Shown here: piece after piece, positions 1 to 64,000 of the stretch
Numbering within the stretch: position 1 is the first letter of the stretch
How the letters are laid out: each line of letters opens with the position of its first letter
IMG/VR virus record: IMGVR_UViG_3300044557_000107
Span: 64,001-128,000 of that record
DNA: 64,000 bases
Source of the DNA: a virus
Taxonomy: Duplodnaviria; Caudoviricetes
Strand: one strand, 5' to 3'
Position numbers and translations under genes: made by a program
The notes under the pieces: generated by a model
Told to the model about the DNA's origin: nothing
Database searches by the model: none
Seen by the model: only the letters and a program-made list of their open reading frames with translations

Positions 1-1033
1 AACCAATGAGAACACGAGCGTCCACCGGATTTTCTTTTCCTACATACACTTGATATGTGTAAGTTTCCCCTGCATTAACTTCGTATTGAAACCCGTTAGT
101 AGCTTCTTGCCCACTGTCTTCATTTCCAGCGGGGACAGTTCCTGATTTTAATTCACTACTGGTACCGGTTAGTAGGTTATTCCCTAAAGAGCTCCAATAG
201 TTTAATTGATCTAAATAATTACTATCAAAGTTATTTTCAATCCCACTTAAAGTATTCTCAGTTATAACTCCACTACTATACATTGTACGATCTTTATTAA
301 TATCACCACCCAGTACATCAGGACCATCAAGATAGCTACTATCTAGCTTAAAAATATTACTATTAATAATATTCTTGTAAGCATAACTACTGTCAATTAT
401 TTGATCAATATTAAAATTAGATCCCATATAGGTACTAATAATAGAATCGGTCAAGGTATCTAATCTTAATTTATAGGTGTCCTTGTAATAACTTCCGCCA
501 TCTAATTTGGAGTTTATCCAGAACATAACTCCAGCCGGTTTAAATGCTTGAATAATATCTGAAATTTCTTGTGAAGGGGCTTGATCAATATTTACAGTAA
601 TGATCGCATATCTGTAATAATGACCTTCTAAGTGATCTGCACCATCTAGAAAGCTTTTATCTAAAGTAAACATATTTTTATAGGGTTCATAAACACTAAT
701 ATTAGCATTAGGCAAGTCTAAAATAGTTTTTAGGGCATGCACAATAGAATTAACAGTACCCCGCTTTAAAAGTACAAAATCATGAATCCATTGACGATAA
801 TCATCATCTGATTGCCCATCTTTTCGATATACGCCAAACCATGATCCAAACTCGTCAAGGTAGCTCCCATCAGCAGTATTTAAGAAACTTTCTATTTTAG
901 ATTGAATGCCATACGATTCTGCTGTTGTTAGAGAGTCTCCAATAGCTTGTAGTAAAGCATAACCCGCAGTAGAATTTGAATTATCATTTTTTGTTACTCG
1001 TAGTAAAGGATGAAGATTCTTAAAGAAGTTCAA
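1..1033 (-). CDS. Baseplate wedge / tail morphogenesis protein, partial (runs off window start)
   Basis: TTG at 1033 after RBS AAAGGTGGTGG; reads MNFFKNLHPLL...FLNTADGSYLDEFGSWFGVYRKDGQSDDDYRQWI; follows the baseplate J-like gene as in Twort-like phages. Not in ORF track because it is truncated. Confidence 0.75.
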   Translation of the reverse strand, partial: MNFFKNLHPLLRVTKNDNSNSTAGYALLQAIGDSLTTAESYGIQSKIESFLNTADGSYLDEFGSWFGVYRKDGQSDDDYRQWIHDFVLLKRGTVNSIVHALKTILDLPNANISVYEPYKNMFTLDKSFLDGADHLEGHYYRYAIITVNIDQAPSQEISDIIQAFKPAGVMFWINSKLDGGSYYKDTYKLRLDTLTDSIISTYMGSNFNIDQIIDSSYAYKNIINSNIFKLDSSYLDGPDVLGGDINKDRTMYSSGVITENTLSGIENNFDSNYLDQLNYWSSLGNNLLTGTSSELKSGTVPAGNEDSGQEATNGFQYEVNAGETYTYQVYVGKENPVDARVLIG

Positions 1034-1048
1034 GGTTCCACCACCTTT

Positions 1049-2626
1049 CTAAGATGTTTGTGCGTCAATGTCTAATGTGACTGTACCAGAACGAATTAGT
1101 TGGCTAGGTTCTGCAATAATGTTAGAATGTTCATATTCATAAATTTTCTGATTAAGATCTACTAGTTCTGTATTATAGGAATTTAATATTGTATTAGCGG
1201 CTTCTTGAACTAAGTAGCTAAAGCTAACACGACTATCAAAGTATTGAGCAAACGTACTTTGATACGTTGTATAGTCAATAGTAGTTTGAGATTCCGAATC
1301 AGCGGCAATAGAATTTATATAGGTTACGACATTATTATACGCATTAACATATGCCGCATAAGAAACACTGTAAGTATGCATCAATGCAGTGTCGCTGATA
1401 TAGTTACTGTTAATTGTTGCAAGTAAAGCATTTAAAGTTACTTTATCAGTTGGTGTAATAATAGTATCGGCTCCAATAGCAAGAATATTGGGTAAGGTAA
1501 CAGAAACATCATTCTGAGCCGTAGCGACTAATAGGTTCATATTCTGTAAGGATGTAGTAGCACTAGATATATTATCTTGTAGATTACTTACTTGAGTGTT
1601 AAGATCATCCGAAATAGGCTGGGTAATTTGAACATCTACAATTATTTTAGAGTCCACTTGCATAACTTGGCTTACTAAGTAATTCAATATTAAGTCTTGA
1701 CCCGCAGTTAAAGTATTGATTGAATTTTGAACCTTAGCAATAATAGTATTTTCTAGGTTAACTGTATCATTATCAATATTATTAACTGTTACGGATACAA
1801 TTAAGTCTACGTTGTTTTTATCAATTGCGAGTACTTGGAGAGGAACTCCCGCGGGTTTATAATCGTCCATAATTCCTTGGTTCATCGTTCCGTCACCATC
1901 TAAGGTTTTAAGAATACTATTTTTAAGATCATCGCTAAGATTACCGTTAGCATCATGTGCATATACCGTAATCATTCCAGGTTCTTCATAAACATAAACT
2001 CCAGTAACATTTTCAACACTTCGAGTACCATAATCAATAGACTTTACAGTAGCTCTTCCAAGAGCTAGGATAAATCGACGAAATCTTGAACGTAAATTGG
2101 CGTCGGATTCTTCATCTTGACCGGTACTCAAGGCATACTGATTAGTTACTACAGATATATTTGATACCGTTGTTTTAATACGATTAATAAATCCTGCTGG
2201 AATATTACCAATAGTACCTGTTACGGTACAATACACAGGAACAGTAGCGGACATGGAGTTAGCAGGTATTCTAATAGGAGTGATTGTGCTATAGGTCTGA
2301 TTATAACCCGAAACATCACTATAGAATGTGGTTCCTTGCGGTAATACAAAGTCTTGGCTAAGGATATTAAAAAAGTCTACAGTAACTGTTCCATAAGCGG
2401 CTATGGCTTCTCGCTTATCAAATCCAAAAGCTTGAGTGATTCCATTGGCAATTCCCGCTAGGATATTTTCTTGAGTTAACATGTAGTAAGACTCTAATTC
2501 TTCAGCTACAGCATCATAGATAGATCTTACAATAGACCCTGGTGTAAAATCAGTTAGCTCAGAAGTATGAATCATTGTTACATCAATTAGTCTTCCTAGA
2601 ATATCTGTAATACTTTTAAATTTCAC
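1049..2626 (-). CDS. Baseplate J-like (XkdT) wedge protein with C-terminal extension
   Basis: DFTPGSIVRS, GTIGNIPAG, GQDEESDANLRSRFR and YKPAG motifs typical of baseplate J; position in tail module. Confidence 0.85.
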   Translation of the reverse strand: MKFKSITDILGRLIDVTMIHTSELTDFTPGSIVRSIYDAVAEELESYYMLTQENILAGIANGITQAFGFDKREAIAAYGTVTVDFFNILSQDFVLPQGTTFYSDVSGYNQTYSTITPIRIPANSMSATVPVYCTVTGTIGNIPAGFINRIKTTVSNISVVTNQYALSTGQDEESDANLRSRFRRFILALGRATVKSIDYGTRSVENVTGVYVYEEPGMITVYAHDANGNLSDDLKNSILKTLDGDGTMNQGIMDDYKPAGVPLQVLAIDKNNVDLIVSVTVNNIDNDTVNLENTIIAKVQNSINTLTAGQDLILNYLVSQVMQVDSKIIVDVQITQPISDDLNTQVSNLQDNISSATTSLQNMNLLVATAQNDVSVTLPNILAIGADTIITPTDKVTLNALLATINSNYISDTALMHTYSVSYAAYVNAYNNVVTYINSIAADSESQTTIDYTTYQSTFAQYFDSRVSFSYLVQEAANTILNSYNTELVDLNQKIYEYEHSNIIAEPSQLIRSGTVTLDIDAQTS

Positions 2627-2641
2627 AGGGAAATCTCCTTT

Positions 2642-3145
2642 CTAAAATATTTTAATAAAACTAATAATTTTGCTTAGTGAGAAAACGTTAGCCGCTAAAA
2701 GTCCGTTATCTCTGACAATCATTGGAATAGATTGTTTAAACGTCCGATGCACGTCTAAGTATGGATTGTAGTGGTCTGGCTTTTCAACATGAAAGATAAT
2801 TCTATAAATATCTTTTTTTCGATATATATAAAGATATCCATGAGGAAGGTCAATTAGTTCTTGATCATCTTGATCAATATTACTATCATTGCCTAAGAAC
2901 CCAGGGAGAGACAAGTTGCCAAGTTTAGGTGGATTAGCCAGAAGAACTCCTAAAGTGTCCTGACGGTCGTTTAAGTGTCCTTCAAGAGAGGTTTGACTGG
3001 TGTCTGATAATCTTTTAGTAGCTAAGTAAGATACAGCAAGTACATATTCCTTTAAAAATTTCTGATACTGTTTAACTTCTTTTTGTTTTATTTTAAGAAC
3101 TTTATAGGACTCTTTCCGAGCTACTTTGGGGTTTATTTTGTACAT
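2642..3145 (-). CDS. Hypothetical baseplate-region protein
   Basis: 167-aa ORF with RBS GGAG; synteny only. Confidence 0.6.
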   Translation of the reverse strand: MYKINPKVARKESYKVLKIKQKEVKQYQKFLKEYVLAVSYLATKRLSDTSQTSLEGHLNDRQDTLGVLLANPPKLGNLSLPGFLGNDSNIDQDDQELIDLPHGYLYIYRKKDIYRIIFHVEKPDHYNPYLDVHRTFKQSIPMIVRDNGLLAANVFSLSKIISFIKIF

Positions 3146-3155
3146 TTAAAGTCTC

Positions 3156-3905
3156 CTAGTCTGTTAGAGTAAAGTTTCCTGTATCATTTGCGTTTAGGAC
3201 AAATGTCCAGCTAGTTTCAAGTCCTTGAGGAACAACTGTCCAGGAACTTGTTACTTTATTTCCTAGTGCCGTAAAATAATTACACGTAACGCTTCCAACT
3301 CGACTATCTGTTTCTAAGCATTGTTGAATGGAGTTTTTAGTGGCTTCTAAGTATATAGACGAAGGTTGCCCAATCATAGTACTTAAAGTAGATCCATATC
3401 CGGTATGTAATGCTAGAGTTCCTTTACGAGTACTTAAACGCATAATAATAGCTTGCTTTAGATTATTGGAACCTTTGTTTAGTGCTAGATCTCCTTTACC
3501 ATTAGCTTCCATATCGGCTAATCCATCATAAGTACCTAGATTAGCGAACTCTGAGTTTGTGTAGTCTATGGCTAGGTCATTTCCAAGGGCTAGCTGTTCA
3601 ATTGTTTCTTGGTCGCGCACAGGTAAATTATTTGGGTCAATATCGGACAGAGATGTATTCGATGGAATAATGATAGTATCGCCCGGGCACATTAGATGAG
3701 ATACATTATTTAATTTTTCTTCCGGAGTATCTACTAAGTATGGATACTGTAATCCATTGTACTTGACAATGTCTTTCCATAAGCTTACGTCTCCTAAATA
3801 GTTAGCCGCTATTTGTTGGATGGTTTCATCTTGCGTAATTACATGCTTATATTGACGAACGTTAATAGAACTGTCTGTGTAATTTGTTAAGTTATTGTTA
3901 GCCAT
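3156..3905 (-). CDS. Baseplate wedge protein (LysM-like N-terminus, gp25/GPW-like C-terminus)
   Basis: ETIQQIAANYLGDVSLWKDIVKYNGL (LysM-like) and NLKQAIIMRLSTRKGTLALHTGYGS (gp25-like). Confidence 0.8.
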   Translation of the reverse strand: MANNNLTNYTDSSINVRQYKHVITQDETIQQIAANYLGDVSLWKDIVKYNGLQYPYLVDTPEEKLNNVSHLMCPGDTIIIPSNTSLSDIDPNNLPVRDQETIEQLALGNDLAIDYTNSEFANLGTYDGLADMEANGKGDLALNKGSNNLKQAIIMRLSTRKGTLALHTGYGSTLSTMIGQPSSIYLEATKNSIQQCLETDSRVGSVTCNYFTALGNKVTSSWTVVPQGLETSWTFVLNANDTGNFTLTD

Positions 3906-4452
3906 TACTGTACCCCCCTAACTTTAGTTCATTGTTATATGTGTTAACTGCGGCAGTCATGTAGCCCACGTATATTGCTAAATTCTGTAAGGATGTTATA
4001 AGGTCTACATAGTTACTTGAACTAATAGACTCTAGCTCACTAACAACATAATTAATATTTTGAATATTTTGTGTAATAGCATCAGTGGTTGCATAGGCTA
4101 AGTAATCAGTTGAGGAATCCCCATTAATAGCATAAGCTAGTGAGAAAGTTTCTAGGCATATTACTCGAATCATTAGGTATATATTTGGATATTGGTACGG
4201 TAAATCAGAGTTACTTGATAAATATGCAATAGAATCTTGACTTAGATCTGAGTAGTCATTAAAGTCATTATTTGTCTGAATTAACCGATTAATGAGAACT
4301 GCTAAATAGCTAACTTTTAATTCTGGTGTATAGTAATCCGAAGTAAAAGTTAAGTCCGCGTCTAAATTTGATTTCACATACCCATCTGAATCTATATTTG
4401 AAATAGTTATAAAATATAAATACTTGTTTGGCTGGTTAATTGATATACTCAA
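3898..4452 (-). CDS. Putative baseplate structural protein
   Basis: 184-aa ORF overlapping neighbour, in baseplate cluster. Confidence 0.55.
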   Translation of the reverse strand: MSISINQPNKYLYFITISNIDSDGYVKSNLDADLTFTSDYYTPELKVSYLAVLINRLIQTNNDFNDYSDLSQDSIAYLSSNSDLPYQYPNIYLMIRVICLETFSLAYAINGDSSTDYLAYATTDAITQNIQNINYVVSELESISSSNYVDLITSLQNLAIYVGYMTAAVNTYNNELKLGGYSNG

Positions 4453-4473
4453 GTATAGGGATCTCCTTTCCTA

Positions 4474-5151
4474 TTATTTAGAACCGGTTGCTTGTGCGGC
4501 GGCCGTTGCGGCTGATGTTGAAGTTGTCGATGATGTATTAGGGTTTACAGCGGCGGCTGAGGTGGCGGCTGAGTTTCCTGTAGTTGCGGTACCCGCAGTA
4601 GATACTGCTTCAGACGTCTGAACATTGTTAAGTCCTGTTACACTAGGATATATATTTCCTAGTTCCGTACTGTCTCGGTCATTAGGGTCAGCTTCACCAG
4701 CAGGTTTAAGAATAATAAAGTTAATAGCATAAACATACCATAGAGGATTATCAACGTCCCGTTGGATACTATAACCATCTGCGTCTATATGGACGGTATA
4801 AGAGTATCCATCTGTATTATTGTAAAAAATTAGGGGGTTAGCTGGACGCATTCCTCCGTTAGAAGCAAGAACATAGTTATCTAGAATACTTTGTAAGTTA
4901 TCCATTCTTTGCTTTCCGGAGGTTCCATCAGACATTAATTTAACACCAGTATTCCCGGATAAAGTGATTGTGCCAAGTCCATGACTAAAATCTTGTACAG
5001 CAACTGTGGTTTGCGTTTGGGAGACGGTAGTCCGGTGTGGCCATGTTATTTCATACTGTTGAGGGTTAATATCTAAGGTAACTACTTGAGATCCATATTG
5101 GATACTCATGTTATCTAGTCTTGTTGAGCTTACTCCATCGTTTTGAGCCAT
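4474..5151 (-). CDS. Putative tail tube initiator / baseplate protein
   Basis: INPQQY...ITLSGNTG motifs; late promoter motif upstream at 5179-5187. Confidence 0.65.
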   Translation of the reverse strand: MAQNDGVSSTRLDNMSIQYGSQVVTLDINPQQYEITWPHRTTVSQTQTTVAVQDFSHGLGTITLSGNTGVKLMSDGTSGKQRMDNLQSILDNYVLASNGGMRPANPLIFYNNTDGYSYTVHIDADGYSIQRDVDNPLWYVYAINFIILKPAGEADPNDRDSTELGNIYPSVTGLNNVQTSEAVSTAGTATTGNSAATSAAAVNPNTSSTTSTSAATAAAQATGSK

Positions 5152-5194
5152 TAATACACCTTCTTTTTATTATCAAAGTTAATCTAGTTGTACT

Positions 5195-5228
5195 AAAAAG
5201 GACTACATACCAACTATGTAGTCCTTTT
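5195..5228. terminator. Intrinsic terminator (bidirectional-type hairpin)
   Basis: AAAAAGGACTACATA-CCAAC-TATGTAGTCCTTTT. Confidence 0.75.
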
Positions 5229-5231
5229 ACC

Positions 5232-5456
5232 TTACTTTTTAGCAAGCTTACTCTTAATATTCTCTAAGTCCTTATTTTGTTTCTCGACTGTAGTATTAAG
5301 TTTTTTAAACTTATTAATAAGATTCTTATTATTAATTTCAGCTTCTTTTTTAGCAATTTCTAAGTTTGCTAAGTCCGCGCCTAGTTCTTTAGTAAGCTGG
5401 TCCTTACGGTGCACTAACTCAATTAATTGGTCTTTACTTAAGTCTTCTAATTTCAA
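5232..5456 (-). CDS. Small coiled-coil hypothetical protein
   Basis: 74-aa ORF with heptad pattern. Confidence 0.55.
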   Translation of the reverse strand: MKLEDLSKDQLIELVHRKDQLTKELGADLANLEIAKKEAEINNKNLINKFKKLNTTVEKQNKDLENIKSKLAKK

Positions 5457-5462
5457 TTTGGA

Positions 5463-5825
5463 TTACTCGCTTTCTGTAGTAGTGGTTGTTGTGGTTGTGG
5501 AGGTGCTCGATGGAATGCTAGATAGAGATACTCGAATATCATTCACATCGTCTTCGGAAGAAATGGTATGAACACTTGATAGGACTATAGGTAAGTCTGC
5601 CATAAATAAAGGATTATTTTTTAGGGTAACAAGATCTTGATAGATACTATCAGTATCTTTATAGTCTACATATAGTATTCCCTGCTGTGCTTTTGCCAAT
5701 AGGTCTGTAGATAATTGACTACTAATATTATTCCAAGCACTTTCACATTTATCTTGAATAGCCTCATTGGCTGTTTTTTGTGCTTGTGTATAGGCATTTT
5801 CTATTTCTGAAAGATCAAAACTCAA
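5463..5825 (-). CDS. Hypothetical protein (spike-associated)
   Basis: 120-aa ORF, RBS AAAGGAAG, Thr-rich C-terminus. Confidence 0.6.
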   Translation of the reverse strand: MSFDLSEIENAYTQAQKTANEAIQDKCESAWNNISSQLSTDLLAKAQQGILYVDYKDTDSIYQDLVTLKNNPLFMADLPIVLSSVHTISSEDDVNDIRVSLSSIPSSTSTTTTTTTTESE

Positions 5826-5843
5826 TTAAATTCTTCCTTTCTT

Positions 5844-8800
5844 TTAATCGTCCCACCGAGGAACCCAAGGTTGTGGAATATTTCCAATAGACATCTGAGG
5901 CATTTTAAACGACATTGAAGTATTGTTGGGCCCGGAAGCAACATTGAAATGTATATGGGAAATATCAGCAGAAGTTGTAGTCATTCCAGACCACTCATAA
6001 TATTTATAAGTATGTCCTGAAGTTTCTGTGGGGGTAGTAAGTGTAGCGGTTTGTACTAGGTTACCAGAAGAATCATAAAATTGAACAAAACAATACCATC
6101 CATTATTATTACCATTCCAAGAGGCTTCATATATGCTAAAATAAAATGGATTATTTGTTTGATTTAGGGGAGAAAGAGAATCTACCCATGCAATACTATT
6201 ACCAGATCCTAACCACGCTGAAGGAGTACCAAACGCATCATAAGTTCCGGATCCAAAATCACCGGATCCAGATGAACGTTGCCATGTATCGAATTTTACA
6301 CTATGGGGTATTAGATTAACATGAAGATGACCATGAAATAAGAAATCCCGGAAAGAACTTCCTGTGGAAAGATCATTTCCATTTTTTTGAGCGGTCTCAT
6401 CTGCAAAAGTCCCATAGTAAGCCATGTCTGCCGCAGTTATATCTATTGGTTCTGGTAGAGAGCTTCCCCAAAAATACAAGTCTTCAGGAACAATGTTAAG
6501 TGCGGCTCCGGTTACATCCCGCATGTCAAGGCTAGATGCACCTATATTTAAGTAGCTAAAGTTTTTAACATTATTTGCAGTTTCTTCTGAGTTAATACTG
6601 ATAGTCCCTAAAGGAGAAACCTGAGTAGTAATAGTAAACTCATCCGTGCTTGAAACCGTGTTCTTATTCTCAAGAATAACTCCTAAGAATGGTGAAACGG
6701 AAGAACTCATAGTACTGTTATATGCTCTATCTTGTGCTGGAACCCACGCAGTAGCTGTACTACCCGATTCATATTTTATCATGCTTATTAGCAAAACACC
6801 AGTTCCACCGAGGTATAGTTTAAGAACACCGGCAGTATCCGTGGCGGTAATTGAAGCAGAATACTTAGCCCAACTAGTAGTTACCGTAAATGTATTACTA
6901 GTTTTATCAGATGTGGTTATACTTGTGTTTCCACTGATAGATTTAGCATAGAAAGAAACCGTGGTAGTTGAACCGCTAGAAAAAGCGCCTTGAGAAGTAT
7001 AGTCCAAACCAACATAATTGCTACTATCTCCCGCACCTGTAGACGTTATTTTAAGGCTTCCAATGTACAAATTCTTAGGAGCAGAACTAGGATAATCATC
7101 TGTATCAATAACATAGGTATGATTACCGGATTCTGTAATAGAATCCGTTCCTAAAGACTGATCATAGGCATATCCGCCAGCATTGAACTGAGAAAAGTTC
7201 AGGTAGTTAGGTGGAAGGGGGGTATTATCACTAGTATACTGGAATGACTGATTATCAATAGTCCAATTTTCAGAAGCTAAATACCCCTTACCTGAATCTA
7301 CTTGAGTATTAGAATAAGGACCTCCAGATACAATCATATCCCCGGTTATTTCAAGTTCTTGACCAAAGAGACTGATCTTTTTATCAGTAATAGTAAATCC
7401 AGTAGTTATTTGAGATTCTGTTACATAGGTATTCGTGGCGTCATCTTTAGTAAGGTACGTTCCGGATACTTCGGCGGTAATAGACGTGGCAGTTTGCTCT
7501 ATCTTGCTTTCAGCGCTAGCTAAAGTAGCACTGGCGGCACTATCTGTGTACGAATTAGCACTTGATAGTGCAGTGGCTCCAGCGGCGCTTGCCGCGCTAT
7601 CGGCGTGAATATTAGCACTTGACAGTGCAGTGGCTCCAGCGGCGCTTGCCGCGCTATTAGCGTGAATATTAGCACTTGACAGTGCAGTGGCTCCAGCGGC
7701 GCTTGCCGCGCTATCGGCGTGAATATTAGCACTTGACAGTGCAGTGGCTCCAGCGGCGCTTGCCGCGCTATCGGCGTGACTATTAGCAGAGCTTAACGTT
7801 GCTGAATTAGCACTTGAAGTTTCATCCTTAGTCGTGTAGGTAGCACTTACAGTATCTGTAATAGATGTGGCTGTTTGCTCCATTTCAGACTTTGTAGAGT
7901 ACGTTGTGGCCGCCGCACTGTTTGTCAAATAATTATTTGCTAGATCCGTATTGATAGCTGAAACTTCTGTGTCTATTTTGGTAGATGTTTCCGTAATTTT
8001 AGACGCATTTTGCTGAATATTAGTGTTCATTGTGTTAATTTCATCAGAGTCTAAAACATTTTGAGTTATGGTTTCCATAACTGTTGATGAAATCATATCA
8101 GGAGTAACCTTAAAATCAGAGAATTTAGTATCTATATAATTTTGAGTATCTTCTGGGGCGGCACTCCATGATGATGGGGTATTACCATGTTCTAGCATTA
8201 AGTAACTAATCGTTATCTTAGTGTTAGTTGGCATTTTAATTGTTAAAGTATGGTCGTTTCCAGAAATAGTTTTCCAATTTTCAAAGGTATACGTAAAGGA
8301 TCCGGTTAACGTAGTTGGTTCCCATAGATAAGAATTACCCCCAGTATCATCGGCAATAGTAATCTGCTCTAAGCTACTCAGTGTATATTTGAAAGATAAA
8401 GTTACAGGTTCAATTAAGTTACCGATATTACTAGATAGGTTATATAGAGTTCCATTAGTAGTTACAGATACCGCGGTTCCTGTTTCTAAGGCAAAGTTAA
8501 CTCCACCAACCGAAGTACTAGTTAATGAGGTTAATGTTCCTTGTAAAGTTGTTTCAATAGTTGCATAGCTATCTTTAGTAGCGCTTGCTAAATCACTAAA
8601 TGCTGATTGATAGCTATTAATTGCAGAGTTCATACTAGTAGAACTATAAGATAAACTAGAGGATACGGTGGCCAGATAACTGTTTAAGTTAAGATAAGCT
8701 GTTTTTAGAGCACTCGTATCATTTCCAGAACGAGTAGCTTCTTGATACATTTCTGCGTAGGTACCTTCAAGTGTATTTACTCCAGTTTTAATACTAGATA

Positions 8801-10571
8801 GTTGTGAATTGCTAATAGCTCCTGTGTTGATACTTGATATTGTATTTTGTAATGATACAATATCGCTGTTCATTGTAGACATTTCCGAATTTATGGTATC
8901 TTGATAGGACTTAGCTTTTTCAATTAGCAAGCTTAAAATAGACACGTTAGCAATCATGTCTTGAGGTGCCGGAGTCCAGCTAGTTAATGAATCTGTTTTA
9001 GCAAATTTAACTAAATATATAGAACTCGTTGTGGAAGATGAGGTATTATCTCCGCTAGAGGATGTAGTTGTCGTTGTAGTTACATTTTGAGAAACACTAA
9101 TGCTTACTTTAATATATGAAGTATCTTTACTGGTCAATATATGCTGGGATAAATCCATATTATCTTTATCCGCAGTTAAATAGCTGTAATCAATAAAATT
9201 ATTATTACTATCATATTCAGCCCAAGCTAAAGTAGTACCATTTAATACACCATATGCAGATACATAGTAGTCATCTTCCCCGCTAACAGACATACTTGCA
9301 GAAGTTACTCCTGTAGAATCGGTAATAAGCGATCCATCAGTAGAACTTATGCGGCTTCCTGATGTGGACATAGTAAGCGAAAATAAATTAGTAGCGGTAG
9401 CATCATTTCCATATAAGGTGTAAATAGTATCATTTTTACTAATAGTTTCTGTAGCACTAAGTTCAATCTTATCTGTAAGTTGGTTAATTGACGTTTGGGT
9501 GTCATTGTATCCTTTGGAAAGCGTTTCAATTTGTTCTAAAGTAGTTTTTTGCTGATTTTGCTGGTTAATAATACTCTTTTTAATGTCAATAGCGTCATCG
9601 CCAGTACCAATAGTGAGTCCATCAGAAGTTAGACTAAAAGGATCACCACTACCTGCGCTAATTGTAATACCATTTTTACCAACTTGAAGATATATTTCAT
9701 CGCCATTATCAGAGTTTCTAAGTTTAGACGTTGGCTGATAACGTAGTTGTGACGTTCCATCGTGGTTAAGTTCAATAGATCCTCGATAGTCTTCATTTTT
9801 ATCCATTGTACTTACCCGAGCATCACCATTTTGGTTAACAGCTAGAAGGGTCTCATGGGTATCCGTATTATTATTTTTGTCTAGTATTCCTTGATGCTTT
9901 AATAGAATACTGGGTGCTTTTGAGTTTATAGGTTCTATCTCGGTATTATCACTAAAGTAACTCGTATCAAGGTTATTATAACCAGGACCTTCTAAAGTAT
10001 CATCCATTGGATCTTGAAGGTCTACATTATCGGATTGTAGCATTAAGAAAGTCTTACCATTAAATGATAAAACTTCGTTTCCAAGTCCATCTTTAGACTT
10101 GTATGTTTGATCAGGATAAACCACAAACTGTTGTCCAATGGTTCCTTGATCGTTTGGAGAGTCGCTATCCGTACTATTATCTGGATCTCGACTGAGCTGT
10201 TCCATTACTGCGTCGTTTCCTACAATTGACAATACAATAGGAGTTTTACCGTCTTCATTAAGAAAACCAACAATGATATAATCTCCAGTATTTACTGGGT
10301 TAATTGCACCGTAAGGTTTTCCATAGCCATTTTGTCCGCTAAAAGACACAGGTAATCGGGCACTAGATTGTCCATTCAGATCAGAGCTATGAGAATAGCT
10401 GGCTCCAGTATACATATCCGTAAAATCTACGGAGTTATTTGAGTGGTATACTTTAGTTACTCTTCCAAGAGTTAGCCGACTAATTCTTGAATTACTTTGA
10501 GTATTTCTAACTACTTGTTTTCCAAGAGAAGATTGGAGTCTTTGGTTCAAATTTACGTATTCTTCGGACAA
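5844..10571 (-). CDS. Central tail spike / receptor-binding protein
   Basis: N-terminal RLQSSLG...LGRVTKVY...ARLPV...GFLN region like Twort-like spike; coiled coils; repeated beta-sandwich ends (WTPAPQD, WSAAPED, WVPAQD); 19-aa tandem repeats. Confidence 0.75.
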   Translation of the reverse strand: MSEEYVNLNQRLQSSLGKQVVRNTQSNSRISRLTLGRVTKVYHSNNSVDFTDMYTGASYSHSSDLNGQSSARLPVSFSGQNGYGKPYGAINPVNTGDYIIVGFLNEDGKTPIVLSIVGNDAVMEQLSRDPDNSTDSDSPNDQGTIGQQFVVYPDQTYKSKDGLGNEVLSFNGKTFLMLQSDNVDLQDPMDDTLEGPGYNNLDTSYFSDNTEIEPINSKAPSILLKHQGILDKNNNTDTHETLLAVNQNGDARVSTMDKNEDYRGSIELNHDGTSQLRYQPTSKLRNSDNGDEIYLQVGKNGITISAGSGDPFSLTSDGLTIGTGDDAIDIKKSIINQQNQQKTTLEQIETLSKGYNDTQTSINQLTDKIELSATETISKNDTIYTLYGNDATATNLFSLTMSTSGSRISSTDGSLITDSTGVTSASMSVSGEDDYYVSAYGVLNGTTLAWAEYDSNNNFIDYSYLTADKDNMDLSQHILTSKDTSYIKVSISVSQNVTTTTTTSSSGDNTSSSTTSSIYLVKFAKTDSLTSWTPAPQDMIANVSILSLLIEKAKSYQDTINSEMSTMNSDIVSLQNTISSINTGAISNSQLSSIKTGVNTLEGTYAEMYQEATRSGNDTSALKTAYLNLNSYLATVSSSLSYSSTSMNSAINSYQSAFSDLASATKDSYATIETTLQGTLTSLTSTSVGGVNFALETGTAVSVTTNGTLYNLSSNIGNLIEPVTLSFKYTLSSLEQITIADDTGGNSYLWEPTTLTGSFTYTFENWKTISGNDHTLTIKMPTNTKITISYLMLEHGNTPSSWSAAPEDTQNYIDTKFSDFKVTPDMISSTVMETITQNVLDSDEINTMNTNIQQNASKITETSTKIDTEVSAINTDLANNYLTNSAAATTYSTKSEMEQTATSITDTVSATYTTKDETSSANSATLSSANSHADSAASAAGATALSSANIHADSAASAAGATALSSANIHANSAASAAGATALSSANIHADSAASAAGATALSSANSYTDSAASATLASAESKIEQTATSITAEVSGTYLTKDDATNTYVTESQITTGFTITDKKISLFGQELEITGDMIVSGGPYSNTQVDSGKGYLASENWTIDNQSFQYTSDNTPLPPNYLNFSQFNAGGYAYDQSLGTDSITESGNHTYVIDTDDYPSSAPKNLYIGSLKITSTGAGDSSNYVGLDYTSQGAFSSGSTTTVSFYAKSISGNTSITTSDKTSNTFTVTTSWAKYSASITATDTAGVLKLYLGGTGVLLISMIKYESGSTATAWVPAQDRAYNSTMSSSVSPFLGVILENKNTVSSTDEFTITTQVSPLGTISINSEETANNVKNFSYLNIGASSLDMRDVTGAALNIVPEDLYFWGSSLPEPIDITAADMAYYGTFADETAQKNGNDLSTGSSFRDFLFHGHLHVNLIPHSVKFDTWQRSSGSGDFGSGTYDAFGTPSAWLGSGNSIAWVDSLSPLNQTNNPFYFSIYEASWNGNNNGWYCFVQFYDSSGNLVQTATLTTPTETSGHTYKYYEWSGMTTTSADISHIHFNVASGPNNTSMSFKMPQMSIGNIPQPWVPRWDD
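7555..7788 (-). repeat. 57-bp coding tandem repeat (~4 near-identical copies plus degenerate flanks)
   Basis: Encodes ATALSSANIHADSAASAAG repeats; GC-rich relative to surroundings. Confidence 0.9.
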
Positions 10572-10668
10572 AATTCCACCACCTTTTCGTTAATAATATA
10601 GTTTTTTTTAATAATTTTACGTGTATTATAAATAGACCTGAAAGGATCTATTTTTGTGCTATAGAATG

Positions 10669-10696
10669 TTGACAATTTTGAATCCTATGCTATAAT
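10669..10696 (+). promoter_or_regulatory. sigmaA-type promoter for tnpB-1
   Basis: TTGACA-16 nt-TATAAT with extended TG. Confidence 0.7.
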
Positions 10697-10808
10697 ATAC
10701 TTATTACCAAGTTAGTTGAGAAAGCTTGGTATTTTAATGCCGAGATGAATCAACGTCTTGAGTGACCACCATTGTATTTTGTAATATAATTAGAAGAGGT
10801 GATAATTA

Positions 10809-11945
10809 ATGACTTTGAAAGGAATCAAACTAAGAATCTACCCTAATAGAGAACAACAATTAAAGATTAAACTTAACTTTGGATATAACAGATTTGTTTG
10901 GAATCAGATGTTAGACATGATGATTAAACGCTATGAAAATAATCCCGAAGCGCCTTTTCTGGGAGCCTATACCCTAGATAAACTATTACCAACCCTAAAA
11001 TGTGAATACCCATTCTTAAAAGATGCTGAATCTACCAGTCTTCAAAATACTAATCATGACTTGATTGAAGCTTATAAGAAATTCTTTAGAGAACACAAAG
11101 GATTTCCTAAGTTTAAATCACGTAAATTTCCTAAGCAGAGTTACCAATCAAAAATGGGAATTAGCAAGGCTTCAACAAATTATTTAAAGCTACCTAAGAT
11201 TGGTGTTGTTAAAGCCAAAGGACAAATACCAGACTGTAAAATTAATAGGGTTACTATCAGATTATCTGCCACAGGAAAATTCTATGTGGTTTTGTTAGTT
11301 GATACAGATATTAATAGTCTTCCTAAAACTAATAATGCCGTAGGCATTGACATGGGTGTAGCAGATCTGATGATTACTAGTGATGGTATTAAATATCCCA
11401 CGATTAGATTTGATAAACTCCTCAGTAAAAAGAAACATTATTGGGAGAAACGGTTAGCTAGACGTAGACTGCAAGCTAAGAAGGAAATAGCTTGGGATAA
11501 GCATAATAAAGTAGCAGAGCCACATGAATTAAGTGATTTCAAGAACTACCAAAAAGCTAAAACTATGGTTGCCAAGTATAATGAGAAAATAGCTAACCAG
11601 CGCAATGATTATCTTCATAAGTTAACTAAGTCTTTAGTAGAGCAGTATGATGTGATTAAGATTGAAGATTTGAAAGCCAAAAATCTTCTAAAGAATCACA
11701 AGCTCGCTAGAGCAATTGCTAACCAATCATGGAGAGAACTACGTACACAGTTAGAATATAAATGTGAATGGTATGGTAAACAACTAGTCATTGTTAACCC
11801 CAGAAAAACATCACAAATTTGCTCTAATTGTGGTTATGATGATGGTAAACACACATTGGATATTCGACAGTGGACATGTCCTATGTGTGGTACCCATCAT
11901 GATAGAGATATTAATGCTGCTAAGAACATCTTAGCTAGTGAATAA
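10809..11945 (+). CDS. tnpB: TnpB RNA-guided endonuclease (IS200/IS605 family), copy 1, no tnpA
   Basis: KLRIYP N-terminus; RuvC I GIDMG, RuvC II IEDL, Zn finger CSNC/CPMC, RuvC III DRDINAAKNI; all catalytic residues intact. Confidence 0.95.
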   Translation: MTLKGIKLRIYPNREQQLKIKLNFGYNRFVWNQMLDMMIKRYENNPEAPFLGAYTLDKLLPTLKCEYPFLKDAESTSLQNTNHDLIEAYKKFFREHKGFPKFKSRKFPKQSYQSKMGISKASTNYLKLPKIGVVKAKGQIPDCKINRVTIRLSATGKFYVVLLVDTDINSLPKTNNAVGIDMGVADLMITSDGIKYPTIRFDKLLSKKKHYWEKRLARRRLQAKKEIAWDKHNKVAEPHELSDFKNYQKAKTMVAKYNEKIANQRNDYLHKLTKSLVEQYDVIKIEDLKAKNLLKNHKLARAIANQSWRELRTQLEYKCEWYGKQLVIVNPRKTSQICSNCGYDDGKHTLDIRQWTCPMCGTHHDRDINAAKNILASE

Positions 11946-11967
11946 CCAATAAAGACAAAGACTAACA

Positions 11968-12080
11968 TGGGCTGGGGCAGCCCTTAGTAAATAGCCATAA
12001 CCTCTATTTAGTACTCTAGTAGTATTAAACAAGTATGTGGTGTTCCTAGAAACCTGTGTTTTTAAACACAGTGTAGTTCA
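11968..12080 (+). ncRNA. omegaRNA/reRNA scaffold of tnpB-1 (guide begins ~12081, TTTCGGACGAGCAACATC)
   Basis: Hairpin-rich region after tnpB ending in GTAGTTCA; covarying homologues at 39.0 and 39.6 kb; 5' end uncertain and may overlap the CDS. Confidence 0.8.
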
Positions 12081-15056
12081 TTTCGGACGAGCAACATCTC
12101 CCGAAAATTTACCCCACCAATAACTTGTAGTCGCATCAAATTTTGAAAGCCCTGTTGAAGTATTATCAGCAATACACATGTTATTACCGATATATATTCC
12201 TACATGCCCCCGGGTTCCACTAGTATTCCAGAATACCAAGTCACCTTCTTTAAGATTTTTCCAGACATCACTTTTATCGCTTCCACTAACATGAGACAAC
12301 ACGGAGCTACTCCACATACTGTTTGTAGTTCCAATAGTAGAACCTGTTAGTGGATCACCAATGTCTTTATATAACCAACACATTGTGGACGAGCAATCTG
12401 CACTGGCGCCCGTTGTTGAGAATATGTCTTGGCTACCCCTACCGGCTCCTATAACATACCTAATAGACCCTTGACCATTCTTATTATAATAGCTTGTGAT
12501 TTTGCTTACAGCCGCTTGCGCCGCTGCTGTACCAGACTTAGTAGACCCATCAGATGAACTTGAATCGCTAGAGGAGCTACTAGACTCATCAACAGACCAT
12601 GCCATATTACTAAAGGTAGCTTCACCCATTAGTCCTCCTTGGAAGTCTGATGATTGCCCCCATAGGTTATTAAACCGATATTGGCCACTTTGGGGAAGAC
12701 CTCTAGTAACACCAAGGGTAGTTTCCCAACCGGACTGAAATGAGAAGCTATGAGAGACGGATTCAATATAAAATTCAAAGGTATCATTATAGTTATTTAG
12801 ATATACAGTAACACGGTCCCCAACTCGGTAATCTGGATGACCTACGACAACAATATCTCCGCTATAAAAATTAGGGTTATCGGCATACCAATTGAATAAT
12901 CTTTGTGTAAACTTTTTAAGGGAACTAGCAGAGCTATCTATTGTAGATGCATTAGTTGTTTTTGTAGTAGAACCTTTTACAATACTTTCTAGGTCCTTTT
13001 TAGATAGCTTATTACCTCCGTTATGATACTGATCCCATATAGCTAGTAATTCATTATCATCTACATTTTTTAGGGTGGACTTAGCTAATTTCATATAGTC
13101 TACAATGTCGCCTTTAGAATCACTAATAACCTTTTTTACATTAGACACATTTAAGGCTTTAGTTCCGGTATTAGCATATCCCCCACCTTGTGAAATGTGC
13201 ATATCGTCATTCCACTTAGTAGTAGGAAGTTGAAAGTCATTGTTGATATAATCATTAATTAAATTTACAGCCTCTTGTGCTGAAATATTATTAGCACTAT
13301 TTGTAAGGTTTTGAGCATACGTAGCTTTATTAATTCGTAATAAATTACGGTCAATAGCATTTAAGAAGGCTACAGTTGAATCATACGTGTAGGTAGTACC
13401 ATGTTCAGCACTATCCGTGTCACCTTTACTATAATCAGAATTACTACCGGATTCTGCATCACCCATGCTGAGATACTGATTAGTTTTTTCAAGGTAGCTG
13501 TACCCATACTGATCAACTAAAGTTTGATTATACTGGGGGTAGGACCCAATTGCTCCTGAGTTATTAGTGATACTGAACAAAGAGTAACTATCAGGATTTA
13601 CGTTGAATACAGAGTAAGCCTGTGCATTTGACTGGTTAACAGTAACGTTTTTTATAGACCCAGAATCAATCTCAATAGTCTCTAAAGAATTCCAATCATC
13701 AGGATCGAAAGGGGTTCTACGTACATTTACATGACACAGCCCCGTAGACTCAAATTCAAAATAGAGTTCATTGAAAGGTTCTACACGAATATCATCCATA
13801 AGTTCTAATAGAGATCCACTAAATGAGGTGTACTGAGTAGAGTCTGTTAGTTTTTCATCAACATCCCAACTTTGAAAATTACTGGTATCTAAAAAGTCAA
13901 AGATAGTTTTGGAGCCGTTATCATAACTATAGTTTATATAGGGCTTGAAACGTTCTATAATTTCATTTTCAATGGTAGCTACATCATTACCCATAAATGC
14001 AACGCCAGTACTATTCTCTTTTTCGGAGTCGATAGAACTAGAAGAAGCATCTACATTTCCTGATGTAGACCCACTGCTATCGCTACTACCAGAAGATGAA
14101 CTACTATCATCACCGGAAGAATCTCCGCCATTATACTCAGCGTAACCAGTTTCTAGGTTTTTTGTGTAATGAGCTAAGTTATCTCCAAAGTAGTTATGTG
14201 CTTTAAGAATTTGGGCAAATTGAGGAATACTAGTAGCATTTTGAACACCATCATTATAGAGAGTTGTGGCATAATCACTAGCATAAGCACTCCATGAAGA
14301 ATATTTATAGCTAGGTCCTACATGCATACCTGTTAGATTTTTAGAAGAGTATGCGGGGGCTCCTGGTTGGTCTTTTCCTCCGGATTCTGCCATGATTTGA
14401 GCAAATACATATCCCGACTTAAGCCCAATAGCTTTAGTGACGGCTTTATCAATAGCACGTGCAATAGGCTTACCGGGTCCTGCGTTAGTATCTACATTGA
14501 CCGTTATTTTTTTACCCGAGGTTGACGAAGATGTATTTGTAGAACTATCATCGCTATCACCAGATGAGCTAGATTCTGCTTCATAATCCGCATTTGTATC
14601 CCATAGCCATCCCATATTTGAAAGGTTAACTTGGGCTTCTTCAATAAGTCCTAATTTATACTGAGAGAATACTTTAGATAAGCTTTGACCCGTGATTTGA
14701 TAATATAAATTGTTATTTTCAAATTCGCCAATAATGTCTATTTCAGAAACCATGCCCACGAAAATAACATTATTATTAACAGTACCAATATTAGCACTTC
14801 CAACACCCATATTTGGATCTGCTCGAATAATAATGATATCGTTTTCATTAACAACATAATCCCACCGGTAGTCTCCAGCAAGCATAACAGAAAATGCAGG
14901 GGAATCCAACGACATATCATTTGAAGTACTCAATCCAAGCAATCCTTTAGTTAAGGTGTCATTTGATAGGGTGTCGTCTGAATAACTAATCTGGTACCCA
15001 TTAGACGAACTATGGATTTCTAATGAAAAGTTAGGAAACATTATGTTGTTTGCCAA
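12078..15056 (-). CDS. Baseplate hub / tail-associated lysin with lysozyme-like and C-terminal NlpC/P60 domains
   Basis: AQIMAESGG lysozyme-like motif; ADCSS...GDLVFW...GHVGIYIG NlpC/P60; EFYIESVSHSF hub motif. Confidence 0.85.
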   Translation of the reverse strand: MANNIMFPNFSLEIHSSSNGYQISYSDDTLSNDTLTKGLLGLSTSNDMSLDSPAFSVMLAGDYRWDYVVNENDIIIIRADPNMGVGSANIGTVNNNVIFVGMVSEIDIIGEFENNNLYYQITGQSLSKVFSQYKLGLIEEAQVNLSNMGWLWDTNADYEAESSSSGDSDDSSTNTSSSTSGKKITVNVDTNAGPGKPIARAIDKAVTKAIGLKSGYVFAQIMAESGGKDQPGAPAYSSKNLTGMHVGPSYKYSSWSAYASDYATTLYNDGVQNATSIPQFAQILKAHNYFGDNLAHYTKNLETGYAEYNGGDSSGDDSSSSSGSSDSSGSTSGNVDASSSSIDSEKENSTGVAFMGNDVATIENEIIERFKPYINYSYDNGSKTIFDFLDTSNFQSWDVDEKLTDSTQYTSFSGSLLELMDDIRVEPFNELYFEFESTGLCHVNVRRTPFDPDDWNSLETIEIDSGSIKNVTVNQSNAQAYSVFNVNPDSYSLFSITNNSGAIGSYPQYNQTLVDQYGYSYLEKTNQYLSMGDAESGSNSDYSKGDTDSAEHGTTYTYDSTVAFLNAIDRNLLRINKATYAQNLTNSANNISAQEAVNLINDYINNDFQLPTTKWNDDMHISQGGGYANTGTKALNVSNVKKVISDSKGDIVDYMKLAKSTLKNVDDNELLAIWDQYHNGGNKLSKKDLESIVKGSTTKTTNASTIDSSASSLKKFTQRLFNWYADNPNFYSGDIVVVGHPDYRVGDRVTVYLNNYNDTFEFYIESVSHSFSFQSGWETTLGVTRGLPQSGQYRFNNLWGQSSDFQGGLMGEATFSNMAWSVDESSSSSSDSSSSDGSTKSGTAAAQAAVSKITSYYNKNGQGSIRYVIGAGRGSQDIFSTTGASADCSSTMCWLYKDIGDPLTGSTIGTTNSMWSSSVLSHVSGSDKSDVWKNLKEGDLVFWNTSGTRGHVGIYIGNNMCIADNTSTGLSKFDATTSYWWGKFSGDVARPK

Positions 15057-15071
15057 ATTACACCCTTCTTT

Positions 15072-18000
15072 CTATGACTGTTGTGACCAGTTTACTGTAT
15101 GATCACTTAAGCTACTTTTTAATTTGGTAGCAATCTTATTTCCGATAGTTGTTCCTGTTGCATTAGCATCATCAATATTACCATTAACATTGACTGTAAT
15201 TGGAATATTTATCCCACCAGAGTTTCCTCCCGAGGTAACCCCTGTTTTCTGAGCGGCATAGGCGGCTAGCGCTTTAGAACGTCCACTAGAAGCGGCACTT
15301 CCACCAGTAGGAACCACAGTTTCTTCGGAGTTCTCTGATATCCATGAAAGCGTAGGCTTTTCAATAACATTACCCGTGGCATTAGCCGTGGGTGCTTTGG
15401 ATCCTGTATTAATAGTCGTATTTGCGCTATAGGATGATCCCGATTTGCTTGTGGTAGTCTTTGTTGTGGAAGACGAAGAACTAGAACTAGAACTTTGAGT
15501 AATTGCACTAGCATTACTTGCTTTACCAAAGAAACCGTTTTGGGCTCTAGCTTGTTCTAGCAGTTGGGCTGTTTGATCAAGGTTACGTTTTTCTTTATCT
15601 GTGGCCTTGACTTTCTTATTGTCGTTAATGGTACTTGCCCTACTAATTTCTTTTTTAAGACGACTTCCTGCTTTAGTAACACCATCAAAAGCTTTGGTAC
15701 CACCAAAGTACCCGGCGATACCTCCAATAAGCCCTCCAGCGGCTTCTCCAATCCCGGTCTCACCAAGTACAGGAATAGCCGCACCAATTCCAGCTCCTAC
15801 TTCACCACCGGCAACTGCACCACCCCAACCAGATGCATCACGAGCACCCGTCTTAACAGCTTTTCTTCTGGCCGTTCTTTTCGCGTTTGCTTGTGCTCTT
15901 TTTCTACTTTGGCCTTTATTCTCATTAGCAATTTCAGCAGATTCTTTTGTCGAAGTATAGGTTCCGTAGATATCCATAGCTGTGGTAGCTCCTGCAAGAA
16001 GCGCATTCCCTTTACCGCCTAAAAGTTTAGTCCCTTTTTCAAGAACGCTACCTGTCTTAGTCAGCACACTACCCGTTCGACCAGTCCGAAGCCAGCCACC
16101 TGCTTTGGTCCCATATTTTCCAATGGTTCTACTTAGTCTGGAATTAGTAACTCTTGAGGTAGCTCTATAAGCACGATCTCGGATTCCGCCAGACTTTCCT
16201 CCGCCACCACCTACAACAGTTGTTTTAGACGAAGTACCTTCGCCGGTTCCTCCAGTTTTATTACTAGTATTTTCTCTGGTTTTAGACGTTGTTTCCTTAG
16301 TCGCCGTAGTCTCATTATAAGAACTACTAGTCCCTGTTTTAATAGATTCTGCAATTTTAGCCTCAAGAATTGCTTTAACAATCTGTGCAGTTCCCAGTCC
16401 GGTTGCAGTTACGATAGAAGCTAATCCTGAAGGTAACTTGTTAACCGCAATACTAATACTATTAACATATTTACCAATGGTATTCTGCTCATTACTAATA
16501 GATTTCTCATATTGAGCAGTACTTTGAAAGTTTGATGAATCTGTAGAGCTATTATAAGACTTAGAGTTTTGATTCTTCCTATTACTACCCGTTATATTGT
16601 TTTCTTTTTCCCATTTTTTAATATCAGAAGACGTTAGGTCTCCCTTTTCAGTCATTTCTGCTAGGGACTTCGCGGCTTTAGGATCGGATACGAGTCCTAG
16701 TTTCTGGTAAGCAAGGGCGGCTGTAGATACATTTCCTCTGGAGTAATTTTTAACTATTCCAGATATATCTTGAATATTATTAGGGTTTGTAATACCTTCA
16801 GAAGCTTGGATCTCTGCTCTTAAGTATCCACTTTGTCCTTGAAACTTGGTAGGATTTGATTGAATTAAGGATCTTAAAAGAGTACTGTTACCCCCAGTAC
16901 CCGCGGACTTGAAGGCACTATTCATCTGATTAAGATTGTTTCCACCAGCAGTTCCTTTCCAAGAACTACCCCCGTTTTTAGCAAGGTATGTCTGAGTAGC
17001 AGATGCTGTTTTAATACCCGAGGTAGTTACCTTTTGAGTATCCGTTTGATTCTTAACAATTTGGGATAGGTACTTAACCTGTTCTTGTAAAAGCCCTTGC
17101 GTATTCGAGTTTTTAGCGCCCCCAATAGCTTGATTAACAATTGAGTTAACTTGACGGGAGTTAGTAGCCGCACCCCCAGAGATGGCTGTGTTCATAAGCT
17201 CATTATAGTTAGATATACCAAACCCAGAACTTCTAGCATTTTGCATAATAGTCTTTAAATAGGAACTTGATACATTAGGGTTAGAACCATAGTTAGCACC
17301 TTGGGCCAATTGCATATAGGCTAATGAATCGCTCATACCAAACCCGGTTGATCTTTGAGCACCAACATTAATGGCGCGATTACGTGCCGACTGTGCGCTT
17401 ATTCCCGAGTTGTCTCCGACTTGGAACGCTAAATCCGCGGTACGCATATTTAAGTTCTTTCCTTGAGAATACCGTCGAGTAAAGTTACCCGTAGTAGCCC
17501 CTAAAACGTTAGACGTAAACGATACTGCACGAGATTGGAGAATATCTTGAAAAGACCCTCGTTTAGGGTCTACTGTAGGGTTCGCAGAGTTAACTGAAGC
17601 ACTGGACTTTGATAAGTTTCCAGCGGCTTCATTAGTTGCTTGTGAAAGGCTATTCAATGACTTAATCAGCTTTGTTTCAGCATCTTCCTGAAGCTTTAAT
17701 TTTGCAAGCTGGTTGTTATATTCGCTTCCAGAAATATTTCCACTTGCAAAGTCTTGAGTAGCAATACTTCGTTGTTGCTGATACATATTTATATTTTCTT
17801 GAGAAGACTGCCGTTGTTGCTTGATCCAGTCTTGCTGTTGCTGAATCATTTTTGATCCGTCACGGCTATCTCTTGAGAATCTTTGACTATCAATATAAGA
17901 CATATGCCCAGAGTCTACAGCCCTATTTGCACGTTCTCTTTGTCTAGTGCCTAAGTTGCTTACTTGACGTTGACGCATACGAATGTTTTCATGAGCTTCT

Positions 18001-18419
18001 CGGTGAGATATATCATCAGTACTACCCGCATAAGAACGTTTAGCAGAGTTCCAAGCGCCTCTAGAAATTCCAGATTGGCTCTCACTAACTAATTCTTTAA
18101 ACATTGCTCGGGTAGAATCTAACTGCTTTTCTAACTGCTGTGCTTGTTGTTGCAAATTAGTAAGTTCTCGGCTGTTACCCGCAGTACTAGCTTGCTGTTG
18201 TAGTTTATTTAAGCTACCCTGAGCAGTACCTGATAAGGTGTTAACTAGTTTCATTTGGGCTACTAAGTTCTGAAATCCAGTACTACTGGTATAGCCACCA
18301 GACTTAAGCATAGTTTCGCCGCGTTCAGCAATACTATCCTGCAATTGACTAATTTGCTCTAATGCTTTTTGTGCTTGGCTTGCATCAGAAGTAACTTCAA
18401 AGTTATATTTATTTGCCAC
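15072..18419 (-). CDS. Tape measure protein
   Basis: 1115 aa, helical, Gly/Ala-rich hydrophobic stretch, downstream of tail chaperones. Confidence 0.85.
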   Translation of the reverse strand: MANKYNFEVTSDASQAQKALEQISQLQDSIAERGETMLKSGGYTSSTGFQNLVAQMKLVNTLSGTAQGSLNKLQQQASTAGNSRELTNLQQQAQQLEKQLDSTRAMFKELVSESQSGISRGAWNSAKRSYAGSTDDISHREAHENIRMRQRQVSNLGTRQRERANRAVDSGHMSYIDSQRFSRDSRDGSKMIQQQQDWIKQQRQSSQENINMYQQQRSIATQDFASGNISGSEYNNQLAKLKLQEDAETKLIKSLNSLSQATNEAAGNLSKSSASVNSANPTVDPKRGSFQDILQSRAVSFTSNVLGATTGNFTRRYSQGKNLNMRTADLAFQVGDNSGISAQSARNRAINVGAQRSTGFGMSDSLAYMQLAQGANYGSNPNVSSSYLKTIMQNARSSGFGISNYNELMNTAISGGAATNSRQVNSIVNQAIGGAKNSNTQGLLQEQVKYLSQIVKNQTDTQKVTTSGIKTASATQTYLAKNGGSSWKGTAGGNNLNQMNSAFKSAGTGGNSTLLRSLIQSNPTKFQGQSGYLRAEIQASEGITNPNNIQDISGIVKNYSRGNVSTAALAYQKLGLVSDPKAAKSLAEMTEKGDLTSSDIKKWEKENNITGSNRKNQNSKSYNSSTDSSNFQSTAQYEKSISNEQNTIGKYVNSISIAVNKLPSGLASIVTATGLGTAQIVKAILEAKIAESIKTGTSSSYNETTATKETTSKTRENTSNKTGGTGEGTSSKTTVVGGGGGKSGGIRDRAYRATSRVTNSRLSRTIGKYGTKAGGWLRTGRTGSVLTKTGSVLEKGTKLLGGKGNALLAGATTAMDIYGTYTSTKESAEIANENKGQSRKRAQANAKRTARRKAVKTGARDASGWGGAVAGGEVGAGIGAAIPVLGETGIGEAAGGLIGGIAGYFGGTKAFDGVTKAGSRLKKEISRASTINDNKKVKATDKEKRNLDQTAQLLEQARAQNGFFGKASNASAITQSSSSSSSSSTTKTTTSKSGSSYSANTTINTGSKAPTANATGNVIEKPTLSWISENSEETVVPTGGSAASSGRSKALAAYAAQKTGVTSGGNSGGINIPITVNVNGNIDDANATGTTIGNKIATKLKSSLSDHTVNWSQQS

Positions 18420-18424
18420 GAGTA

Positions 18425-19084
18425 CTATTCCACCTTCTTAGTAATTGTATTAGCCCGGCTCTTACCAATAGATTCTAGATATTTGGACTTCTCTTGCATT
18501 TCTTTCAGTTTTTGCTTAGCCTCTATATTTTTAGAGTCTAATATTTGCTTTTGATTGTACTTAGTGAAGTTTCGTTCGAAGTCTCCCCCAGCTTTTTCCA
18601 TGAAGTCCTTCTGTTCTTTACGACTAAGTTCTTCTAGCTGAGCTTCAATTTTAGACTTAGACATCCCCTCCGGAATTAGTTCAAAGTCTCCATCTTTGTC
18701 TTTCCATGAAGTATCGTCATCTCTAAAGCTATTCTGTTCTCCTTTAAGAACTCGACTTCCTTTATTGTCATAACCATATATTTTACGCTTAGAATTTCCA
18801 GAAGAATTATCATTAGAATCCTCTAAAGAATCTTGTGAGTTTTCTAATGCTTGAGATTCTTCAAGTTGCATTTCTTGGTAAGCCATAAGATACCAAGTAA
18901 CCTGATCTTCTGATAAATTATTAATTAAAGGATCTCCAGGAAGTGTATGGGACAAGTACATGACTCTAAAGTAATTTTTAGATAGATTAGTCTTAACTAG
19001 TTTGCTTATCTCGGTATTATTGTCATTTTTAGAAGTCTTATTAAAGCTGAAACTGATCCTTCCAATTAAGGAAGTCTTCTCCAA
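18425..19084 (-). CDS. Tail assembly chaperone, downstream (GT-like) frame
   Basis: Overlaps the upstream chaperone in the +1 frame; no convincing independent start. Confidence 0.65.
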   Translation of the reverse strand: MEKTSLIGRISFSFNKTSKNDNNTEISKLVKTNLSKNYFRVMYLSHTLPGDPLINNLSEDQVTWYLMAYQEMQLEESQALENSQDSLEDSNDNSSGNSKRKIYGYDNKGSRVLKGEQNSFRDDDTSWKDKDGDFELIPEGMSKSKIEAQLEELSRKEQKDFMEKAGGDFERNFTKYNQKQILDSKNIEAKQKLKEMQEKSKYLESIGKSRANTITKKVE

Positions 19085-19562
19085 TCACATACAGAATATC
19101 TGTATTATAAATATTTTCAGGATCTTGTAGGATTGCTGGAAGATTTCTACCGTATAGCTCAAGTAATTTCATAGTGTAATAGACAATATATTGGTAATCA
19201 GGTATGCCACCAGTTACATCGGGGAATAGAGACCAGACAAAATTCTTGATAGGGGCTTCTTCTAAGGCGTTAGGTGTTTTTATTTCAATATCGAATTCAA
19301 CACCCATTTCTTTAAAGTCAAAATGATGAGTATAAATATCGTTAACACCTTTAAGAATAATACGTAATTTATTAGCGTCATCAATAGTATTCTGTGGATT
19401 TACCGTAGTAGTTGTGGTTGTAACAGTATGTTCTTTTTTAGTTTCTACTTCTTTAGCTTCTTCCAACTTCTTTTGTGAGCTCTCTGGGGCGTCCTTAACT
19501 GCTTTTTGTTGGAGTAATTGATGCTGTTCTTCTATTTTTGCTTGAATTTCCTTACTAGCCAT
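19041..19562 (-). CDS. Tail assembly chaperone
   Basis: ILKGVND motif; lies between tube and tape measure; late promoter motif at 19597-19605. Confidence 0.75.
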   Translation of the reverse strand: MASKEIQAKIEEQHQLLQQKAVKDAPESSQKKLEEAKEVETKKEHTVTTTTTTVNPQNTIDDANKLRIILKGVNDIYTHHFDFKEMGVEFDIEIKTPNALEEAPIKNFVWSLFPDVTGGIPDYQYIVYYTMKLLELYGRNLPAILQDPENIYNTDILYVIGEDFLNWKDQFQL

Positions 19563-19614
19563 GTAATTTTCTCACTTTCTTTGTTAGTTTCTAGTTATAA
19601 TCTAGTTGTTTGAA

Positions 19615-19646
19615 CTAAAAAAGAATCCCTTATTAGGATTCTTTTT
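19615..19646. terminator. Intrinsic terminator after tail tube
   Basis: AAAAAAGAATCC-CTTATTA-GGATTCTTTTT. Confidence 0.75.
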
Positions 19647-19664
19647 ACTAGGGTTCTTAATTAT

Positions 19665-20090
19665 TTAGCTTCCCGCATTTGCATTAAGGAAGGTAAATTC
19701 AATTTCTTCTGTAACTAATTCATTAGCTCGAATAGTTAGACGGTAGCTATTAGCAGTACAGCTACGGTAAGCGGCGACAACGTTACCAGTACCTTTATCA
19801 GTAATGATAACGTCAATGACACCCTTAGTAAGAATCTCATCTGCGCCAATTGCCGCGATACCTAATTCAATTAGATCACTACTCCGGAGACGCATATCTT
19901 CCAAAGTTACAGTACCTTGGTACTTTAAGTAATCTGATTCAACCGGAGCAGTACTACCAATTTGGTATACGTTTGTCGTTCCAAACTCTACTGTTGAACT
20001 TGCATCTTGTGCACGACCAATGATATTACCAGCAATAGAGATGCTGACAAGATCCGCAGAGAATGTAGTTTGACTAGTTTTATCAGCCAT
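19665..20090 (-). CDS. Tail tube protein
   Basis: 141 aa directly after sheath; IGRAQ...FGTTNVYQIGS...EEIEFTFL. Confidence 0.9.
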   Translation of the reverse strand: MADKTSQTTFSADLVSISIAGNIIGRAQDASSTVEFGTTNVYQIGSTAPVESDYLKYQGTVTLEDMRLRSSDLIELGIAAIGADEILTKGVIDVIITDKGTGNVVAAYRSCTANSYRLTIRANELVTEEIEFTFLNANAGS

Positions 20091-20108
20091 TTAAATATTC
20101 ACTCTCCT

Positions 20109-21944
20109 TTAAGATGTTGACGTCGAAGTTGACAGGGTTGACTGGTCATATACAAGTCCTAAGCTAACATGCTTAATATTACGACTAATATCAACAACCA
20201 TGTCTATTTGCCATTTACTTCCGTCTTGATTGATTGTCGTTACAGTAACGTTTGAAGCGTCATAAGCATAGATAAGTCCATCAGTGATAGCACCATCTAA
20301 GAAGCTTAACATTTTGGTTTTGATTGTTGATGGGCTGTTAGCCGCAACCTTTTGACCAATTAAGTTATTATCAATATAATTATTTGCGGCGGTAACAATC
20401 ATATCAGAAGCTTCACCTACACCCATTTCAGTATCAACAGGACTAGTAGATCCATTGCTTGCATAAGTTGATACATCATCGGTAATACGGAAGCTCGATG
20501 TAGATGACGAGTTACGAACATGTTGTATTGCGATAACGCCAGCGCCATCAAGAGAGTTGAGGTCGTCAATATCAAAGGTTACATCGCAACCCACAATATT
20601 TAGGTACTTATACGTTACTGAATCACCTTTTGGCAACCCTGAAGCGATACCCGCAACCATGGCCGCGGCCATATAGGCTGGGTAGGACGCGGTAGTTCCT
20701 GTAGTAGCATTCGTAATTTGAACACTGTTAGCAACTAGGTATCCACGGTCAGAGTCTAGTTGAGCGGCCCGAGAAATAGCTTCTTTCTTGGACTCGCTAA
20801 TGCCGCCACCAACGATAACACGCATAGGGTTTGCTAAATTAGCCTGTGCTTGTACATAAGCATTTGCTTCGGATTGAATAGACTGATCCGCAGTAAGTGG
20901 AACAATGTAGAAAGCGCCATCTTCATTACTAAACAAGTTAAAGTAATTTGCCCAGCTAGAAGGACTAATCCCCGTACTACCACCCGTTAAGTTGGTTGCA
21001 CTAAAGTTAGTTACAGGTACTTCCGCAGTTTCCGCAGTGGCTGTGATAGTTGCAACACCATTTGACACATTTACGGATACATTTGTAGGTTCTGATACGA
21101 CTCCTCCAAAAGGATCATAGGATACACTAACAGTGTTGTCGTATTCTACAGCGTTCAAAATATCCCCAGCAAGAGCTGTAAAGGTGGTTTCGGAAGTTTT
21201 TAAAGGAACTTCGTCTGTAGAATCTAAATAGTAACTATAAATGTTATGGTTACCCACACTAAAGAAATCAGCAGTAAATCCACTGATGTTATTAATGGTA
21301 TTAATCAAATCGCCTAGTTTAGGCTGGGCGGAAGATGATCCAAGATCAATAGTAGATACTACAGTAGCAGTGCTTTGGGAAGCCCCAGCTTTAAGTGTTA
21401 AAGTATCGGCGTACCCAGTATCATCATGATGAACTTGCGCAGAAGCATAGTTAAAAGTACCACTATAAGATAGTACAAGTACATTTCCTAGATTATCGTA
21501 GGTAGTATTAACATTGTCTGTATTGAAGCGAATATTTAATCGTTTGGTATTTGTAATTAAGTTATCAGTTAAGCTAACTTGAATTTCATTTGCCAAGCTA
21601 CTATAAAGATCTGAGGTAAACGTCAAAGGTCCTTCGACAAGAGAGGCTTGAGTTGCTGGTTGTGCACGAGTTGCAAGGATATCTCCAGCATAATAAGTTC
21701 CATCTGGAGTTGGATTCCAAGCTAACTGAATTGCATCAAGCAAATCGCCACTCCGCAGTACGTCTTTTGCGTTACTGTAGTTAGTAAACTTATAAACTAC
21801 TCCGGGTTCTCCACCTTCGGAAGTACCTACAAGCATTAATTTCTTGTCGCTTGAACTTGACGTTCCTGTAATGGCGCTGTCATTTACAGTAGTTTGTACG
21901 CCCGGGATAGTGTTAGCATATTTCGGGTACTTAGTAATTGCCAT
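20109..21944 (-). CDS. Tail sheath protein
   Basis: LVGTSEGGEP...AKDVLRSGDLLDAIQLAW; FRITDDVSTY. Confidence 0.92.
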   Translation of the reverse strand: MAITKYPKYANTIPGVQTTVNDSAITGTSSSSDKKLMLVGTSEGGEPGVVYKFTNYSNAKDVLRSGDLLDAIQLAWNPTPDGTYYAGDILATRAQPATQASLVEGPLTFTSDLYSSLANEIQVSLTDNLITNTKRLNIRFNTDNVNTTYDNLGNVLVLSYSGTFNYASAQVHHDDTGYADTLTLKAGASQSTATVVSTIDLGSSSAQPKLGDLINTINNISGFTADFFSVGNHNIYSYYLDSTDEVPLKTSETTFTALAGDILNAVEYDNTVSVSYDPFGGVVSEPTNVSVNVSNGVATITATAETAEVPVTNFSATNLTGGSTGISPSSWANYFNLFSNEDGAFYIVPLTADQSIQSEANAYVQAQANLANPMRVIVGGGISESKKEAISRAAQLDSDRGYLVANSVQITNATTGTTASYPAYMAAAMVAGIASGLPKGDSVTYKYLNIVGCDVTFDIDDLNSLDGAGVIAIQHVRNSSSTSSFRITDDVSTYASNGSTSPVDTEMGVGEASDMIVTAANNYIDNNLIGQKVAANSPSTIKTKMLSFLDGAITDGLIYAYDASNVTVTTINQDGSKWQIDMVVDISRNIKHVSLGLVYDQSTLSTSTSTS

Positions 21945-21947
21945 ACA

Positions 21948-22175
21948 TTAGGACTCCTTGTTCAAAAATTTATTTAGGTAAGGAATAAAATCAACGTCTT
22001 TAGGAAGAACAGAATTACCTTGCATAAACGTTTTAAATCCGGCTACTTGCATATAGTTCATGTGGTACATAGGAATTGCTGTCTGTAAGAAAGCATCTAT
22101 GTCTACCCACGGGGTATCCGTAATTTTATTCACTTTATTATTCTTTCTATTAGTCATTATTTTCCTGCCTTTCAA
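21948..22175 (-). CDS. Small conserved protein upstream of sheath (true start likely ~22157)
   Basis: WVDIDAFLQTA...QVAGFKTFM; synteny with Twort-like phages. Confidence 0.65.
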   Translation of the reverse strand: MKGRKIMTNRKNNKVNKITDTPWVDIDAFLQTAIPMYHMNYMQVAGFKTFMQGNSVLPKDVDFIPYLNKFLNKES

Positions 22176-22186
22176 AAATAATATAG

Positions 22187-23047
22187 CTATGCTAGTGTTG
22201 CTGTAGGCTTTGCGGACTGAATAGTTTTAATTAAGTCATAATGGACGGTATAGGTGGAAGTATAACTAAAAGATACTTGAATTCCATATACGGGAAGGTC
22301 TTTAGGAGTACCATCAACAAGAGCTACAGCATCTTCTTGATAGCTAGGTAAGTTAAGTCCAAATGGGCCTTCATTGGTTTCTTTGATGAGAATAACAATG
22401 AATTTTAGTAAATTATCTAAGCATCGTAAGACATCCATATTACTAGATATGATATAAATATCCAAGGTATCTTCGATGCTAAATCCTTTGGCAATTCCGG
22501 AGTACTTAGAGTTATCACCCGTAAGCAAAGCATAATAGCTTACACCAAGGTAGTTTCCTAAAATGCTTTCTGAAATGCCCTTTAAGTTAATACGTTTCTG
22601 GTTTGAATCATCAAGACTATAAACATTATTAGATACCCCCTGAACAGCCGCTAGACTTCCAATAGGATTAGATGTAGCTAGAAAGTATCCTTGTGAGTCT
22701 TGTTGAACTTGTAGATTTTCTTGAGTAATTCCAGTATCCCAATTACTATACTGGGTAACATTATTTCCAATATCACTGTTCTGTTTTTGAGCACCTCCAC
22801 GTGTCAGTACATAGAGTGCATCGAATCCCAGGGTATTATCTGGAAACGTATAATCAACAGTAATATTATGCTCCGGATTAGTTCCCCCAAAGGCTTTCTT
22901 AAATGAAGCTACTACGTTAGGCTCAAGGTCTCCTAAAGCGCTATCTGTAATATAAGTTTCATTATTGGTTCCTACGCAACTTAGTATTTTGTCTAAGTAC
23001 TCTGTAAGCATTTTCTTGAAGTAACTATCATAAGATACAATTGACAC
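22187..23047 (-). CDS. Putative tail terminator
   Basis: Position in neck cluster; ISSNMDVLRCLD. Confidence 0.65.
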   Translation of the reverse strand: MSIVSYDSYFKKMLTEYLDKILSCVGTNNETYITDSALGDLEPNVVASFKKAFGGTNPEHNITVDYTFPDNTLGFDALYVLTRGGAQKQNSDIGNNVTQYSNWDTGITQENLQVQQDSQGYFLATSNPIGSLAAVQGVSNNVYSLDDSNQKRINLKGISESILGNYLGVSYYALLTGDNSKYSGIAKGFSIEDTLDIYIISSNMDVLRCLDNLLKFIVILIKETNEGPFGLNLPSYQEDAVALVDGTPKDLPVYGIQVSFSYTSTYTVHYDLIKTIQSAKPTATLA

Positions 23048-23667
23048 TATAGGTCACCTACTTTCTCTACCATCTGCTTGAACATTCGATCCATATTGTT
23101 AATCATAGTCTTACTAAAGTTATCTTCGTTAATACGATCACGATTTAGAATCCATGCGGAGGGGCTTGTTTTATCTGATACAGTTCTGAAAGATACATAC
23201 ATAGACTTAGATCCCTGACTGATCCTTGTAAGATTTTTAGATACAGGTGTGTAATTAGCATAACTAATAGTGCTGTTACTACTTCGGTTCTCATATAAAA
23301 GAGACACTGTGGATGTTCCGGATAGCTTGCTTGGGGGAATAACTATGCTATGAGCTTGCCGATATAATGCGTTGCTCATACCAGCTACCTTGCGGCGAAT
23401 AGGAACTACTAGATACCACCCACCTGATTTACTACGCTTAGCAAAGGGACTCGCCTTGAAGAAAGGTTTTAAATCTACTACACCGTGTTTATTTGCGCGT
23501 TGTGCAGTTACTTCAAGATAATGCGGTGAAACTTTAGGGTTTAAACCGAACTGTGAAGCAACTACGGCCGCTCGATTAATAATGTCTTGGGAAAGATTAT
23601 CTCCGATGTTTTTTAGATATTTATCAGTATTTTCAAATAGATCTGGCTTAGTTACTTTTTCTGTCAA
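23047..23667 (-). CDS. Neck / tail completion protein
   Basis: DLKPFF...GGWYLVVPIR...FRTVSDK...W. Confidence 0.65.
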   Translation of the reverse strand: MTEKVTKPDLFENTDKYLKNIGDNLSQDIINRAAVVASQFGLNPKVSPHYLEVTAQRANKHGVVDLKPFFKASPFAKRSKSGGWYLVVPIRRKVAGMSNALYRQAHSIVIPPSKLSGTSTVSLLYENRSSNSTISYANYTPVSKNLTRISQGSKSMYVSFRTVSDKTSPSAWILNRDRINEDNFSKTMINNMDRMFKQMVEKVGDL

Positions 23668-24644
23668 ATATGGAAGCCTTCTTTACTAATGTCAGGGATA
23701 GAGCCAATAGTATTATTACCAGTGACCTCATTTAAGGATTCATTTAAGTTATTTAAAATATCAGAGCTACTTGCAAGACTCTTAGTCGTTTCTCCAATAA
23801 TACTTTGTTCTCGTGTTAGCTCACATAACTTTGGCAATGCTTCATAGCGAATATGCTTATCTAGGATACCTCGGCTAGAATACTGATAGCGATTTTCCTT
23901 GTCAATATTTGTTATGATATACCTTAAAGTCATATCAAACCTGATGGATATGTTCTGATTTAGCAGGTCTTTATTCAGTACTTTAAATAGTTGATTTTTA
24001 GTGTCATAGCTAAAGTCTATATCTTGCTTGAGTTGTTTCTTTGAGTATCCTACATATAGGAATTTGTATACTCGGTAGGGTAATCGAATACCTTTATCTA
24101 TGATATTTTGTTTAGCATTAAAGATGAAGGCTTGGATAACGTGAATATCCGGGCAAGTAATTCGGTCCCTTGTAGCTACAGGTGTTTCCATCTGGGTAGT
24201 TCCTAAAGCATCACCTTTTTGGTATACTCCCATGTTATTATAAGTTTCTTTTCGGTTCTGTGATTGGATCATCATTTTAATAGAGACTCCAGGAAGATAC
24301 GCGCGTCCAGTTCCTCCACAGATTGGACAATTAATATCTGGTTTACCGGTATCGGGATCTCGGCAAGTACATAAATAACTGCGTTCCCAGATGACTTGCA
24401 TACCATGATCTTCTACAAATTTATACAGATCAGATGTTTCAAAGTCTACACTTAAAGATGAGTTACTTTTCCGTGGTGTATTCTGATCACTTGAGTAGTC
24501 ATTCTCGCCCTTATTATACGAATAGGTAGAATTACTCCTTAGATCATTTTCAACGGTGCTTGATGGTAACGTAGGGTACTCTGGAATAGATGTGGCATCG
24601 TCTGTCTTAGAGGATTCTGAAAAGCTGATTGGTTTTTCTCCCAT
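23664..24644 (-). CDS. Neck (stopper-like) protein with Zn finger
   Basis: WERSYLCTC...CPICGGTG. Confidence 0.7.
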   Translation of the reverse strand: MGEKPISFSESSKTDDATSIPEYPTLPSSTVENDLRSNSTYSYNKGENDYSSDQNTPRKSNSSLSVDFETSDLYKFVEDHGMQVIWERSYLCTCRDPDTGKPDINCPICGGTGRAYLPGVSIKMMIQSQNRKETYNNMGVYQKGDALGTTQMETPVATRDRITCPDIHVIQAFIFNAKQNIIDKGIRLPYRVYKFLYVGYSKKQLKQDIDFSYDTKNQLFKVLNKDLLNQNISIRFDMTLRYIITNIDKENRYQYSSRGILDKHIRYEALPKLCELTREQSIIGETTKSLASSSDILNNLNESLNEVTGNNTIGSIPDISKEGFHI

Positions 24645-24668
24645 AGTTTTTGATAGACTCCTTTCTGG

Positions 24669-25568
24669 TTAGACACTATATAAGGGAACTACGTACTTAG
24701 ATTTCAAACTAGCTTCAAGACTTGCAATATCGTTCCGAACAAGATCAATATCCGCCGCAGAACCAGTATACATAGCACTTTGAGTAGTAACTACTCGTTC
24801 ACTAATTCCATCCATAGTAATTTCTTTTTCGGCGATACCAGCACCTAGAATAAGTTTCCCCCATTGTTCCAGGATTTCAATTAAGCAATATTTAAGGATA
24901 AGTTCTTGTAGGGAAGCAGGTATTTCCCAGTCTTGATTATAATTCCCGTTCTTAGCCGGTAGCATTCCAGCAACGTAGTCTAAACTAAACACTTGAGGAG
25001 CATTATTTGATCCTGGAGCCATTGCAACACCATACCCATAACCATAAGGGAACATTGCGGCTAACGCGGCGTTATTAAACGTGCTACTTACACCATTTCC
25101 AAGTAGGAAACTGGTTAAAGGGTACGCCTGAATACTGCCGAACAGATTGTATACACGCCACCACTGTGAAGGATATGCCATCATTTGAGTAAGTCCGAAC
25201 TGCATTTCCATTGATTCAACCTGAATAACCGGATGCTTATATAACTTTATATTATTATAAGAGTTAACATCTGCTTCATACATATCGTGTTTTTCTCGTT
25301 GAATAAGTCGAGGGAAAATAGCAATATCCAGCTTGTGTTCTGCAAGTGCAATTTTAGTTTGTATCATTCGCTTATAGAATGTATCTGGAAGTTCTTTTCC
25401 TGTATTAGGGTCAACTACGTTTAGTCCAAATAAGTATGCTTTAATTGCGTCTGGTGTTAAATCATAATCTGCTACTGACAGTGTGTCTAAGTCTGCTAAA
25501 TTAACATGCTTAGGGTTTCCTTGAGAATAGGGTGCCGCAGTAGGGTTAGTTAGATCAGTTAAAGGCAT
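24669..25568 (-). CDS. Head-tail adaptor protein
   Basis: YVAGMLP...WGKLILGAGIA...TTQSAMY; follows capsid cluster. Confidence 0.75.
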   Translation of the reverse strand: MPLTDLTNPTAAPYSQGNPKHVNLADLDTLSVADYDLTPDAIKAYLFGLNVVDPNTGKELPDTFYKRMIQTKIALAEHKLDIAIFPRLIQREKHDMYEADVNSYNNIKLYKHPVIQVESMEMQFGLTQMMAYPSQWWRVYNLFGSIQAYPLTSFLLGNGVSSTFNNAALAAMFPYGYGYGVAMAPGSNNAPQVFSLDYVAGMLPAKNGNYNQDWEIPASLQELILKYCLIEILEQWGKLILGAGIAEKEITMDGISERVVTTQSAMYTGSAADIDLVRNDIASLEASLKSKYVVPLYSV

Positions 25569-25580
25569 TTAGATTCTCCT

Positions 25581-25841
25581 TTACTTTTTATCCGTAGTTT
25601 TTGTAGTAGTACTTTTTCGGGTCCGCGGAGTTCTTGTAGTTTTTTTAGTCGTTGTTTTAGAGGTTACCGTATCAGTTGCTTTAGCCGGTTTCTTGTTAGG
25701 CGTAAAAGTGTACCAACGCAGGTCTTTAAATTCTTGTTCTTGGTCTTCTGTTAGTCCTTTAATAACACCTTGACCATCAATAGTTACTTCTCCAAACTTG
25801 GTACCTAATTTCATATTTCTTAGTACTTTTTGTTTTAACAT
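25581..25841 (-). CDS. Small basic virion-associated hypothetical protein
   Basis: TKFGEVTIDGQGVIKGLT plus Lys/Thr-rich tail. Confidence 0.6.
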   Translation of the reverse strand: MLKQKVLRNMKLGTKFGEVTIDGQGVIKGLTEDQEQEFKDLRWYTFTPNKKPAKATDTVTSKTTTKKTTRTPRTRKSTTTKTTDKK

Positions 25842-25864
25842 ATTTTTAATCCTCCTGTATAATT

Positions 25865-25890
25865 AAAAAGGAAGGCATTCCGCCTTCCTC
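25865..25890 (-). terminator. Intrinsic terminator after major capsid gene
   Basis: Minus strand GGAAGGC-GGAAT-GCCTTCC-TTTTT. Confidence 0.8.
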
Positions 25891-25915
25891 CTCGATGAAC
25901 AACACTAGTATTAAA

Positions 25916-27367
25916 TTAGAATTGTGGTACTGCTGGAGTGTATCCAACGTTCTTGATGCGAGCGAAACGCTTTGGCGCGATAAGAGCTAAAGCACCATTC
26001 CAGATAACTGACCAAGCCAGTGTTTTGTTTTGTGTAGGCAATGGAAGTGACATCAAAGGTAACAATTCGTAAAGACGAATAGTCAAGTTATTTACTTCAC
26101 CAACAAAGACATCTACAGTAGCTGGAATGTTTTCGTTACGATCGACAAAGGTAATTACACCGTTAACAGCTTGGTTAACACCTACTCGGTTGATCAAGTA
26201 GTATTGACCAGAAGCGTTATCTAAACGGTAGATTGAAGCAAACTTAGGTGTAGCTGTATAAGTTGCAGGAACCGTAATTGCCAATGAAATTGATGAGTCT
26301 ACCTTGTCTAATGCCGCATTAACTTCCGTATATACGGATTGAGCTTGATCAGACCAAAGGGTTACTCGATAAGATACCGTCCCAATGTCAGAAGCTGTAA
26401 ACTTAGCATTGTCTGTTTCTTTAACAGTTGGAGTAGCAACGGCTGGAGCTTCAGGAGCATTTTGACCGCCTAAGAACTGTGTATCCAGGAACTTATCATT
26501 TTCCATTACGGCTGAACCATTAAGTTCAATCTGTGAAATAGTAGATGACCATTGGGTTACATTAAGGCCCGCAGTTACTGAATTAGTATTTTGGCCACCA
26601 ATACCATTTGAGAAGTAACGAGCATTTGGAATGAATGATGTAGAGAATTTAGATAGAACTCCTAAAGGCATGAAAGCGTCCGTTGGAGTACCATATCCTT
26701 TAGCAACATACAAGCAAGCGGTATTAAGAAGTTCTGGAGTTAAATCTGCTCCACGAGCATCAATAACATTGTTAGGATCAATCTGTTGAGTCAATCCATT
26801 AAATTCCAGACCTTCTCCGCCGCCCATGTTATCTTGAACTTCGTCTGTTAATGACTTGTCACCATAGAACGAAGCCCATTCAATACCCTTAACGACTGAG
26901 ACAATAGCGTCATCTGTGTAAATTTGGACAGGTTGGGCAATATTGTCTACGGCTTGGGAGATCAATGATACTGAACGCGTTGCCGATAGGTTCTTAGTAC
27001 GTACTAAGCGACGATGCATAGCAGGATCTGATGGGGCACTTAGGCCAACTTCTGTATCGAACATTGAGTGACCTGTCTCACCATGCCGATCAAAGGTTGT
27101 ATATTCTACTACAGTTGAGGCTGACTTCAACTTAGGAAGTTTACTGAAGAATACCATAGCTTGAGACGAATAAGACAGTTGACTTACTCGGTTGTCTAAG
27201 AATTGACGACGTAGGGCCGGGACACCCGCAAGAGTTTCAGGATCTACATCCGTTCCTGTTACAGCGGCTTTCTGTACAATTTCATTTAATCCATCGCTAT
27301 TTACATCAAGCGCTTGAGGAAAGCTTTTAAGAGCATTTTGTTGTTGTAGGCTTAATTTTTCGCTCAT
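25916..27367 (-). CDS. Major capsid protein
   Basis: ALRRQFLD, IEWASFYGD, GLEFNGL, GYGTPTDAFMP motifs of Herelleviridae MCP. Confidence 0.95.
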   Translation of the reverse strand: MSEKLSLQQQNALKSFPQALDVNSDGLNEIVQKAAVTGTDVDPETLAGVPALRRQFLDNRVSQLSYSSQAMVFFSKLPKLKSASTVVEYTTFDRHGETGHSMFDTEVGLSAPSDPAMHRRLVRTKNLSATRSVSLISQAVDNIAQPVQIYTDDAIVSVVKGIEWASFYGDKSLTDEVQDNMGGGEGLEFNGLTQQIDPNNVIDARGADLTPELLNTACLYVAKGYGTPTDAFMPLGVLSKFSTSFIPNARYFSNGIGGQNTNSVTAGLNVTQWSSTISQIELNGSAVMENDKFLDTQFLGGQNAPEAPAVATPTVKETDNAKFTASDIGTVSYRVTLWSDQAQSVYTEVNAALDKVDSSISLAITVPATYTATPKFASIYRLDNASGQYYLINRVGVNQAVNGVITFVDRNENIPATVDVFVGEVNNLTIRLYELLPLMSLPLPTQNKTLAWSVIWNGALALIAPKRFARIKNVGYTPAVPQF

Positions 27368-27445
27368 TTAGTTTATTTGCACCTTTCATTAATTAATTAA
27401 TTACTTTCAGAAATAATATAGCTAGTTGCATGGTATAGAGGTTGT

Positions 27446-28510
27446 TTAGCCCTTATTCTTCTTGTTGAGGAATTCAAAGACTTCAACTGCGTCCTCATCA
27501 GTTGCGTTACCATAGAAAGCTTTTCCAAGGATGTCTTGGAAATGACGAGTCTTATATCCTAATATATTGCCTTTAGCAAACTCTGTTTCAAATGATTGTT
27601 GGAACTCATCCTGGATTTCTGGAGTTAAAGATTTTGCAGTAATTTTGTCTGTACCACTTTCAGTGGCTTTAGTTTCTTGAACATTTTGGTGTTGCTCAGG
27701 AGATAGCCGGTCCACAAAATTGACAGATTGTCCATTGGCATCTTTGGCAGATTTTACAGTTTCCTCAGGTGCTTTTACGTCATCTTGGGGATCTTCTGGG
27801 ATACTAGTAGACTTTTCAGACTTTTTATCTTTATCCTTATCAGAGTCTTCTTTTTCTGGTCCTTGATCTTCGGGCTTCATTGAGTCATCTGGTTTATCTG
27901 TAGACTTTTTCTTATCTTTGTCTTCTTTGTGGCTTTCTTCAATATCGTCGTCTTCATCGTCATCTTTGTGCATGTTATCACAGTTTTTATCTGTATCTTT
28001 AGTAGCCTTTAAGCTTTCTAACAAAGGAACGATTGGTTCAATATGTTTGTTAATTGCTTCATCTAAGTTATTATAGGCTTTAGCAGATAATTCAATTAAA
28101 TGATTGAAGTCTTCATAGCTAACACTCTTAGTTACTTCATGATTTTCTTCAAAGCTTCGCTTGAAACTATCGTTTTGACTAGCTGTTTGCTGAGCTAAGT
28201 TGTCCAGCTTTGCAGATAATATATCAATCTTTTTACCAAATCCATCAATCATAGTTTTTAATTCTGGTGACATAGGAATATCTGTAACAGATTCTGGTTT
28301 ATTGCCTTTTTCAAAGTCTTTCGTATCAGAAGCACCACCATCATCATATTCACTTTTCTTAGCAGTTTCTTTGTCAGAGTCTTTAGTAGAATCTTTAGTA
28401 GAATCCTTTACGTCATTTTCTTTAGTATCTTTCTTATCCGAATCTTCTGGCTTATTATTTAATGACTTTTCAAATTCGTCTAAGATACTGTTGTTTTCTT
28501 TTTCTGCCAT
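27446..28510 (-). CDS. Capsid scaffold protein (putative)
   Basis: Highly charged, low complexity, many KS sites; between protease and MCP. Confidence 0.7.
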   Translation of the reverse strand: MAEKENNSILDEFEKSLNNKPEDSDKKDTKENDVKDSTKDSTKDSDKETAKKSEYDDGGASDTKDFEKGNKPESVTDIPMSPELKTMIDGFGKKIDILSAKLDNLAQQTASQNDSFKRSFEENHEVTKSVSYEDFNHLIELSAKAYNNLDEAINKHIEPIVPLLESLKATKDTDKNCDNMHKDDDEDDDIEESHKEDKDKKKSTDKPDDSMKPEDQGPEKEDSDKDKDKKSEKSTSIPEDPQDDVKAPEETVKSAKDANGQSVNFVDRLSPEQHQNVQETKATESGTDKITAKSLTPEIQDEFQQSFETEFAKGNILGYKTRHFQDILGKAFYGNATDEDAVEVFEFLNKKNKG

Positions 28511-28511
28511 T

Positions 28512-29366
28512 CTAATTTATATCTCCTTCGTTAATAAACTTAATTGCATCCTTTCGACCAATGCCCGCGCCTAATTGCAATAAAACACATTTAGTAGTAT
28601 TATCTAAGGCTCCTCGTGCGAGAAGTTCCTTTTCAGTATCTCGAAAAAGGTCTTTAAAGTTATCTCGCCGGATAGCCGATGTTAAACATGAGATACTATC
28701 CGCTAGGTTACTAATAGATAAAACTCCAGAGTGTTGATCCAAGTTCTCAGGGTTAGCTGGAAATCCTGTTTCGTAGTCTTTGTCCAGATGATCTTTAAAA
28801 GACTTTTCAAAAGACTCCCAAGTAGCCTCGGGATTGGCAGGGTGCGTTGTAATAGCTACATTAAGAACTTTTAAACCAGTTATTTTTGTGTTATCATTGG
28901 GATCACGACTAGTAATGTAACCCTCAATAGAGAATCCAAGATTTCTTTGAGAATCTGCATTTTTCATAGATTTTGATAAGTCCCACATTTCTTGTACAAT
29001 AGGCTTATCTTTATATAAAAGCGCAGTAACATGAAGACCTTCGGCGTCTACATAACAGCTATTTGATAAAGGTTCTCCTACAATATCACGAGGAGCTTGT
29101 TTGTGGTCAAAATTAATGAAGCCATAGTCTTTAAAATAACCAATATTTAAACCATTAGGATCTACACTTTCTCCATCAAGGTCTTTATCACCAGTTGAGG
29201 CGATTCCCTTAATGTACCATTGCTTTTCCTTTGTTGGATTATTGTCTTGAGGCTCAATACTAAAACTGGAGAACTCTCCGGAGCCTACAAATAGTTTTCC
29301 TTTAGTGTATACTTGCAAGGTATCAGTTACCTCTTTCGTTTTAGATTTAATGCAGGATACTCTCAA
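28512..29366 (-). CDS. Prohead protease (start probably TTG at 29318)
   Basis: GIAST...DLDGE...GFINFDH...LGFSIEG...NVAITTHPANPEATW. Confidence 0.9.
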   Translation of the reverse strand: MRVSCIKSKTKEVTDTLQVYTKGKLFVGSGEFSSFSIEPQDNNPTKEKQWYIKGIASTGDKDLDGESVDPNGLNIGYFKDYGFINFDHKQAPRDIVGEPLSNSCYVDAEGLHVTALLYKDKPIVQEMWDLSKSMKNADSQRNLGFSIEGYITSRDPNDNTKITGLKVLNVAITTHPANPEATWESFEKSFKDHLDKDYETGFPANPENLDQHSGVLSISNLADSISCLTSAIRRDNFKDLFRDTEKELLARGALDNTTKCVLLQLGAGIGRKDAIKFINEGDIN

Positions 29367-29410
29367 AATACTGAGGTGTGGTCCTGCTTTTCAGAAATAA
29401 TATAGTGCTA

Positions 29411-31060
29411 TTAGCGGAGTTCTCCATTTTGTTTAACTCCAGCTCTATCTGATGGTTTAGTTTTACCATCAAAGCCATGTTGTTGGTCCTGAAAGTTACT
29501 ATTAGGTTTATTAGGGTCTGGATTACCAGCTTGAGTATTACTAGGAATCGTAGCAAATTCCTTAAGTAAATTTATAGTATCCATCGCAAAGGTGTGCTCT
29601 ACTGTTTTCTCTTGAATAGTCTGAGCCGCGCGCTGAATAGCATATTGATTAAGTACTACATCGTCCCCAGGAATATGCCCACGGAGTTTCTTTTCCTTCC
29701 GTACTTCATGAACAGTTTTATAAGATGACAACTCTTTAGCTAGCTTATCAATTTCTTGAAGTTCTGCCGAAGTATCTCCACCAATAAATTTAAACTTATA
29801 TTCATCACCGAAGTTAGGCTTTACTAAGTATCGGTTAATCGCATCTTCAATAGCTATCATTAAAGGACGTAATCCACGGTTTTTCGAGTCCTGAATCTTT
29901 TGAGATGAGTTTCCTTCATTAAGAGAATGTGACTTAGTACCAGTAGCTCCTCCCCGATTAGGGAAACCAATTTCTGCGGAGTCAATACCGAAAACAGCAG
30001 AGATGATATAAATTAAATAATTTAACCATTTTTCAAATTCCATATCTCTAGCTTGCGGTGTTAAGTTAACGTATTGAATATCATCAGGGGCACTAATTAC
30101 AGGCATTTGCCAAGATCCGTTAATACCCTGAAGGGATACATTCCACATTCTTTTAAAGTCATCCATAGCTTGACGAGACTGTGCTTGAGTAGCATCGCCA
30201 CTTTGCTTAAGATTAAGAATTCCCCGAGTAGTTCCACCATGAGAGAAAAAGCGATCATTAAATATTTCTGTGTTCTCGTGTGCCATAAATTCTCGGATAC
30301 AGATCATTAGTTCAGATAATCCATATCCAGAACTATAAATATCTGACTGAGGATTTCTGATAACCATTGCCAATTCTTTATCATCGAAGAATCGTCTAAC
30401 TTGCTGGTCTACTACTTGCACATAGCGTTTACCTGAGTTAACTAGCTTTCCATCATCATTAGCTCTAAAGAATATTGTTGAAGGGTCAACCATGGTTGTA
30501 TACAGCCACTTACCATGCTTGCTATCATAAACATTTTCAAAGTTTACTTGGTCATAAACATAGGTGTCATGAACAAACATTTTAATAAACTGATGAAGAT
30601 CCATATGCCGATTTGACGAAGCAATCCCCATGTTCATTACTTGCTTTTCTAAACGTTTAAACAATTCTCTTTCACGGGCATTTGGCTTCCGATCAATGTC
30701 CTCAAAACCGATGCTGAATCCCACTCCCTGTTCAGATTCTTCAACGGGCTGACAGAAAGTTAATACTTGCCCTGACCGAGTATTTAAAATAGCATTTAGA
30801 ACTGGATTATTTGCATACGTTTTTAGCGTAGCATTAACTGATGCAACACCGTTATAAAATGGCTTATCACGGAATCCAGGATTAATGCCCCCAATAGAAA
30901 TAGAATTGAAGGGTTCTGTAATCGCTGTAGTTTTACCATGGTACCCCTTAGTGACATCTGGCATACCTTTAAGTTGATTATCTAGTATTTTTTGGTAATC
31001 GTTTAGTTCTTTATTGGTAACTGCATCTTTATTAGAAGATGCAAATGGATTAAGTTTCAA
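29411..31060 (-). CDS. Portal protein
   Basis: YGLSEL, FFSHGGTTRGIL, DMEFEKWLNYLI motifs. Confidence 0.93.
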   Translation of the reverse strand: MKLNPFASSNKDAVTNKELNDYQKILDNQLKGMPDVTKGYHGKTTAITEPFNSISIGGINPGFRDKPFYNGVASVNATLKTYANNPVLNAILNTRSGQVLTFCQPVEESEQGVGFSIGFEDIDRKPNARERELFKRLEKQVMNMGIASSNRHMDLHQFIKMFVHDTYVYDQVNFENVYDSKHGKWLYTTMVDPSTIFFRANDDGKLVNSGKRYVQVVDQQVRRFFDDKELAMVIRNPQSDIYSSGYGLSELMICIREFMAHENTEIFNDRFFSHGGTTRGILNLKQSGDATQAQSRQAMDDFKRMWNVSLQGINGSWQMPVISAPDDIQYVNLTPQARDMEFEKWLNYLIYIISAVFGIDSAEIGFPNRGGATGTKSHSLNEGNSSQKIQDSKNRGLRPLMIAIEDAINRYLVKPNFGDEYKFKFIGGDTSAELQEIDKLAKELSSYKTVHEVRKEKKLRGHIPGDDVVLNQYAIQRAAQTIQEKTVEHTFAMDTINLLKEFATIPSNTQAGNPDPNKPNSNFQDQQHGFDGKTKPSDRAGVKQNGELR

Positions 31061-31075
31061 AGTTCCACCACCTTC

Positions 31076-31423
31076 CTATTCATAGTACTGGAAACTATCC
31101 TTTCCTAGTACAGTTTCGTCACTAAGAAATTCCGTAGTTTTATGCAATTTTTCGATATTCTCAAAGGCCTTTTTCATTACCGTAGCTTCGTGGGTACTGA
31201 TTGATAATAGCCCATCATCTTTCAAAACATAAGTAATATCTTGATCTGTATTTGCGAGTACTCGATAGCGGGACTTATTCTCCGTATCTACAACGTACAG
31301 TTGAATACAGTTACCACCTAGTGCATTATAAAGAGTAATAACATAGCACCAGTCGTTATTTTTACCTTCACGCTTGCTTAAAGTCTTTGCTTTGTTCCAT
31401 AAAGTATCAGTAGTAAAGTTCAA
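31076..31423 (-). CDS. Conserved hypothetical protein upstream of portal
   Basis: 115-aa ORF with RBS AAGAGGT. Confidence 0.6.
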   Translation of the reverse strand: MNFTTDTLWNKAKTLSKREGKNNDWCYVITLYNALGGNCIQLYVVDTENKSRYRVLANTDQDITYVLKDDGLLSISTHEATVMKKAFENIEKLHKTTEFLSDETVLGKDSFQYYE

Positions 31424-31488
31424 AATTCTACCTCTTTTGCTAAAATATTATTAGTTCTTACAATAATAATATAGTTTTCACTTAATTT

Positions 31489-33444
31489 TTAAAAAAGTAA
31501 CTTACTAATATCTTTAGTTTCAAAAGCTTCCCGCAAAGGTGTTTTGGTGGGAGTAACTGATGCTTCCGTATTGTTTGCATTAAGCACATCAAACTCAAAG
31601 GTTCCTCCAGCATCTAACTGGTTTTTAAGATAGTCTAATCCTAAAATGCAATATACCATTGATTGAACATAGTGGTCGGCGCCTTTTCTTGAGATAGATT
31701 CACGATACTCGCCGCTTTTATCTTCAACGTCTTGAATAATAACATTATCAAAATGCTTAATTAATTTATCTACTTCTTTTCCTGTAGGGAATCCTACTTT
31801 ACCTTGTTTAATTAAGCTTACCAGTCGTTTGTTTTGCACCAGTTTATCCACAACTACAATTCGTTTATTCTCATTAAATGATGGTTCAATTTGTTGACTA
31901 GCTGTAATAAGTCCACTTGTAGGAGACGTTGAGTACCTGCAACCAAAGACTCGATTACGACCGTAAACATCCATAAGGTCAATAATCTTGTTACCAGCGT
32001 CCCCCACATCGGCCACTACCATATCTGGATTATATTGATTGAAAAGTAATCGAATTGCTTGAATGTCACGATCCACTTGAGAACTATCTGTGGCTCCATT
32101 ATTAGCAACCTGTGTTAGATTTAATACATCCATTGCTCCGTTAGACTTGAGCCCCATTACAACAATTGAGTGTTTTTGATTACCCCAGTCAATTCCCATG
32201 GTACATAGAGAATAGTCTGTACTATCTTCTTTGGGGTCCTTGAAACGAGTATTTCGTTTAATATCTGCCGCAGTTACTTTGGTTTTAGCATCTTCGTAAG
32301 GAAACCCAAGGTCATAGTTATAGAAGGCTTGCTTACTCTTTGATTGAAGTTCGGCCATTTTAAGATCGTCAGCAGATACCCATACAGCATTCATTTGGCT
32401 AATAAAGTATCCTCGTGATTGGTAGCTTCGACTAGGGTACTTGCAAATCCAATGACCATTATACCAACGGTCTAAAGGACGTCCACATTTACTACATACA
32501 TATTGGTAAGAACCTGGAGTAATAATACCCGACATAAGGTCAATTCCATCTTTGTTGACGAGACGGATGTTACCGCCAGCCTGAATACTAGAAGGGTCAT
32601 AGTCCTCATAACTTAGAATGTTATCATAGCCGCAATGCGTACATTTATGAGCATAGTACCATTGATCTGTAAGCCCAAATTCGTAAGCAATTCCCCGCCC
32701 AGGAACCGATGGAGTACTCCATAAATTAAGTCGGTTAAACTTACTAGACTTTAAACTGTTTTGGGCACTACTATAAGCGGCTGGAGTTACTCGATCAAAT
32801 TCATCTAAAGAGAGATAGTCTACGGCAATAGATTCCAAACTCTTTGGAGAACTACTAGAAGCAAAGGTAATAAAGGAATTTCTAATCTTTTTTACTTGCT
32901 GGTTATCTGTATTCTTATCTTGTATCTGACCGTAGTACCCGTAGGCAAGTTCTGTATCTAGACGCATTTTAGTCCACTTTTGAAGTAAATTGTTTGTAGG
33001 AAAACTGTACAGACAGGCAACCCCATTATTATTATGTGTGTCTGCAAAATTGATCATTTTGGCCACCCCAACTTCGGTAAGTCCAAGTTGACGGCTCTTC
33101 TCAATTACTAGCTTATCCGACTGATCATCTAAAATCTGTTTTTGCCAGGGACGATGCATTAGTGCTCGGTTAGGGTCTCTATTGGGGACTGAAAGAACAA
33201 ACGGAGTTCCACCTTTAAGTGTATGGTGTCTTAACGTATAATTAGAAGGAGCAATAAAGTCTAGCGTATAAGCAAGCTGTTCTTCAGAAACACTTTTAAG
33301 AGGCTCATCTTCCGTAGCAAACATGAGATTCATAATTTCATGAATTTCTTTACCAGAGTATCCGTTATCGCCATAAAGAAGGCCGTTAACTGGATTAGGG
33401 GCTTCCCACATACCATCTTTTGTGTTACTTGTATTATTTTCCAT
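31489..33444 (-). CDS. terL: Terminase large subunit
   Basis: RPWQ Q-motif, KSRQLGLTE Walker A, LSLDEFD Walker B, STPS motif C, Zn-finger insert, GIDWG nuclease, ADHY. Confidence 0.93.
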   Translation of the reverse strand: MENNTSNTKDGMWEAPNPVNGLLYGDNGYSGKEIHEIMNLMFATEDEPLKSVSEEQLAYTLDFIAPSNYTLRHHTLKGGTPFVLSVPNRDPNRALMHRPWQKQILDDQSDKLVIEKSRQLGLTEVGVAKMINFADTHNNNGVACLYSFPTNNLLQKWTKMRLDTELAYGYYGQIQDKNTDNQQVKKIRNSFITFASSSSPKSLESIAVDYLSLDEFDRVTPAAYSSAQNSLKSSKFNRLNLWSTPSVPGRGIAYEFGLTDQWYYAHKCTHCGYDNILSYEDYDPSSIQAGGNIRLVNKDGIDLMSGIITPGSYQYVCSKCGRPLDRWYNGHWICKYPSRSYQSRGYFISQMNAVWVSADDLKMAELQSKSKQAFYNYDLGFPYEDAKTKVTAADIKRNTRFKDPKEDSTDYSLCTMGIDWGNQKHSIVVMGLKSNGAMDVLNLTQVANNGATDSSQVDRDIQAIRLLFNQYNPDMVVADVGDAGNKIIDLMDVYGRNRVFGCRYSTSPTSGLITASQQIEPSFNENKRIVVVDKLVQNKRLVSLIKQGKVGFPTGKEVDKLIKHFDNVIIQDVEDKSGEYRESISRKGADHYVQSMVYCILGLDYLKNQLDAGGTFEFDVLNANNTEASVTPTKTPLREAFETKDISKLLF

Positions 33445-33461
33445 AAATTATTTCAAACCCT

Positions 33462-33911
33462 CTATTCATTATAATCATCTAAGTTATCTTGGTTAATTGA
33501 TTCTCCCCGGTCTTTAAGGAGACTATTAACATCGTCTTTAGTTAGACTATCAATGTCTTCTACATTAATAACTTTTTCTTCGTGAATATTACCTTGAATA
33601 TCCGTAGTATTTTTACGATGTACTTTAACGTGCTTTTCTAGGGATAATTCTTGATTAACGGTTAATGCAGGTATTTTACCAGAAGACTCTTCGGAATTAA
33701 CTGATATTTCATTAATGTCTAAGAACATATTGTAAAGATCTTTATAATCTCGAACGGTATCCACTGTAAAGGTACCATCATCGACTTTTTTAAGAAAGCC
33801 TTCCATAAGCCGCATGGCCCCTTTATTAAAGTTCTGGGCTAGTTTCTTCTTAGCTTTCTTATTACTTTCTTGCTCTTCAGTAAGAGCTTTTATGTTACTA
33901 GCGACACCCAA
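33462..33911 (-). CDS. Putative terminase small subunit
   Basis: Immediately upstream of terL; helical, 149 aa. Confidence 0.55.
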   Translation of the reverse strand: MGVASNIKALTEEQESNKKAKKKLAQNFNKGAMRLMEGFLKKVDDGTFTVDTVRDYKDLYNMFLDINEISVNSEESSGKIPALTVNQELSLEKHVKVHRKNTTDIQGNIHEEKVINVEDIDSLTKDDVNSLLKDRGESINQDNLDDYNE

Positions 33912-33917
33912 AAGTTA

Positions 33918-34193
33918 TCATTCCTTTCTACTATGATTTTTGCAACTTCTAATATCCTTACAAATACATACAGGAATCCCCCATGTATTATTAAACTTAT
34001 AATGGGATATAATAGTTATAAATTTATCCGTGCGTATGTTATACTTAACTAATAAACGCCCACAAACAGCACAGTACCGGGTTTCTTTAGGGCGCTTATC
34101 ATTTTTATTAAATTGGTATCGATGTGTGTTCCGGTTAATAAAGAAAAGCAATTTACGTTTATTTTTTATGCTGTTTACTGACATTGTTCTCAA
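33918..34193 (-). CDS. Small Zn-binding hypothetical protein
   Basis: CAVC...C..DIRSC. Confidence 0.6.
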   Translation of the reverse strand: MRTMSVNSIKNKRKLLFFINRNTHRYQFNKNDKRPKETRYCAVCGRLLVKYNIRTDKFITIISHYKFNNTWGIPVCICKDIRSCKNHSRKE

Positions 34194-34527
34194 TCTTGCT
34201 TTCTCGGTCGTTATACGACTTAATTTCTTCTGCGGTCATATTCATTTTCTCAAACATAGTTTCCTTAAGAAGTTCTAAGCGGAGTTCCCACTGTAGAAGA
34301 CGAATACCTGTAATTTCAATAATGATTTGGTTTCGTCTATTTTTGTGGAAATCATATATTTGAAAGACTAATACGATAGTAATTACATTGGCTAGCACAT
34401 AAATGGATTGATACACCGGAGTTCTACTTATTTCTAACGATATAAACTGTGATATAAAATAAAAAGATACTACAACAAGTTCTACTAATCCTAGCTTATA
34501 TAAAGTGTCTTTATAACGTTTAAACAC
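34159..34527 (-). CDS. Membrane protein (2 TM)
   Basis: Two hydrophobic segments; late motif at 34573-34581. Confidence 0.6.
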   Translation of the reverse strand: MFKRYKDTLYKLGLVELVVVSFYFISQFISLEISRTPVYQSIYVLANVITIVLVFQIYDFHKNRRNQIIIEITGIRLLQWELRLELLKETMFEKMNMTAEEIKSYNDRESKIENNVSKQHKK

Positions 34528-34615
34528 ATATATTCAACTACCTTTATTTAATATTTTCGTCTAGTTTCAGTAATAATATAGGTTTTGCGAGGATAACTAC
34601 ATTATTATTGAAATA

Positions 34616-34945
34616 ATGATTAGGTGGTTTTGTGGTATGAATAAGGAGGACCTGCACGATAGCGCATCTAATGAAGTTTTGGAAGAAAGAATTAAAGAAC
34701 TGTTTCACCAGTTAAACGAGCAAAAGGAAAAGTCAAATAGACTAGAAGAACGTTTAAGAGATTTAGAAATGGTTCGGGGGGCTCAACAGGATTTAAAAGA
34801 AAGAATTCAAAGAACCTCAAGGATGCTTCAAGAGCTCAAAGAGCAAACAGAAAATGAACGTAAAACAAAATGGTATGATCTTAAACAAATAGGGCTAGTA
34901 GTTGTTGGTGCTATTTTAAGTTATGTCTTTAGTAAATTAAATTAG
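34616..34945 (+). CDS. Coiled-coil protein with C-terminal TM (XhlA/holin-like)
   Basis: Heptad coil then IGLVVVGAILSYVF; likely start ATG ~34637. Confidence 0.5.
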   Translation: MIRWFCGMNKEDLHDSASNEVLEERIKELFHQLNEQKEKSNRLEERLRDLEMVRGAQQDLKERIQRTSRMLQELKEQTENERKTKWYDLKQIGLVVVGAILSYVFSKLN

Positions 34946-34954
34946 AAAGTGTGA

Positions 34955-35347
34955 GTGTTTATGTATTTGTTACCCGCAAATGGAAAAGAGAAAGTTATTG
35001 AAGTAAATCTTAGTGATGGAACACAAGCATATGTTTATGGGAAATTATTAGGTAACCGTCTACAGGATCCACATGATATTGTTACAGGATCTAATAAAGG
35101 CTATGCTAATGGGTTCTATGTAAAGGCATTTAAAACGAATGCTCGTACAGGGGATCCTATTGAAATTAATACTATGCAGATTACGTCTTTTATAGTAACA
35201 TCAGTGGATCTTCCAAATAACATTGTCACTTATATTGCTACTATTCGCGATTATGATGCTAAAGTTTCTAAAGGAGAAACTCCTGAAGATACTGAGACAG
35301 CTTCTTATAATGAAGCAATTTCGTATATTAATACGTATTTTAACTAG
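34955..35347 (+). CDS. Hypothetical protein
   Basis: 130-aa ORF followed by terminator at ~35355-35384. Confidence 0.6.
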   Translation: MFMYLLPANGKEKVIEVNLSDGTQAYVYGKLLGNRLQDPHDIVTGSNKGYANGFYVKAFKTNARTGDPIEINTMQITSFIVTSVDLPNNIVTYIATIRDYDAKVSKGETPEDTETASYNEAISYINTYFN

Positions 35348-35437
35348 AAATACTAAAGGAGTTCCTAAAAAGGGGCTCTTTTTTAGTATAATTAAATAGC
35401 AACAGCTATATTATACATGTAAGGTGGTGAAAATGGC

Positions 35438-36271
35438 TTGAAAGGCGAAAATTTAGTAAATAAAGCAATTAAAAAGGTCTATGATGACCACGAAAACGAT
35501 ACAGACTTACAGTTAATTAAGCTACCGTTTTTAGAGGGGCTTTCAGGGCATCAAGGATTAAATTATGCCTATGTAAAGAATCATAATAAAGAAATTACAA
35601 ACAGAAATAAGCTATCTATTGAGTTTTTAGGATTTAAGTCTTTTGAAGATATGTATTTACTAGCAGTAAGCAATGAAAACGAATCGCATAAAGGGACTCC
35701 AGTAACTATTCCATATTTTAAAAGTACCTTAGACTTAGTAGTTCCCGAAGAAACATATAAAGCAACTATGGGGAATAGCATGAGTGTCCAGGAAAAGGAC
35801 CACAGCAAAACACATTCCGATGATGAATCCTTAATTCCTACGGAGGTCTCTGATAGTATCAGCTTAGAATTTACAGGAGAGTCTGAAAATCGTTTAGTTA
35901 CTCTTCCTAACTACCAAGATTCTAAATGGAACACCCAAGGAATGATAAGCAAGGCTAAGGGTACCCAATATTTAGTTTACTATAGAAATAGTGTTCCTTG
36001 TGGAATAGTTTCTCTAGTTAATCAGGACGCAGATTATATTGTAAGTGGCTGGAGTACCAAAGATAACTTAGAAATACGGATCATCAGTGACTTAGTAGTA
36101 AAAGCTATCAAAAATCAATTTAAAGTTATTTTAAACGCCAAACTATTTTCTGATAAGGTGCCACCATTCTTAATAGGAATGGGGTATACGAAACAGAGTG
36201 ATGATATTTATGTGTATTCCGGTGAGAACTTTCCAGAGTACTTAAAGGTGGTAATAGATAATGTATTTTAG
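35438..36271 (+). CDS. Hypothetical protein
   Basis: 277-aa ORF, RBS AAGGTGGTG, late motif at 35406-35414. Confidence 0.65.
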   Translation: MKGENLVNKAIKKVYDDHENDTDLQLIKLPFLEGLSGHQGLNYAYVKNHNKEITNRNKLSIEFLGFKSFEDMYLLAVSNENESHKGTPVTIPYFKSTLDLVVPEETYKATMGNSMSVQEKDHSKTHSDDESLIPTEVSDSISLEFTGESENRLVTLPNYQDSKWNTQGMISKAKGTQYLVYYRNSVPCGIVSLVNQDADYIVSGWSTKDNLEIRIISDLVVKAIKNQFKVILNAKLFSDKVPPFLIGMGYTKQSDDIYVYSGENFPEYLKVVIDNVF

Positions 36272-36422
36272 CTTTATGATGATAATGATAGGAATACTAA
36301 TTTTAGCCACGATTGCTATAGCAACGCTAATGACCAGTTGGTACTGGGAAGCTAAAATGAAAGAATACAAGAAAAAGGTCCACAAATTAGCCTACACAAT
36401 TACAAAGGAAAGACAGGTATAA
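36261..36422 (+). CDS. Small membrane protein (53 aa)
   Basis: RBS AAGGTGG; MYFSFMMIMIGILILATIAIATLMTSWYWEAKMKEYKKK...; below ORF-track cutoff. Confidence 0.6.
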   Translation: MYFSFMMIMIGILILATIAIATLMTSWYWEAKMKEYKKKVHKLAYTITKERQV

Positions 36423-36427
36423 TAAAA

Positions 36428-36961
36428 GTGAAATTAGAAGATATTAGGATTGACGCGTATTTAGCAAAGTATGGAGAAACGATGCCATCTATTGGGCATA
36501 TTATAAAATCAAAGCCACGTAAACGGGAAGTAAAGCTACTTTCACACTTACTTTTAAATAATATGAAGAATCTCCTTCGGGAATATAATTTTCAATATAC
36601 AGGCGTCCCGTCACAAATGGGATACGCAGTCACTTTTGTCTGTGGAAAGCCTTGCTATGATGACGGAGAAGAAGCCTCTATTCTAAGTATGAGTAAGTTT
36701 GCTAAAGGATTTGGTATTAAAGAAGAGGATCTTGGAAAAGAACTAGAAAAAGAAATTAAGCAAGGTGGTTTGAAGTTGGGGGATACTGTGTTAGTATCTA
36801 CTATGGTAGGACCTTTTGAAATGGACCCGAGTGGAACTCAAGGACAGACAGTTGTTCGAGTTTTCGTTCAAGACAAATCCGAGTACCTAGAACAACAGGA
36901 AAAACAACAAAGGATCCAGCAAGCAGTAGACGCGGCTAAGAACACAGAAAGTGGGGAATAA
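36428..36961 (+). CDS. Hypothetical protein
   Basis: 177-aa ORF. Confidence 0.6.
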   Translation: MKLEDIRIDAYLAKYGETMPSIGHIIKSKPRKREVKLLSHLLLNNMKNLLREYNFQYTGVPSQMGYAVTFVCGKPCYDDGEEASILSMSKFAKGFGIKEEDLGKELEKEIKQGGLKLGDTVLVSTMVGPFEMDPSGTQGQTVVRVFVQDKSEYLEQQEKQQRIQQAVDAAKNTESGE

Positions 36962-36964
36962 ATA

Positions 36965-37471
36965 GTGGCTCAAGAAACTTTAGATAATGCTAATAAATAT
37001 GAAATGCAACATCTAGCATACATCAATGTGCTTTCAGACCTACATCGAAGCTATCAGAATCATAAGGATGAAGAAGTTACTTTTAAGAACAGTGACGGGG
37101 AAGTCACGGGTAAAGTTCCTAAGGAGATTAAGCTAGTCTATCCCTTTAAGGAAAGCTTAGTTAATAGTTTAAGTGGCGAATACGATAGTCAGACAGCGTA
37201 CTATAGTTCTTCTTTGATTACGATCTTTCGGATGCTTTCTGATGAACTTCCATGGTTATCTTTTAGTCTAAATAGTGTTAAAGAAAAGGTCTATGATACT
37301 AAAGCAGAAGCTACCGAAACTAGTCGGGAAGTTGAAGAAAATGGAGATACCGTAGTGTCTTACTCTAAGCCATTTCGAGAGATCCCAACAATTAACTTAG
37401 AAGCTCGGTTTAACAACAGTAGTTATGACGAGCAAGCTATCAAGCGAGTTCTGAAAGACTTCAAAGAATAA
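36965..37471 (+). CDS. Hypothetical protein
   Basis: 168-aa ORF, RBS GGGG. Confidence 0.6.
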   Translation: MAQETLDNANKYEMQHLAYINVLSDLHRSYQNHKDEEVTFKNSDGEVTGKVPKEIKLVYPFKESLVNSLSGEYDSQTAYYSSSLITIFRMLSDELPWLSFSLNSVKEKVYDTKAEATETSREVEENGDTVVSYSKPFREIPTINLEARFNNSSYDEQAIKRVLKDFKE

Positions 37472-37474
37472 TAT

Positions 37475-37513
37475 TGTAACACTACTGTAATACTTCTGTT
37501 AAGGTTATGTCAT
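37475..37513 (+). promoter_or_regulatory. WalR-like direct-repeat operator abutting the promoter of the LysM gene
   Basis: TGTAAC, TGTAAT, TGTTAA, TGTCAT at exact 11-bp spacing; matches TGTWAH-N5-TGTWAH. Confidence 0.6.
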
Positions 37514-37643
37514 AATCATGTGGTATATTATATTCGTAAAGTAAATTAACAGTTTGCCTTACGAATATAAACTAGGAAGGGCTTCTTCGGTGTAGGAACC
37601 TTACGTAATGTAAAGCAATTATCGGCTAAGAAGCACATTATTT

Positions 37644-38333
37644 ATGACTATTAAGAAAAATCTTGGAGTTACTTTGATGACCTTTGGTGCAACTTTAGCA
37701 CTAGGACTGGGAGTTAGCTCACAAGTACACGCAGATACTCAAGTGAATGCAAATACGATTAAAGTTACTCAGGGTGATACACTAGGTGCTATTGCTAAAG
37801 AACATGATACGACTGTAGCGTCTTTAGCTAACGCTAATGGACTAGCTAACGAGAATTTGATTTATGTAGGAGACCAATTAACACTGCCAACTACGGGGAC
37901 TTATCAAGTAACTGCTAGTGTCCCACATAAGAATGCTACAAATAGTACCTATAAAATGCCTACTTCAGGTAATGCAAGTAACAGTGTAAGCACATCAAAT
38001 AGTTCAAGCAATACCACAGAAACTACAGCAGGCAGTCAAACATCAAGTACATCTAGTTCCGTAGCTACGCCTACAAGTACTACAACAGCATCAACTAGCA
38101 CTGTAAGTGCTGAACAAAGTGCTAAGGATTGGATTGCACAGAAGGAATCTGGAGGTTCTTATACAGCAAGCAATCCATCAGGAGCTTATGGAAAGTACCA
38201 GCTAATGAGCTATAACTTAAAGTGGGGTACTTCGATAGACGCCCAAGAACGTGCCGCCTCGGCGTATATTCATAGTCGATATGGTACATGGACGAATGCT
38301 AAAGCGTTCTGGATGCAACACGGGTGGTACTAA
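37644..38333 (+). CDS. Secreted LysM + lysozyme-like protein (Apf, aggregation-promoting-factor type)
   Basis: Signal peptide ending VHA-D; LysM GDTLGAIA...NLIYVGDQL; Ser/Thr linker; AKDWIAQKESGGSY...YGKYQL...WMQHGWY. Confidence 0.88.
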   Translation: MTIKKNLGVTLMTFGATLALGLGVSSQVHADTQVNANTIKVTQGDTLGAIAKEHDTTVASLANANGLANENLIYVGDQLTLPTTGTYQVTASVPHKNATNSTYKMPTSGNASNSVSTSNSSSNTTETTAGSQTSSTSSSVATPTSTTTASTSTVSAEQSAKDWIAQKESGGSYTASNPSGAYGKYQLMSYNLKWGTSIDAQERAASAYIHSRYGTWTNAKAFWMQHGWY

Positions 38334-38509
38334 TATATAACAGTTAGATAAAATTAGAGCCGTGTAGGTGGCACCTACAAAATGAATAAGGGAAGTCTGG
38401 TAGCTCTTTAAAACACTTCCAAGTGGTTATCCTCTGTGATTGGTGCTTATAAGCATTAAATGATAAGATATTTAGGGGACTTAGCACGGGTCTTCGCCCC
38501 ACACAAAAC

Positions 38510-38580
38510 GCCTCTATAGTTCAATGGTAGAACACTAGTCTTGTAAACTAGGAATAGAAGTTCAATTCTTCTTAGAGGCA
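38510..38580 (+). tRNA. tRNA-Thr(UGU)
   Basis: GCCTCTA/TAGAGGC acceptor, CTAGT-CT TGT AA-ACTAG anticodon arm, AGAAG-TTCAATT-CTTCT T arm. Confidence 0.88.
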
Positions 38581-38625
38581 TTATAGTATATAGTTTGTAG
38601 TGATAGATAGGGGGGTGGAATCGCG

Positions 38626-38727
38626 TTGGACAGTATATCTGATGTAGCTTTAATTGCTTTGGTAGGGTTTCTAATTTACACAACTCATGTGTGGGCGTGG
38701 GCGTGGCTCCTAATATTTGTTCTTTAA
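38626..38727 (+). CDS. Small membrane peptide (33 aa)
   Basis: RBS GGGGGTGG + TTG; MDSISDVALIALVGFLIYTTHVWAWAWLLIFVL. Confidence 0.6.
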   Translation: MDSISDVALIALVGFLIYTTHVWAWAWLLIFVL

Positions 38728-38746
38728 ATAGAGAGTAGGTGGTATA

Positions 38747-38872
38747 TTGGATAGAAACACGGCAGTCACCATATGGAACATCGGAGTCTTATGTTTCTCA
38801 GGATTCCTTGTACGGACCACTAATAACCCATGGTGGGCGCTGATAGGATTACTAGCGTGTGCGCCATCATAA
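38747..38872 (+). CDS. Small membrane peptide (41 aa), paralog of preceding
   Basis: RBS AGGTGG + TTG; MDRNTAVTIWNIGVLCFSGFLVRTTNNPWWALIGLLACAPS. Confidence 0.6.
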   Translation: MDRNTAVTIWNIGVLCFSGFLVRTTNNPWWALIGLLACAPS

Positions 38873-38890
38873 AATTATTCAAAATAAACG

Positions 38891-39104
38891 TTGACATTCT
38901 GTTTAACTACTAGTATACTAAGAACCATAAAGAACTTAGGTAACCATAGATGCGAAAACCAAGTATCTTAATAAGTTACTTAAGGATCTTTAAGTAAACT
39001 GGGCTGGGACAGCCCTTAGTAAATAGCTGTAACCTATAGATACTTTAGAGTATCCAAGTACGCAGTGTTCCTAGAAGCTCGTCACTTTAGTAACGAGCAG
39101 TTCA
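38891..39104 (+). ncRNA. Stand-alone omegaRNA cassette A (promoter + scaffold; guide from ~39105 CTGCCCACCAGTACCTCC)
   Basis: TTGACA-17-TATACT promoter; 39000-39104 is homologous to the tnpB-1 omegaRNA with compensatory changes and ends AGTTCA. Confidence 0.8.
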
Positions 39105-39273
39105 CTGCCCACCAGTACCTCCTGTCAAGGGTTATTGAAAACTGGTGTAAAACTAATATGTCGCGTCCAGTAATATGACTGGGGTGGGATGACTAAGGGT
39201 TGACACCTAACAAGACTGTCCGTTATCCTACATATTAGCAGGTAACCTTTGAGAGGCTTTGGGTTACCACAAT

Positions 39274-39361
39274 GGATAGGTACTCAAGTGGTTAAGAGGG
39301 TTGCTTGCTAAGCAATTAGGTCGTATAATGCGACGCGTGGGTTCGAATCCCACTCTATCCT
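39274..39361 (+). tRNA. tRNA-Ser(GCU)
   Basis: GGATAGG/TCTATCC acceptor, GTTGC-TT GCT AA-GCAAT, long variable arm, GTGGG-TTCGAAT-CCCAC. Confidence 0.9.
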
Positions 39362-39392
39362 TTAAAATTATTAATAGGGAGGTGAATTGTAC

Positions 39393-39503
39393 ATGTACAT
39401 GGAAGATGATAATATTAAGATAGATCATAGTATTTTAGATACGGAATCGTGGTTAACCGATGAGGATATTTACAATATGTTCTTTGAGGAATCTATAAAT
39501 TAA
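39393..39503 (+). CDS. Small acidic peptide (36 aa)
   Basis: RBS GGGAGGTG; MYMEDDNIKIDHSILDTESWLTDEDIYNMFFEESIN. Confidence 0.6.
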   Translation: MYMEDDNIKIDHSILDTESWLTDEDIYNMFFEESIN

Positions 39504-39527
39504 ATTTAAGAAAACATGTTACTTTAG

Positions 39528-39740
39528 TTGACATTCTGTTAACTAGGGGTATACTAAAAACTATAAAGAACTTAGGTAACCATAGATGCGAAAACCAAGT
39601 ATCTTAATAAGTTACTTAAGGATCTTTAAGTAAACTGGGCTGGGACAGCCCTTAGTAAATAGCTGTAACCTCTATGTGCTTTAGGGTACTCAAGCATGCA
39701 GTGTTCCTAGAAGCCCGTTACTTTAGTAATGAGTAGTTCA
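39528..39740 (+). ncRNA. Stand-alone omegaRNA cassette B (promoter + scaffold; guide from ~39741 CGGAGGACATATAGTTTG)
   Basis: Near-duplicate of cassette A from GTTGACA to AGTTCAC, then sequences diverge completely. Confidence 0.8.
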
Positions 39741-39755
39741 CGGAGGACATATAGT

Positions 39756-39911
39756 TTGAAATTAGATACGGATAAATTATGCCAGGCTATTGAAGATCTG
39801 GGATATACACCAGAGTTAAACTATAGTAATCCCGGAATAGAAGTTGATGGGAAGCATATAGACTGGGAAGATATTGGAACAGTATTAGATGTAACTTCAA
39901 AAGTAGTATAA
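39756..39911 (+). CDS. Small acidic hypothetical protein (51 aa)
   Basis: RBS GGAGG then TTG; MKLDTDKLCQAIEDLGYTPE...; ORF-track start 39729 lies inside the omegaRNA. Confidence 0.55.
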   Translation: MKLDTDKLCQAIEDLGYTPELNYSNPGIEVDGKHIDWEDIGTVLDVTSKVV

Positions 39912-39919
39912 AACCAGCT

Positions 39920-40690
39920 TAATGCCATCCAAGGTTGCTATTAGATCTCAATGTAATTGAAGTTTAATAGCATCTCTGGATGCACGATCAGCGGCATAGC
40001 CGTGTAGACTGCGTGGGCCTGAAACATGGTCATTAAGATAACTCAATCGTTATCTTGGGGTAGTTAAGCCTAGCAACAGAATTTAGCCGTCTCCGAAGGT
40101 AGCGGGACGTTAATTTAGAATACTATCTAATTGCATGATATAGACCGCAACGTCTCTAAACTATGGTACTAGTGTTAAGCGTGTGTATGAGGAACTATCA
40201 GTTTCGCCACGTCTAAGATCCATATTTTAAGTAAAAACGCAGTCGTCGGGTGAGGATACCCATCAGGTTACTGTCTCGTTAACTGTAGTAGTCAGCGGGT
40301 AGGCAAAAGAAAGTCTAGTTTGTGGGGTCTTAGGGGATAAAATGGAAGAATAAGGTACTTACGGAGTGGGGCACATAATATTCCAGCAACAGCAAATATG
40401 GCTTAACAACCATAGAACCAAAGTTGTACGTTAATAAGTGTCTTTGCTGTGATAGGACTAATAATCCCTATAACACTCCAGTAAGGTTTTAGTAGGTCAA
40501 GGCAGAGGCAGATAAAACTTGAAAAATAACTTAACTGCTAATGATGACTGAAAGATGGTCGGTAGATAATCCGGGCCCAGTTCTTGTGAAGGTAGCTAGA
40601 GCATGCAAATGACGGTTTGTGTGTTAGCCTAGCTAAAACTGTAACCTAATAATTCGCACATTAAGATTACCCACCCAAGCCAATGGGAAC
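39920..40690 (+). ncRNA. Large ornate ncRNA, GOLLD/ROOL-like
   Basis: ~770 nt with no ORF >=60 aa, GC-richer, many long-range helices, in a phage tRNA cluster; family not verifiable by eye. Confidence 0.6.
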
Positions 40691-40698
40691 ACTATTAT

Positions 40699-40789
40699 AC
40701 AGGTGTAGCATAACGGCAGTGCAACTGGTTTATAACCAGTATTAGCTGTAGATTTCAGCAAGAAGTGGGTTCGACTCCCTCCACCTGTA
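40699..40789 (+). tRNA. tRNA with UAU anticodon (Ile) and long variable arm
   Basis: ACAGGTG/CACCTGT acceptor; ACTGG-TT TAT AA-CCAGT; variable hairpin GCTG-TAGATTT-CAGC; TTCGACT T loop. Confidence 0.78.
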
Positions 40790-40910
40790 TTTTAGCAAAT
40801 GTAGAAATATTTGGGGAACCTATACCCCTTTATAGGAATATTTTGAAAAGCTAAAATTGGAAGTACCCAAAATTAAGGTATCCCAAGTCTTATCAATATA
40901 AGATCAATAT

Positions 40911-40981
40911 TGAGAGGAGCTAAAGAGTTAGAATAGCGATGCAGGTTCTAGCTTATGCAGGTTTAAATCCTGCCTTCCACA
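40911..40981 (+). pseudogene. Degenerate tRNA-like element
   Basis: T-arm-like GCAGG-TTTAAAT-CCTGC and stem GTTAGAA/TTCTAGC, but no clean D arm or anticodon loop. Confidence 0.4.
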
Positions 40982-40982
40982 T

Positions 40983-41531
40983 TGTCCCGTAGTTGAGTGG
41001 TAACTATGTCTAAATAAGCTGGTGAAAAATGATAAATGGTAACTATATAATGGAAGTAGCCCCTAAAGAATATCCCTATAGGCTTATGCGTGGTAAATAC
41101 GCTTACTCTCATAAAGTAGCATATTGGAAATATTACGGATGTATACCAGAGGGTTTTGAAATTCATCATAAGGACGGAAATAAGCATAATAATGATATAT
41201 CAAATTTATGTGCGGTTTCTAGAAAGCAACATCAGATAATTGAACACGTAATAAGAGGAAAAGTTCAAGTTCTTGTTAAATGTCCAGTATGTAATTCATT
41301 ATTCATTATAGATAAACGCAAGACTCATTTGATAAACTCCAATAATAAAGTAACCTGTTGTAGTAGAAGCTGTTCTGGTAAATTTCCCTCACTAACTAAA
41401 ATTGAGCAAGATAAAGGGATTAACGAGAATATTATAATGGAGTTTACAAATCATGTATTACCATAAATATAAAACATTAATGTTTTATAAAACTAATGCG
41501 GATATCACAGGTTCGAATCCTGTCGGGACAG
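40983..41531 (+). tRNA. tRNA gene split by HNH insertion (5' half 40983-~41011, 3' half ~41497-41531); isotype undetermined
   Basis: Acceptor TGTCCCG pairs with CGGGACA; D arm TAGTTGAGTGGTAAC upstream and T arm ACAGG-TTCGAAT-CCTGT downstream of the HNH ORF. Confidence 0.7.
41029..41466 (+). CDS. HNH homing endonuclease with C-terminal Zn-binding domain
   Basis: YSHKVAY...IHHKDGNKHNNDISNL; CPVC...CCSRSC. Confidence 0.88.
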   Translation: MINGNYIMEVAPKEYPYRLMRGKYAYSHKVAYWKYYGCIPEGFEIHHKDGNKHNNDISNLCAVSRKQHQIIEHVIRGKVQVLVKCPVCNSLFIIDKRKTHLINSNNKVTCCSRSCSGKFPSLTKIEQDKGINENIIMEFTNHVLP

Positions 41532-41546
41532 TTTAAAATACAATTT

Positions 41547-41634
41547 AGAGGGGTGTCAGAGTGGTCTAATGTGTCGGCTTTGAATACCGATGATCGTGAT
41601 GAGCGATCCGTGGGTTCGAATCCCACCCCCTCTG
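41547..41634 (+). tRNA. tRNA-Ser(UGA)
   Basis: AGAGGGG/CCCCTCT acceptor, TT TGA AT loop, long variable arm, GTGGG-TTCGAAT-CCCAC. Confidence 0.85.
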
Positions 41635-41640
41635 TATTAT

Positions 41641-41714
41641 CACGCGCATAGCTCAGCTAGCCAGAGCACCACGTGTGGTTGTGGAGTATGCCGGTGCAAA
41701 TCCGAAGCGCGCGA
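41641..41714 (+). tRNA. Atypical or degenerate tRNA-His(GUG)
   Basis: TAGCTCAGCTAGCCAGAGC D arm, CCAC...GTG...GTGG anticodon arm, irregular T loop (TGCAAAT) and acceptor. Confidence 0.5.
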
Positions 41715-41725
41715 TAAAATAAGTA

Positions 41726-41778
41726 TTGACTTAAGGATACCTTAGTGGTATCCTTATTTTAGTTAAATGAAAGAAGGA
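41726..41778 (+). promoter_or_regulatory. Repeated early promoter/RBS cassette with internal inverted repeat, copy 1
   Basis: TTGACT-17-TATCCT with TAAGGATAC...GTATCCTTA palindrome; near-identical copies at 53953 and 62319. Confidence 0.8.
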
Positions 41779-41785
41779 AATCTTA

Positions 41786-42241
41786 ATGGCAATTATGAGT
41801 GCAAAACAATATAGGAATCAATTGAATAGTAAAGTACAGGATTCTGACAGTAAACTATATGAAGATGGATTAGCAAGGATTGAAAAAGCAATAGATGAAA
41901 GATTAAAGAGTGCTTACCCCGGTTGGTATGTAGAGGTATTTTTAGATACTGACACGATGCGGGGGAATGCTCTTAAAAATATTCGATTGAAACTAGAAAA
42001 TCTGGGATATTTAGTTATCACCTGCGAGAAAGATCCGCTGAATCCCCTTGTACGTGATCTATTTATGAAAATCATAGTTCCGGACCCAGATGAACCCACA
42101 ATTTATTTCAAGAGAAGAATTCAAAGTTTGCTCCCACGAAATGACCATTCCCAGCGAATTATGTTAAATAGTCACATGGATGAAGGGAACTCCGGACTAG
42201 TATTAGATATTCTCCGGGAAACTATTAGAAAAGGGGAATAA
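41786..42241 (+). CDS. Hypothetical protein
   Basis: 151-aa ORF behind promoter cassette. Confidence 0.65.
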   Translation: MAIMSAKQYRNQLNSKVQDSDSKLYEDGLARIEKAIDERLKSAYPGWYVEVFLDTDTMRGNALKNIRLKLENLGYLVITCEKDPLNPLVRDLFMKIIVPDPDEPTIYFKRRIQSLLPRNDHSQRIMLNSHMDEGNSGLVLDILRETIRKGE

Positions 42242-42243
42242 AA

Positions 42244-43974
42244 ATGATCGATAAAGTTCAACTAGATAAGTATATCAGTGATCATCTCAGTGCCTACTCA
42301 GACACCAACGAGTACCGTTTAGCACTAGTAAGTCAAACACATGGAGTTTACTCTGGAATTGTCTCTATGACTAAATCAGGTAAGGATAAGAAACGTTATT
42401 TAGACTTCATCCTAGACTTTACTGATCGTAGCCTAACCATCTCGGGGATTAGTGGTAAACAGTTAAAATCCACAACAGGATTACTTAATGAGATCTTTAA
42501 TAATGGAGACTATGCGTTAGCAGAAGGACTCAGTGAAACTTCTGTTCAGACTTTAGATACTATTAAGTACTTGGGTATGTTATATGGGTCCTTGGGACGT
42601 GAGCCTATTAGTCATATGAACATTGGACGAGGACTTCTTCGGGCCCTTCATACTTTCCCAGTAGCAGAATCCTATGTTAAGGAATTCTCGGATAAAATGA
42701 AGGATCTTTTTGTAGAGATTCATAAAGGAACTTTGATGTTTGAGTCTGCTAAGAGCTTCTTTTCTAGGGTAATGTTTTCCCATTGGAATCTTATTAGTTA
42801 TTATCAAGAAGAGTGGGATAAAGGTAAACATAAGCCTTTACAGAAGGTACTAGGAATCTCTAAGGATACCTATAATAGATTAAAGAAAGAAGACTTATTG
42901 AAAGACAGTATGGGATTTCGTTATTATGACTTTATAGAATACAATAATTACTTGTATGATAAATGTGATGGAGATAACGTATATCGTTTAAAAAATACTG
43001 TTGATAGCTATTATTCTTTCCCTATATCGTTTATTAAAAAGGCTAATGAGGTTAACTGGAATCGGTTAGAACAAACTCTAAAAGATGTTGATGATGAACG
43101 AGGGTACCATAATTATAAGTCCTTTTATGATAGCATGCGTTCTAATATGAGTCGTTATGTGGCTTACAATTCAGAATATCCGATGAATAGTGGTTATCCA
43201 ACTATTAGTGATGTTGCAAACATGGGAAACACCGATATTTTTAATTTATCTCGTTACCTATACGCAAGTTGTTACCACCAACAAGCAATAGATTTTGAGA
43301 ATGCTCTTGAAATTCTTAAGGATTACTATAAAATGGTTGCAGATGTCCCACACTTTGTTAAGTTCCCCCGCTACTTAAAGACCGCTCATGATATTGCTTC
43401 ACGAAATGCAGAGGTCCTCGGTAGTAGCTCAGATATTCTTGCAGTTCACAAGGTGTATACACACAACCAGAAGTTAGAAATGAACTTCAAAGATTACTCT
43501 ATGATCTTAGCAGCATCTCCTAAAGAAATTGTAGATGAAGGGCAACTCCAGCATAACTGCGTAGGTTCTTATGTAAATGATGTTGTGAAGGGTACAAGTA
43601 TTATTCTATTTTTACGAAAGAAATCGGATATTTATCGATCATGGGTTACAGTTGAAGTCCGTAATATTGATGGAACATTAAAAGTTGTTCAAACATTTGC
43701 TACATTTAATGATGTGCTTAATGATGAACAGAAGAAAGCTCTAGCAACTTGGATGAAGATTAACAAAATACAGCTTGGAGATAGCGTTGGTGGGGTTGGA
43801 CGAGTTTCTAATGATGAATTATCTAAGTTAGCTGTCAAAACTGCAAATATTCACAAAATTGATATGGAATTTCATCGGGATTCCTTTGATAAAATTGCGG
43901 AACAGAAGAGTAAGATGGAATCAGCTAAGAAAGAATTAGAAGTAAATAGTTTAAAAGTTAAGAAAGCATCTTAG
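42244..43974 (+). CDS. PcfJ-domain protein
   Basis: DYYKM...FPRYLKTAHD...EGQLQHNCVGSY...ILFLRK...TVEV. Confidence 0.75.
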   Translation: MIDKVQLDKYISDHLSAYSDTNEYRLALVSQTHGVYSGIVSMTKSGKDKKRYLDFILDFTDRSLTISGISGKQLKSTTGLLNEIFNNGDYALAEGLSETSVQTLDTIKYLGMLYGSLGREPISHMNIGRGLLRALHTFPVAESYVKEFSDKMKDLFVEIHKGTLMFESAKSFFSRVMFSHWNLISYYQEEWDKGKHKPLQKVLGISKDTYNRLKKEDLLKDSMGFRYYDFIEYNNYLYDKCDGDNVYRLKNTVDSYYSFPISFIKKANEVNWNRLEQTLKDVDDERGYHNYKSFYDSMRSNMSRYVAYNSEYPMNSGYPTISDVANMGNTDIFNLSRYLYASCYHQQAIDFENALEILKDYYKMVADVPHFVKFPRYLKTAHDIASRNAEVLGSSSDILAVHKVYTHNQKLEMNFKDYSMILAASPKEIVDEGQLQHNCVGSYVNDVVKGTSIILFLRKKSDIYRSWVTVEVRNIDGTLKVVQTFATFNDVLNDEQKKALATWMKINKIQLGDSVGGVGRVSNDELSKLAVKTANIHKIDMEFHRDSFDKIAEQKSKMESAKKELEVNSLKVKKAS

Positions 43975-43985
43975 GAGGATTAATA

Positions 43986-44447
43986 ATGGATGATAATGCT
44001 AGTTTTGGTAGCTGTGGAAGAACAAAAGAAGTAGTTCTAGGAGAAGATTATAGTTTTCTTCCCTTGTTAAGACTCATAAGGAACTCAAAAGGAATTAATA
44101 CTTATGAGTATACAGTTGAGGATTTTGAGGAAAATGATAATGATGAACTATGGATAAGAAACTCTAATACAAGAGTTCCTTACAAGCGTATTTTTACCAG
44201 CAAAGACTTTGGAAGTACTTATAAAGGAGATTTGATAAAAAATTGTGGTAAATCCCATATTATTTCGACACAACTAGAAGACTACCGAGAAGATAAGGAC
44301 TTTATTGAAGTTCTTAAGAGTAACCCAAAGTATCTTAGATATGCCTTTAGAATTGTTGAGATCCCTATTGACTATAATTATGTGGTAGTAGCAGATGAGA
44401 TGGGTAGTGAAACTATGTATGCGGGAAGAGGACTAATTGTTCTTTAG
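43986..44447 (+). CDS. Hypothetical protein
   Basis: 153-aa ORF, RBS AGGAGG. Confidence 0.65.
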   Translation: MDDNASFGSCGRTKEVVLGEDYSFLPLLRLIRNSKGINTYEYTVEDFEENDNDELWIRNSNTRVPYKRIFTSKDFGSTYKGDLIKNCGKSHIISTQLEDYREDKDFIEVLKSNPKYLRYAFRIVEIPIDYNYVVVADEMGSETMYAGRGLIVL

Positions 44448-44469
44448 TAAGAAAGAGGGAAGTCATATT

Positions 44470-44691
44470 ATGAATAAATTAAAGAAAGATAAAGAACTTA
44501 AACGCAGGCCGTGGCAAAAGGATATGCCAGAGGATGGTGTGGGTGCTAATCTTAAAGGACGTGCTTTAGGACTTACAGAGGAACCCGTTGTCCCTAAGTA
44601 CCATATGAACCCTAATTTTGACTATACTTCTTATCTAAATGAATTAAAGGAATTACCAGAAGTAAAAGAGAAACTATCTAATTTATTTTAA
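44470..44691 (+). CDS. 73-aa protein carrying terminase-like RPWQK and KGRALGLTE motifs
   Basis: RBS GAGGGA then ATG 44470; motif identity to TerL of this window. Confidence 0.65.
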   Translation: MNKLKKDKELKRRPWQKDMPEDGVGANLKGRALGLTEEPVVPKYHMNPNFDYTSYLNELKELPEVKEKLSNLF

Positions 44692-44700
44692 AGCACCCTA

Positions 44701-45036
44701 TTGACAGAATATCTCAAAAGAGGTATTCTTTTAGTACATAGAAAAGAGGGATATAGCATGAATAAAAGACAACGTAATAAATATATTCTAGTAAGCACAT
44801 CGGATGTTCTGGGATACTATGAGTGTAGTTCGAAGAAGTATAAGGACATTAAGTATAATTTAAATGTAAACTTAGACGGTTATCTAGTCCTTCATAAAAG
44901 GTTCTATTTGAAAGAGATAATTAATAAGGGATTATCTTGGCTAATTTTGCAAGATTCTAAGATTAAGCATCCTAGATACATGAATTATTTGAAGGTAAAT
45001 GTAAAGTATGATAGGTTGGTGAACTTGGGTGAATAA
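44701..45036 (+). CDS. Hypothetical protein (start probably ATG 44758)
   Basis: RBS GAGGGA before MNKRQRNK. Confidence 0.55.
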   Translation: MTEYLKRGILLVHRKEGYSMNKRQRNKYILVSTSDVLGYYECSSKKYKDIKYNLNVNLDGYLVLHKRFYLKEIINKGLSWLILQDSKIKHPRYMNYLKVNVKYDRLVNLGE

Positions 45037-45877
45037 TGGATACTTAATTGTTAGTGATATTCATGGAAATTATCAAGCTCTTAAGCACATGGTTGATATT
45101 CCAGAGTTCTCAAATTCTAAGATTATTTTTGATGGAGATTACATCGATGGCTATGGAGTTAATGATTCTGATAAAGTAGTAGACTTTATTGCAGATCAGT
45201 ACCAGCGTAATAATGCTACAGTTCTGCCGGGGAACCATGAATTACTATTATATAAGTATATCTATGGTGAACGAAGAGACTGGGAATTATATAAAGCTAA
45301 TGGAGGGAAGCGTACAGTAAAGTCCTTCCTAGGAGAAGCTACTCGTAGCTCGGTTTCTAATAAGGTAGCACTAAGGGATAATAAATATTGGAATCAACTA
45401 GATTCTATGATGGATCACTGTTTTGACATTCGAGATACTGTAGTAATGTATGAAGACTCTAAACTGATTACAGTCCATGCAGGTTTAAGTTATATTGCTG
45501 AGGATTACCATAATACCAACTTGTGGGATAGCTTATGGATGCGAGAGGATTATTTCTATGGACTTAATACGAAGTACCATAATGATAACTACTTTGCACG
45601 TAATAAGTTTCACAAGCCCATTGTGGTAGGACATACTCCCACGTGTACTTTAGAAGGTATCTTACCTACAGGAACTCAGTTACACTATACTAGGGGTGAT
45701 TTAGAGTGTCCCGTGGTAGTATCTAAGTATGAAGATGAGGAACCACGATTCTTTATTGACGGAGGGAGCCATGGAGCTACCAATTCATTAAACGTTCTCT
45801 ACTATGAAAGCGAAGATAACTACGGAGCTTACAAGCTAACTCCGGATGGTCTTACAGAAGGGGAGATTGTGAGCTAG
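45029..45877 (+). CDS. Calcineurin-like metallophosphoesterase (Ser/Thr phosphatase family)
   Basis: SDIHG, GDYID, GNHE, VHAG, GHTP motifs. Confidence 0.9.
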   Translation: MNNGYLIVSDIHGNYQALKHMVDIPEFSNSKIIFDGDYIDGYGVNDSDKVVDFIADQYQRNNATVLPGNHELLLYKYIYGERRDWELYKANGGKRTVKSFLGEATRSSVSNKVALRDNKYWNQLDSMMDHCFDIRDTVVMYEDSKLITVHAGLSYIAEDYHNTNLWDSLWMREDYFYGLNTKYHNDNYFARNKFHKPIVVGHTPTCTLEGILPTGTQLHYTRGDLECPVVVSKYEDEEPRFFIDGGSHGATNSLNVLYYESEDNYGAYKLTPDGLTEGEIVS

Positions 45878-46020
45878 TCAATTGCCCTACTAAAGTAGGA
45901 AGCTTGTAACTCAATCCCATAGGGGTAGTGGTATTAACGTTCTATAGAACTTCCACTTAAGGTTACATCATCGGGTGATTGACAGCACCCGTTTAACTAT
46001 TAGAATATGTCCAACAGTTA
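45877..46020 (-). ncRNA. omegaRNA/reRNA scaffold of tnpB-2 (guide reads into 3' end of phosphatase gene)
   Basis: Minus strand: GGGTG-CTGTCAAT-CACCC hairpin, terminal hairpin CCTAC-TTTA-GTAGG, ends CAATTGAC; TCAA/TTGA pseudoknot possible. Confidence 0.72.
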
Positions 46021-47208
46021 TTATTTAGTAATTTTAGTTGTATCTCCAGTTACCCAGTTAGTTCCTAAGTATTGAATATTCATAGCACCAATGCGGTCAT
46101 CATTAGACTTATAACCACAGTTGGCACACTGGTACTCATGAATATCATGTTTTCTGTTATTTTTATTGACAGATCCACATTTAGGACAACGCTGGCTGGT
46201 ATACTGAGCACTAACCTTAATAACTTTAGAACCATTAAGTTCTGCTTTATAGGTTAGAAATTGCTCAAACTGGTAGAAAGCCCAGCTAACCTGCTCGTAA
46301 CGATTTGTTTTAGCAACTTTCTCCGTAGCAAATCGAACATTGGTTAAGTCTTCTAATACAAAGAGAGTGTCTTTACCATATTTATCAGTGAGTGTCTTAG
46401 TTATTCGATGATTAATATCACTCATCCAGCGGTTTTCTCGCTGACCAATGGCTTTAAGTCTTCTTTTAGCAGACTTAGTACCCTTACTTTGTAATTGTTG
46501 TCTTAACTTCTTGTACTTTCTACGTTTTGCTGTAATAGCTTTACCATCTATAAAGGAAGTTTTACCTTTTTCATCATAAGTGGTTGCTAAAAAGCGTAGA
46601 CCTCTATCTATGCCAACTACATGTTTCAAGTCATCTTTTTCAAAGATACGAGGTTCTACAGTAGCAGAGATATGCAAGAAGTAATGTCCATATGATTTAA
46701 CAAGTTTAGCAGTGCCTAATTTACCATCTAAGTATTGTTCAAAGCCCTTCATAGAAAAACCCATAATTTCACGGTTACCTAAGGTATTAAGAGATAGCTT
46801 ACCATTCTTAAATGACCAGTCACGTATAGATACTAAATCACACTGAGGTCTTTTAAAGCTAATAGGCTTTTGTAACCATGATAGGTCACGCTGAGCGGTA
46901 TACCAAGTATCAGTGTTGTTATCTTTATAGTGGTATGGCTCTTGTTTAAGCTGTGTTTCTACAGTTCTATACCTAGCAATAACTGTTTTAAAGACAGATT
47001 GTGTCATTTGTGCCTTAAGACCAAACTTGTCCCTAACCTTATGATACAAATCTTTATTAATATCTTTTTGCTTAGGTATAAAGTTATGGTCAAAGTAGTA
47101 CTTAGATACTAAATTACAGGCATTCCTATACTGTTGCATAGTAGCTAGTAATAAGTTACCTTGTTCAGATGTAGGATATATTCTTGCTTTAATAGTTACA
47201 GTTGTCAT
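46021..47208 (-). CDS. tnpB: TnpB RNA-guided endonuclease, copy 2, no tnpA
   Basis: IKARIYP; GIDRG, LEDL, CPKC/CANC, NDDRIGAMNI; start ATG 47208 after RBS AGAGGTG (track gives 47232). Confidence 0.93.
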   Translation of the reverse strand: MTTVTIKARIYPTSEQGNLLLATMQQYRNACNLVSKYYFDHNFIPKQKDINKDLYHKVRDKFGLKAQMTQSVFKTVIARYRTVETQLKQEPYHYKDNNTDTWYTAQRDLSWLQKPISFKRPQCDLVSIRDWSFKNGKLSLNTLGNREIMGFSMKGFEQYLDGKLGTAKLVKSYGHYFLHISATVEPRIFEKDDLKHVVGIDRGLRFLATTYDEKGKTSFIDGKAITAKRRKYKKLRQQLQSKGTKSAKRRLKAIGQRENRWMSDINHRITKTLTDKYGKDTLFVLEDLTNVRFATEKVAKTNRYEQVSWAFYQFEQFLTYKAELNGSKVIKVSAQYTSQRCPKCGSVNKNNRKHDIHEYQCANCGYKSNDDRIGAMNIQYLGTNWVTGDTTKITK

Positions 47209-47235
47209 TTGTGTTTCACCTCTTCCCTTCACTAT

Positions 47236-47244
47236 ATAATATAG
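47236..47244 (-). promoter_or_regulatory. Phage late-promoter motif CTATATTAT upstream of tnpB-2
   Basis: Identical to the motif before the capsid, protease, portal, sheath and spike units. Confidence 0.6.
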
Positions 47245-47312
47245 CCGAGTATTTTAGTGAAGTATAGAGTATTAAAATGTTATAATAATTAGAAAGGAAG
47301 TGCACTCGTTTA

Positions 47313-47510
47313 ATGAATAAAAATTTGAGGACTGAAAAGCAAATTGAAGAGACATTTGATAATATTCTACAGTTAGTAGATGACTCACTGGATGCTATGG
47401 AAGAATATAAGGATTCTAAGAATAGTAAACAGCAAGATCTGTATAGACTTTTACAGTTTAACTTAAATGCAGTTCGATACACGATAGATACTGCTATTAA
47501 GGTGAAGTAA
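47313..47510 (+). CDS. Hypothetical protein
   Basis: 65-aa ORF, RBS AAAGGAAG. Confidence 0.55.
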   Translation: MNKNLRTEKQIEETFDNILQLVDDSLDAMEEYKDSKNSKQQDLYRLLQFNLNAVRYTIDTAIKVK

Positions 47511-47532
47511 GTAAGTAAGTAAGTAAGTAAGT
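47505..47532 (+). repeat. (AAGT)7 microsatellite
   Basis: Seven perfect tetranucleotide units spanning a stop codon. Confidence 0.9.
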
Positions 47533-47540
47533 GGTCTAAA

Positions 47541-47828
47541 ATGACTAAGAATATTAAAAAGAGGAGTAAAATGATGACTAAAATAATGACTAAACACAGC
47601 TACATGTTTTCTTACTCAGCTATGGACAAGAATGGAAATATGGAAGTGGGACGCTATACGTTTACAGGGGAAGAAACATTGCATCTACTTGCTGATATTT
47701 ATGGGAACGCTATTGATGTTGATGTTGATGCTATTCAGGCATTAGAAAAGGAGATAGAAAAACGAATAGCCTTTACTGATGTTACCGTGATTGGAATTAC
47801 TGATTTACCAATGAAGGTGAAACGATAA
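47541..47828 (+). CDS. Hypothetical protein (start probably 47571)
   Basis: RBS GAGGAG before ATGATG. Confidence 0.6.
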   Translation: MTKNIKKRSKMMTKIMTKHSYMFSYSAMDKNGNMEVGRYTFTGEETLHLLADIYGNAIDVDVDAIQALEKEIEKRIAFTDVTVIGITDLPMKVKR

Positions 47829-48015
47829 GAAACAATGTAGATAGAAGCTATGATTTAGTACCTGTTAAGCCTTGTGGGAGGTACTTAATGAGAGAAGTAT
47901 AAGAAAGGTCATTCAAACAAATTGGGTGATCTTTCTTATTTTGGGTGTTGACACTGAGCTAAATTGTGCTATTATAATAAATGTAAATAAATAAAAACGA
48001 AAGTAGGAATACAAA

Positions 48016-48588
48016 TTGAATAAGAATGTAAAGAAGACTTTAGTAGGATCAGCAGTTATTTTAGGAATGTTTGGAGCAGGAATTAGTGGAGCAACCTTAG
48101 CGGATAACTTTTGGCAAGGTCACCAAAACATCTTAGATACTAAGTCTAATATTGATAAGTTGAGTGCTAAAATTGATGCACAATCACAACAACTAAAGGA
48201 TGCGCAGTCACAACTTAGTGATGCTAAGAATGAACTAGCACAAGCAAAGTCGGATCTTGCAACGGTTCAATCTCAAGCAACTAATTCAGATAACCAAAAT
48301 AAGGCACTTCAACAGCAATTAAGTGATCTTCAAAATAAGTACAATGCAGATACTCAAAGTTTACAGCAACAAATTCAACAAAAGATCGCTGAGGGTCAGC
48401 AAGCAGTCAATCAAAAGCAACAGGAAGTTAATGCTAAACAGCAAACAATTGATAGTCTTACTCAGCAACTAGAACAATCTAAGAACCAAAATACAAGTAC
48501 TAACAATGATCTTAACCAGGCGATCCAAGACGCCCAGAGCGTTAAGGACTATTCAGACCAAGCAGTTGCTAATGCTAACGCTAACTAA
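48016..48588 (+). CDS. Exported or membrane-anchored coiled-coil protein
   Basis: Signal peptide, Gln-rich heptads; own promoter TTGACA at ~47948. Confidence 0.7.
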   Translation: MNKNVKKTLVGSAVILGMFGAGISGATLADNFWQGHQNILDTKSNIDKLSAKIDAQSQQLKDAQSQLSDAKNELAQAKSDLATVQSQATNSDNQNKALQQQLSDLQNKYNADTQSLQQQIQQKIAEGQQAVNQKQQEVNAKQQTIDSLTQQLEQSKNQNTSTNNDLNQAIQDAQSVKDYSDQAVANANAN

Positions 48589-48605
48589 GAAAGTAGGAAA
48601 TACTA

Positions 48606-48935
48606 ATGATTAAAACAATTACACTAGAAGACGCTGATGAACTACGTTGCCAAGGTAGCACAGATAAATTTACATTTGTGGCAGAAGAGGCCGACCAATC
48701 TGATCGCTGGTCAGAACCAGTTACTGTATACATCAAAGAAAATAGCACTGGTAAAATTTATGGATTTGATTATAGTCGTGGACTAACTGAAATGCAGGAA
48801 AGCACGATTAGTACGGTTGAAGGATATGAAGATACTTTTTATGGATCAAATCAAGACCATCACGTGGAACTAACTCACTATGAAGAAACAACACGAGTTA
48901 TTCATACGTTTGTAGTAGCTACGGAGGAAGATTAA
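48606..48935 (+). CDS. Acidic hypothetical protein
   Basis: 109-aa ORF, RBS AGTAGGA. Confidence 0.65.
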   Translation: MIKTITLEDADELRCQGSTDKFTFVAEEADQSDRWSEPVTVYIKENSTGKIYGFDYSRGLTEMQESTISTVEGYEDTFYGSNQDHHVELTHYEETTRVIHTFVVATEED

Positions 48936-49360
48936 TGAAAACTAGTGAAGCAATTAAAAAGATTACAGGGTTAAGCAAACACTACACAGCATATACCAGG
49001 GACTCTTTGTTTTGTGTAATGTACAAAGGTACGAGTGCCATTCTGGTATCGGACTACAATGAATACTCTTTTGGATTGACCGACACACCAGATAACTTCC
49101 ATAAATTGCCATATTCTAATAAACTTTATATGATTCTGGCGGAGTACGCAATGACACCTATTGAAGAACGTAAGGATAAATCTAAGAAGTATTATGTTAA
49201 AGTACCCTATGCAGATGATGCATACTATTGGAAGTTTAAAGATGGTGTGTTACATGTTACTAGTAACCTTATTTGTTACCTTGAGGATAAACAGTTTACA
49301 ATGAAAGAGATTAAAAAGCTAGGTCTTGAAAATTATGAACTTGTGGAGGTTGAAGAATGA
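48935..49360 (+). CDS. Phage hypothetical protein
   Basis: EYAMTPIEER...KYYVK...FTMKEI pattern common in LAB phages. Confidence 0.65.
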   Translation: MKTSEAIKKITGLSKHYTAYTRDSLFCVMYKGTSAILVSDYNEYSFGLTDTPDNFHKLPYSNKLYMILAEYAMTPIEERKDKSKKYYVKVPYADDAYYWKFKDGVLHVTSNLICYLEDKQFTMKEIKKLGLENYELVEVEE

Positions 49361-49644
49361 GAAAAGATCGTAAATATGTATTGATGACTGTGAAGCATGG
49401 AACTAAAGCAAAACCTCTATTTTGGGGTTCACTCACAGCGGATGAAGATGAGCGATCTTTTGGAGGCTATGGCAGTGATCCTAGACTAGCGGAACGGTAT
49501 TCAATGGCTGAAATTACCCATTATTTTAGAGAATCCTTATCGTTGCTTGACCCGTTACCAATTGACAAAGGCTGGGGCCAGGTACGTGAATGGGATTATT
49601 ATGATTGGCACAAGCAACCCAAGTTTTCAGAAGACATTTTGTAA
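49357..49644 (+). CDS. Hypothetical protein
   Basis: 95-aa ORF coupled to upstream gene. Confidence 0.55.
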   Translation: MRKDRKYVLMTVKHGTKAKPLFWGSLTADEDERSFGGYGSDPRLAERYSMAEITHYFRESLSLLDPLPIDKGWGQVREWDYYDWHKQPKFSEDIL

Positions 49645-49692
49645 CGCCAATGGATGTTGCGATGGATTATCGAAGTTCATGGAGGAATTAAA

Positions 49693-50121
49693 ATGACACC
49701 AGAATTTAGAGCATGGGATAAGAAGCGAAAAGAATATTTCCATATTACTCAGCTATGGAGTGGTGGAACTAAAGAAGATAGTTTTACCTTTGATGGGTGG
49801 AAAGATAACTATGGTAATAGTGGCTTTATGGACACTGTCCTCCTTGAGCAGTATACCGGATTGAAAGATGTCAACGGCGATAAGATTTTCGAAGGAGATA
49901 TTATTCATTTTTCTTATGATCACACTGATTTTTATTCAGAAGTTGTTTTTAACGGTGGAAAATTCTTTGGGCAAACATGGACAATTCCAAATTTAGATTT
50001 AACAACTATGCCCTTGGGATCTGGTTACCATTTTAATTCACCATTTGAGTATTATTATGATGATATGTATGTAATTGGCAACATTCACGAGAATCCAGAG
50101 TTGTTAGGGGAGGAAAAATAA
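49693..50121 (+). CDS. YopX-family protein
   Basis: EFRAWDK...EQYTGLKDVNGDKIFEGDI...VIGNIHENPELL; RBS GGAGG before ATG 49693. Confidence 0.88.
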   Translation: MTPEFRAWDKKRKEYFHITQLWSGGTKEDSFTFDGWKDNYGNSGFMDTVLLEQYTGLKDVNGDKIFEGDIIHFSYDHTDFYSEVVFNGGKFFGQTWTIPNLDLTTMPLGSGYHFNSPFEYYYDDMYVIGNIHENPELLGEEK

Positions 50122-50495
50122 TGGCACCAGAATTTAGAGTATGGCATCCGAATACAGAAGAACTTGAATACCTAGAATTAAAATCTTATGACTACGGTTC
50201 ATTTACAGGACTGGTTGATAAATTTGGGGATGATCAAGCAATTTGGGAACCTTACACAAGGTTTAAAGATAACATGGGTGAAAAGATCTATGAGGGGGAT
50301 ATTGTAAGTATCTTGAATCATCCATTTCAAAAATATATAGGTATTGAAGGAAACTATAAGATTAGCTGGGGTGACCGAGATCTATCTTGGTTAGCCGGTC
50401 CTTGGAAGTGTTCTGAAAATAGACCCTATCTTACTGTAATTGGAAACATTCACGAAAATCTGGAATTGTTGGAGGCTTTAAATGATCCCAAATAG
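50121..50495 (+). CDS. YopX-family protein (tandem paralog)
   Basis: EFRVW...KIYEGDI...VIGNIHENLELL. Confidence 0.85.
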   Translation: MAPEFRVWHPNTEELEYLELKSYDYGSFTGLVDKFGDDQAIWEPYTRFKDNMGEKIYEGDIVSILNHPFQKYIGIEGNYKISWGDRDLSWLAGPWKCSENRPYLTVIGNIHENLELLEALNDPK

Positions 50496-50814
50496 AGCAA
50501 CACGTACTAGATACTTTAGAGTTAAATTAAAACGAGATGAATACGTCGGTTACTTAAAGGTACGGATTAGCAACAATACGCGTCCAAATAGAGTCATGAG
50601 TCAAATTATGGAAGAAATTGAAGATGGAGATTTTTTACCAGAAGAGGGCTTAAACCCAGAATATAAGTTCTATCCTGATAGGAACAACAGCTATTATATT
50701 AGCGTAGTTTTAGAAAACCCTGATGGCAATAAGCGTACGTTTGAAGACAATGTAAATAATCTAAAATATTGGGTAACTGGAATTGAACTAGCAGACTTGG
50801 AGGTAGACGAATGA
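50482..50814 (+). CDS. Hypothetical protein
   Basis: 110-aa ORF, RBS GGAGG. Confidence 0.6.
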   Translation: MIPNRATRTRYFRVKLKRDEYVGYLKVRISNNTRPNRVMSQIMEEIEDGDFLPEEGLNPEYKFYPDRNNSYYISVVLENPDGNKRTFEDNVNNLKYWVTGIELADLEVDE

Positions 50815-50987
50815 AGTATGTATTAGTAACAACTTTAGGGGGCACTGAGTTCTACATGGGGAATAATGACCGGGCTACCACAGAGCTCTTACAAGCTCAT
50901 ACAGAGCCTTCTGTAATCTTAGCACTTAACTATGGGGAGAACCTTAATTTATCATCACAGTGGCACGTGAAGGGCATTCAGGACTAA
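50811..50987 (+). CDS. Small hypothetical protein (58 aa)
   Basis: RBS GGAGGT, ATGA overlap with upstream stop. Confidence 0.55.
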   Translation: MKYVLVTTLGGTEFYMGNNDRATTELLQAHTEPSVILALNYGENLNLSSQWHVKGIQD

Positions 50988-51000
50988 GGGAAGTGATTAC

Positions 51001-51480
51001 ATGCTGGAATCCTTAGAAGTAGAACGCGTAGGATATACAAAATCATTGAAAATTGGGGATATTGTTGGCTATCATTCAGCAACATATGTTCTTATTGAAA
51101 TATCCAGTGTAGCCGTTGTAAGTGCCCAGAATGGACCTTTAATGTCTGCTAAGATTATTGTTCAAAAAGTAGGATCTAAAATGATTTCAAAAAGTGGATT
51201 TCAGTCTTCTCAAATTTTAAAGGCAAGCATCAGGGAAGATACTCGTAAGCTTAGCAATAGACAGTTTACTAAAACAGTTGGAATAGTTGAAAGGAACCCA
51301 AATAGTGGGGTTCTATATAGGGTAGCTGGCATTGAAAAATTATACTATGACTTTACCGATCTCATTGTTAACTATTGGGTTCAGGAAATACCTGAATGGT
51401 CCGACCAGGAAATCAATAAGGTACTTAAAGAAGATAAACTAAACAAATTTAAAGTAATAAATGGAGGAAGTAATGAATAA
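51001..51480 (+). CDS. Hypothetical protein
   Basis: 159-aa ORF. Confidence 0.6.
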   Translation: MLESLEVERVGYTKSLKIGDIVGYHSATYVLIEISSVAVVSAQNGPLMSAKIIVQKVGSKMISKSGFQSSQILKASIREDTRKLSNRQFTKTVGIVERNPNSGVLYRVAGIEKLYYDFTDLIVNYWVQEIPEWSDQEINKVLKEDKLNKFKVINGGSNE

Positions 51481-52228
51481 TATTAAATGGAACTTTTTAG
51501 GTGAAGGGGTTAAGGAAACCTTCTCTCCTAAACGTAACTTAAAGGAATTTTTGGAGTTTAACTATAAAGAATACATTCTTATGGCACTTATGGTAGGTGC
51601 TTCAATCGTAGCATTCATCTACGGAAGGGACTATTCATGGGTTGGCTGGATTGGTGGTCTTACCAGTATCGCAACGGCCATGAGTCTAATTTTAGTTGAT
51701 AAAGGTAAGCTTACAAACTACATGTGGGGTACTATTGGTAGTATTGCATGGCTAGTAGCTTCCATTAATAACCGATTAATTGGTGATATTGGTTCCCAAG
51801 TATTCTATACAGTTATGCAATTTGTAGGTATCTATGTGTGGTATAAAGCACTTAAAGGTAACAAAGAAGGACAAGATACAGTTACTAGTAAGAAAATTAC
51901 ACTAGGTATGGCAATTTTAACATTCGTAGGTCTTCTAGTGCTATACAGTCTTAACGTTTGGATTAGCTACAAGCTACACGGTAATCAAATTTGGTTAGAT
52001 GCTACCCTTCTCCCACTAGGCATTGTTGGGCAAATTTTAATGACTTATGGATACCGGTCTCAATGGGTTGCTTGGATTACCTTAGATGCTATCAATGTTT
52101 GGATCTGGTTAGTTCAATTGCATAATGGCGGATCAGCCGCTACTAGTATGTTTGTGCTCCAAGTTATCATGTTAATCAATGCATTATATGGAACCTACTG
52201 CTGGTATAAGAAAGAAGGTTCTAATTAG
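51473..52228 (+). CDS. pnuC: PnuC-family nicotinamide riboside transporter
   Basis: 7-8 TM; KGKLTNY, Q..G...W, W..W...D (QWVAWITLD), NA.YG...W; adjacent to nadR. Confidence 0.85.
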   Translation: MNNIKWNFLGEGVKETFSPKRNLKEFLEFNYKEYILMALMVGASIVAFIYGRDYSWVGWIGGLTSIATAMSLILVDKGKLTNYMWGTIGSIAWLVASINNRLIGDIGSQVFYTVMQFVGIYVWYKALKGNKEGQDTVTSKKITLGMAILTFVGLLVLYSLNVWISYKLHGNQIWLDATLLPLGIVGQILMTYGYRSQWVAWITLDAINVWIWLVQLHNGGSAATSMFVLQVIMLINALYGTYCWYKKEGSN

Positions 52229-52785
52229 TGAAGCAACTAACCGATTCAGACTTTAAGATTGTATCAGATAAACTTATTAGTAAGTGTAGTCCTGCCTTTA
52301 GTCTTTATGAGGCTCAAATTGAAGGTCCTCAAGGAACATTTACTCGGCAGTATATTCACCATAATCCTGTTGTAGCTGTATACATTAAAAATAAGGGTAA
52401 AGTTCTTATCACTTCAGAATTTCGTATTGGCGTCAAAGGTGTTTCTAAAGGAATTCCCGCAGGATATATGGAAGAGGGGGAAACTCCAGAAGAAGCCGCT
52501 ATTCGAGAAGTTCAGGAGGAAACTGGAATCGTTTTATCTAAGAACAATTTAGTTAGCTTAGGAAGTTATAGATCCTCCGAAGGATTTACTGATGAGGTAG
52601 TTCACCTGTTTATTGTAGATACGGGAGATAGCTCTTTAAGTAATAAAGGTACACATTTTGATTCTGATGAAATGGTATCTTATAACTGGGTTAAAGAAAG
52701 CAACGAAATAGACGAGATATATGACAGTGGATTAGGATTCCCCTTAGCATCAGGGCTACTATGGAGTGCTATAAATAACGCTTAA
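52228..52785 (+). CDS. NUDIX hydrolase (ADP-ribose pyrophosphatase-like)
   Basis: PAGYMEEGETPEEAAIREVQEETG Nudix box; SEGFTDE. Confidence 0.88.
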   Translation: MKQLTDSDFKIVSDKLISKCSPAFSLYEAQIEGPQGTFTRQYIHHNPVVAVYIKNKGKVLITSEFRIGVKGVSKGIPAGYMEEGETPEEAAIREVQEETGIVLSKNNLVSLGSYRSSEGFTDEVVHLFIVDTGDSSLSNKGTHFDSDEMVSYNWVKESNEIDEIYDSGLGFPLASGLLWSAINNA

Positions 52786-52812
52786 ACTCATTTAGTTGGA
52801 AGGAATATTAAG

Positions 52813-53943
52813 ATGAAAGAATTAATTACAAAGAATCGCTTACACGGAGATAATATTGGAGTATTTTTTGGCACATTCTCTCCCTATCACATTGGGCACT
52901 TACAAGATCTTTATAAAGCATTAGCTGTTAATGATGGTGTTGTTTTAGTTGTTAGTGGATACGATAATGACCGAGGAGATAAAATTGGTCTTCCATTGTA
53001 TCGCCGTTTCCGATATCTTCGAGAGTTTTTTGCAGATGAACCCAATGTAGTTGTAGCTATGCTAGACGAGAATAAAATTCCACGGTATCCAGATGGGTGG
53101 GTTCCTTGGTTAAATAGACTGGAAGAAATTGTAAAGACCGCAGTTCCTGAATATGATAAAACAAATATTACGTGTTACTCTGGTGAAAAAGAATACACGG
53201 ATATGATGAACAAGCTGATTCCATCATGGAATATTAAAACATTTGACCGTACAGATCTACCTATCTCTGCTACTATGATTCGTAAGGAGCCTTTCCGATA
53301 CTGGAATTTAATTAATAAGGTATACCGCCGTCACTTTACTTTTAAAGTCCTTGTAGCAGGTGCAGCGTCTACTGGGAAGTCTACGTTAGTTAAGCACTTA
53401 GCGCGTTCACTTGGAGCCCCCTTTAGCACTGAGTACGCACGGGACTATGAAGAAGACTATAATCTAACTGATGCAGAATTAACAGTTAATGATTATACCC
53501 ATTTCTTTCAGGGACAGTATGAGGCAAACCAAAAAGAAATTAATAGTCCTTCAAATCAAGGAGTAGTTTTCTGTGATACCGATGCCATGGTTACAGAGGT
53601 ATATTCTAAGATGTACTTACCCAAAGATGACTATAAGAAACTTCATGGTATCTACAATAATGTAATTAAAAATGAAGAATGGGATTTAATTTTGTTGGTT
53701 CCTCCTGTGACTAAGTATGTAGACGACGGGTTCCGCAATATGGACTGGGCGGATAGCACTGATGAGTTCCACAAAGAACTGGTTGCAGAAATTGAGAAGC
53801 AAGGATTTGGGGATAAAGTAGTCTTGCTAGACGATCAAGGTAACGATAGTGATCCTCAAGGGTTCCTAGCTCGATATAATCATGCCATGGAAATTCTAAA
53901 AGGTAGCGCAGATATTGGCAAGCAGTATTTCCTAGAAAATTAA
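52813..53943 (+). CDS. nadR: NadR-type NMN adenylyltransferase / ribosylnicotinamide kinase (no HTH)
   Basis: FGTFSPYHIGH, ISATMIR, GAASTGKST Walker A, EYARDY, FCDTD, YVDDGFR. Confidence 0.92.
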   Translation: MKELITKNRLHGDNIGVFFGTFSPYHIGHLQDLYKALAVNDGVVLVVSGYDNDRGDKIGLPLYRRFRYLREFFADEPNVVVAMLDENKIPRYPDGWVPWLNRLEEIVKTAVPEYDKTNITCYSGEKEYTDMMNKLIPSWNIKTFDRTDLPISATMIRKEPFRYWNLINKVYRRHFTFKVLVAGAASTGKSTLVKHLARSLGAPFSTEYARDYEEDYNLTDAELTVNDYTHFFQGQYEANQKEINSPSNQGVVFCDTDAMVTEVYSKMYLPKDDYKKLHGIYNNVIKNEEWDLILLVPPVTKYVDDGFRNMDWADSTDEFHKELVAEIEKQGFGDKVVLLDDQGNDSDPQGFLARYNHAMEILKGSADIGKQYFLEN

Positions 53944-53952
53944 AATAGTCAG

Positions 53953-54005
53953 TTGACATAAGGATATCTTAGTGGTATCCTTATTTTAGTTAAATGAAAG
54001 AAGGA
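53953..54005 (+). promoter_or_regulatory. Repeated early promoter cassette, copy 2
   Basis: TTGACATAAGGATATCTTAGTGGTATCCTTATTTTAGTTAAATGAAAGAAGG. Confidence 0.8.
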
Positions 54006-54012
54006 ATATAAA

Positions 54013-54321
54013 TTGAATTACGTTAAATCAGTAGAAGCATGGGCTAAAATCCGAGGATTGGATAAGTCTAACAGTGACAAGCAAATGATTAAGCTCATGG
54101 AAGAGGTTGGAGAACTTGGAGAGGCGCATAATAAAGGATGGAAAGATAAGCAAATTGATAGTCTAGGCGATATCTTTGTAGTGCTTACAATTTATGCTTT
54201 ACAGAATGGGTTGTCATTAGAAGACTGTATTGCAGAAGCTTACAATACAATTAAGGACCGTGAAGGAAAAATGGTAGATGGCGTATTTGTTAAGGACGAA
54301 GATTTAGTAGAGGATAACTAA
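54013..54321 (+). CDS. MazG-like nucleotide pyrophosphohydrolase
   Basis: KLMEEVGEL...DSLGD...AYNTIKDREGKMVDGVFVK. Confidence 0.85.
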   Translation: MNYVKSVEAWAKIRGLDKSNSDKQMIKLMEEVGELGEAHNKGWKDKQIDSLGDIFVVLTIYALQNGLSLEDCIAEAYNTIKDREGKMVDGVFVKDEDLVEDN

Positions 54322-54923
54322 TGAATAATAGTGATAGCAAAGATAAATACCTTAGAAGCTTTACTTTTGTATCCCGTAATAAGGATAATAAGTCTCTATT
54401 AGAGCATAATATTGATTATAAACAGCGAAGTCATGGAATTGTGCTACACACAGATTACACTGGAATACTTCTCTGTGAGATACTTAACGAGAATTTTTGG
54501 GATAAAATAAAACCCTTATTTGATGAATTTGTACACCAAGGATTACCCGGAGAAGTATCTCGCTTGTACTGTGGTATCAATGTTATTGAAAAGTCTGTTG
54601 TTAAAAAGGATTTGCAACACTATCTGCTAGACAATGATGATGTTGATTTAACTAATATGAATGCTTTAATCGCTCGGCTAGTAGAAAAGGGGCATCCTAA
54701 AGCAACTAAACACTGGTTGTTTGATATTGATACTACAGACCAAGATACTGTAATGGAATTTGCTGCTCAAGTTCCATCGCGCAGTCAATTGTTTAGAACA
54801 TTGCATAACTATGCTGTTATTAGCGAACATGGATTTGATACTCGTGAGATACTTAAAAGATTCCCTTGTGTAACTTTGAAGAAAAACAGCCCTGTATTTG
54901 TATTATCTGGAATAAATAGCTAG
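54321..54923 (+). CDS. Hypothetical protein
   Basis: SRNKDN...WLFDID; function not assignable. Confidence 0.65.
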   Translation: MNNSDSKDKYLRSFTFVSRNKDNKSLLEHNIDYKQRSHGIVLHTDYTGILLCEILNENFWDKIKPLFDEFVHQGLPGEVSRLYCGINVIEKSVVKKDLQHYLLDNDDVDLTNMNALIARLVEKGHPKATKHWLFDIDTTDQDTVMEFAAQVPSRSQLFRTLHNYAVISEHGFDTREILKRFPCVTLKKNSPVFVLSGINS

Positions 54924-54943
54924 TAAAAGGGGTAATTAAGATA

Positions 54944-55396
54944 ATGAGTAATTACGTATTTTTAGTATCTACTAGCGTTGACGGGAGTAACCCGATGATA
55001 TTTACGGGGGACGCCCCACTAATTTCTTTAGCTCAGAGTATATCTGGAAGATGCACTCTATTTATTCAAAATGACGGAAGCTTTTCACCACATTACAATA
55101 CTCCCCAAGATAGACGAGATGAGATGTGTGAGGATGTACTACAACGAGGCGTATCTTTCAAAGTAGCTTGTAGACGTAAAAGTTCTGTGCCTGAGGAGTT
55201 TAAGTATGTTAAAATAATAAGGGTTTCCAGAGCTATCCAGCTCATTAACAGATTACCTTTAGATAGGCATCCCAACGAGAAAAAGTTAATATCCTATAGA
55301 ACTGCAAGCCGTTCTTTTGAGAATCGAATATACTTTCTTAGAAGTCAACGTGAAGGTCAGGCAGGAATACACAAGGGGAGGGAACTAAATAGTTGA
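54944..55396 (+). CDS. Hypothetical protein (paralog of 60292-60792)
   Basis: 150-aa ORF, RBS AAGGGGT. Confidence 0.6.
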   Translation: MSNYVFLVSTSVDGSNPMIFTGDAPLISLAQSISGRCTLFIQNDGSFSPHYNTPQDRRDEMCEDVLQRGVSFKVACRRKSSVPEEFKYVKIIRVSRAIQLINRLPLDRHPNEKKLISYRTASRSFENRIYFLRSQREGQAGIHKGRELNS

Positions 55397-56076
55397 TTTA
55401 TATAATTGGATCTATTGGAGCCGGTAAAAGTAGTCTAACAGAACTCCTTGCAAAGGATTTAAACGTACCTTATTACTTGGAGTCGGTAGATAATGGACTT
55501 ATCAAAGGAATGCTGAGAAAATTCTATTCCGCGGGAAAGGAGAGCCGCTCACAAGTCTCTGCTATGTTGCAGGTAGCTTTTCTAACAGTACGCTATCAGC
55601 AGTTAAAGCAGGCAATTGCAGAACCAAATGCAGTTTTAGATTCTAATTTGTTATCCGATCATATCTTAGCTAGGAACCTATATGACCGAGGTGAAATGGA
55701 TAAAGAAGCTTATAACGTGTACCTTACGTTAAACCAAGAAATGCAGTCAAATGTTAATGGGAGTCCTTGGAATGGTTTTCCAGATCTTATCGTGTATATT
55801 GATATAGATCCTGAGCACGAGATTGAGATGATACAAAGTCGCAGTCGGGACATGGAAGACATTCGTAAGGACGCAGGACTTATTGATTATTATCGGTCAG
55901 TTAACGACGCGTATACTCGGTGGTACAATGGTTTCACACAGGCTCCAGTAATACGCATAGACCGTGAAAAGTACGATTTTGTAAATAATAAAGATGATCA
56001 GAAGCAAGTGCTTATAGATATTAAGAACAAGCTGTATGAACTAGGAAAATTAGATAATAAGGAGATTTCAATTTAA
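55393..56076 (+). CDS. Deoxynucleoside kinase (dAK/dGK family)
   Basis: GSIGAGKSS, Q..FL..RYQQ, PDLIVYID, RSRDME. Confidence 0.9.
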   Translation: MIYIIGSIGAGKSSLTELLAKDLNVPYYLESVDNGLIKGMLRKFYSAGKESRSQVSAMLQVAFLTVRYQQLKQAIAEPNAVLDSNLLSDHILARNLYDRGEMDKEAYNVYLTLNQEMQSNVNGSPWNGFPDLIVYIDIDPEHEIEMIQSRSRDMEDIRKDAGLIDYYRSVNDAYTRWYNGFTQAPVIRIDREKYDFVNNKDDQKQVLIDIKNKLYELGKLDNKEISI

Positions 56077-56849
56077 TGGATAACACAAGTAAATTAGTAG
56101 ATAACACAGGAAAATTCACAGGGAATTACTTTCAATGGCTAAAGGTACAGCTAACTGGCTGGGATAGTCTTCCATGGGCGCTATTTGGTTTTGCCTTAGG
56201 TATGCAGGGAATGAGTTTTGCGTTAAACCCAAGTACATGGATTAGTGTAGTATCACTAATTGCGACGTTATTTGGTAGTCTATGCACTTGTGCTATGATG
56301 GCCGCGGGGAAAGATCCTATTACAGGAAAACGTGTAACCTCAAGAGCTATTAATGGAGCTTTAGGTGCAGTTTCCGTTATTGGGTTTGTAATTGTCAACG
56401 CTACTATGGGCCACTGGTGGAGCGTTCTTGATCAGCTAGTCTTCTTTGTACTGATTGACGTAGAACTCATGTTTACATGGCGCACATGGGGCCGTGGCAA
56501 GAATACTGAAATTAAGAAGCTATCTAATAAAGGATATGTCTATGCTACTGTAGCAATTCTTGTTGCTTGGCTAGTCTTGTACTTTGTGGGTATCCAACTA
56601 GGAGATCAGCAACCTATTTTTGACAGTCTCGTACTGGCTATGGGTGCCGTAGCGTCTTGGCTATGTTTCCGCCGGTATTCCTTAACTTACAAACTATGGC
56701 TACTTGCAGATGTCGCACAAATTGCTTTATTCGTAGCTACTATGATCCAATCAGGTGTGACTGGTGCTTCAATGGCTCTGGCATTAAACTATGCGTTCTA
56801 TTTGCTTACCAGTATTGGAGGCTTAGTAAACTGGAAGCCTACTAAATAA
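56076..56849 (+). CDS. Second Pnu-family transporter (possibly deoxynucleoside-specific)
   Basis: Multi-TM; FDSL..., YKLWLLAD; translationally coupled to the dNK gene. Confidence 0.75.
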   Translation: MDNTSKLVDNTGKFTGNYFQWLKVQLTGWDSLPWALFGFALGMQGMSFALNPSTWISVVSLIATLFGSLCTCAMMAAGKDPITGKRVTSRAINGALGAVSVIGFVIVNATMGHWWSVLDQLVFFVLIDVELMFTWRTWGRGKNTEIKKLSNKGYVYATVAILVAWLVLYFVGIQLGDQQPIFDSLVLAMGAVASWLCFRRYSLTYKLWLLADVAQIALFVATMIQSGVTGASMALALNYAFYLLTSIGGLVNWKPTK

Positions 56850-56854
56850 CACTA

Positions 56855-56930
56855 AAAGAAGTTACTCAAAATAAATTGGGTGACTTCTTTATTTTTGTGT
56901 TGACAACGAGTATCAGTGTGCTAGTATAAT
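56855..56930 (+). promoter_or_regulatory. Terminator + sigmaA promoter cassette driving the Cas12f-like gene
   Basis: AAAGAAGTTACTCAA...TTGGGTGACTTCTTT hairpin, then TTGACA (56900) and TG-C-TAGTAT/TATAAT; same layout as 47901-47980. Confidence 0.7.
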
Positions 56931-56958
56931 AAGTATACAAAGTAAAGGGGAAATAGAT

Positions 56959-58347
56959 ATGAAAGAAAAGTTAAACAAGGGGATTAAGGTCAGAATATTT
57001 CCTAATGAAGAGCAAGTGGGACAAATTAGATTATCATTTATGTGGGCACGGAACTTTTATAACTATCTGGTTGAATACCAGAAAGACTACACCAAAGCTA
57101 TCTGGATTATGCGAGATCGAGAAGGTGGATATAGAAAAGATAAGAATGGTAAAGTTATACTATTTGACAAGAAGGGTAATGAAAGTAAAACTGGTAAACC
57201 TCAGTTTAAGTATAAGGGAAATGTATATCTAAGTAAGTTTGACTTGATGAAGTTAGCTTCACCTTATCGAAAGTTTCATAAAGATGCAGGTGCAAGTAAG
57301 GTGGACAGCCACGTTTATGAAATGACGGCCACTTCATTTTATCAAGCGATTCAAAATCAATATAATCCTAGAATGATTAATGCAAAAGCACCTAAGAAGC
57401 ATAAATGGGTTACTTCATATACTAGTAGATACACACAAGCGTCTAAGTTTTCATCAACAAAGAAAAGTGGTTCTGTTCCAAGCATGTATAGTGTAACAAA
57501 ACATTGGGTAAAGGTACCAAAGTTAGGCATGGTTAAATACTCTGGTTCACAATCATTGAAAAATATTAAGCCAAAGAACTTTACTATTACAGAGGATAAA
57601 ACAGGTAAATTCTACATGAGTATTATTATTGAATATCATAAGGATATTAAATCTGTTAAGCCTGTAAAAGTAGTTGGGATTGACTTAGGGTTAGATACTC
57701 TAGCTATTACTAGTGAGGGTAAAAAATATAAGATTATTCCTTTCACTAAGAATCATGAAAGAACCCTAGCAATTAAGAGCAGAAAAGCAAGTAAGAGAAG
57801 ATTATTCATGGAAACGGTTATTGGATCTTCTAAGAATAAGGCAAAGCTGTTTCCACTTACTCAACATGATTTTCCTAGTGTTAATGAAGCATACAGGGGA
57901 AGAGCTTTAGTATATAAGCACACTGCAAATCAACGAAATAACTATCTTCATGAAGTAAGTAGAAGCATTGTAGATTCTGCTGATGCAGTGGTTGTAGAAG
58001 ACATTACCGCTAGTTTCATGATGAAGGGTGGTAAAAGTAAGAAAACAGGTCGTAAGACTAAGAATAAGAGCGCCAAGAGTGCTAGTAATGCTAGTTGGAA
58101 CAAGCTATTAGTATATCTAGAATACAAGTGTAAGGAAGATGGAAAACAGTTTATTAAAGTAAGCAAAAACTATACTAGTCAGATTTGCCATGATTGTGGT
58201 TATTTATATGAAAACTTGGGTGTACCAAATGGTGGTGACAATCGTTCTGTTCGTGAATGGGACTGCCCTAAATGTGGGAAACATCATGATCGTGACATTA
58301 ATGCGGCTATCAATATTAAAAATAGAGGGTTAGAAGTTATTGATTAA
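56959..58347 (+). CDS. CRISPR-adjacent TnpB-derived RuvC nuclease (Cas12f/TranC-like), 462 aa
   Basis: KVRIFP; GIDLG, VEDI, CHDC/CPKC, DRDINAAINI intact; longer than the other two TnpBs; followed by leader and array. Confidence 0.85.
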   Translation: MKEKLNKGIKVRIFPNEEQVGQIRLSFMWARNFYNYLVEYQKDYTKAIWIMRDREGGYRKDKNGKVILFDKKGNESKTGKPQFKYKGNVYLSKFDLMKLASPYRKFHKDAGASKVDSHVYEMTATSFYQAIQNQYNPRMINAKAPKKHKWVTSYTSRYTQASKFSSTKKSGSVPSMYSVTKHWVKVPKLGMVKYSGSQSLKNIKPKNFTITEDKTGKFYMSIIIEYHKDIKSVKPVKVVGIDLGLDTLAITSEGKKYKIIPFTKNHERTLAIKSRKASKRRLFMETVIGSSKNKAKLFPLTQHDFPSVNEAYRGRALVYKHTANQRNNYLHEVSRSIVDSADAVVVEDITASFMMKGGKSKKTGRKTKNKSAKSASNASWNKLLVYLEYKCKEDGKQFIKVSKNYTSQICHDCGYLYENLGVPNGGDNRSVREWDCPKCGKHHDRDINAAINIKNRGLEVID

Positions 58348-58362
58348 TTTTAAAAATAAGTA

Positions 58363-58391
58363 TTGACATAAGGATTATTAAGAGGTATTAT
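58363..58391 (+). promoter_or_regulatory. sigmaA promoter for tracr/leader and array
   Basis: TTGACA-17-TATTAT 15 nt after the nuclease stop codon. Confidence 0.75.
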
Positions 58392-58397
58392 AATAGA

Positions 58398-58650
58398 TGT
58401 AAGTAAGTCATAAGGTTAATCAAGCCTACTAAGAAGTGCAAGTCTTCTAATGACTATATGGGGTTTCTCAATCCTTGGTTAACTACGGGTTCCGTGAGCT
58501 ATAGATGTTTTATAGACACTACTCAGCATACCCTAAAAACATGATAGGTGTTAATCAAAGCTCAATTTATTGAGTGGGTAATAGCCTATTGAGACCTAGA
58601 CATTTTAATAGTATAAGTATACTAAATAGGGTTTATTAGTCTTAATAACT
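58398..58650 (+). ncRNA. Putative tracrRNA / scaffold-leader
   Basis: ~250 nt non-coding with several hairpins; TTCTCA (58465-70) and CATACCCTA (58527-35) are complementary to the repeat 3' end TAGGTATGAGA. Confidence 0.55.
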
Positions 58651-58885
58651 CCCTAGTATGTACTCAAAATGTACTAGGTATGAGATAATTGTAACATAAA
58701 TTTAATTTACTACTTACCCTAGTATGTACTCAAAATGTACTAGGTATGAGATGGGCGGTTCACTGGTGTTTATGTACAGTGACTCTAGTATGTACTTAAA
58801 ATGTTACTAGGTACAAGACATTATGTTTGATACGTATTTTAAGGCGTTCCCCTCGTATATATCCAAAATGTGCTAGGCATGAGGT
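58651..58885 (+). CRISPR. Mini CRISPR array: 4 repeats (36/36/37/36 nt), 3 spacers of 30 nt
   Basis: CCCTAGTATGTACTCAAAATGTACTAGGTATGAGAT exact at 58651 and 58717, degenerate at 58783 and 58850; hairpin CCTAGTA/TACTAGG; spacers unique. Confidence 0.88.
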
Positions 58886-58920
58886 TTAAAATAAATAAAT
58901 AATAAGAAAGCAGGAATATA

Positions 58921-59244
58921 ATGGCAATTAGACCAGAATACTATAAAGGCAAATCAGGACATGATATTTTCTGGGATATGGAAAATGGTAAGTACCCTGT
59001 GGAATGGGCAATCGGGTTCTGTGAGATCAACGCGGATAAATATGAAAGACGCCTGGGTAAGAAAACTAAGGATACTACGCTAGACGAGGCTAAGGCCCAG
59101 ACTTACCGTGAAGAAGCTAGAAAACTCCGCGAAATTTTTGCAGACGTGCGTAACCGAGGTGTTATTGGTAGAATGTTGCATACGATAAAGATAACACTAG
59201 GGAAATTATTGGGAACACCTCGAAGAACACGAAGAAACAAGTAA
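58921..59244 (+). CDS. DUF3310-like hypothetical protein
   Basis: RPEYY...GFCEINADKYERRLGKK...DEAKAQTY. Confidence 0.65.
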   Translation: MAIRPEYYKGKSGHDIFWDMENGKYPVEWAIGFCEINADKYERRLGKKTKDTTLDEAKAQTYREEARKLREIFADVRNRGVIGRMLHTIKITLGKLLGTPRRTRRNK

Positions 59245-59276
59245 TGGAAAATTGAGTATAATAGGAAGAAGGATAC

Positions 59277-59831
59277 ATGTTGACAGCAAAGAAAAAGCAG
59301 AAGAATAAAGTAGTTACTAAGAAAATTACTTTAGAGGATCTGTACAAGGCAGGGTGGGGGAAGCACGTAGTAGAGAACTCTCCAGGACACAAAGTAGAAA
59401 CTTGCCCGGTGTGCCAAAAGATTATCAAGTTAGGGCACCAGCTAAACGCTCAGATGACCGCAGAAGAACGTGCAGAGCGCCCCAAGATTGAGCGTCGTAA
59501 TGTTACTTTAGAAGAATATAAGACAATGAAAGAACTAATTAAAGATCGGTGGACACCTCGAGAGATTGCCGAGTGTTTAAATCGGTACCCAGAGACAATT
59601 AGACTATATCTACGTCAGAAGAATCTTCCAGTATACACCATTAAAAAGGCATATATTGTGACTAATGAAAAGACTAATAAGGTACATAAAGTATGTAGTT
59701 TAAAATCTGTAGGTTCTTTAATTGGGCTTTCTCCTTCTCGATTAAGTACTTTAATTAATTTAGGAGACACTGAAGTTCATGGATATAAAATTGATATTGA
59801 AAAGTCTAGAGTTAAAGTAGGTGAGAAATAA
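59277..59831 (+). CDS. Putative DNA-binding protein (CxxC plus two HTH-like segments)
   Basis: CPVC; TPREIAECLNRYPETIR; SLKSVGSLIGLSPSRLS. Confidence 0.6.
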   Translation: MLTAKKKQKNKVVTKKITLEDLYKAGWGKHVVENSPGHKVETCPVCQKIIKLGHQLNAQMTAEERAERPKIERRNVTLEEYKTMKELIKDRWTPREIAECLNRYPETIRLYLRQKNLPVYTIKKAYIVTNEKTNKVHKVCSLKSVGSLIGLSPSRLSTLINLGDTEVHGYKIDIEKSRVKVGEK

Positions 59832-59833
59832 AT

Positions 59834-60274
59834 ATGTTAAAAGCAATCTGTATAGGAGTTCTTATATTTCATGCGTTATATGCATTAAAATTAACATGGC
59901 ATGTAAAAGATAAACGGGTCCAAGAAGAAAATTTATCAGAACTGGAATTTTGTGAGAGATTTTTTGGACAGCAATTTTTATACTACGTGATTATGTTTAC
60001 GTTGGTAGTCTCTTATGGTATTCTTATGCTCTCTACAAGGTATCTATATCGTTATGGAAACTACGGAGGACTTACTAGATACTTATTGAGCCTTACACTA
60101 TGGTTCTTATTAGTAGATTTTCTAATATCTATTATTGAGTTATACCAGAATAAGTCTGCTACAAGTTTATTTGAGAAACACTTAACAGTTCCTAGCAAAT
60201 TAAATCGAGCATGGGACGGCTTAGATATTGCATTATTCCTTACTACAGGAATTCTTTGTGCCTTATACTTTTAG
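59834..60274 (+). CDS. Membrane protein (4 TM)
   Basis: Four hydrophobic segments. Confidence 0.65.
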   Translation: MLKAICIGVLIFHALYALKLTWHVKDKRVQEENLSELEFCERFFGQQFLYYVIMFTLVVSYGILMLSTRYLYRYGNYGGLTRYLLSLTLWFLLVDFLISIIELYQNKSATSLFEKHLTVPSKLNRAWDGLDIALFLTTGILCALYF

Positions 60275-60291
60275 GATAGGGGTGATTATTA

Positions 60292-60792
60292 ATGAGTAAC
60301 AAATATGTATTCTTAATTGAGGATAGGGCTAAAGGCATAGTTACATTGAAGAACCTAAAATTCGCCATGTCCCATTATGGAGGTCGTCTATGGATGATGA
60401 CTGTAGTTCTTCCTCAAAAGATTGGGGGAGGTTGGTATGAATCTTTGGATTATAAACTCCACTATATGTCTCCAAAAGAGAATAAAAATAATGTAATTAA
60501 GATGCTTACAAGGGATTCAGTTTCGTTAAAGGAAGCTATGCGAGCTAAACATAATTACTTATCGTCCTCTGGTAGAGAAAATCGTAAATTAAAATTAAAA
60601 ATTATACCTTTACAATCTGCGAAGAGTATAATAAATAGTATTCCCCTAGAAGTAGAGGAGCCTCAAGGGCTTGGAAGAACTATACACCGTTTAAGAAAGA
60701 TTAAGGAAAAGCAAAAAGAAAGATCGAGAGATAAGCAAAAAGAAAGATCGAGAGATAAGCAAAAGCAACATGGTCTACACCCTAAATTTTAG
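60292..60792 (+). CDS. Basic hypothetical protein with 24-bp tandem duplication
   Basis: KQKERSRD x2 near C-terminus; paralog of 54944-55396. Confidence 0.6.
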   Translation: MSNKYVFLIEDRAKGIVTLKNLKFAMSHYGGRLWMMTVVLPQKIGGGWYESLDYKLHYMSPKENKNNVIKMLTRDSVSLKEAMRAKHNYLSSSGRENRKLKLKIIPLQSAKSIINSIPLEVEEPQGLGRTIHRLRKIKEKQKERSRDKQKERSRDKQKQHGLHPKF

Positions 60793-60807
60793 AAGGGAAG
60801 CATTAAT

Positions 60808-61131
60808 GTGAAACTAAAGGCAGAAGTTGAAGTTCTTGGAGTAACATATAAAATATTTACAGAAGTTACAGACTCGGATAATCCAAGGATTAAAGGACTT
60901 GATGGTTACTGTGACTGTGTTAATGAACTCGGGCACAAGATTTACATTGCGTATTTTTCAGAGGAGCGTAAGGCTTACGAAGCCGAAGTAATTCGTCATG
61001 AGCTAGTTCATGCATTCTTGTACGAGTCTGGCTTAGATACTCAGAGTACATGGGCAAGAGATGAGGAACTAGTTGATTGGATTGCAATCCAGTTTCCTAA
61101 GATGAGTAAAGCTTTCAAAAGTATTTCTTAA
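60808..61131 (+). CDS. Small zincin-like (HExxH) protein
   Basis: GYCD...VIRHELVHAFLYESGL...EELVDWIA. Confidence 0.7.
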   Translation: MKLKAEVEVLGVTYKIFTEVTDSDNPRIKGLDGYCDCVNELGHKIYIAYFSEERKAYEAEVIRHELVHAFLYESGLDTQSTWARDEELVDWIAIQFPKMSKAFKSIS

Positions 61132-61206
61132 AACCACTTGACACACAGAAGAAAGTACAGTACACTGTAATTAGCAACAAAATAATAAAGAACAGAGGTA
61201 AGTTAC

Positions 61207-62310
61207 ATGCAAATTATTGATGATGGAAAGCACTTATTAGTTTACTCAGAACCTTTAAAGTCTTCCAACAAGCTTAACGCAAAAAAGAACTATGAAGTTC
61301 ACTTTGAAGGTGGTCCGAATGGGGTGGGTTGGCACCTTACTCGCAGTGAACCATTCTCGAAACCTGAATTTAAAATTTACGGTAATCAAATTAGTACCGT
61401 AGATGATGTCTTAGACTCCTTTAGTAAGTCCAAAAAGAGTGTTGGTGTAATTTTATCGGGTGACAAAGGTACCGGCAAAACAGTATTTTCTAAGTTATTA
61501 TCTTATAAAGCCCATAGTATGGGAATGCCTACGGTGCTTGTTAATGATAATAGTAATCCAGGAGTTGCTAACTTCATTTCTCGGATTGACACATCATCTG
61601 TTGTTATGTTTGATGAGTTTGAAAAGAAATTTCAAGATACTATGCAGGGAGTTAACCAGGATACTCAAAATGATCTTTTAAGCCTTTTCGATGGGGTCCT
61701 TGGTGGAAAGAACTTATATGTAATTACTGTTAATGATATTATCAATCTTTCTCCGTATATTTTGAATCGTCCAGGTCGTTTTATGTATTCTATTCGAATG
61801 AATCAACCTACACCAGAAGATATTCAAGCGTACTTAACCGATAAACTTATGGGAAGTCTTGAAAGCAAACAAGAAGAAATTGATTTAATTACTCGGTTTA
61901 GCTTTAAAGTACCTTTAAGTTATGATATTTTGGATACTTTGGTATTCCAAATTAATAACGGGCATAAGTTTGCGGAAGTACTACCTTCACTAAACTTGAT
62001 GAACTTTGGCGATATGGACTATAGCTTAACCGTAGTCTTTTCAAGTGGCTATGAATATCATGTACCTTCTACAGATATTGATTTATTTGCTGAGGATGTT
62101 AAAGTTAACACTGATGATATTAATTTTGATTTCCGATCTAAAGACTTTGAAGTTACAGATAAGTTCTTACAAGTTTCAGGTGATAAAATTAACCGTGTTC
62201 ATGTAGATGACATGCTCAAGGAACATGTTCAAAGTGGGATGCGGGTAGAAGATATTGACCATATTGAGATTAAGCCAGTCCGCTCGGATAACTTTGGGTT
62301 TAATTTATAG
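61207..62310 (+). CDS. AAA+ ATPase
   Basis: GDKGTGKT Walker A, MFDEFEK Walker B, NRPGRF arginine finger. Confidence 0.9.
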   Translation: MQIIDDGKHLLVYSEPLKSSNKLNAKKNYEVHFEGGPNGVGWHLTRSEPFSKPEFKIYGNQISTVDDVLDSFSKSKKSVGVILSGDKGTGKTVFSKLLSYKAHSMGMPTVLVNDNSNPGVANFISRIDTSSVVMFDEFEKKFQDTMQGVNQDTQNDLLSLFDGVLGGKNLYVITVNDIINLSPYILNRPGRFMYSIRMNQPTPEDIQAYLTDKLMGSLESKQEEIDLITRFSFKVPLSYDILDTLVFQINNGHKFAEVLPSLNLMNFGDMDYSLTVVFSSGYEYHVPSTDIDLFAEDVKVNTDDINFDFRSKDFEVTDKFLQVSGDKINRVHVDDMLKEHVQSGMRVEDIDHIEIKPVRSDNFGFNL

Positions 62311-62318
62311 TGAACACA

Positions 62319-62368
62319 TTGACTTAAGGATACCTATGTGGTATCCTTATTTTAGTTAAATGAAAGAA
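62319..62368 (+). promoter_or_regulatory. Repeated early promoter cassette, copy 3
   Basis: TTGACTTAAGGATACCTATGTGGTATCCTTATTTTAGTTAAATGAAAGAA. Confidence 0.8.
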
Positions 62369-62381
62369 AGAGGGAGATACA

Positions 62382-62666
62382 TTGAAACTATATCACGGAA
62401 CAACGGACAAGCTACCCATTAAGAATTTTGTATTACCTGCGAGTCAGACTAGGGTGCTTAGAGAAGACTTTCGAAACTACAATATCGGAGTAGTCTTTCT
62501 AACAAGCAGTCTTCCTAGTGCAGAAAAGTACGCTAAAAAAGCGGCTTCTAAATTTGGAGGGAACCCCGTAGTCTACGATTGCATTCCCATAGGTGCTTTA
62601 TCCAATAATAACAATCATGAGACTCTCTGTCGTAAAGCAGTAGTAACTGGAAAGGAATCTAATTAA
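62382..62666 (+). CDS. Small ADP-ribosyltransferase-fold-like protein
   Basis: LYHGT...VFLT....A..YA...VY pattern. Confidence 0.55.
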   Translation: MKLYHGTTDKLPIKNFVLPASQTRVLREDFRNYNIGVVFLTSSLPSAEKYAKKAASKFGGNPVVYDCIPIGALSNNNNHETLCRKAVVTGKESN

Positions 62667-62668
62667 CT

Positions 62669-62812
62669 ATGCAGATGATAACTAAAGTCTTTGTAGTCTA
62701 TGCTAAACAGCCTATTAAAGCATTCACAGATAAGCAACTAGCAGATAGTCTTGCTCACAAGTACCCACAAGCTAAAGTGGAAACTGTACAATTAGCTATA
62801 GATTCTTTGTAG
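62669..62812 (+). CDS. Small hypothetical protein (47 aa)
   Basis: MQMITKVFVVYAKQPIKAFTDKQLADSLA...; RBS AAGGA. Confidence 0.5.
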   Translation: MQMITKVFVVYAKQPIKAFTDKQLADSLAHKYPQAKVETVQLAIDSL

Positions 62813-62880
62813 GTAGTGCTTGACAATCTTGGCAATAGGAGTTAGTATTAGAGCATAGAAATAGAAAGTAGGTAGTTTAA

Positions 62881-63606
62881 ATGAGTGAAAAAGTCTATAA
62901 AGTTGGGGACAAAGTTAGAATTAGAAAAGATTTAAAAAAATTATACATGAATGGGGAAAGTGACTATGGAGTAACTCATGGTATGCTACATTATGCCAAT
63001 AACGTAGCTTTTATTACAAAGGTGTTTTCGGACGGTTCTTTCCATATTACCCTAGATGGTGGTCGTTGGTGTTGGGGCGCTGATTGTACTTCAGAGACAT
63101 CCGAAGAAAACGATCTAGTTGAGGTTCCCCAATGGTTTGATGAATGGTATAATACTCTTAAAGGACTAAATGTTTATCCAAAAGAAGTTAAGTTACTAGC
63201 AATCCATAAGCTTACTCAGCAAGGATATGGTTGTGGTTTTACAGATCCTCTAAAGATCTTGGATGGTACTGATGGCTGTCCTTGGGAGCAACACTCAGAG
63301 GAGGATCTGTATACTGCTGAGCGTGCAGGTTATGTGAATAGTCATAAACTAGATCTAATTAGTGCAGTAATTAATGGATATACTGTTATTAAGGAACCTG
63401 ATTTGTATAACATTCCACTTCCTTATCTGACAACATCAGAAGGCGACCCTCAGTATCTATCCGCGAGAGGACTTCCTGGGTCAGAAAGTGTGTCATTCTT
63501 TGCCTGTCCTAAAAACGCAAGGCTTAAGCAAACTTTCGCAGAAGAAGAGTTAAATTACATTCCGAGTGACTACAAACAGTATGCAAAGAAGGTGCAAGAT
63601 GACTAA
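62881..63606 (+). CDS. Hypothetical protein (SH3-like N-terminus, DUF1642-like centre)
   Basis: YKVGDKVRIRKDL; VEVPQWFDEW...INGYTV. Confidence 0.65.
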   Translation: MSEKVYKVGDKVRIRKDLKKLYMNGESDYGVTHGMLHYANNVAFITKVFSDGSFHITLDGGRWCWGADCTSETSEENDLVEVPQWFDEWYNTLKGLNVYPKEVKLLAIHKLTQQGYGCGFTDPLKILDGTDGCPWEQHSEEDLYTAERAGYVNSHKLDLISAVINGYTVIKEPDLYNIPLPYLTTSEGDPQYLSARGLPGSESVSFFACPKNARLKQTFAEEELNYIPSDYKQYAKKVQDD

Positions 63607-64000
63607 ATACATCAAAACAGGAACAACCGAGTTTGAACAGTTTGATGGTTCAGATGAAATGTGCGAAAAGTATAGCATTAGAAAAGACACAGAATACCTG
63701 ATTTCTGATGACCCGCTGGAATACCAGATAGCCCCATATCAGATAGAATCATTAGAAGGTTGGTTAAATCTTAACGTTGGTGATTGGATTGCAACAGGAG
63801 CCGAAGGTGAACACTGGCCAGTCCACGATGAGACTTTCAAAAAGGCCTACAAGAAGTTGCCAAAGTTAACTAGACCTGTGTCGCGATATCTTGAATATTG
63901 TAAGGAACATTGGAGTCTGAATGACGCATTCTTAAACGCGGAATATCTGGTGCCTAGTAATGGCGCTCTAGAAGTATTTGACTATCTTAGCGAGCACCCC
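63599..64000 (+). CDS. Phage protein, partial (runs off window end)
   Basis: MTKYIKT...EQFDGS...LEGWLNLNVGDWIATGAEGEHWPV. Confidence 0.65.
   Translation, partial: MTKYIKTGTTEFEQFDGSDEMCEKYSIRKDTEYLISDDPLEYQIAPYQIESLEGWLNLNVGDWIATGAEGEHWPVHDETFKKAYKKLPKLTRPVSRYLEYCKEHWSLNDAFLNAEYLVPSNGALEVFDYLSEHP

What the first reader, a model, noticed from the sequence alone, without database searches (positions are those of the whole stretch)
56959..58885. Candidate phage-encoded miniature CRISPR system: TnpB-derived nuclease + tracr-like leader + 36/30 array
Seen: a 462-aa RuvC protein with intact D/E/D is followed 15 nt later by a TTGACA-17-TATTAT promoter, ~250 nt of structured non-coding sequence, and four repeats at 58651, 58717, 58783 and 58850. 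The first two are identical 36-mers with a CCTAGTA/TACTAGG hairpin. Spacers are exactly 30 nt and unrelated: AATTGTAACATAAATTTAATTTACTACTTA, GGGCGGTTCACTGGTGTTTATGTACAGTGA, ATTATGTTTGATACGTATTTTAAGGCGTTC. Repeats decay away from the leader, as in polarised arrays. No tnpA, cas1 or cas2 occurs in the window, and I see no IS-type right end here. Established: Cas12 effectors arose repeatedly from TnpB, and Cas12f-type effectors use a tracrRNA plus crRNA. Inference: this is an independent TnpB-to-Cas12 transition inside a lytic LAB myophage, used against competing phages, plasmids or host loci.
Basis: partly seen in the sequence, partly recalled or inferred. Interest (0 to 1): 0.95.

Follow-up and report, generated by a model that had tools for sequence, protein, structure and literature searches.

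The report
Phage TnpB nuclease with guide array
A large phage of lactic acid bacteria carries a small transposon-derived RNA-guided DNA cutter that has gained its own scaffold RNA and a short CRISPR-like array; the spacers differ between related phages, and two of them trace to plasmids of lactobacilli, so it looks like an early-stage CRISPR-type weapon carried by a virus.

Summary
The finding holds a 462-aa TnpB-family nuclease with intact RuvC and zinc-finger residues. It has its own strong promoter 15 nt after the stop, then a ~215-nt structured RNA, then four 36-37-nt repeats with three unrelated 30-nt spacers.

- **Selection:** the nuclease is under strong purifying selection (dN/dS 0.03-0.07). 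The scaffold RNA is far better conserved than synonymous sites, and 14 of its base pairs show compensatory changes.
- **Spacer turnover:** about ten related metagenomic contigs carry the same module with different spacer sets, including one 93%-identical phage at the same locus.
- **Origin of the repeat:** each repeat is a copy of the scaffold's terminal hairpin plus tail. Fused (omegaRNA-like) and split forms both occur.
- **Sister clade:** a 40%-identical relative in Limosilactobacillus mucosae pLM1 sits at the same pnuC/dNK locus and has two arrays with the same 66-nt period.
- **Targets:** two spacer families match Lactobacillaceae plasmid backbones, one in a partition-type gene (27/30) and one in a conserved non-coding stretch (35/38). 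No spacer matched a phage.
- **Missing parts:** the complete phage genome has no Cas1 and no Y1 TnpA, and the scaffold has no anti-repeat.

This is best filed as a new member of the known TnpB-to-Cas12 / TranC kind, not a new category. How spacers are acquired is unknown. First-stage notes of this scan had already flagged this same stretch.

The parts
56855..56890 (+). Terminator-like hairpin after the PnuC gene. The left limit of the shared module lies here, at about 56853-56887.
   Evidence: 15-bp stem plus T run. Homology of the window to L003 and L009 starts at 56853 and 56887.
56900..56927 (+). Promoter-like site for the nuclease gene (TTGACA, 16 nt, TG-TAGTAT).
   Evidence: 10 of 12 matches with an extended -10. 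Conserved in L003, L009 and L011.
56959..58347 (+). 462-aa TnpB-family RNA-guided nuclease with intact RuvC D242/E347/D446 and a CxxC..CxxC zinc finger. Clade-specific insertions lie at residues 45-76, 85-89, 158-174, 357-367 and 416-422.
   Evidence: AF2 model pLDDT 79.5. Best folds are ISFba1 and ISDra2 TnpB. dN/dS 0.03-0.07.
58363..58391 (+). Promoter of the scaffold/array transcript (TTGACA-17-TATTAT).
   Evidence: 11 of 12 matches, the best in the region. Conserved in L003, L009, L011 and L012.
58396..58604 (+). Closed core of the scaffold RNA (~210 nt): ten helices, closed by a 5' GAUGU / ACAUU pairing. The hairpin loop UCUC(A) at 58466-58470 is complementary to the repeat tail (U)GAGA.
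   Evidence: RNAalifold gives 73 pairs, 14 with compensatory change. In controls, 0 of 500 shuffles reach this and slid registers give at most 1. Core identity is 0.79-0.93 where synonymous sites differ by 0.47-0.73.
58609..58624 (+). Terminal hairpin of the scaffold (UAGUAUA-AG-UAUACUA), homologous to the hairpin inside every repeat.
   Evidence: helix 11. In L003 and L011 it runs straight into the repeat tail ...GAGAC plus a 30-nt guide.
58625..58650 (+). Degenerate 26-nt linker or leader ending in AATAACT, directly before repeat 1.
   Evidence: The end AATAACT is kept in L009 and in the 73% clade (L012, L014), while the rest has diverged.
58651..58686 (+). Repeat 1 (36 nt): a 10-bp hairpin plus the tail GGUAUGAGAU.
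   Evidence: The repeat folds on its own at -10.3 kcal/mol.
58687..58716 (+). Spacer 1 (30 nt, AT-rich), unique to this phage. No convincing target found.
58717..58752 (+). Repeat 2, identical to repeat 1.
58753..58782 (+). Spacer 2. It is homologous to a spacer of L011 (24/30), which matches a conserved non-coding stretch of Pediococcus pentosaceus plasmid pKPP02 (35/38 plus a 2-nt indel). The window copy has drifted to 18/20 over the first 20 nt.
58783..58819 (+). Repeat 3 (37 nt, one inserted base, decayed).
58820..58849 (+). Spacer 3, identical in L011. It matches 27/30, in frame, the 3' end of a 118-aa 'replication-associated' gene next to a ParA-like ATPase in Paucilactobacillus wasatchensis. 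Its plasmid homologues are annotated DUF5388.
58850..58885 (+). Repeat 4 (terminal, 81% identical to repeat 1), followed by AT-rich flank and the next gene at 58921.

Best explanation
This is a domesticated TnpB-derived guide-array system, of the transposon-CRISPR-intermediate or minimal type V kind, carried by a ~140-kb phage with direct terminal repeats. Its nearest relatives in the phage database are phages of Lactobacillaceae.

Shown:
- The nuclease is catalytically intact and under purifying selection.
- A separate promoter drives a ~215-nt conserved, covarying scaffold RNA that shares an omegaRNA core with ordinary phage TnpB elements.
- The scaffold is followed by 36-nt repeats, each a copy of its terminal hairpin plus tail, separated by 30-nt spacers that turn over between close relatives.

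Inferred:
- The transcript yields hairpin-tail-guide units. Each unit takes the place of the scaffold's own last hairpin on the nuclease, probably held by a short pseudoknot (loop UCUC with tail GAGA) and by the protein rather than by an anti-repeat duplex.
- The loaded nuclease then cuts DNA that matches the spacer next to a short 5' motif.
- Because two spacer families trace to backbone modules of Lactobacillaceae plasmids, the likely use is destruction of resident plasmids or plasmid-like rivals during infection.
- New spacers are probably written in trans, since the phage has no integrase of its own. The 36+30 geometry equals that of type II-A arrays of lactobacilli.
For: - **Family and catalytic residues:**
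- **Fold:**
- **Selection on the protein:**
- **Scaffold structure with covariation and controls:**. Scaffold conservation against synonymous divergence.
- **Shared core with ordinary omegaRNAs** (GAGTTCTGTAAGTTA ... CCTAAA ... terminal hairpin ... tail | guide).
- **Repeat equals terminal hairpin plus tail; fused forms in L003 and L011, split forms in the window, L009 and L012:**
- **Spacer turnover:** the window has S1, S2, S3. L011 (93% identical over 4.2 kb, same flanks) has a new first spacer, then S3, S2' and a further one. L003, L012/L015 and L005/L013 each carry other spacers.
- **Sister clade:** pLM1 at the same pnuC/dNK locus has two five-repeat arrays of period 66. Ordinary relatives have none.
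- **Plasmid protospacers:**
- **No Cas1 or Y1 TnpA in the phage:**
- **Host-type geometry:** P. wasatchensis has a II-A array with a 36-nt repeat and 29-31-nt spacers.
Against: - No RNA or activity data exist, so processing and trans-loading of repeat units are untested.
- No anti-repeat was found: the scaffold-repeat duplex is no better than with shuffled repeats.
- The UCUC/GAGA pairing is only 4-5 bp and has no clean covariation.
- Protospacer matches are imperfect (27/30; 35/38 with an indel; search-wide E about 0.01 and 0.001). Nine other spacers or guide-like flanks have no convincing match.
- The window's own copy of S2 has drifted at roughly the neutral rate, so not every spacer is maintained.
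- No TAM/PAM could be derived.
- The phage repeat does not resemble the one II-A repeat examined, and that host's CRISPR spacers do not hit this phage. Both the host and the writer of spacers remain open.
- Logan contigs break at repeats, so some array lengths are minimum values and the 'no spacer' contig L014 may be an assembly collapse.
Confidence: 0.72

Rival explanations
1. Homing or retention device. As in ordinary TnpB elements, the guides direct cleavage of related phage genomes that lack the module, at sites matching the guides. Recombinational repair during co-infection then copies the module in, and the internal spacers record former insertion sites.
For: - The module sits in at least three different contexts (window/L011, L003, L009).
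- In L003 the last repeat is followed directly by the 3' end of an open reading frame, as a flank-guide would be.
- The phage holds six other TnpB-like loci.
Against: - No spacer matches the phage itself, any related locus, INPHARED or IMG/VR.
- Two spacers trace to plasmids instead.
- A strict 30-nt spacer length is not expected from captured flanks.
- The sister clade occupies the same syntenic site, which argues for a resident rather than a hopping element.
Confidence: 0.1
2. Decaying transposon debris: an immobilised IS200/IS605-type tnpB whose right end was tandemly duplicated. The repeats and spacers would have no function.
For: - Repeats 3 and 4 are degenerate.
- Spacer 2 has drifted at about the neutral rate relative to L011.
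- Tandem omegaRNAs occur in an ordinary relative, L030.
Against: - Spacers are unrelated sequences of exactly 30 nt, not diverged duplicates.
- Spacer content changes between 93%-identical phages while the scaffold is conserved well above synonymous sites.
- The same design persists in a 40%-identical sister clade.
- The scaffold-array module is kept whether it lies upstream or downstream of the gene (L012, pLM1).
Confidence: 0.08
3. Array serving host machinery. The repeats would be decoys or substrates for a host CRISPR-Cas system, either as a virus-borne mini-array that borrows host Cas proteins or as an RNA anti-CRISPR, and would be unrelated to the adjacent nuclease.
For: The 36+30 geometry equals that of type II-A arrays of lactobacilli.
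Against: - The repeat is homologous to the terminal hairpin of the scaffold next to it, not to the II-A or I-E repeats of the one candidate host examined.
- Rfam finds no CRISPR direct-repeat family here.
- The repeat sequence changes together with the nuclease clade: window clade, 73% clade and pLM1.
Confidence: 0.04

Closest known systems
TranC (transposon-CRISPR intermediates; LaTranC structures 9jfo/9jfq; a phage-borne CauTranC9 is described in bioRxiv 10.64898/2026.03.27.714800)
   Same: - TnpB-sized effector with small insertions, beside a short array of 32-38-nt repeats.
- No cas1 or cas2.
- Guide RNA derived from the transposon right-end RNA.
- Fused (reRNA-like) and array-borne guides both occur in this clade.
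- One published member is also encoded by a Caudoviricetes genome.
   Different: - Only distant in sequence (LaTranC E 1e-12 against ISDra2 TnpB 5e-26; 15-16% identity in the fold alignment).
- No anti-repeat:repeat duplex is detectable; the repeat is a self-folding copy of the scaffold's last hairpin.
Ordinary IS200/IS605 TnpB with omegaRNA (ISDra2 8h1j, ISFba1 8iaz; NCBIfam NF040570)
   Same: - Best sequence and fold matches.
- Same RuvC and zinc-finger residues.
- The scaffold shares a core with the omegaRNAs of the nearest phage TnpBs.
- In L003 and L011 the scaffold is still fused to a guide.
   Different: - About 75 extra residues.
- The scaffold is enlarged to ~215 nt and has its own promoter after the stop codon.
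- Several exchangeable 30-nt guides instead of one flank-derived guide.
- No TnpA, and this clade occurs as a single copy in the genome.
Cas12f / type V-U arrays without adaptation genes (Altae-Tran et al. 2023, PMC10691335)
   Same: - Miniature RuvC effector with a downstream short array and no cas1/cas2.
- Proposed origin of the array by duplication of omegaRNA segments.
   Different: - Scores far below the Cas12f2 and C2c8 model cut-offs (82 against 450 bits; 70 against 350 bits).
- No tracrRNA anti-repeat.
- The array can also lie upstream of the gene (L012, pLM1).
Other phage-encoded type V systems named in papers read or listed here (Cas12p 'hacker', bioRxiv 10.1101/2025.01.20.633832; Cas12r of Thermus phages, from its abstract)
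   Same: A phage-borne RNA-guided RuvC nuclease with a CRISPR array.
   Different: Cas12p effectors are larger (500-700 aa) and use a tracrRNA with a repeat:anti-repeat duplex. This one is 462 aa and barely removed from TnpB.

Membership tests
TnpB (RNA-guided endonuclease, NCBIfam NF040570 / Pfam OrfB_IS605 + Cas12f1-like_TNB) | Full-length match above the curated cut-off | tested here: met
   224 bits against a cut-off of 100, model positions 1-389. Pfam domains all above their cut-offs.
TnpB | RuvC D/E/D triad and CxxC..CxxC zinc finger | tested here: met
   D242, E347, D444/D446, C410, C413, C436 and C439 are invariant in A3.
TnpB as part of an IS200/IS605 element | Partner TnpA, several copies, and a single guide equal to the DNA flanking the right end | tested here: not met
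   No Y1 transposase in the complete genome (... for PF01797). The scaffold and repeat are single-copy in the genome. There are three internal guides unrelated to the flank.
Type V CRISPR-Cas (Cas12) | RuvC effector next to an array of direct repeats with variable spacers | tested here: met
   Spacer sets differ among about ten related loci.
Type V CRISPR-Cas (Cas12) | Match to a defined Cas12 subtype model | tested here: not met
   Cas12f2 82 bits (cut-off 450) and C2c8 70 bits (cut-off 350).
tracrRNA-dependent type V (V-F and others) | Anti-repeat in the non-coding RNA that pairs with the repeat | tested here: not met
   RNAduplex of scaffold against repeat in four loci is no better than with shuffled repeats.
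Type V CRISPR-Cas | Adaptation genes cas1/cas2 (absent from several accepted subtypes) | tested here: not met
   No Cas1 in the whole phage genome. Cas2 was not searched.
TranC | TnpB-like effector with an array whose repeat derives from the right-end RNA | tested here: met
   The repeat is homologous to the scaffold's terminal hairpin plus tail. The scaffold shares a core with omegaRNAs of ordinary relatives.
TranC | Placement in one of the published clades; cleavage guided by both reRNA and crRNA | not testable with these tools
   Only LaTranC is available, through the PDB (E 1e-12). There are no activity data.
Virus-borne mini-arrays that use host Cas proteins | Repeat identical or near-identical to a host CRISPR repeat | tested here: inconclusive
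   Not similar to the II-A or I-E repeats of P. wasatchensis, and no Rfam CRISPR-DR match. The true host is unknown.

The most novel reading that the evidence does not exclude
This locus and its relatives may be a living series of the omegaRNA-to-CRISPR transition. The crRNA would be a self-folding copy of the omegaRNA's last hairpin that docks on a separate scaffold without any anti-repeat. Spacers of exactly 30 nt would be written into a phage genome that has no integrase, either by the host's type II-A Cas1-Cas2-Csn2 acting on a foreign repeat or by a mechanism not yet described. The phage would use it to destroy host plasmids.
Probability: 0.25. Interest if true: 0.9.

Novelty: new member of a known kind. 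Interest (0 to 1): 0.68.

Why it matters
How CRISPR arrays and split guide RNAs arose from the single omegaRNA of TnpB is an active question. Here, closely related natural loci show the steps side by side:
- a scaffold fused to a guide;
- a scaffold separated from an array by a decayed linker;
- the array upstream or downstream of the gene;
- one nuclease with two arrays.

The repeat is visibly the duplicated last hairpin of the scaffold. The system is small (462 aa), catalytically intact and selected. It also offers a concrete biological reading, a phage attacking Lactobacillaceae plasmid backbones, which can be tested in laboratory strains. Finally, it poses a sharp problem: exact 30-nt spacers turn over in a genome that encodes no Cas1.

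Tried and rejected
- **Rfam** on the region: no family.
- **Near or distant DNA matches** of the locus in INPHARED: none.
- **IMG/VR pattern scans:** the conserved scaffold word found nothing, and the repeat core found only two chance hits inside coding genes.
- **Degenerate-codon scans** of S2 and S3 in IMG/VR: none.
- **All 11 spacers or guide-like flanks plus the linker piece** against the phage genome and the loci fetched up to then: only chance words.
- **Spacers against INPHARED:** nothing credible.
- **GTDB species genomes:** no close relative of the protein.
- **Enterococcus raffinosus lead:** S2's first 22 nt are identical to an E. raffinosus megaplasmid gene for an EF-G-binding protein, the only species of 185,579 with this word. 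I reject this as the source for three reasons: the last 8 nt are unrelated, no other spacer hits that genome, and the homologous L011 spacer matches a Pediococcus plasmid over 38 nt.
- **Third-codon reading of S2 vs S2':** I first read the six S2/S2' differences as third-codon variation. The count fits neutral drift (pS 0.124) and the target is non-coding, so I dropped it.
- **L005 spacer:** a 27-nt match spans the repeat-spacer border and is judged chance.
- **P. wasatchensis CRISPR spacers** do not target this phage, so host assignment failed.
- **L003, L012 and L005 spacers** in 251 Lactobacillaceae genomes each: nothing.
The DNA of the closer protospacer alleles (P0132, P0138, P0139) and of the nearest relatives' Logan contigs could not be fetched.
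- **No covariance model** was built, because the scaffold is too long for the calibration limit; nhmmer was used instead.
Full report
**1. Observation**

The window is bases 64001-128000 of a 139,820-bp IMG/VR virus record with direct terminal repeats, rated complete. GC content is 36%.

The ORF 56959-58347(+) encodes 462 aa.
- It matches Pfam HTH_OrfB_IS605, OrfB_IS605 and Cas12f1-like_TNB.
- It matches NCBIfam guided_TnpB over the model's full length at 224 bits, against a cut-off of 100.
- The Cas12f2 and C2c8 models score far below their cut-offs.

Fifteen bases after the stop lies TTGACA-17-TATTAT (58363-58391), the best promoter-like site of the region. A second promoter-like site (56900-56927) precedes the gene, and a terminator-like hairpin (56855-56890) closes the upstream PnuC gene.

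Four repeats lie at 58651, 58717, 58783 and 58850. The first two are identical; the later ones have decayed. They are separated by three 30-nt spacers that match nothing else in the phage.

**2. The protein**

- In an alignment with 38 relatives, D242, E347, D444/D446 and the four zinc-finger cysteines are invariant.
- Against ordinary ~385-aa relatives the clade has about 75 extra residues, mainly at 45-76 and 85-89 and at 158-174. A lysine-rich 357-367 follows RuvC-II, and 416-422 lies in the zinc finger.
- The AlphaFold model (pLDDT 79.5) is closest to ISFba1 and ISDra2 TnpB, then to LaTranC, Cas12p and Cas12f. Sequence search of the PDB gives the same order.
- Within the clade dN/dS is 0.03-0.07, so the nuclease is maintained.
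- The phage has six further TnpB-like matches whose omegaRNAs are short and different.
- It has no Y1 TnpA and no Cas1.

**3. Relatives**

- In 5.8 billion clustered proteins only two clusters are close: 92-98% identity at 462 aa, and 73-74% at 453-454 aa. All other hits are at or below 40%.
- An exhaustive HMMER pass over 1.84 billion representatives puts the whole clade in one 50% cluster. The next best protein is P0141, 434 aa, 40% identical.
- The contigs that encode the close relatives all carry the same promoter and scaffold.

**4. The RNA**

Five distinct scaffolds align with 84% column identity.
- RNAalifold predicts 73 pairs, 14 of them with compensatory changes.
- On that structure 97.8% of cells pair. 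None of 500 shuffles reaches 14 double changes, and registers slid by 1-3 columns give at most 1.
- Core identity is 0.905 between the window and L003, where synonymous sites of the adjacent gene differ at 0.47. It is 0.79 between the window and L012, where they differ at 0.73. The RNA is therefore under selection.
- The core is closed by a 5'/3' helix and followed by a terminal hairpin (58609-58624).
- The nearest ordinary TnpBs in large phages (L027-L035) have ~150-nt omegaRNAs. These share the core words GAGTTCTGTAAGTTA and CCTAAA and the layout 'terminal hairpin - tail - guide'. The scaffold is thus an enlarged omegaRNA.
- Some of those ordinary relatives also have a promoter after the stop codon (L028, L029).

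**5. Origin and state of the array**

Each repeat is a few bases plus a 10-bp hairpin with the same arms as the scaffold's terminal hairpin, followed by a tail GGUAUGAGAU/C.
- **Fused forms.** In L003 and L011 the scaffold's last hairpin runs directly into that tail and a 30-nt guide, as in an omegaRNA, and further repeat-spacer units follow.
- **Split forms.** In the window, L009 and L012 the tail has decayed into a 26-28-nt linker ending in AATAACT, and the array starts after it.
- The two fusions join at different points, which suggests recurrent recombination between the hairpin and the repeats.
- The scaffold holds no anti-repeat: its best duplex with the repeat is no better than with shuffled repeats in four loci.
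- The only complementarity I see is a hairpin loop UCUC(A) (58466-58470) against the repeat tail (U)GAGA. It is 4-5 bp, kept or wobble-compatible in all loci, and has no clean covariation. An ordinary omegaRNA of this phage has an analogous GUCAA/UUGAC pair.
- A preprint on Cas12p states that type V tracrRNAs characteristically form a pseudoknot with the 3' end of the repeat.

**6. Spacer turnover**

- L011 is 93% identical to the window over 4.2 kb and has the same flanking genes. Its array reads: new spacer, S3 (30/30 identical), S2' (24/30, plus 10 extra bases), then another new spacer.
- The leader-proximal spacers are the ones unique to each phage, and repeats 1 and 2 of the window are identical. 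That pattern is what polarised addition would give. The swapped order of S2 and S3 shows that rearrangement also occurs.
- L003 has two other spacers. In the 73% clade, L012/L015 carry one spacer and L005/L013 another.
- L014 shows none, but it may be an assembly collapse, because Logan contigs break at repeats.
- S2 versus S2' (6 of 30 differences) fits neutral drift at pS 0.124. S3 (0 of 30) is better kept than expected.

**7. Position and mobility**

- Homology between the window and L003 or L009 is limited to 56853/56887 through the array. The promoter-gene-promoter-scaffold-array module therefore sits in at least three contexts.
- In L012 the scaffold and array lie upstream of the gene, right after PnuC, and a truncated scaffold lies downstream.

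**8. Sister clade**

L097 is Limosilactobacillus mucosae LM1 'plasmid' pLM1, a 108-kb circular record. IMG/VR classes it as viral and 89% complete.
- It encodes a P0141-like TnpB, annotated by PGAP as an RNA-guided endonuclease TnpB family protein.
- The gene is flanked on both sides by an omegaRNA-like scaffold plus five 36-nt repeats with 30-nt unrelated spacers, period 66.
- The repeat sequences differ from ours, but again they resemble the scaffold's last hairpin and tail.
- The gene lies between pnuC and a deoxynucleoside kinase gene, the same neighbourhood as in the window.
- Tandem-repeat scans of the roughly 90 ordinary relatives' loci found no such arrays.
- The array-bearing state is therefore older than the window's clade, or it arose twice at the same locus.

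**9. Targets**

Nothing credible was found in phage collections.

*Spacer S3.* Among 401 Lactobacillales genomes, S3 matches 27 of 30 bases, with 3 transitions. The match is confined to the spacer and is in frame (IMFDTYFKAF against IMFDMYLKAF). It lies at the 3' end of a 118-aa gene directly after a ParA-like ATPase.
- The protein is WP_044010394.1 of Paucilactobacillus wasatchensis, named 'replication-associated protein'.
- Three members of its 90% cluster read IMFDMYFKAF, one residue from the spacer.
- Homologues on Lactobacillaceae and Enterococcus plasmids are annotated DUF5388 next to an AAA ATPase.
- E is 3.6e-5 per genome, about 0.014 for the whole search.

*Spacer S2'.* Together with its 10 extra bases, S2' matches Pediococcus pentosaceus plasmid pKPP02 at 35 of 38 bases with a 2-nt indel (E 1e-3).
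- The match lies in an unannotated stretch conserved in eight Lactobacillaceae plasmids, five of them mobilizable.

*Rejected lead.* The window's S2 also shares a 22-mer with an Enterococcus raffinosus megaplasmid gene. I regard this as coincidence.

*The rest.* The other spacers have no convincing match. No TAM could be derived from two imperfect sites.

**10. Acquisition**

Spacers of exactly 30 nt and unrelated sequence require a ruler, and the phage has no Cas1. P. wasatchensis carries a II-A array with 36-nt repeats and 29-31-nt spacers, the same period of 66. However, its repeat is unlike the phage repeat, and its spacers do not hit this phage. Trans-adaptation by host II-A proteins is thus a hypothesis suggested by geometry only.

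**11. What is known**

- Cas12 arose from TnpB many times. Forty V-U groups, mostly arrays without cas genes and downstream of the effector, were catalogued, and origin by duplication of omegaRNA segments was proposed (PMC10691335).
- TranC systems are described as intermediates created by splitting the right-end RNA. Their repeats are 32-38 nt, with 3-20 per array and no adaptation genes, and one member is encoded by a Caudoviricetes genome (bioRxiv 10.64898/2026.03.27.714800).
- Phage-borne Cas12p is described in a preprint I read, and Cas12r appears in a search listing.
- This locus fits that kind. What it adds:
  - a very TnpB-like member with fused and split forms in near-identical phages;
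  - a repeat that is a self-folding hairpin with no anti-repeat;
  - arrays on either or both sides of the gene;
  - plasmid-derived spacers.
- I could not test whether it belongs to a published TranC clade.

**12. Verdict**

The feature is real, selected and dynamic. It is a new member of the TnpB-to-Cas12/TranC kind, probably used by the phage against plasmids. How guide units are loaded and how spacers are acquired are both unresolved.

Noticed in passing
whole genome G000 (window 10824-11936 +, 46072-47193 -; outside the window G000 10620-11669 -, 128932-130056 +, 131283-132500 +, 48733-48885 -): The phage carries six further TnpB-like matches besides the one studied. Three belong to one family with short omegaRNAs ending in GTAGTTCA. 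One has an internal TAG, one is weak (52 bits), and one is a 50-aa fragment.
   Followed up: partly
L126 (NZ_CP011014.1 70000-95000): pLM1 of Limosilactobacillus mucosae LM1 is filed as a 108-kb circular plasmid. It shares gene content with this phage's replication and nucleotide-metabolism arm (pnuC, deoxynucleoside kinase, DnaB-like helicase, metallophosphoesterase, nucleoside deoxyribosyltransferase), and IMG/VR calls it viral. It is probably a phage or a phage-plasmid.
   Followed up: partly
L030 2655-2990: An ordinary relative has two complete omegaRNAs in tandem after one tnpB gene. This is a possible first step towards an array of whole scaffolds.
   Followed up: no
L028 and L029, ~2660-2900: In these relatives the omegaRNA has its own TTGACA...TAAT promoter after the stop codon, and its guide runs into what looks like a tRNA gene.
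   Followed up: no
L017 1501-1525 / L018 6883-6904: A 25-nt exact identity links the window (58750-58774: end of repeat 2 plus the first 22 nt of spacer 2) to an EF-G-binding-protein gene on the Enterococcus raffinosus megaplasmid. This is the only species of 185,579 with that 22-mer. The 5' flank there reads TTGAT. Judged coincidental but not excluded.
   Followed up: yes
window 55393-56849: A deoxynucleoside kinase gene and a PnuC-type nicotinamide riboside/NMN transporter gene lie directly upstream. The same pair flanks the sister system in pLM1, and PnuC precedes the module in L011 and L012.
   Followed up: partly
L095 6790-6921: The type II-A array of Paucilactobacillus wasatchensis contains two adjacent identical spacers.
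   Followed up: no
L012 4512-5840: The related phage contig encodes a 442-aa RRXRR plus HNH protein a few genes upstream of the module.
   Followed up: no

What the first reader, a model, noticed from the sequence alone, without database searches (positions are those of the whole stretch)
58398..58686. Separately transcribed leader with short anti-repeats: an omegaRNA split into tracr + repeat?
Seen: unlike tnpB-1 and -2, the RNA here has its own promoter downstream of the stop codon. GGGTTTCTCAAT (58461-72) can pair with ATTGAGACC (58588-96) or with the repeat end TGAGA. CATACCCTA (58527-35) matches the reverse complement of the repeat's TAGGTATG with one bulge. Hairpins include GCTCAAT/ATTGAGT and TAGTATA/TATACTA. 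Inference: the repeat may be the duplicated terminal hairpin and pseudoknot strand of an ancestral omegaRNA, with the leader supplying the rest of the scaffold. Pairings are short, so this is tentative.
Basis: partly seen in the sequence, partly recalled or inferred. Interest (0 to 1): 0.7.

Follow-up and report, generated by a model that had tools for sequence, protein, structure and literature searches.

The report
Phage TnpB guide RNA growing an array
A large Lactobacillus-type phage carries a transposon-derived DNA cutter (TnpB) whose guide-RNA gene has its own promoter and is followed by a small CRISPR-like array, and each repeat copies the last hairpin and docking strand of that guide RNA, so it looks like a stage in how CRISPR arrays arise from transposon RNAs.

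Summary
As bare pairings they are no better than chance: the span has four 7-bp complementary pairs, and shuffles give 4.5.

Comparison with 70 ordinary TnpB guide RNAs (omegaRNAs) gives them meaning. The leader is a true omegaRNA homologue (covariance model E=0.003; a family-specific two-block motif occurs once in 64 kb and in no shuffle). It keeps stem 1, the linker and stems 2-3, plus a UUUA-capped terminal hairpin.

The canonical pseudoknot (stem-1 loop GRA with tail UUC) is re-coded here to UCUC with GAGA. GAGA occurs once in the leader (58591-94) and again just before the spacer in repeats 1 and 2. Repeat 4 has GAGG there, which keeps the core GAG; repeat 3 has AAGA.

Three points differ:
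- The omegaRNA is not cleanly split; the leader keeps its own terminal module.
- CATACCCTA is a conserved scaffold element, not an anti-repeat.
- A longer anti-repeat (58594-58606, 13/14, p about 0.02) was missed.

This is a phage-borne variant of the published TranC / type V-U kind. Trans use of the leader is inferred, not shown. DNA of the eight close homologues could not be fetched.

The parts
56959..58347 (+). TnpB-3, a 462-aa IS605-type RNA-guided nuclease with an intact RuvC D242/E347/D444-446 and an enlarged REC region (residues about 40-178)
   Evidence: Pfam HTH_OrfB_IS605 + OrfB_IS605 + Cas12f1-like_TNB. 31% identical to tnpB-1, with 82 gap columns, most of them lying in residues about 40-178. 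Catalytic columns invariant. Closest solved structures are ISDra2 TnpB, then LaTranC.
58363..58391 (+). Near-consensus sigma-70 promoter for the RNA module
   Evidence: TTGACA-17-TATTAT, 11 of 12 matches, best in the region. No terminator between it and the gene starting at 58921.
58398..58459 (+). 5' extension of the transcript, upstream of the scaffold
   Evidence: The covariance-model match begins at 58442. By eye, parts resemble the 5' extension of the phage's orphan omegaRNA genes; this was not tested statistically. 58414-24 is complementary to the linker at 58474-83.
58460..58475 (+). Stem 1 (G60-U65 with A70-U75) with loop UCUC at 58466-69, the 5' strand of the pseudoknot
   Evidence: Aligned to canonical stem 1 GGCUAG-GGA-CUAGCC. 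The loop is GRA in most canonical copies.
58476..58526 (+). Linker UGGUUAAC and stems 2-3 of the omegaRNA scaffold
   Evidence: GTTCCGTGAG (58489-98) and ACACTACTCAG (58516-26) are identical to L071. Stem 3 is CUAUA/UAUAG in place of UUAGG/CCUAA. The family motif occurs once in the window and in 0 of 100 shuffles. CM R1 scores 19.5 bits, E=0.0029.
58527..58543 (+).
   Evidence: CM R1 and MAFFT align it to the conserved GUUCCCAGAAGC. CM R2 instead aligns 58550-61 to that element.
58544..58589 (+). Extended terminal hairpin (AUAGG...CCUAU) whose tip CUCAA-UUUA-UUGAG (58561-74) matches canonical stem 4
   Evidence: Present in the MFE fold of leader+R1. CM R2 aligns the tip to stem 4 with the UUUA loop. 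ISDra2 stem 4 also has a UUUA tetraloop.
58590..58596 (+). Cis pseudoknot strand U-GAGA-CC
   Evidence: Complementary to the stem-1 loop. The 7-bp TCTCAAT/ATTGAGA pairing appears in the MFE fold.
58594..58606 (+). Anti-repeat ACCTAG-ACATTTT, lying where the omegaRNA guide would be
   Evidence: 13 of 14 complementary to repeat nt 16-29. The duplex of 58593-58632 with repeat nt 1-30 is -24.3 kcal/mol. Only p about 0.015-0.02 against genome windows and shuffles.
58651..58686 (+). Repeat 1: hairpin nt 2-28, linker UAU, GAGA, U
58687..58716 (+). Spacer 1 (30 nt)
   Evidence: Best match is 26 of 30 to the prohead protease gene of Enterococcus phage Revolver (E=0.5), judged to be chance.
58717..58752 (+). 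Repeat 2, identical to repeat 1
58753..58782 (+). Spacer 2 (30 nt)
   Evidence: No match in the phage's own genome, the phage collection or IMG/VR.
58783..58819 (+). Repeat 3, degenerate, 37 nt, tail AAGA
58820..58849 (+). Spacer 3 (30 nt)
   Evidence: No match.
58850..58885 (+). Repeat 4, 81% identical to repeat 1, tail GAGG (GAG kept at -5..-3)

Best explanation
The locus is a TnpB-to-CRISPR transitional system carried by a phage. The 'leader' is a promoter-driven homologue of the canonical Lactobacillaceae omegaRNA. It has become physically separate from the tnpB reading frame. Its pseudoknot is re-coded: the stem-1 loop is UCUC and the partner strand is GAGA, where all other copies have GRA and UUC.

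The array that follows consists of serial copies of the omegaRNA's terminal module (hairpin, 3-nt linker, GAGA strand), each placed in front of a 30-nt spacer.

Proposed mechanism (inferred):
1. One transcript from the promoter at 58363 carries both scaffold and array.
2. TnpB-3 binds stems 1-3 of the scaffold.
3. A repeat-spacer unit docks in trans. Its GAGA pairs with the stem-1 loop and its hairpin takes the stem-4 position. The 13-nt anti-repeat at 58594-58606 may help.
4. The spacer then lies where the omegaRNA guide lies, and it directs RuvC cleavage of matching DNA in competing phages or other invading DNA.

The first unit can also fold entirely in cis.

What is shown: homology of the leader to omegaRNA, the array geometry, and the complementarity. 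What is inferred: trans assembly, processing and targets.
For: (1) A covariance model built from 22 type-I omegaRNAs finds tnpB-1's RNA (E=8e-14) and also the leader, 58442-58570, at 19.5 bits, E=0.0029 over 128 kb searched. Stems 1-3 align with high posterior probability.

(2) The motif GTTCYGTRAG-N10-40-AYACTMCT occurs once in the window, in the leader, and in 0 of 100 shuffles. The 10-nt and 11-nt blocks are identical to L071, and stem 3 is fully compensated.

(3) All 70 canonical copies carry UUC at -5..-3, and the stem-1 loop is GRA in the copies read directly. The leader loop is UCUC. GAGA lies at 58591-94 and at -5..-2 of repeats 1 and 2; GAG is kept in repeat 4.

(4) In ISDra2, nucleotides -5..-3 pair with -103..-105, and stem 4 precedes them (PMC10097598). 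This is the same geometry.

(5) The effector is an intact TnpB with REC growth.

(6) The spacers are exactly 30 nt, unrelated to one another and absent from the phage's own genome. Repeats near the leader are identical and distal ones are decayed.

(7) There is no terminator between promoter and array, and no ORF above 28 aa.

(8) Published precedent: TranC systems, in which the right-end RNA is functionally split into tracrRNA and crRNA (Jin et al., Cell 2025, as cited in PMC13565253); phage-borne CauTranC9; TranC arrays with 32-38-nt repeats and a median of about 5 repeats (bioRxiv 10.64898/2026.03.27.714800). Arrays arising by serial duplication of omegaRNA segments were proposed in PMC10691335.
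Against: - The leader keeps its own terminal hairpin and a cis GAGA strand. This strand pairs better with the loop (7 bp) than the repeat tail does (4-5 bp), and it would have to be displaced or cut off.
- Alignment of the 3' module is ambiguous: three alignments differ.
- The anti-repeat reaches only p about 0.02.
- The scaffold fold is not unusually stable (z = -0.77).
- Repeat 3 has AAGA, which mismatches the leader loop.
- No spacer target was found, so activity is unproven.
- No adaptation gene: Cas1 is absent from the genome.
- There are no comparative data from the eight close homologues, so there is no covariation test within the family.
Confidence: 0.55

Rival explanations
1. Repeat-spacer RNAs act alone (Cas12a-like, 'condensed omegaRNA'). 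The palindromic repeat hairpin plus tail is a self-sufficient handle. The leader is only an ordinary cis omegaRNA with its own guide (58597 onward), or a plain array leader, and is dispensable for spacers 1-3.
For: - The repeat is a strong hairpin 8 nt from its 3' end (-10.3 kcal/mol).
- Nakagawa et al. proposed that palindromic repeats arose from a condensed, duplicated omegaRNA.
- The repeat loop contains CUC, complementary to the tail GAG. In repeat 3, C15>U and G32>A change together and keep this pairing.
- The leader has a complete cis module of its own.
Against: - A loop-to-tail pseudoknot across a 9-10-bp stem with a 3-nt linker is sterically implausible. This rests on general knowledge of H-type pseudoknot geometry, not on a test.
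- Repeat 4 breaks the intra-repeat pairing but keeps GAG.
- TnpB-type proteins contact stems 1-3 extensively, and TnpB-3 is closest to ISDra2 TnpB.
- It would be a coincidence for the repeat tail to match the leader's unusual loop (about 1/64 to 1/256).
Confidence: 0.2
2. The array is an inert relic: tandem duplications of the omegaRNA end, or a decaying captured array. The promoter mainly serves the downstream genes (58921 onward). At most, TnpB-3 uses the cis omegaRNA.
For: - Only 4 repeats, two of them degenerate.
- No spacer has a target.
- No Cas1.
- No terminator before the next gene.
- The phage holds many other omegaRNA copies, which suggests frequent IS605-type activity.
Against: - Spacers are exactly 30 nt and unrelated to each other, which simple slippage does not produce.
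- Repeats 1 and 2 are identical, which fits recent growth at the leader-proximal end.
- The effector is intact and enlarged. Nine distinct sequences in two protein clusters (92% and 73% identity to TnpB-3) are full length.
Confidence: 0.15
3. Classical long repeat:anti-repeat tracrRNA (Cas12f/TranC style). The 58594-58606 anti-repeat pairs with the 3' half of each repeat and opens the repeat hairpin. RNase III or the nuclease then processes the duplex. The pseudoknot plays no special role in trans.
For: - 13 of 14 complementarity, placed at the 3' end of the scaffold and directly upstream of the array.
- The duplex extends over repeat nt 1-30 at -24.3 kcal/mol, against -10.3 for the repeat hairpin alone.
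- This fits the tracrRNA search logic used for Cas12f and TranC.
Against: - p is only about 0.02.
- The anti-repeat lies 3' of a complete stem 4 and cis pseudoknot strand. It therefore does not replace the 5' strand of stem 4 as it does in Cas12f.
- The variation in repeats 3 and 4 does not discriminate between models.
Confidence: 0.2

Closest known systems
TranC (transposon-CRISPR intermediates; LaTranC, PDB 9jfo; phage-borne CauTranC9) and the type V-U* branches of Altae-Tran et al. 2023
   Same: - A TnpB-sized, TnpB-like RuvC effector with a short CRISPR array downstream.
- No adaptation genes.
- The scaffold RNA is encoded between effector and array.
- 36-nt repeats and about 4-5 repeats.
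- Occurrence in a phage has precedent.
   Different: - The protein is nearer to ISDra2 TnpB (E=5e-26) than to LaTranC (E=1e-12), and it forms its own small family: two clusters, with the next relatives at about 40% identity or less.
- The scaffold here is still a recognisable, apparently complete omegaRNA with a cis terminal module.
- The repeat is a palindromic hairpin, not the single strand of a repeat:anti-repeat duplex.
- Membership in a named TranC clade could not be tested because no clade sequences were available.
ISDra2 TnpB omegaRNA / reRNA (PDB 8h1j; PMC10097598)
   Same: Stems 1-4, a UUUA tetraloop on stem 4, a pseudoknot between an upstream loop and nucleotides -5..-3 beside the guide, and the guide at the 3' end.
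   Different: - The RNA does not overlap the reading frame and has its own promoter.
- The pseudoknot sequence is re-coded.
- The terminal module is reiterated four times with different 30-nt guides.
scoutRNA of Cas12c/Cas12d
   Same: A separately encoded scaffold RNA that would hold the crRNA by only a few base pairs.
   Different: The effector families are unrelated in sequence at this level. The resemblance is a lead from memory and was not tested.
omegaRNA arrays of Sigma-TnpB loci (PMC10691335)
   Same: Reiteration of omegaRNA-derived units so that one nuclease serves several guides.
   Different: There the whole omegaRNA (over 60 nt) is repeated and the protein is nuclease-dead. Here only the 36-nt terminal module is repeated and RuvC is intact.

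Membership tests
IS200/IS605 TnpB protein | HTH + OrfB_IS605 (RuvC) + zinc-ribbon TNB domains with the catalytic D-E-D | tested here: met
   Pfam E=1e-24, 2e-11 and 2e-5. D242, E347 and D444/D446 are invariant in A2. Best fold matches are 8h1j and 8iaz.
Canonical Lactobacillaceae omegaRNA (type I) | Match to the family covariance model and conserved blocks (stem 1, UGGU linker, GUUCYGURAG, AYACUAC) | tested here: met
   19.5 bits, E=0.0029. The motif is unique in the window and absent from 100 shuffles. Alignment A5.
Canonical Lactobacillaceae omegaRNA (type I) | 3' end GUAGUUCAY with UUC at -5..-3, directly after stem 4, and a stem-1 loop of GRA | tested here: not met
   All 70 canonical copies have UUC. 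The leader has loop UCUC and tail GAGA, with GGGUAAU at the canonical tail position under the R2 alignment.
Canonical Lactobacillaceae omegaRNA (type I) | Starts inside or immediately after the tnpB reading frame | tested here: not met
   The scaffold starts 113 nt after the stop, behind a promoter. tnpB-1's RNA starts 4 nt after its stop.
CRISPR array | At least 3 direct repeats separated by unique spacers of constant length | tested here: met
   4 repeats of 36-37 nt and 3 spacers of 30 nt.
CRISPR array | Spacers match foreign genetic elements | tested here: inconclusive
   The only hit is a 26/30 match (E=0.5), and read in the protease gene's reading frame the spacer sequence contains stop codons. 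Two spacers have no hit.
TranC / type V-U CRISPR-Cas | TnpB-lineage effector stably linked to a downstream array in at least two related clusters | not testable with these tools
TranC / type V-U CRISPR-Cas | Guide RNA functionally split into tracrRNA and crRNA | tested here: inconclusive
   Complementarity exists (pseudoknot 4-5 bp; anti-repeat 13/14, p about 0.02), but the leader keeps a cis terminal module. This needs RNA and activity assays.
Cas12a-like crRNA-only system | The repeat hairpin with an internal pseudoknot is sufficient for loading | tested here: inconclusive
   The hairpin is present. Loop CUC and tail GAG are complementary and co-vary in repeat 3 but not in repeat 4. The geometry is doubtful.

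The most novel reading that the evidence does not exclude
The crRNAs keep a whole stem-4-like hairpin and join a shared omegaRNA scaffold only through a re-coded 4-bp pseudoknot (UCUC:GAGA). This private 'docking code' would isolate TnpB-3 from the eight canonical omegaRNAs (GRA:UUC) expressed by the same phage. It would be a route from omegaRNA to CRISPR that differs from the stem-4 split proposed for Cas12f, which I take to hold for TranC too. The scaffold's own guide position acts as the anti-repeat, capturing or processing the precursor.
Probability: 0.3. Interest if true: 0.75.

Novelty: new variant of a known kind. Interest (0 to 1): 0.6.

Why it matters
How type V CRISPR arrays arose from transposon guide RNAs has mostly been inferred from phylogeny and from one structural study of TranC. 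This locus shows three things in a single transcript unit: a recognisable omegaRNA, serial copies of its terminal module, and a pseudoknot change shared by the scaffold and the repeats. Unaltered sister omegaRNAs in the same genome serve as internal controls. That makes 'array birth by duplication of the omegaRNA end' and the role of the pseudoknot in trans assembly directly testable with a 462-aa nuclease. It also adds a case of a phage arming itself with a miniature RNA-guided nuclease.

Tried and rejected
- **Close DNA homologues.** None found in the phage collection, IMG/VR or JGI metagenomes (one 24% relative only).
- **Tools unavailable.** The contigs of the eight Logan homologues could therefore not be read, and no covariation test within the family was possible.
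- **Rfam.** It has no matching family; only tRNAs scored.
- **Direct sequence similarity.** Similarity of the leader to the tnpB-1 and tnpB-2 flanks by local alignment was not significant. The homology appeared only with a family model.
- **Second model.** A covariance model from type-II copies gave only 7.7 bits (E=0.25) and a different 3' alignment.
- **Spacer and guide targets.** No self-targets. The Revolver match to spacer 1 was rejected: the 18-nt seed occurs 55 times in IMG/VR, and read in the protease gene's frame the spacer sequence contains stop codons.
- **'Repeat 0'.** A degenerate direct copy of the repeat at 58595-58641 was considered and dropped. Direct similarity scores 14, well within background.
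- **Cas1.** Absent from the genome.
It suggested that a host type II-A machinery fills the array. This was not tested.

Full report
**Setting.** The window is bases 64001-128000 of a 139,820-bp viral record with direct terminal repeats. Three observations point to a large phage of lactobacilli:
- TnpB relatives are found in Lactobacillaceae phages and genomes.
- One short stretch is 84% identical to Lactobacillus phage Lbab1.
- The omegaRNA types match those of Lactobacillaceae.

**Locus anatomy**.
- A terminator lies at 56855-90 and a promoter at 56900.
- ORF 56959-58347 encodes a 462-aa TnpB-family protein.
- Fifteen bases after its stop comes TTGACA-17-TATTAT (58363-91, 11 of 12 matches).
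- About 250 nt follow without any ORF above 28 aa.
- Then come four direct repeats (58651, 58717, 58783, 58850) separated by three 30-nt spacers.
- Repeats 1 and 2 are identical. Repeat 3 has five substitutions and one inserted T. Repeat 4 is 81% identical.
- No terminator separates the promoter from the array or from the next gene at 58921.
- The genome holds no second array, no self-target of the spacers and no Cas1.

**Checking the observation.** As isolated pairings they carry no weight. The span 58398-58686 contains four perfect 7-bp complementary pairs, and shuffles give 4.5 +/- 2.8. The scaffold's folding energy is ordinary (z = -0.77).

Leader 58593-58632 can pair with repeat nt 1-30 (-24.3 kcal/mol). 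The core is ACCTAG-ACATTTT (58594-58606), complementary to repeat nt 16-29 at 13 of 14 positions. This too is only moderately unusual: 1.5% of genome windows and 2% of shuffles do as well.

**What the leader is.** I collected 80 ordinary TnpB loci from Lactobacillaceae and Bacillaceae genomes and extracted the RNA region at the 3' end of each gene. They share a well-conserved omegaRNA:
- stem 1 (GGCUAG-GGA-CUAGCC);
- a UGGUAAAAG linker;
- covarying stems 2 and 3, flanked by GUUCYGURAG and AYACUAC;
- GUUCCCAGAAGC;
- a stem-4 hairpin with a UUUA or UUCA loop;
- an invariant GUAGUUCAY tail directly before the guide.

A covariance model of the type-I group recovers tnpB-1's RNA (11949-12081, E=8e-14). 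It also hits the leader, 58442-58570, at 19.5 bits and E=0.0029 for the whole window on both strands. Stem 1, the linker and stems 2-3 align with high posterior probability.

The blocks GTTCCGTGAG (58489-98) and ACACTACTCAG (58516-26) are identical to those of a Lactobacillus kefiranofaciens copy (L071). Between them, stem 3 has changed from UUAGG/CCUAA to CUAUA/UAUAG, a full compensation. The degenerate family motif occurs once in 64 kb, at 58489-58523, and in none of 100 shuffles. Homology of the leader to the canonical omegaRNA is therefore secure.

**The pseudoknot.** In the solved ISDra2 complex, nucleotides -5 to -3 next to the guide pair with an upstream loop about 100 nt away. This forms a pseudoknot that stacks on stem 1. 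Stem 4, with its UUUA tetraloop, lies directly before that strand (PMC10097598).

In all 70 canonical copies examined (62 bacterial and 8 in this phage), -5..-3 is UUC. The stem-1 loop is GGA, GAA or GGG in the copies read directly.

In the leader, stem 1 (G60-U65 with A70-U75) carries the loop UCUC (58466-69). The complementary GAGA occurs at 58591-94, just after a long hairpin (58544-58589) whose tip CUCAA-UUUA-UUGAG matches canonical stem 4.

The same GAGA stands at -5..-2 of repeats 1 and 2. It is preceded by the repeat hairpin and a 3-nt linker (UAU, where the canonical RNA has GUA). Repeat 4 keeps GAG at -5..-3. Repeat 3 has AAG.

So both strands of the pseudoknot differ from every other copy yet remain complementary, and the repeats carry the new code in the canonical register. 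For a fixed register the chance of this is about 1/64 (3 nt) to 1/256 (4 nt).

- CATACCCTA (58527-35) is not an anti-repeat. The type-I covariance model and MAFFT place it on the conserved GUUCCCAGAAGC element, which pairs with the UGG of the linker.
- The omegaRNA is not cleanly split. The leader still owns a terminal hairpin and a cis GAGA strand, so it could act as a normal single-molecule omegaRNA whose guide begins near 58597. That 'guide 0' has no target in the phage genome. Its first bases are the 13-nt anti-repeat.

The exact alignment of the 3' module is unresolved. The type-I model and MAFFT align 58528-40 to GUUCCCAGAAGC. The type-II model aligns 58550-61 to it and the UUUA hairpin to stem 4, leaving GGGUAAU at the canonical tail position.

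**The protein.**
- TnpB-3 has the three TnpB Pfam domains and invariant D242, E347 and D444/D446.
- It is 31% identical to tnpB-1. Its 84 extra residues (82 alignment gap columns) lie mostly in the N-terminal REC region, with an 11-residue insert after RuvC-II and 7 extra residues in the zinc finger.
- Sequence and predicted-fold searches put it nearest ISDra2 and ISFba1 TnpB, then LaTranC, Fanzor2 and Cas12f.
- REC growth is the trend described for TnpB lineages that became Cas12.
- Only two close clusters exist among 5.8 billion proteins, at 92% and 73% identity and holding nine sequences, one of them the window's own. All are from Logan assemblies, except that the window's own is also in JGI/IMG. 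The next relatives are about 40% identical over the C-terminal 60%.

**Mechanism.** The best-supported reading has four parts:
1. One transcript carries both scaffold and array.
2. TnpB-3 binds the scaffold.
3. Repeat-spacer units use the scaffold in trans through the UCUC:GAGA pseudoknot, with the repeat hairpin in the stem-4 site, and the anti-repeat may help capture or processing.
4. The first unit can fold wholly in cis.

I give this 0.55. The main obstacle is the competing cis module in the leader. Rivals are:
- self-sufficient hairpin crRNAs (0.2; supported by a loop/tail co-change in repeat 3, weakened by geometry and by repeat 4);
- an inert relic array (0.15);
- a classical long repeat:anti-repeat tracrRNA (0.2, overlapping with the best reading).

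No spacer target was found. The best match, 26 of 30 to the prohead protease gene of Enterococcus phage Revolver, is probably chance.

**Relation to what is known.**
- The idea that the omegaRNA is a natural single-guide RNA that gave rise to tracrRNA plus crRNA, or to condensed palindromic repeats, was stated by Nakagawa et al..
- Array birth by serial duplication of omegaRNA segments, and 40 V-U branches, were described by Altae-Tran et al..
- TranC systems gave the experimental case for functional RNA splitting (Jin et al., Cell 2025, known here only through citing papers).
- A phage-borne TranC with a 5-repeat array has been reported in a preprint.

The present locus belongs to that kind. 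What is unusual is that the ancestral omegaRNA is still legible and apparently complete, the repeats are hairpin modules, and the pseudoknot code has been changed in scaffold and repeats together. I rate it a new variant of a known kind, interest 0.6.

Noticed in passing
window 38981-39105 (+) and 39617-39741 (+); outside the window, genome 39137-39262 (-), 48883-49007 (-), 62001-62125 (+): Five orphan omegaRNA genes (E about 1e-12 to 1e-16) with no adjacent tnpB. Each sits behind a shared cassette holding a sigma-70-like promoter (TTGACA/TTGATA ... TATACT), an LE-like hairpin and an ~60-nt stretch shared by all five directly ahead of the match. Each is followed by a different guide. They may be PATE-like mini IS605 elements or domesticated solo guide genes for tnpB-1-type nucleases.
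   Followed up: partly
genome 10489-10614 (-) and 130062-130195 (+), outside the window: Two further canonical omegaRNAs lie directly after tnpB-like reading-frame ends (...NAAINILQAS).
   Followed up: no
58414-58424 vs 58474-58483 vs 58550-58560: GGTTAATCAAG in the 5' extension and GTTAATCAAAG before stem 4 are near-duplicates. Both are complementary to the linker CTTGGTTAAC. This could be an alternative-pairing switch between the unprocessed and the mature scaffold.
   Followed up: no
58337-58354 and 58885-58902: An 18-nt, 89% complementary AT-rich inverted repeat brackets the whole promoter-leader-array cassette. It may be chance, or it may mark the edges of an inserted module.
   Followed up: no
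repeat 3, 58783-58819: C15>U in the hairpin loop and G32>A in the tail change together, keeping loop-tail complementarity (CUU:AAG) while breaking the match to the leader loop.
   Followed up: partly
58687-58716 (spacer 1): The first 18 nt are identical, and 26 of 30 overall, to the antisense strand of the prohead protease gene of Enterococcus phage Revolver and an IMG/VR relative. Read in that gene's frame the spacer sequence contains stop codons, and the 18-mer is common in IMG/VR.
   Followed up: yes
58079-58154 (+), inside the tnpB-3 ORF: Weak type-II omegaRNA model hit (8.7 bits, E=0.13) with a stem-1-like UAGUU-GGAAC-AAGCUA. Probably chance.
   Followed up: no
58927-58899 (-): Promoter-like site (TTGCCA-17-TATTAT, 10 of 12 matches) pointing back into the array. 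It could give antisense transcripts.
   Followed up: no
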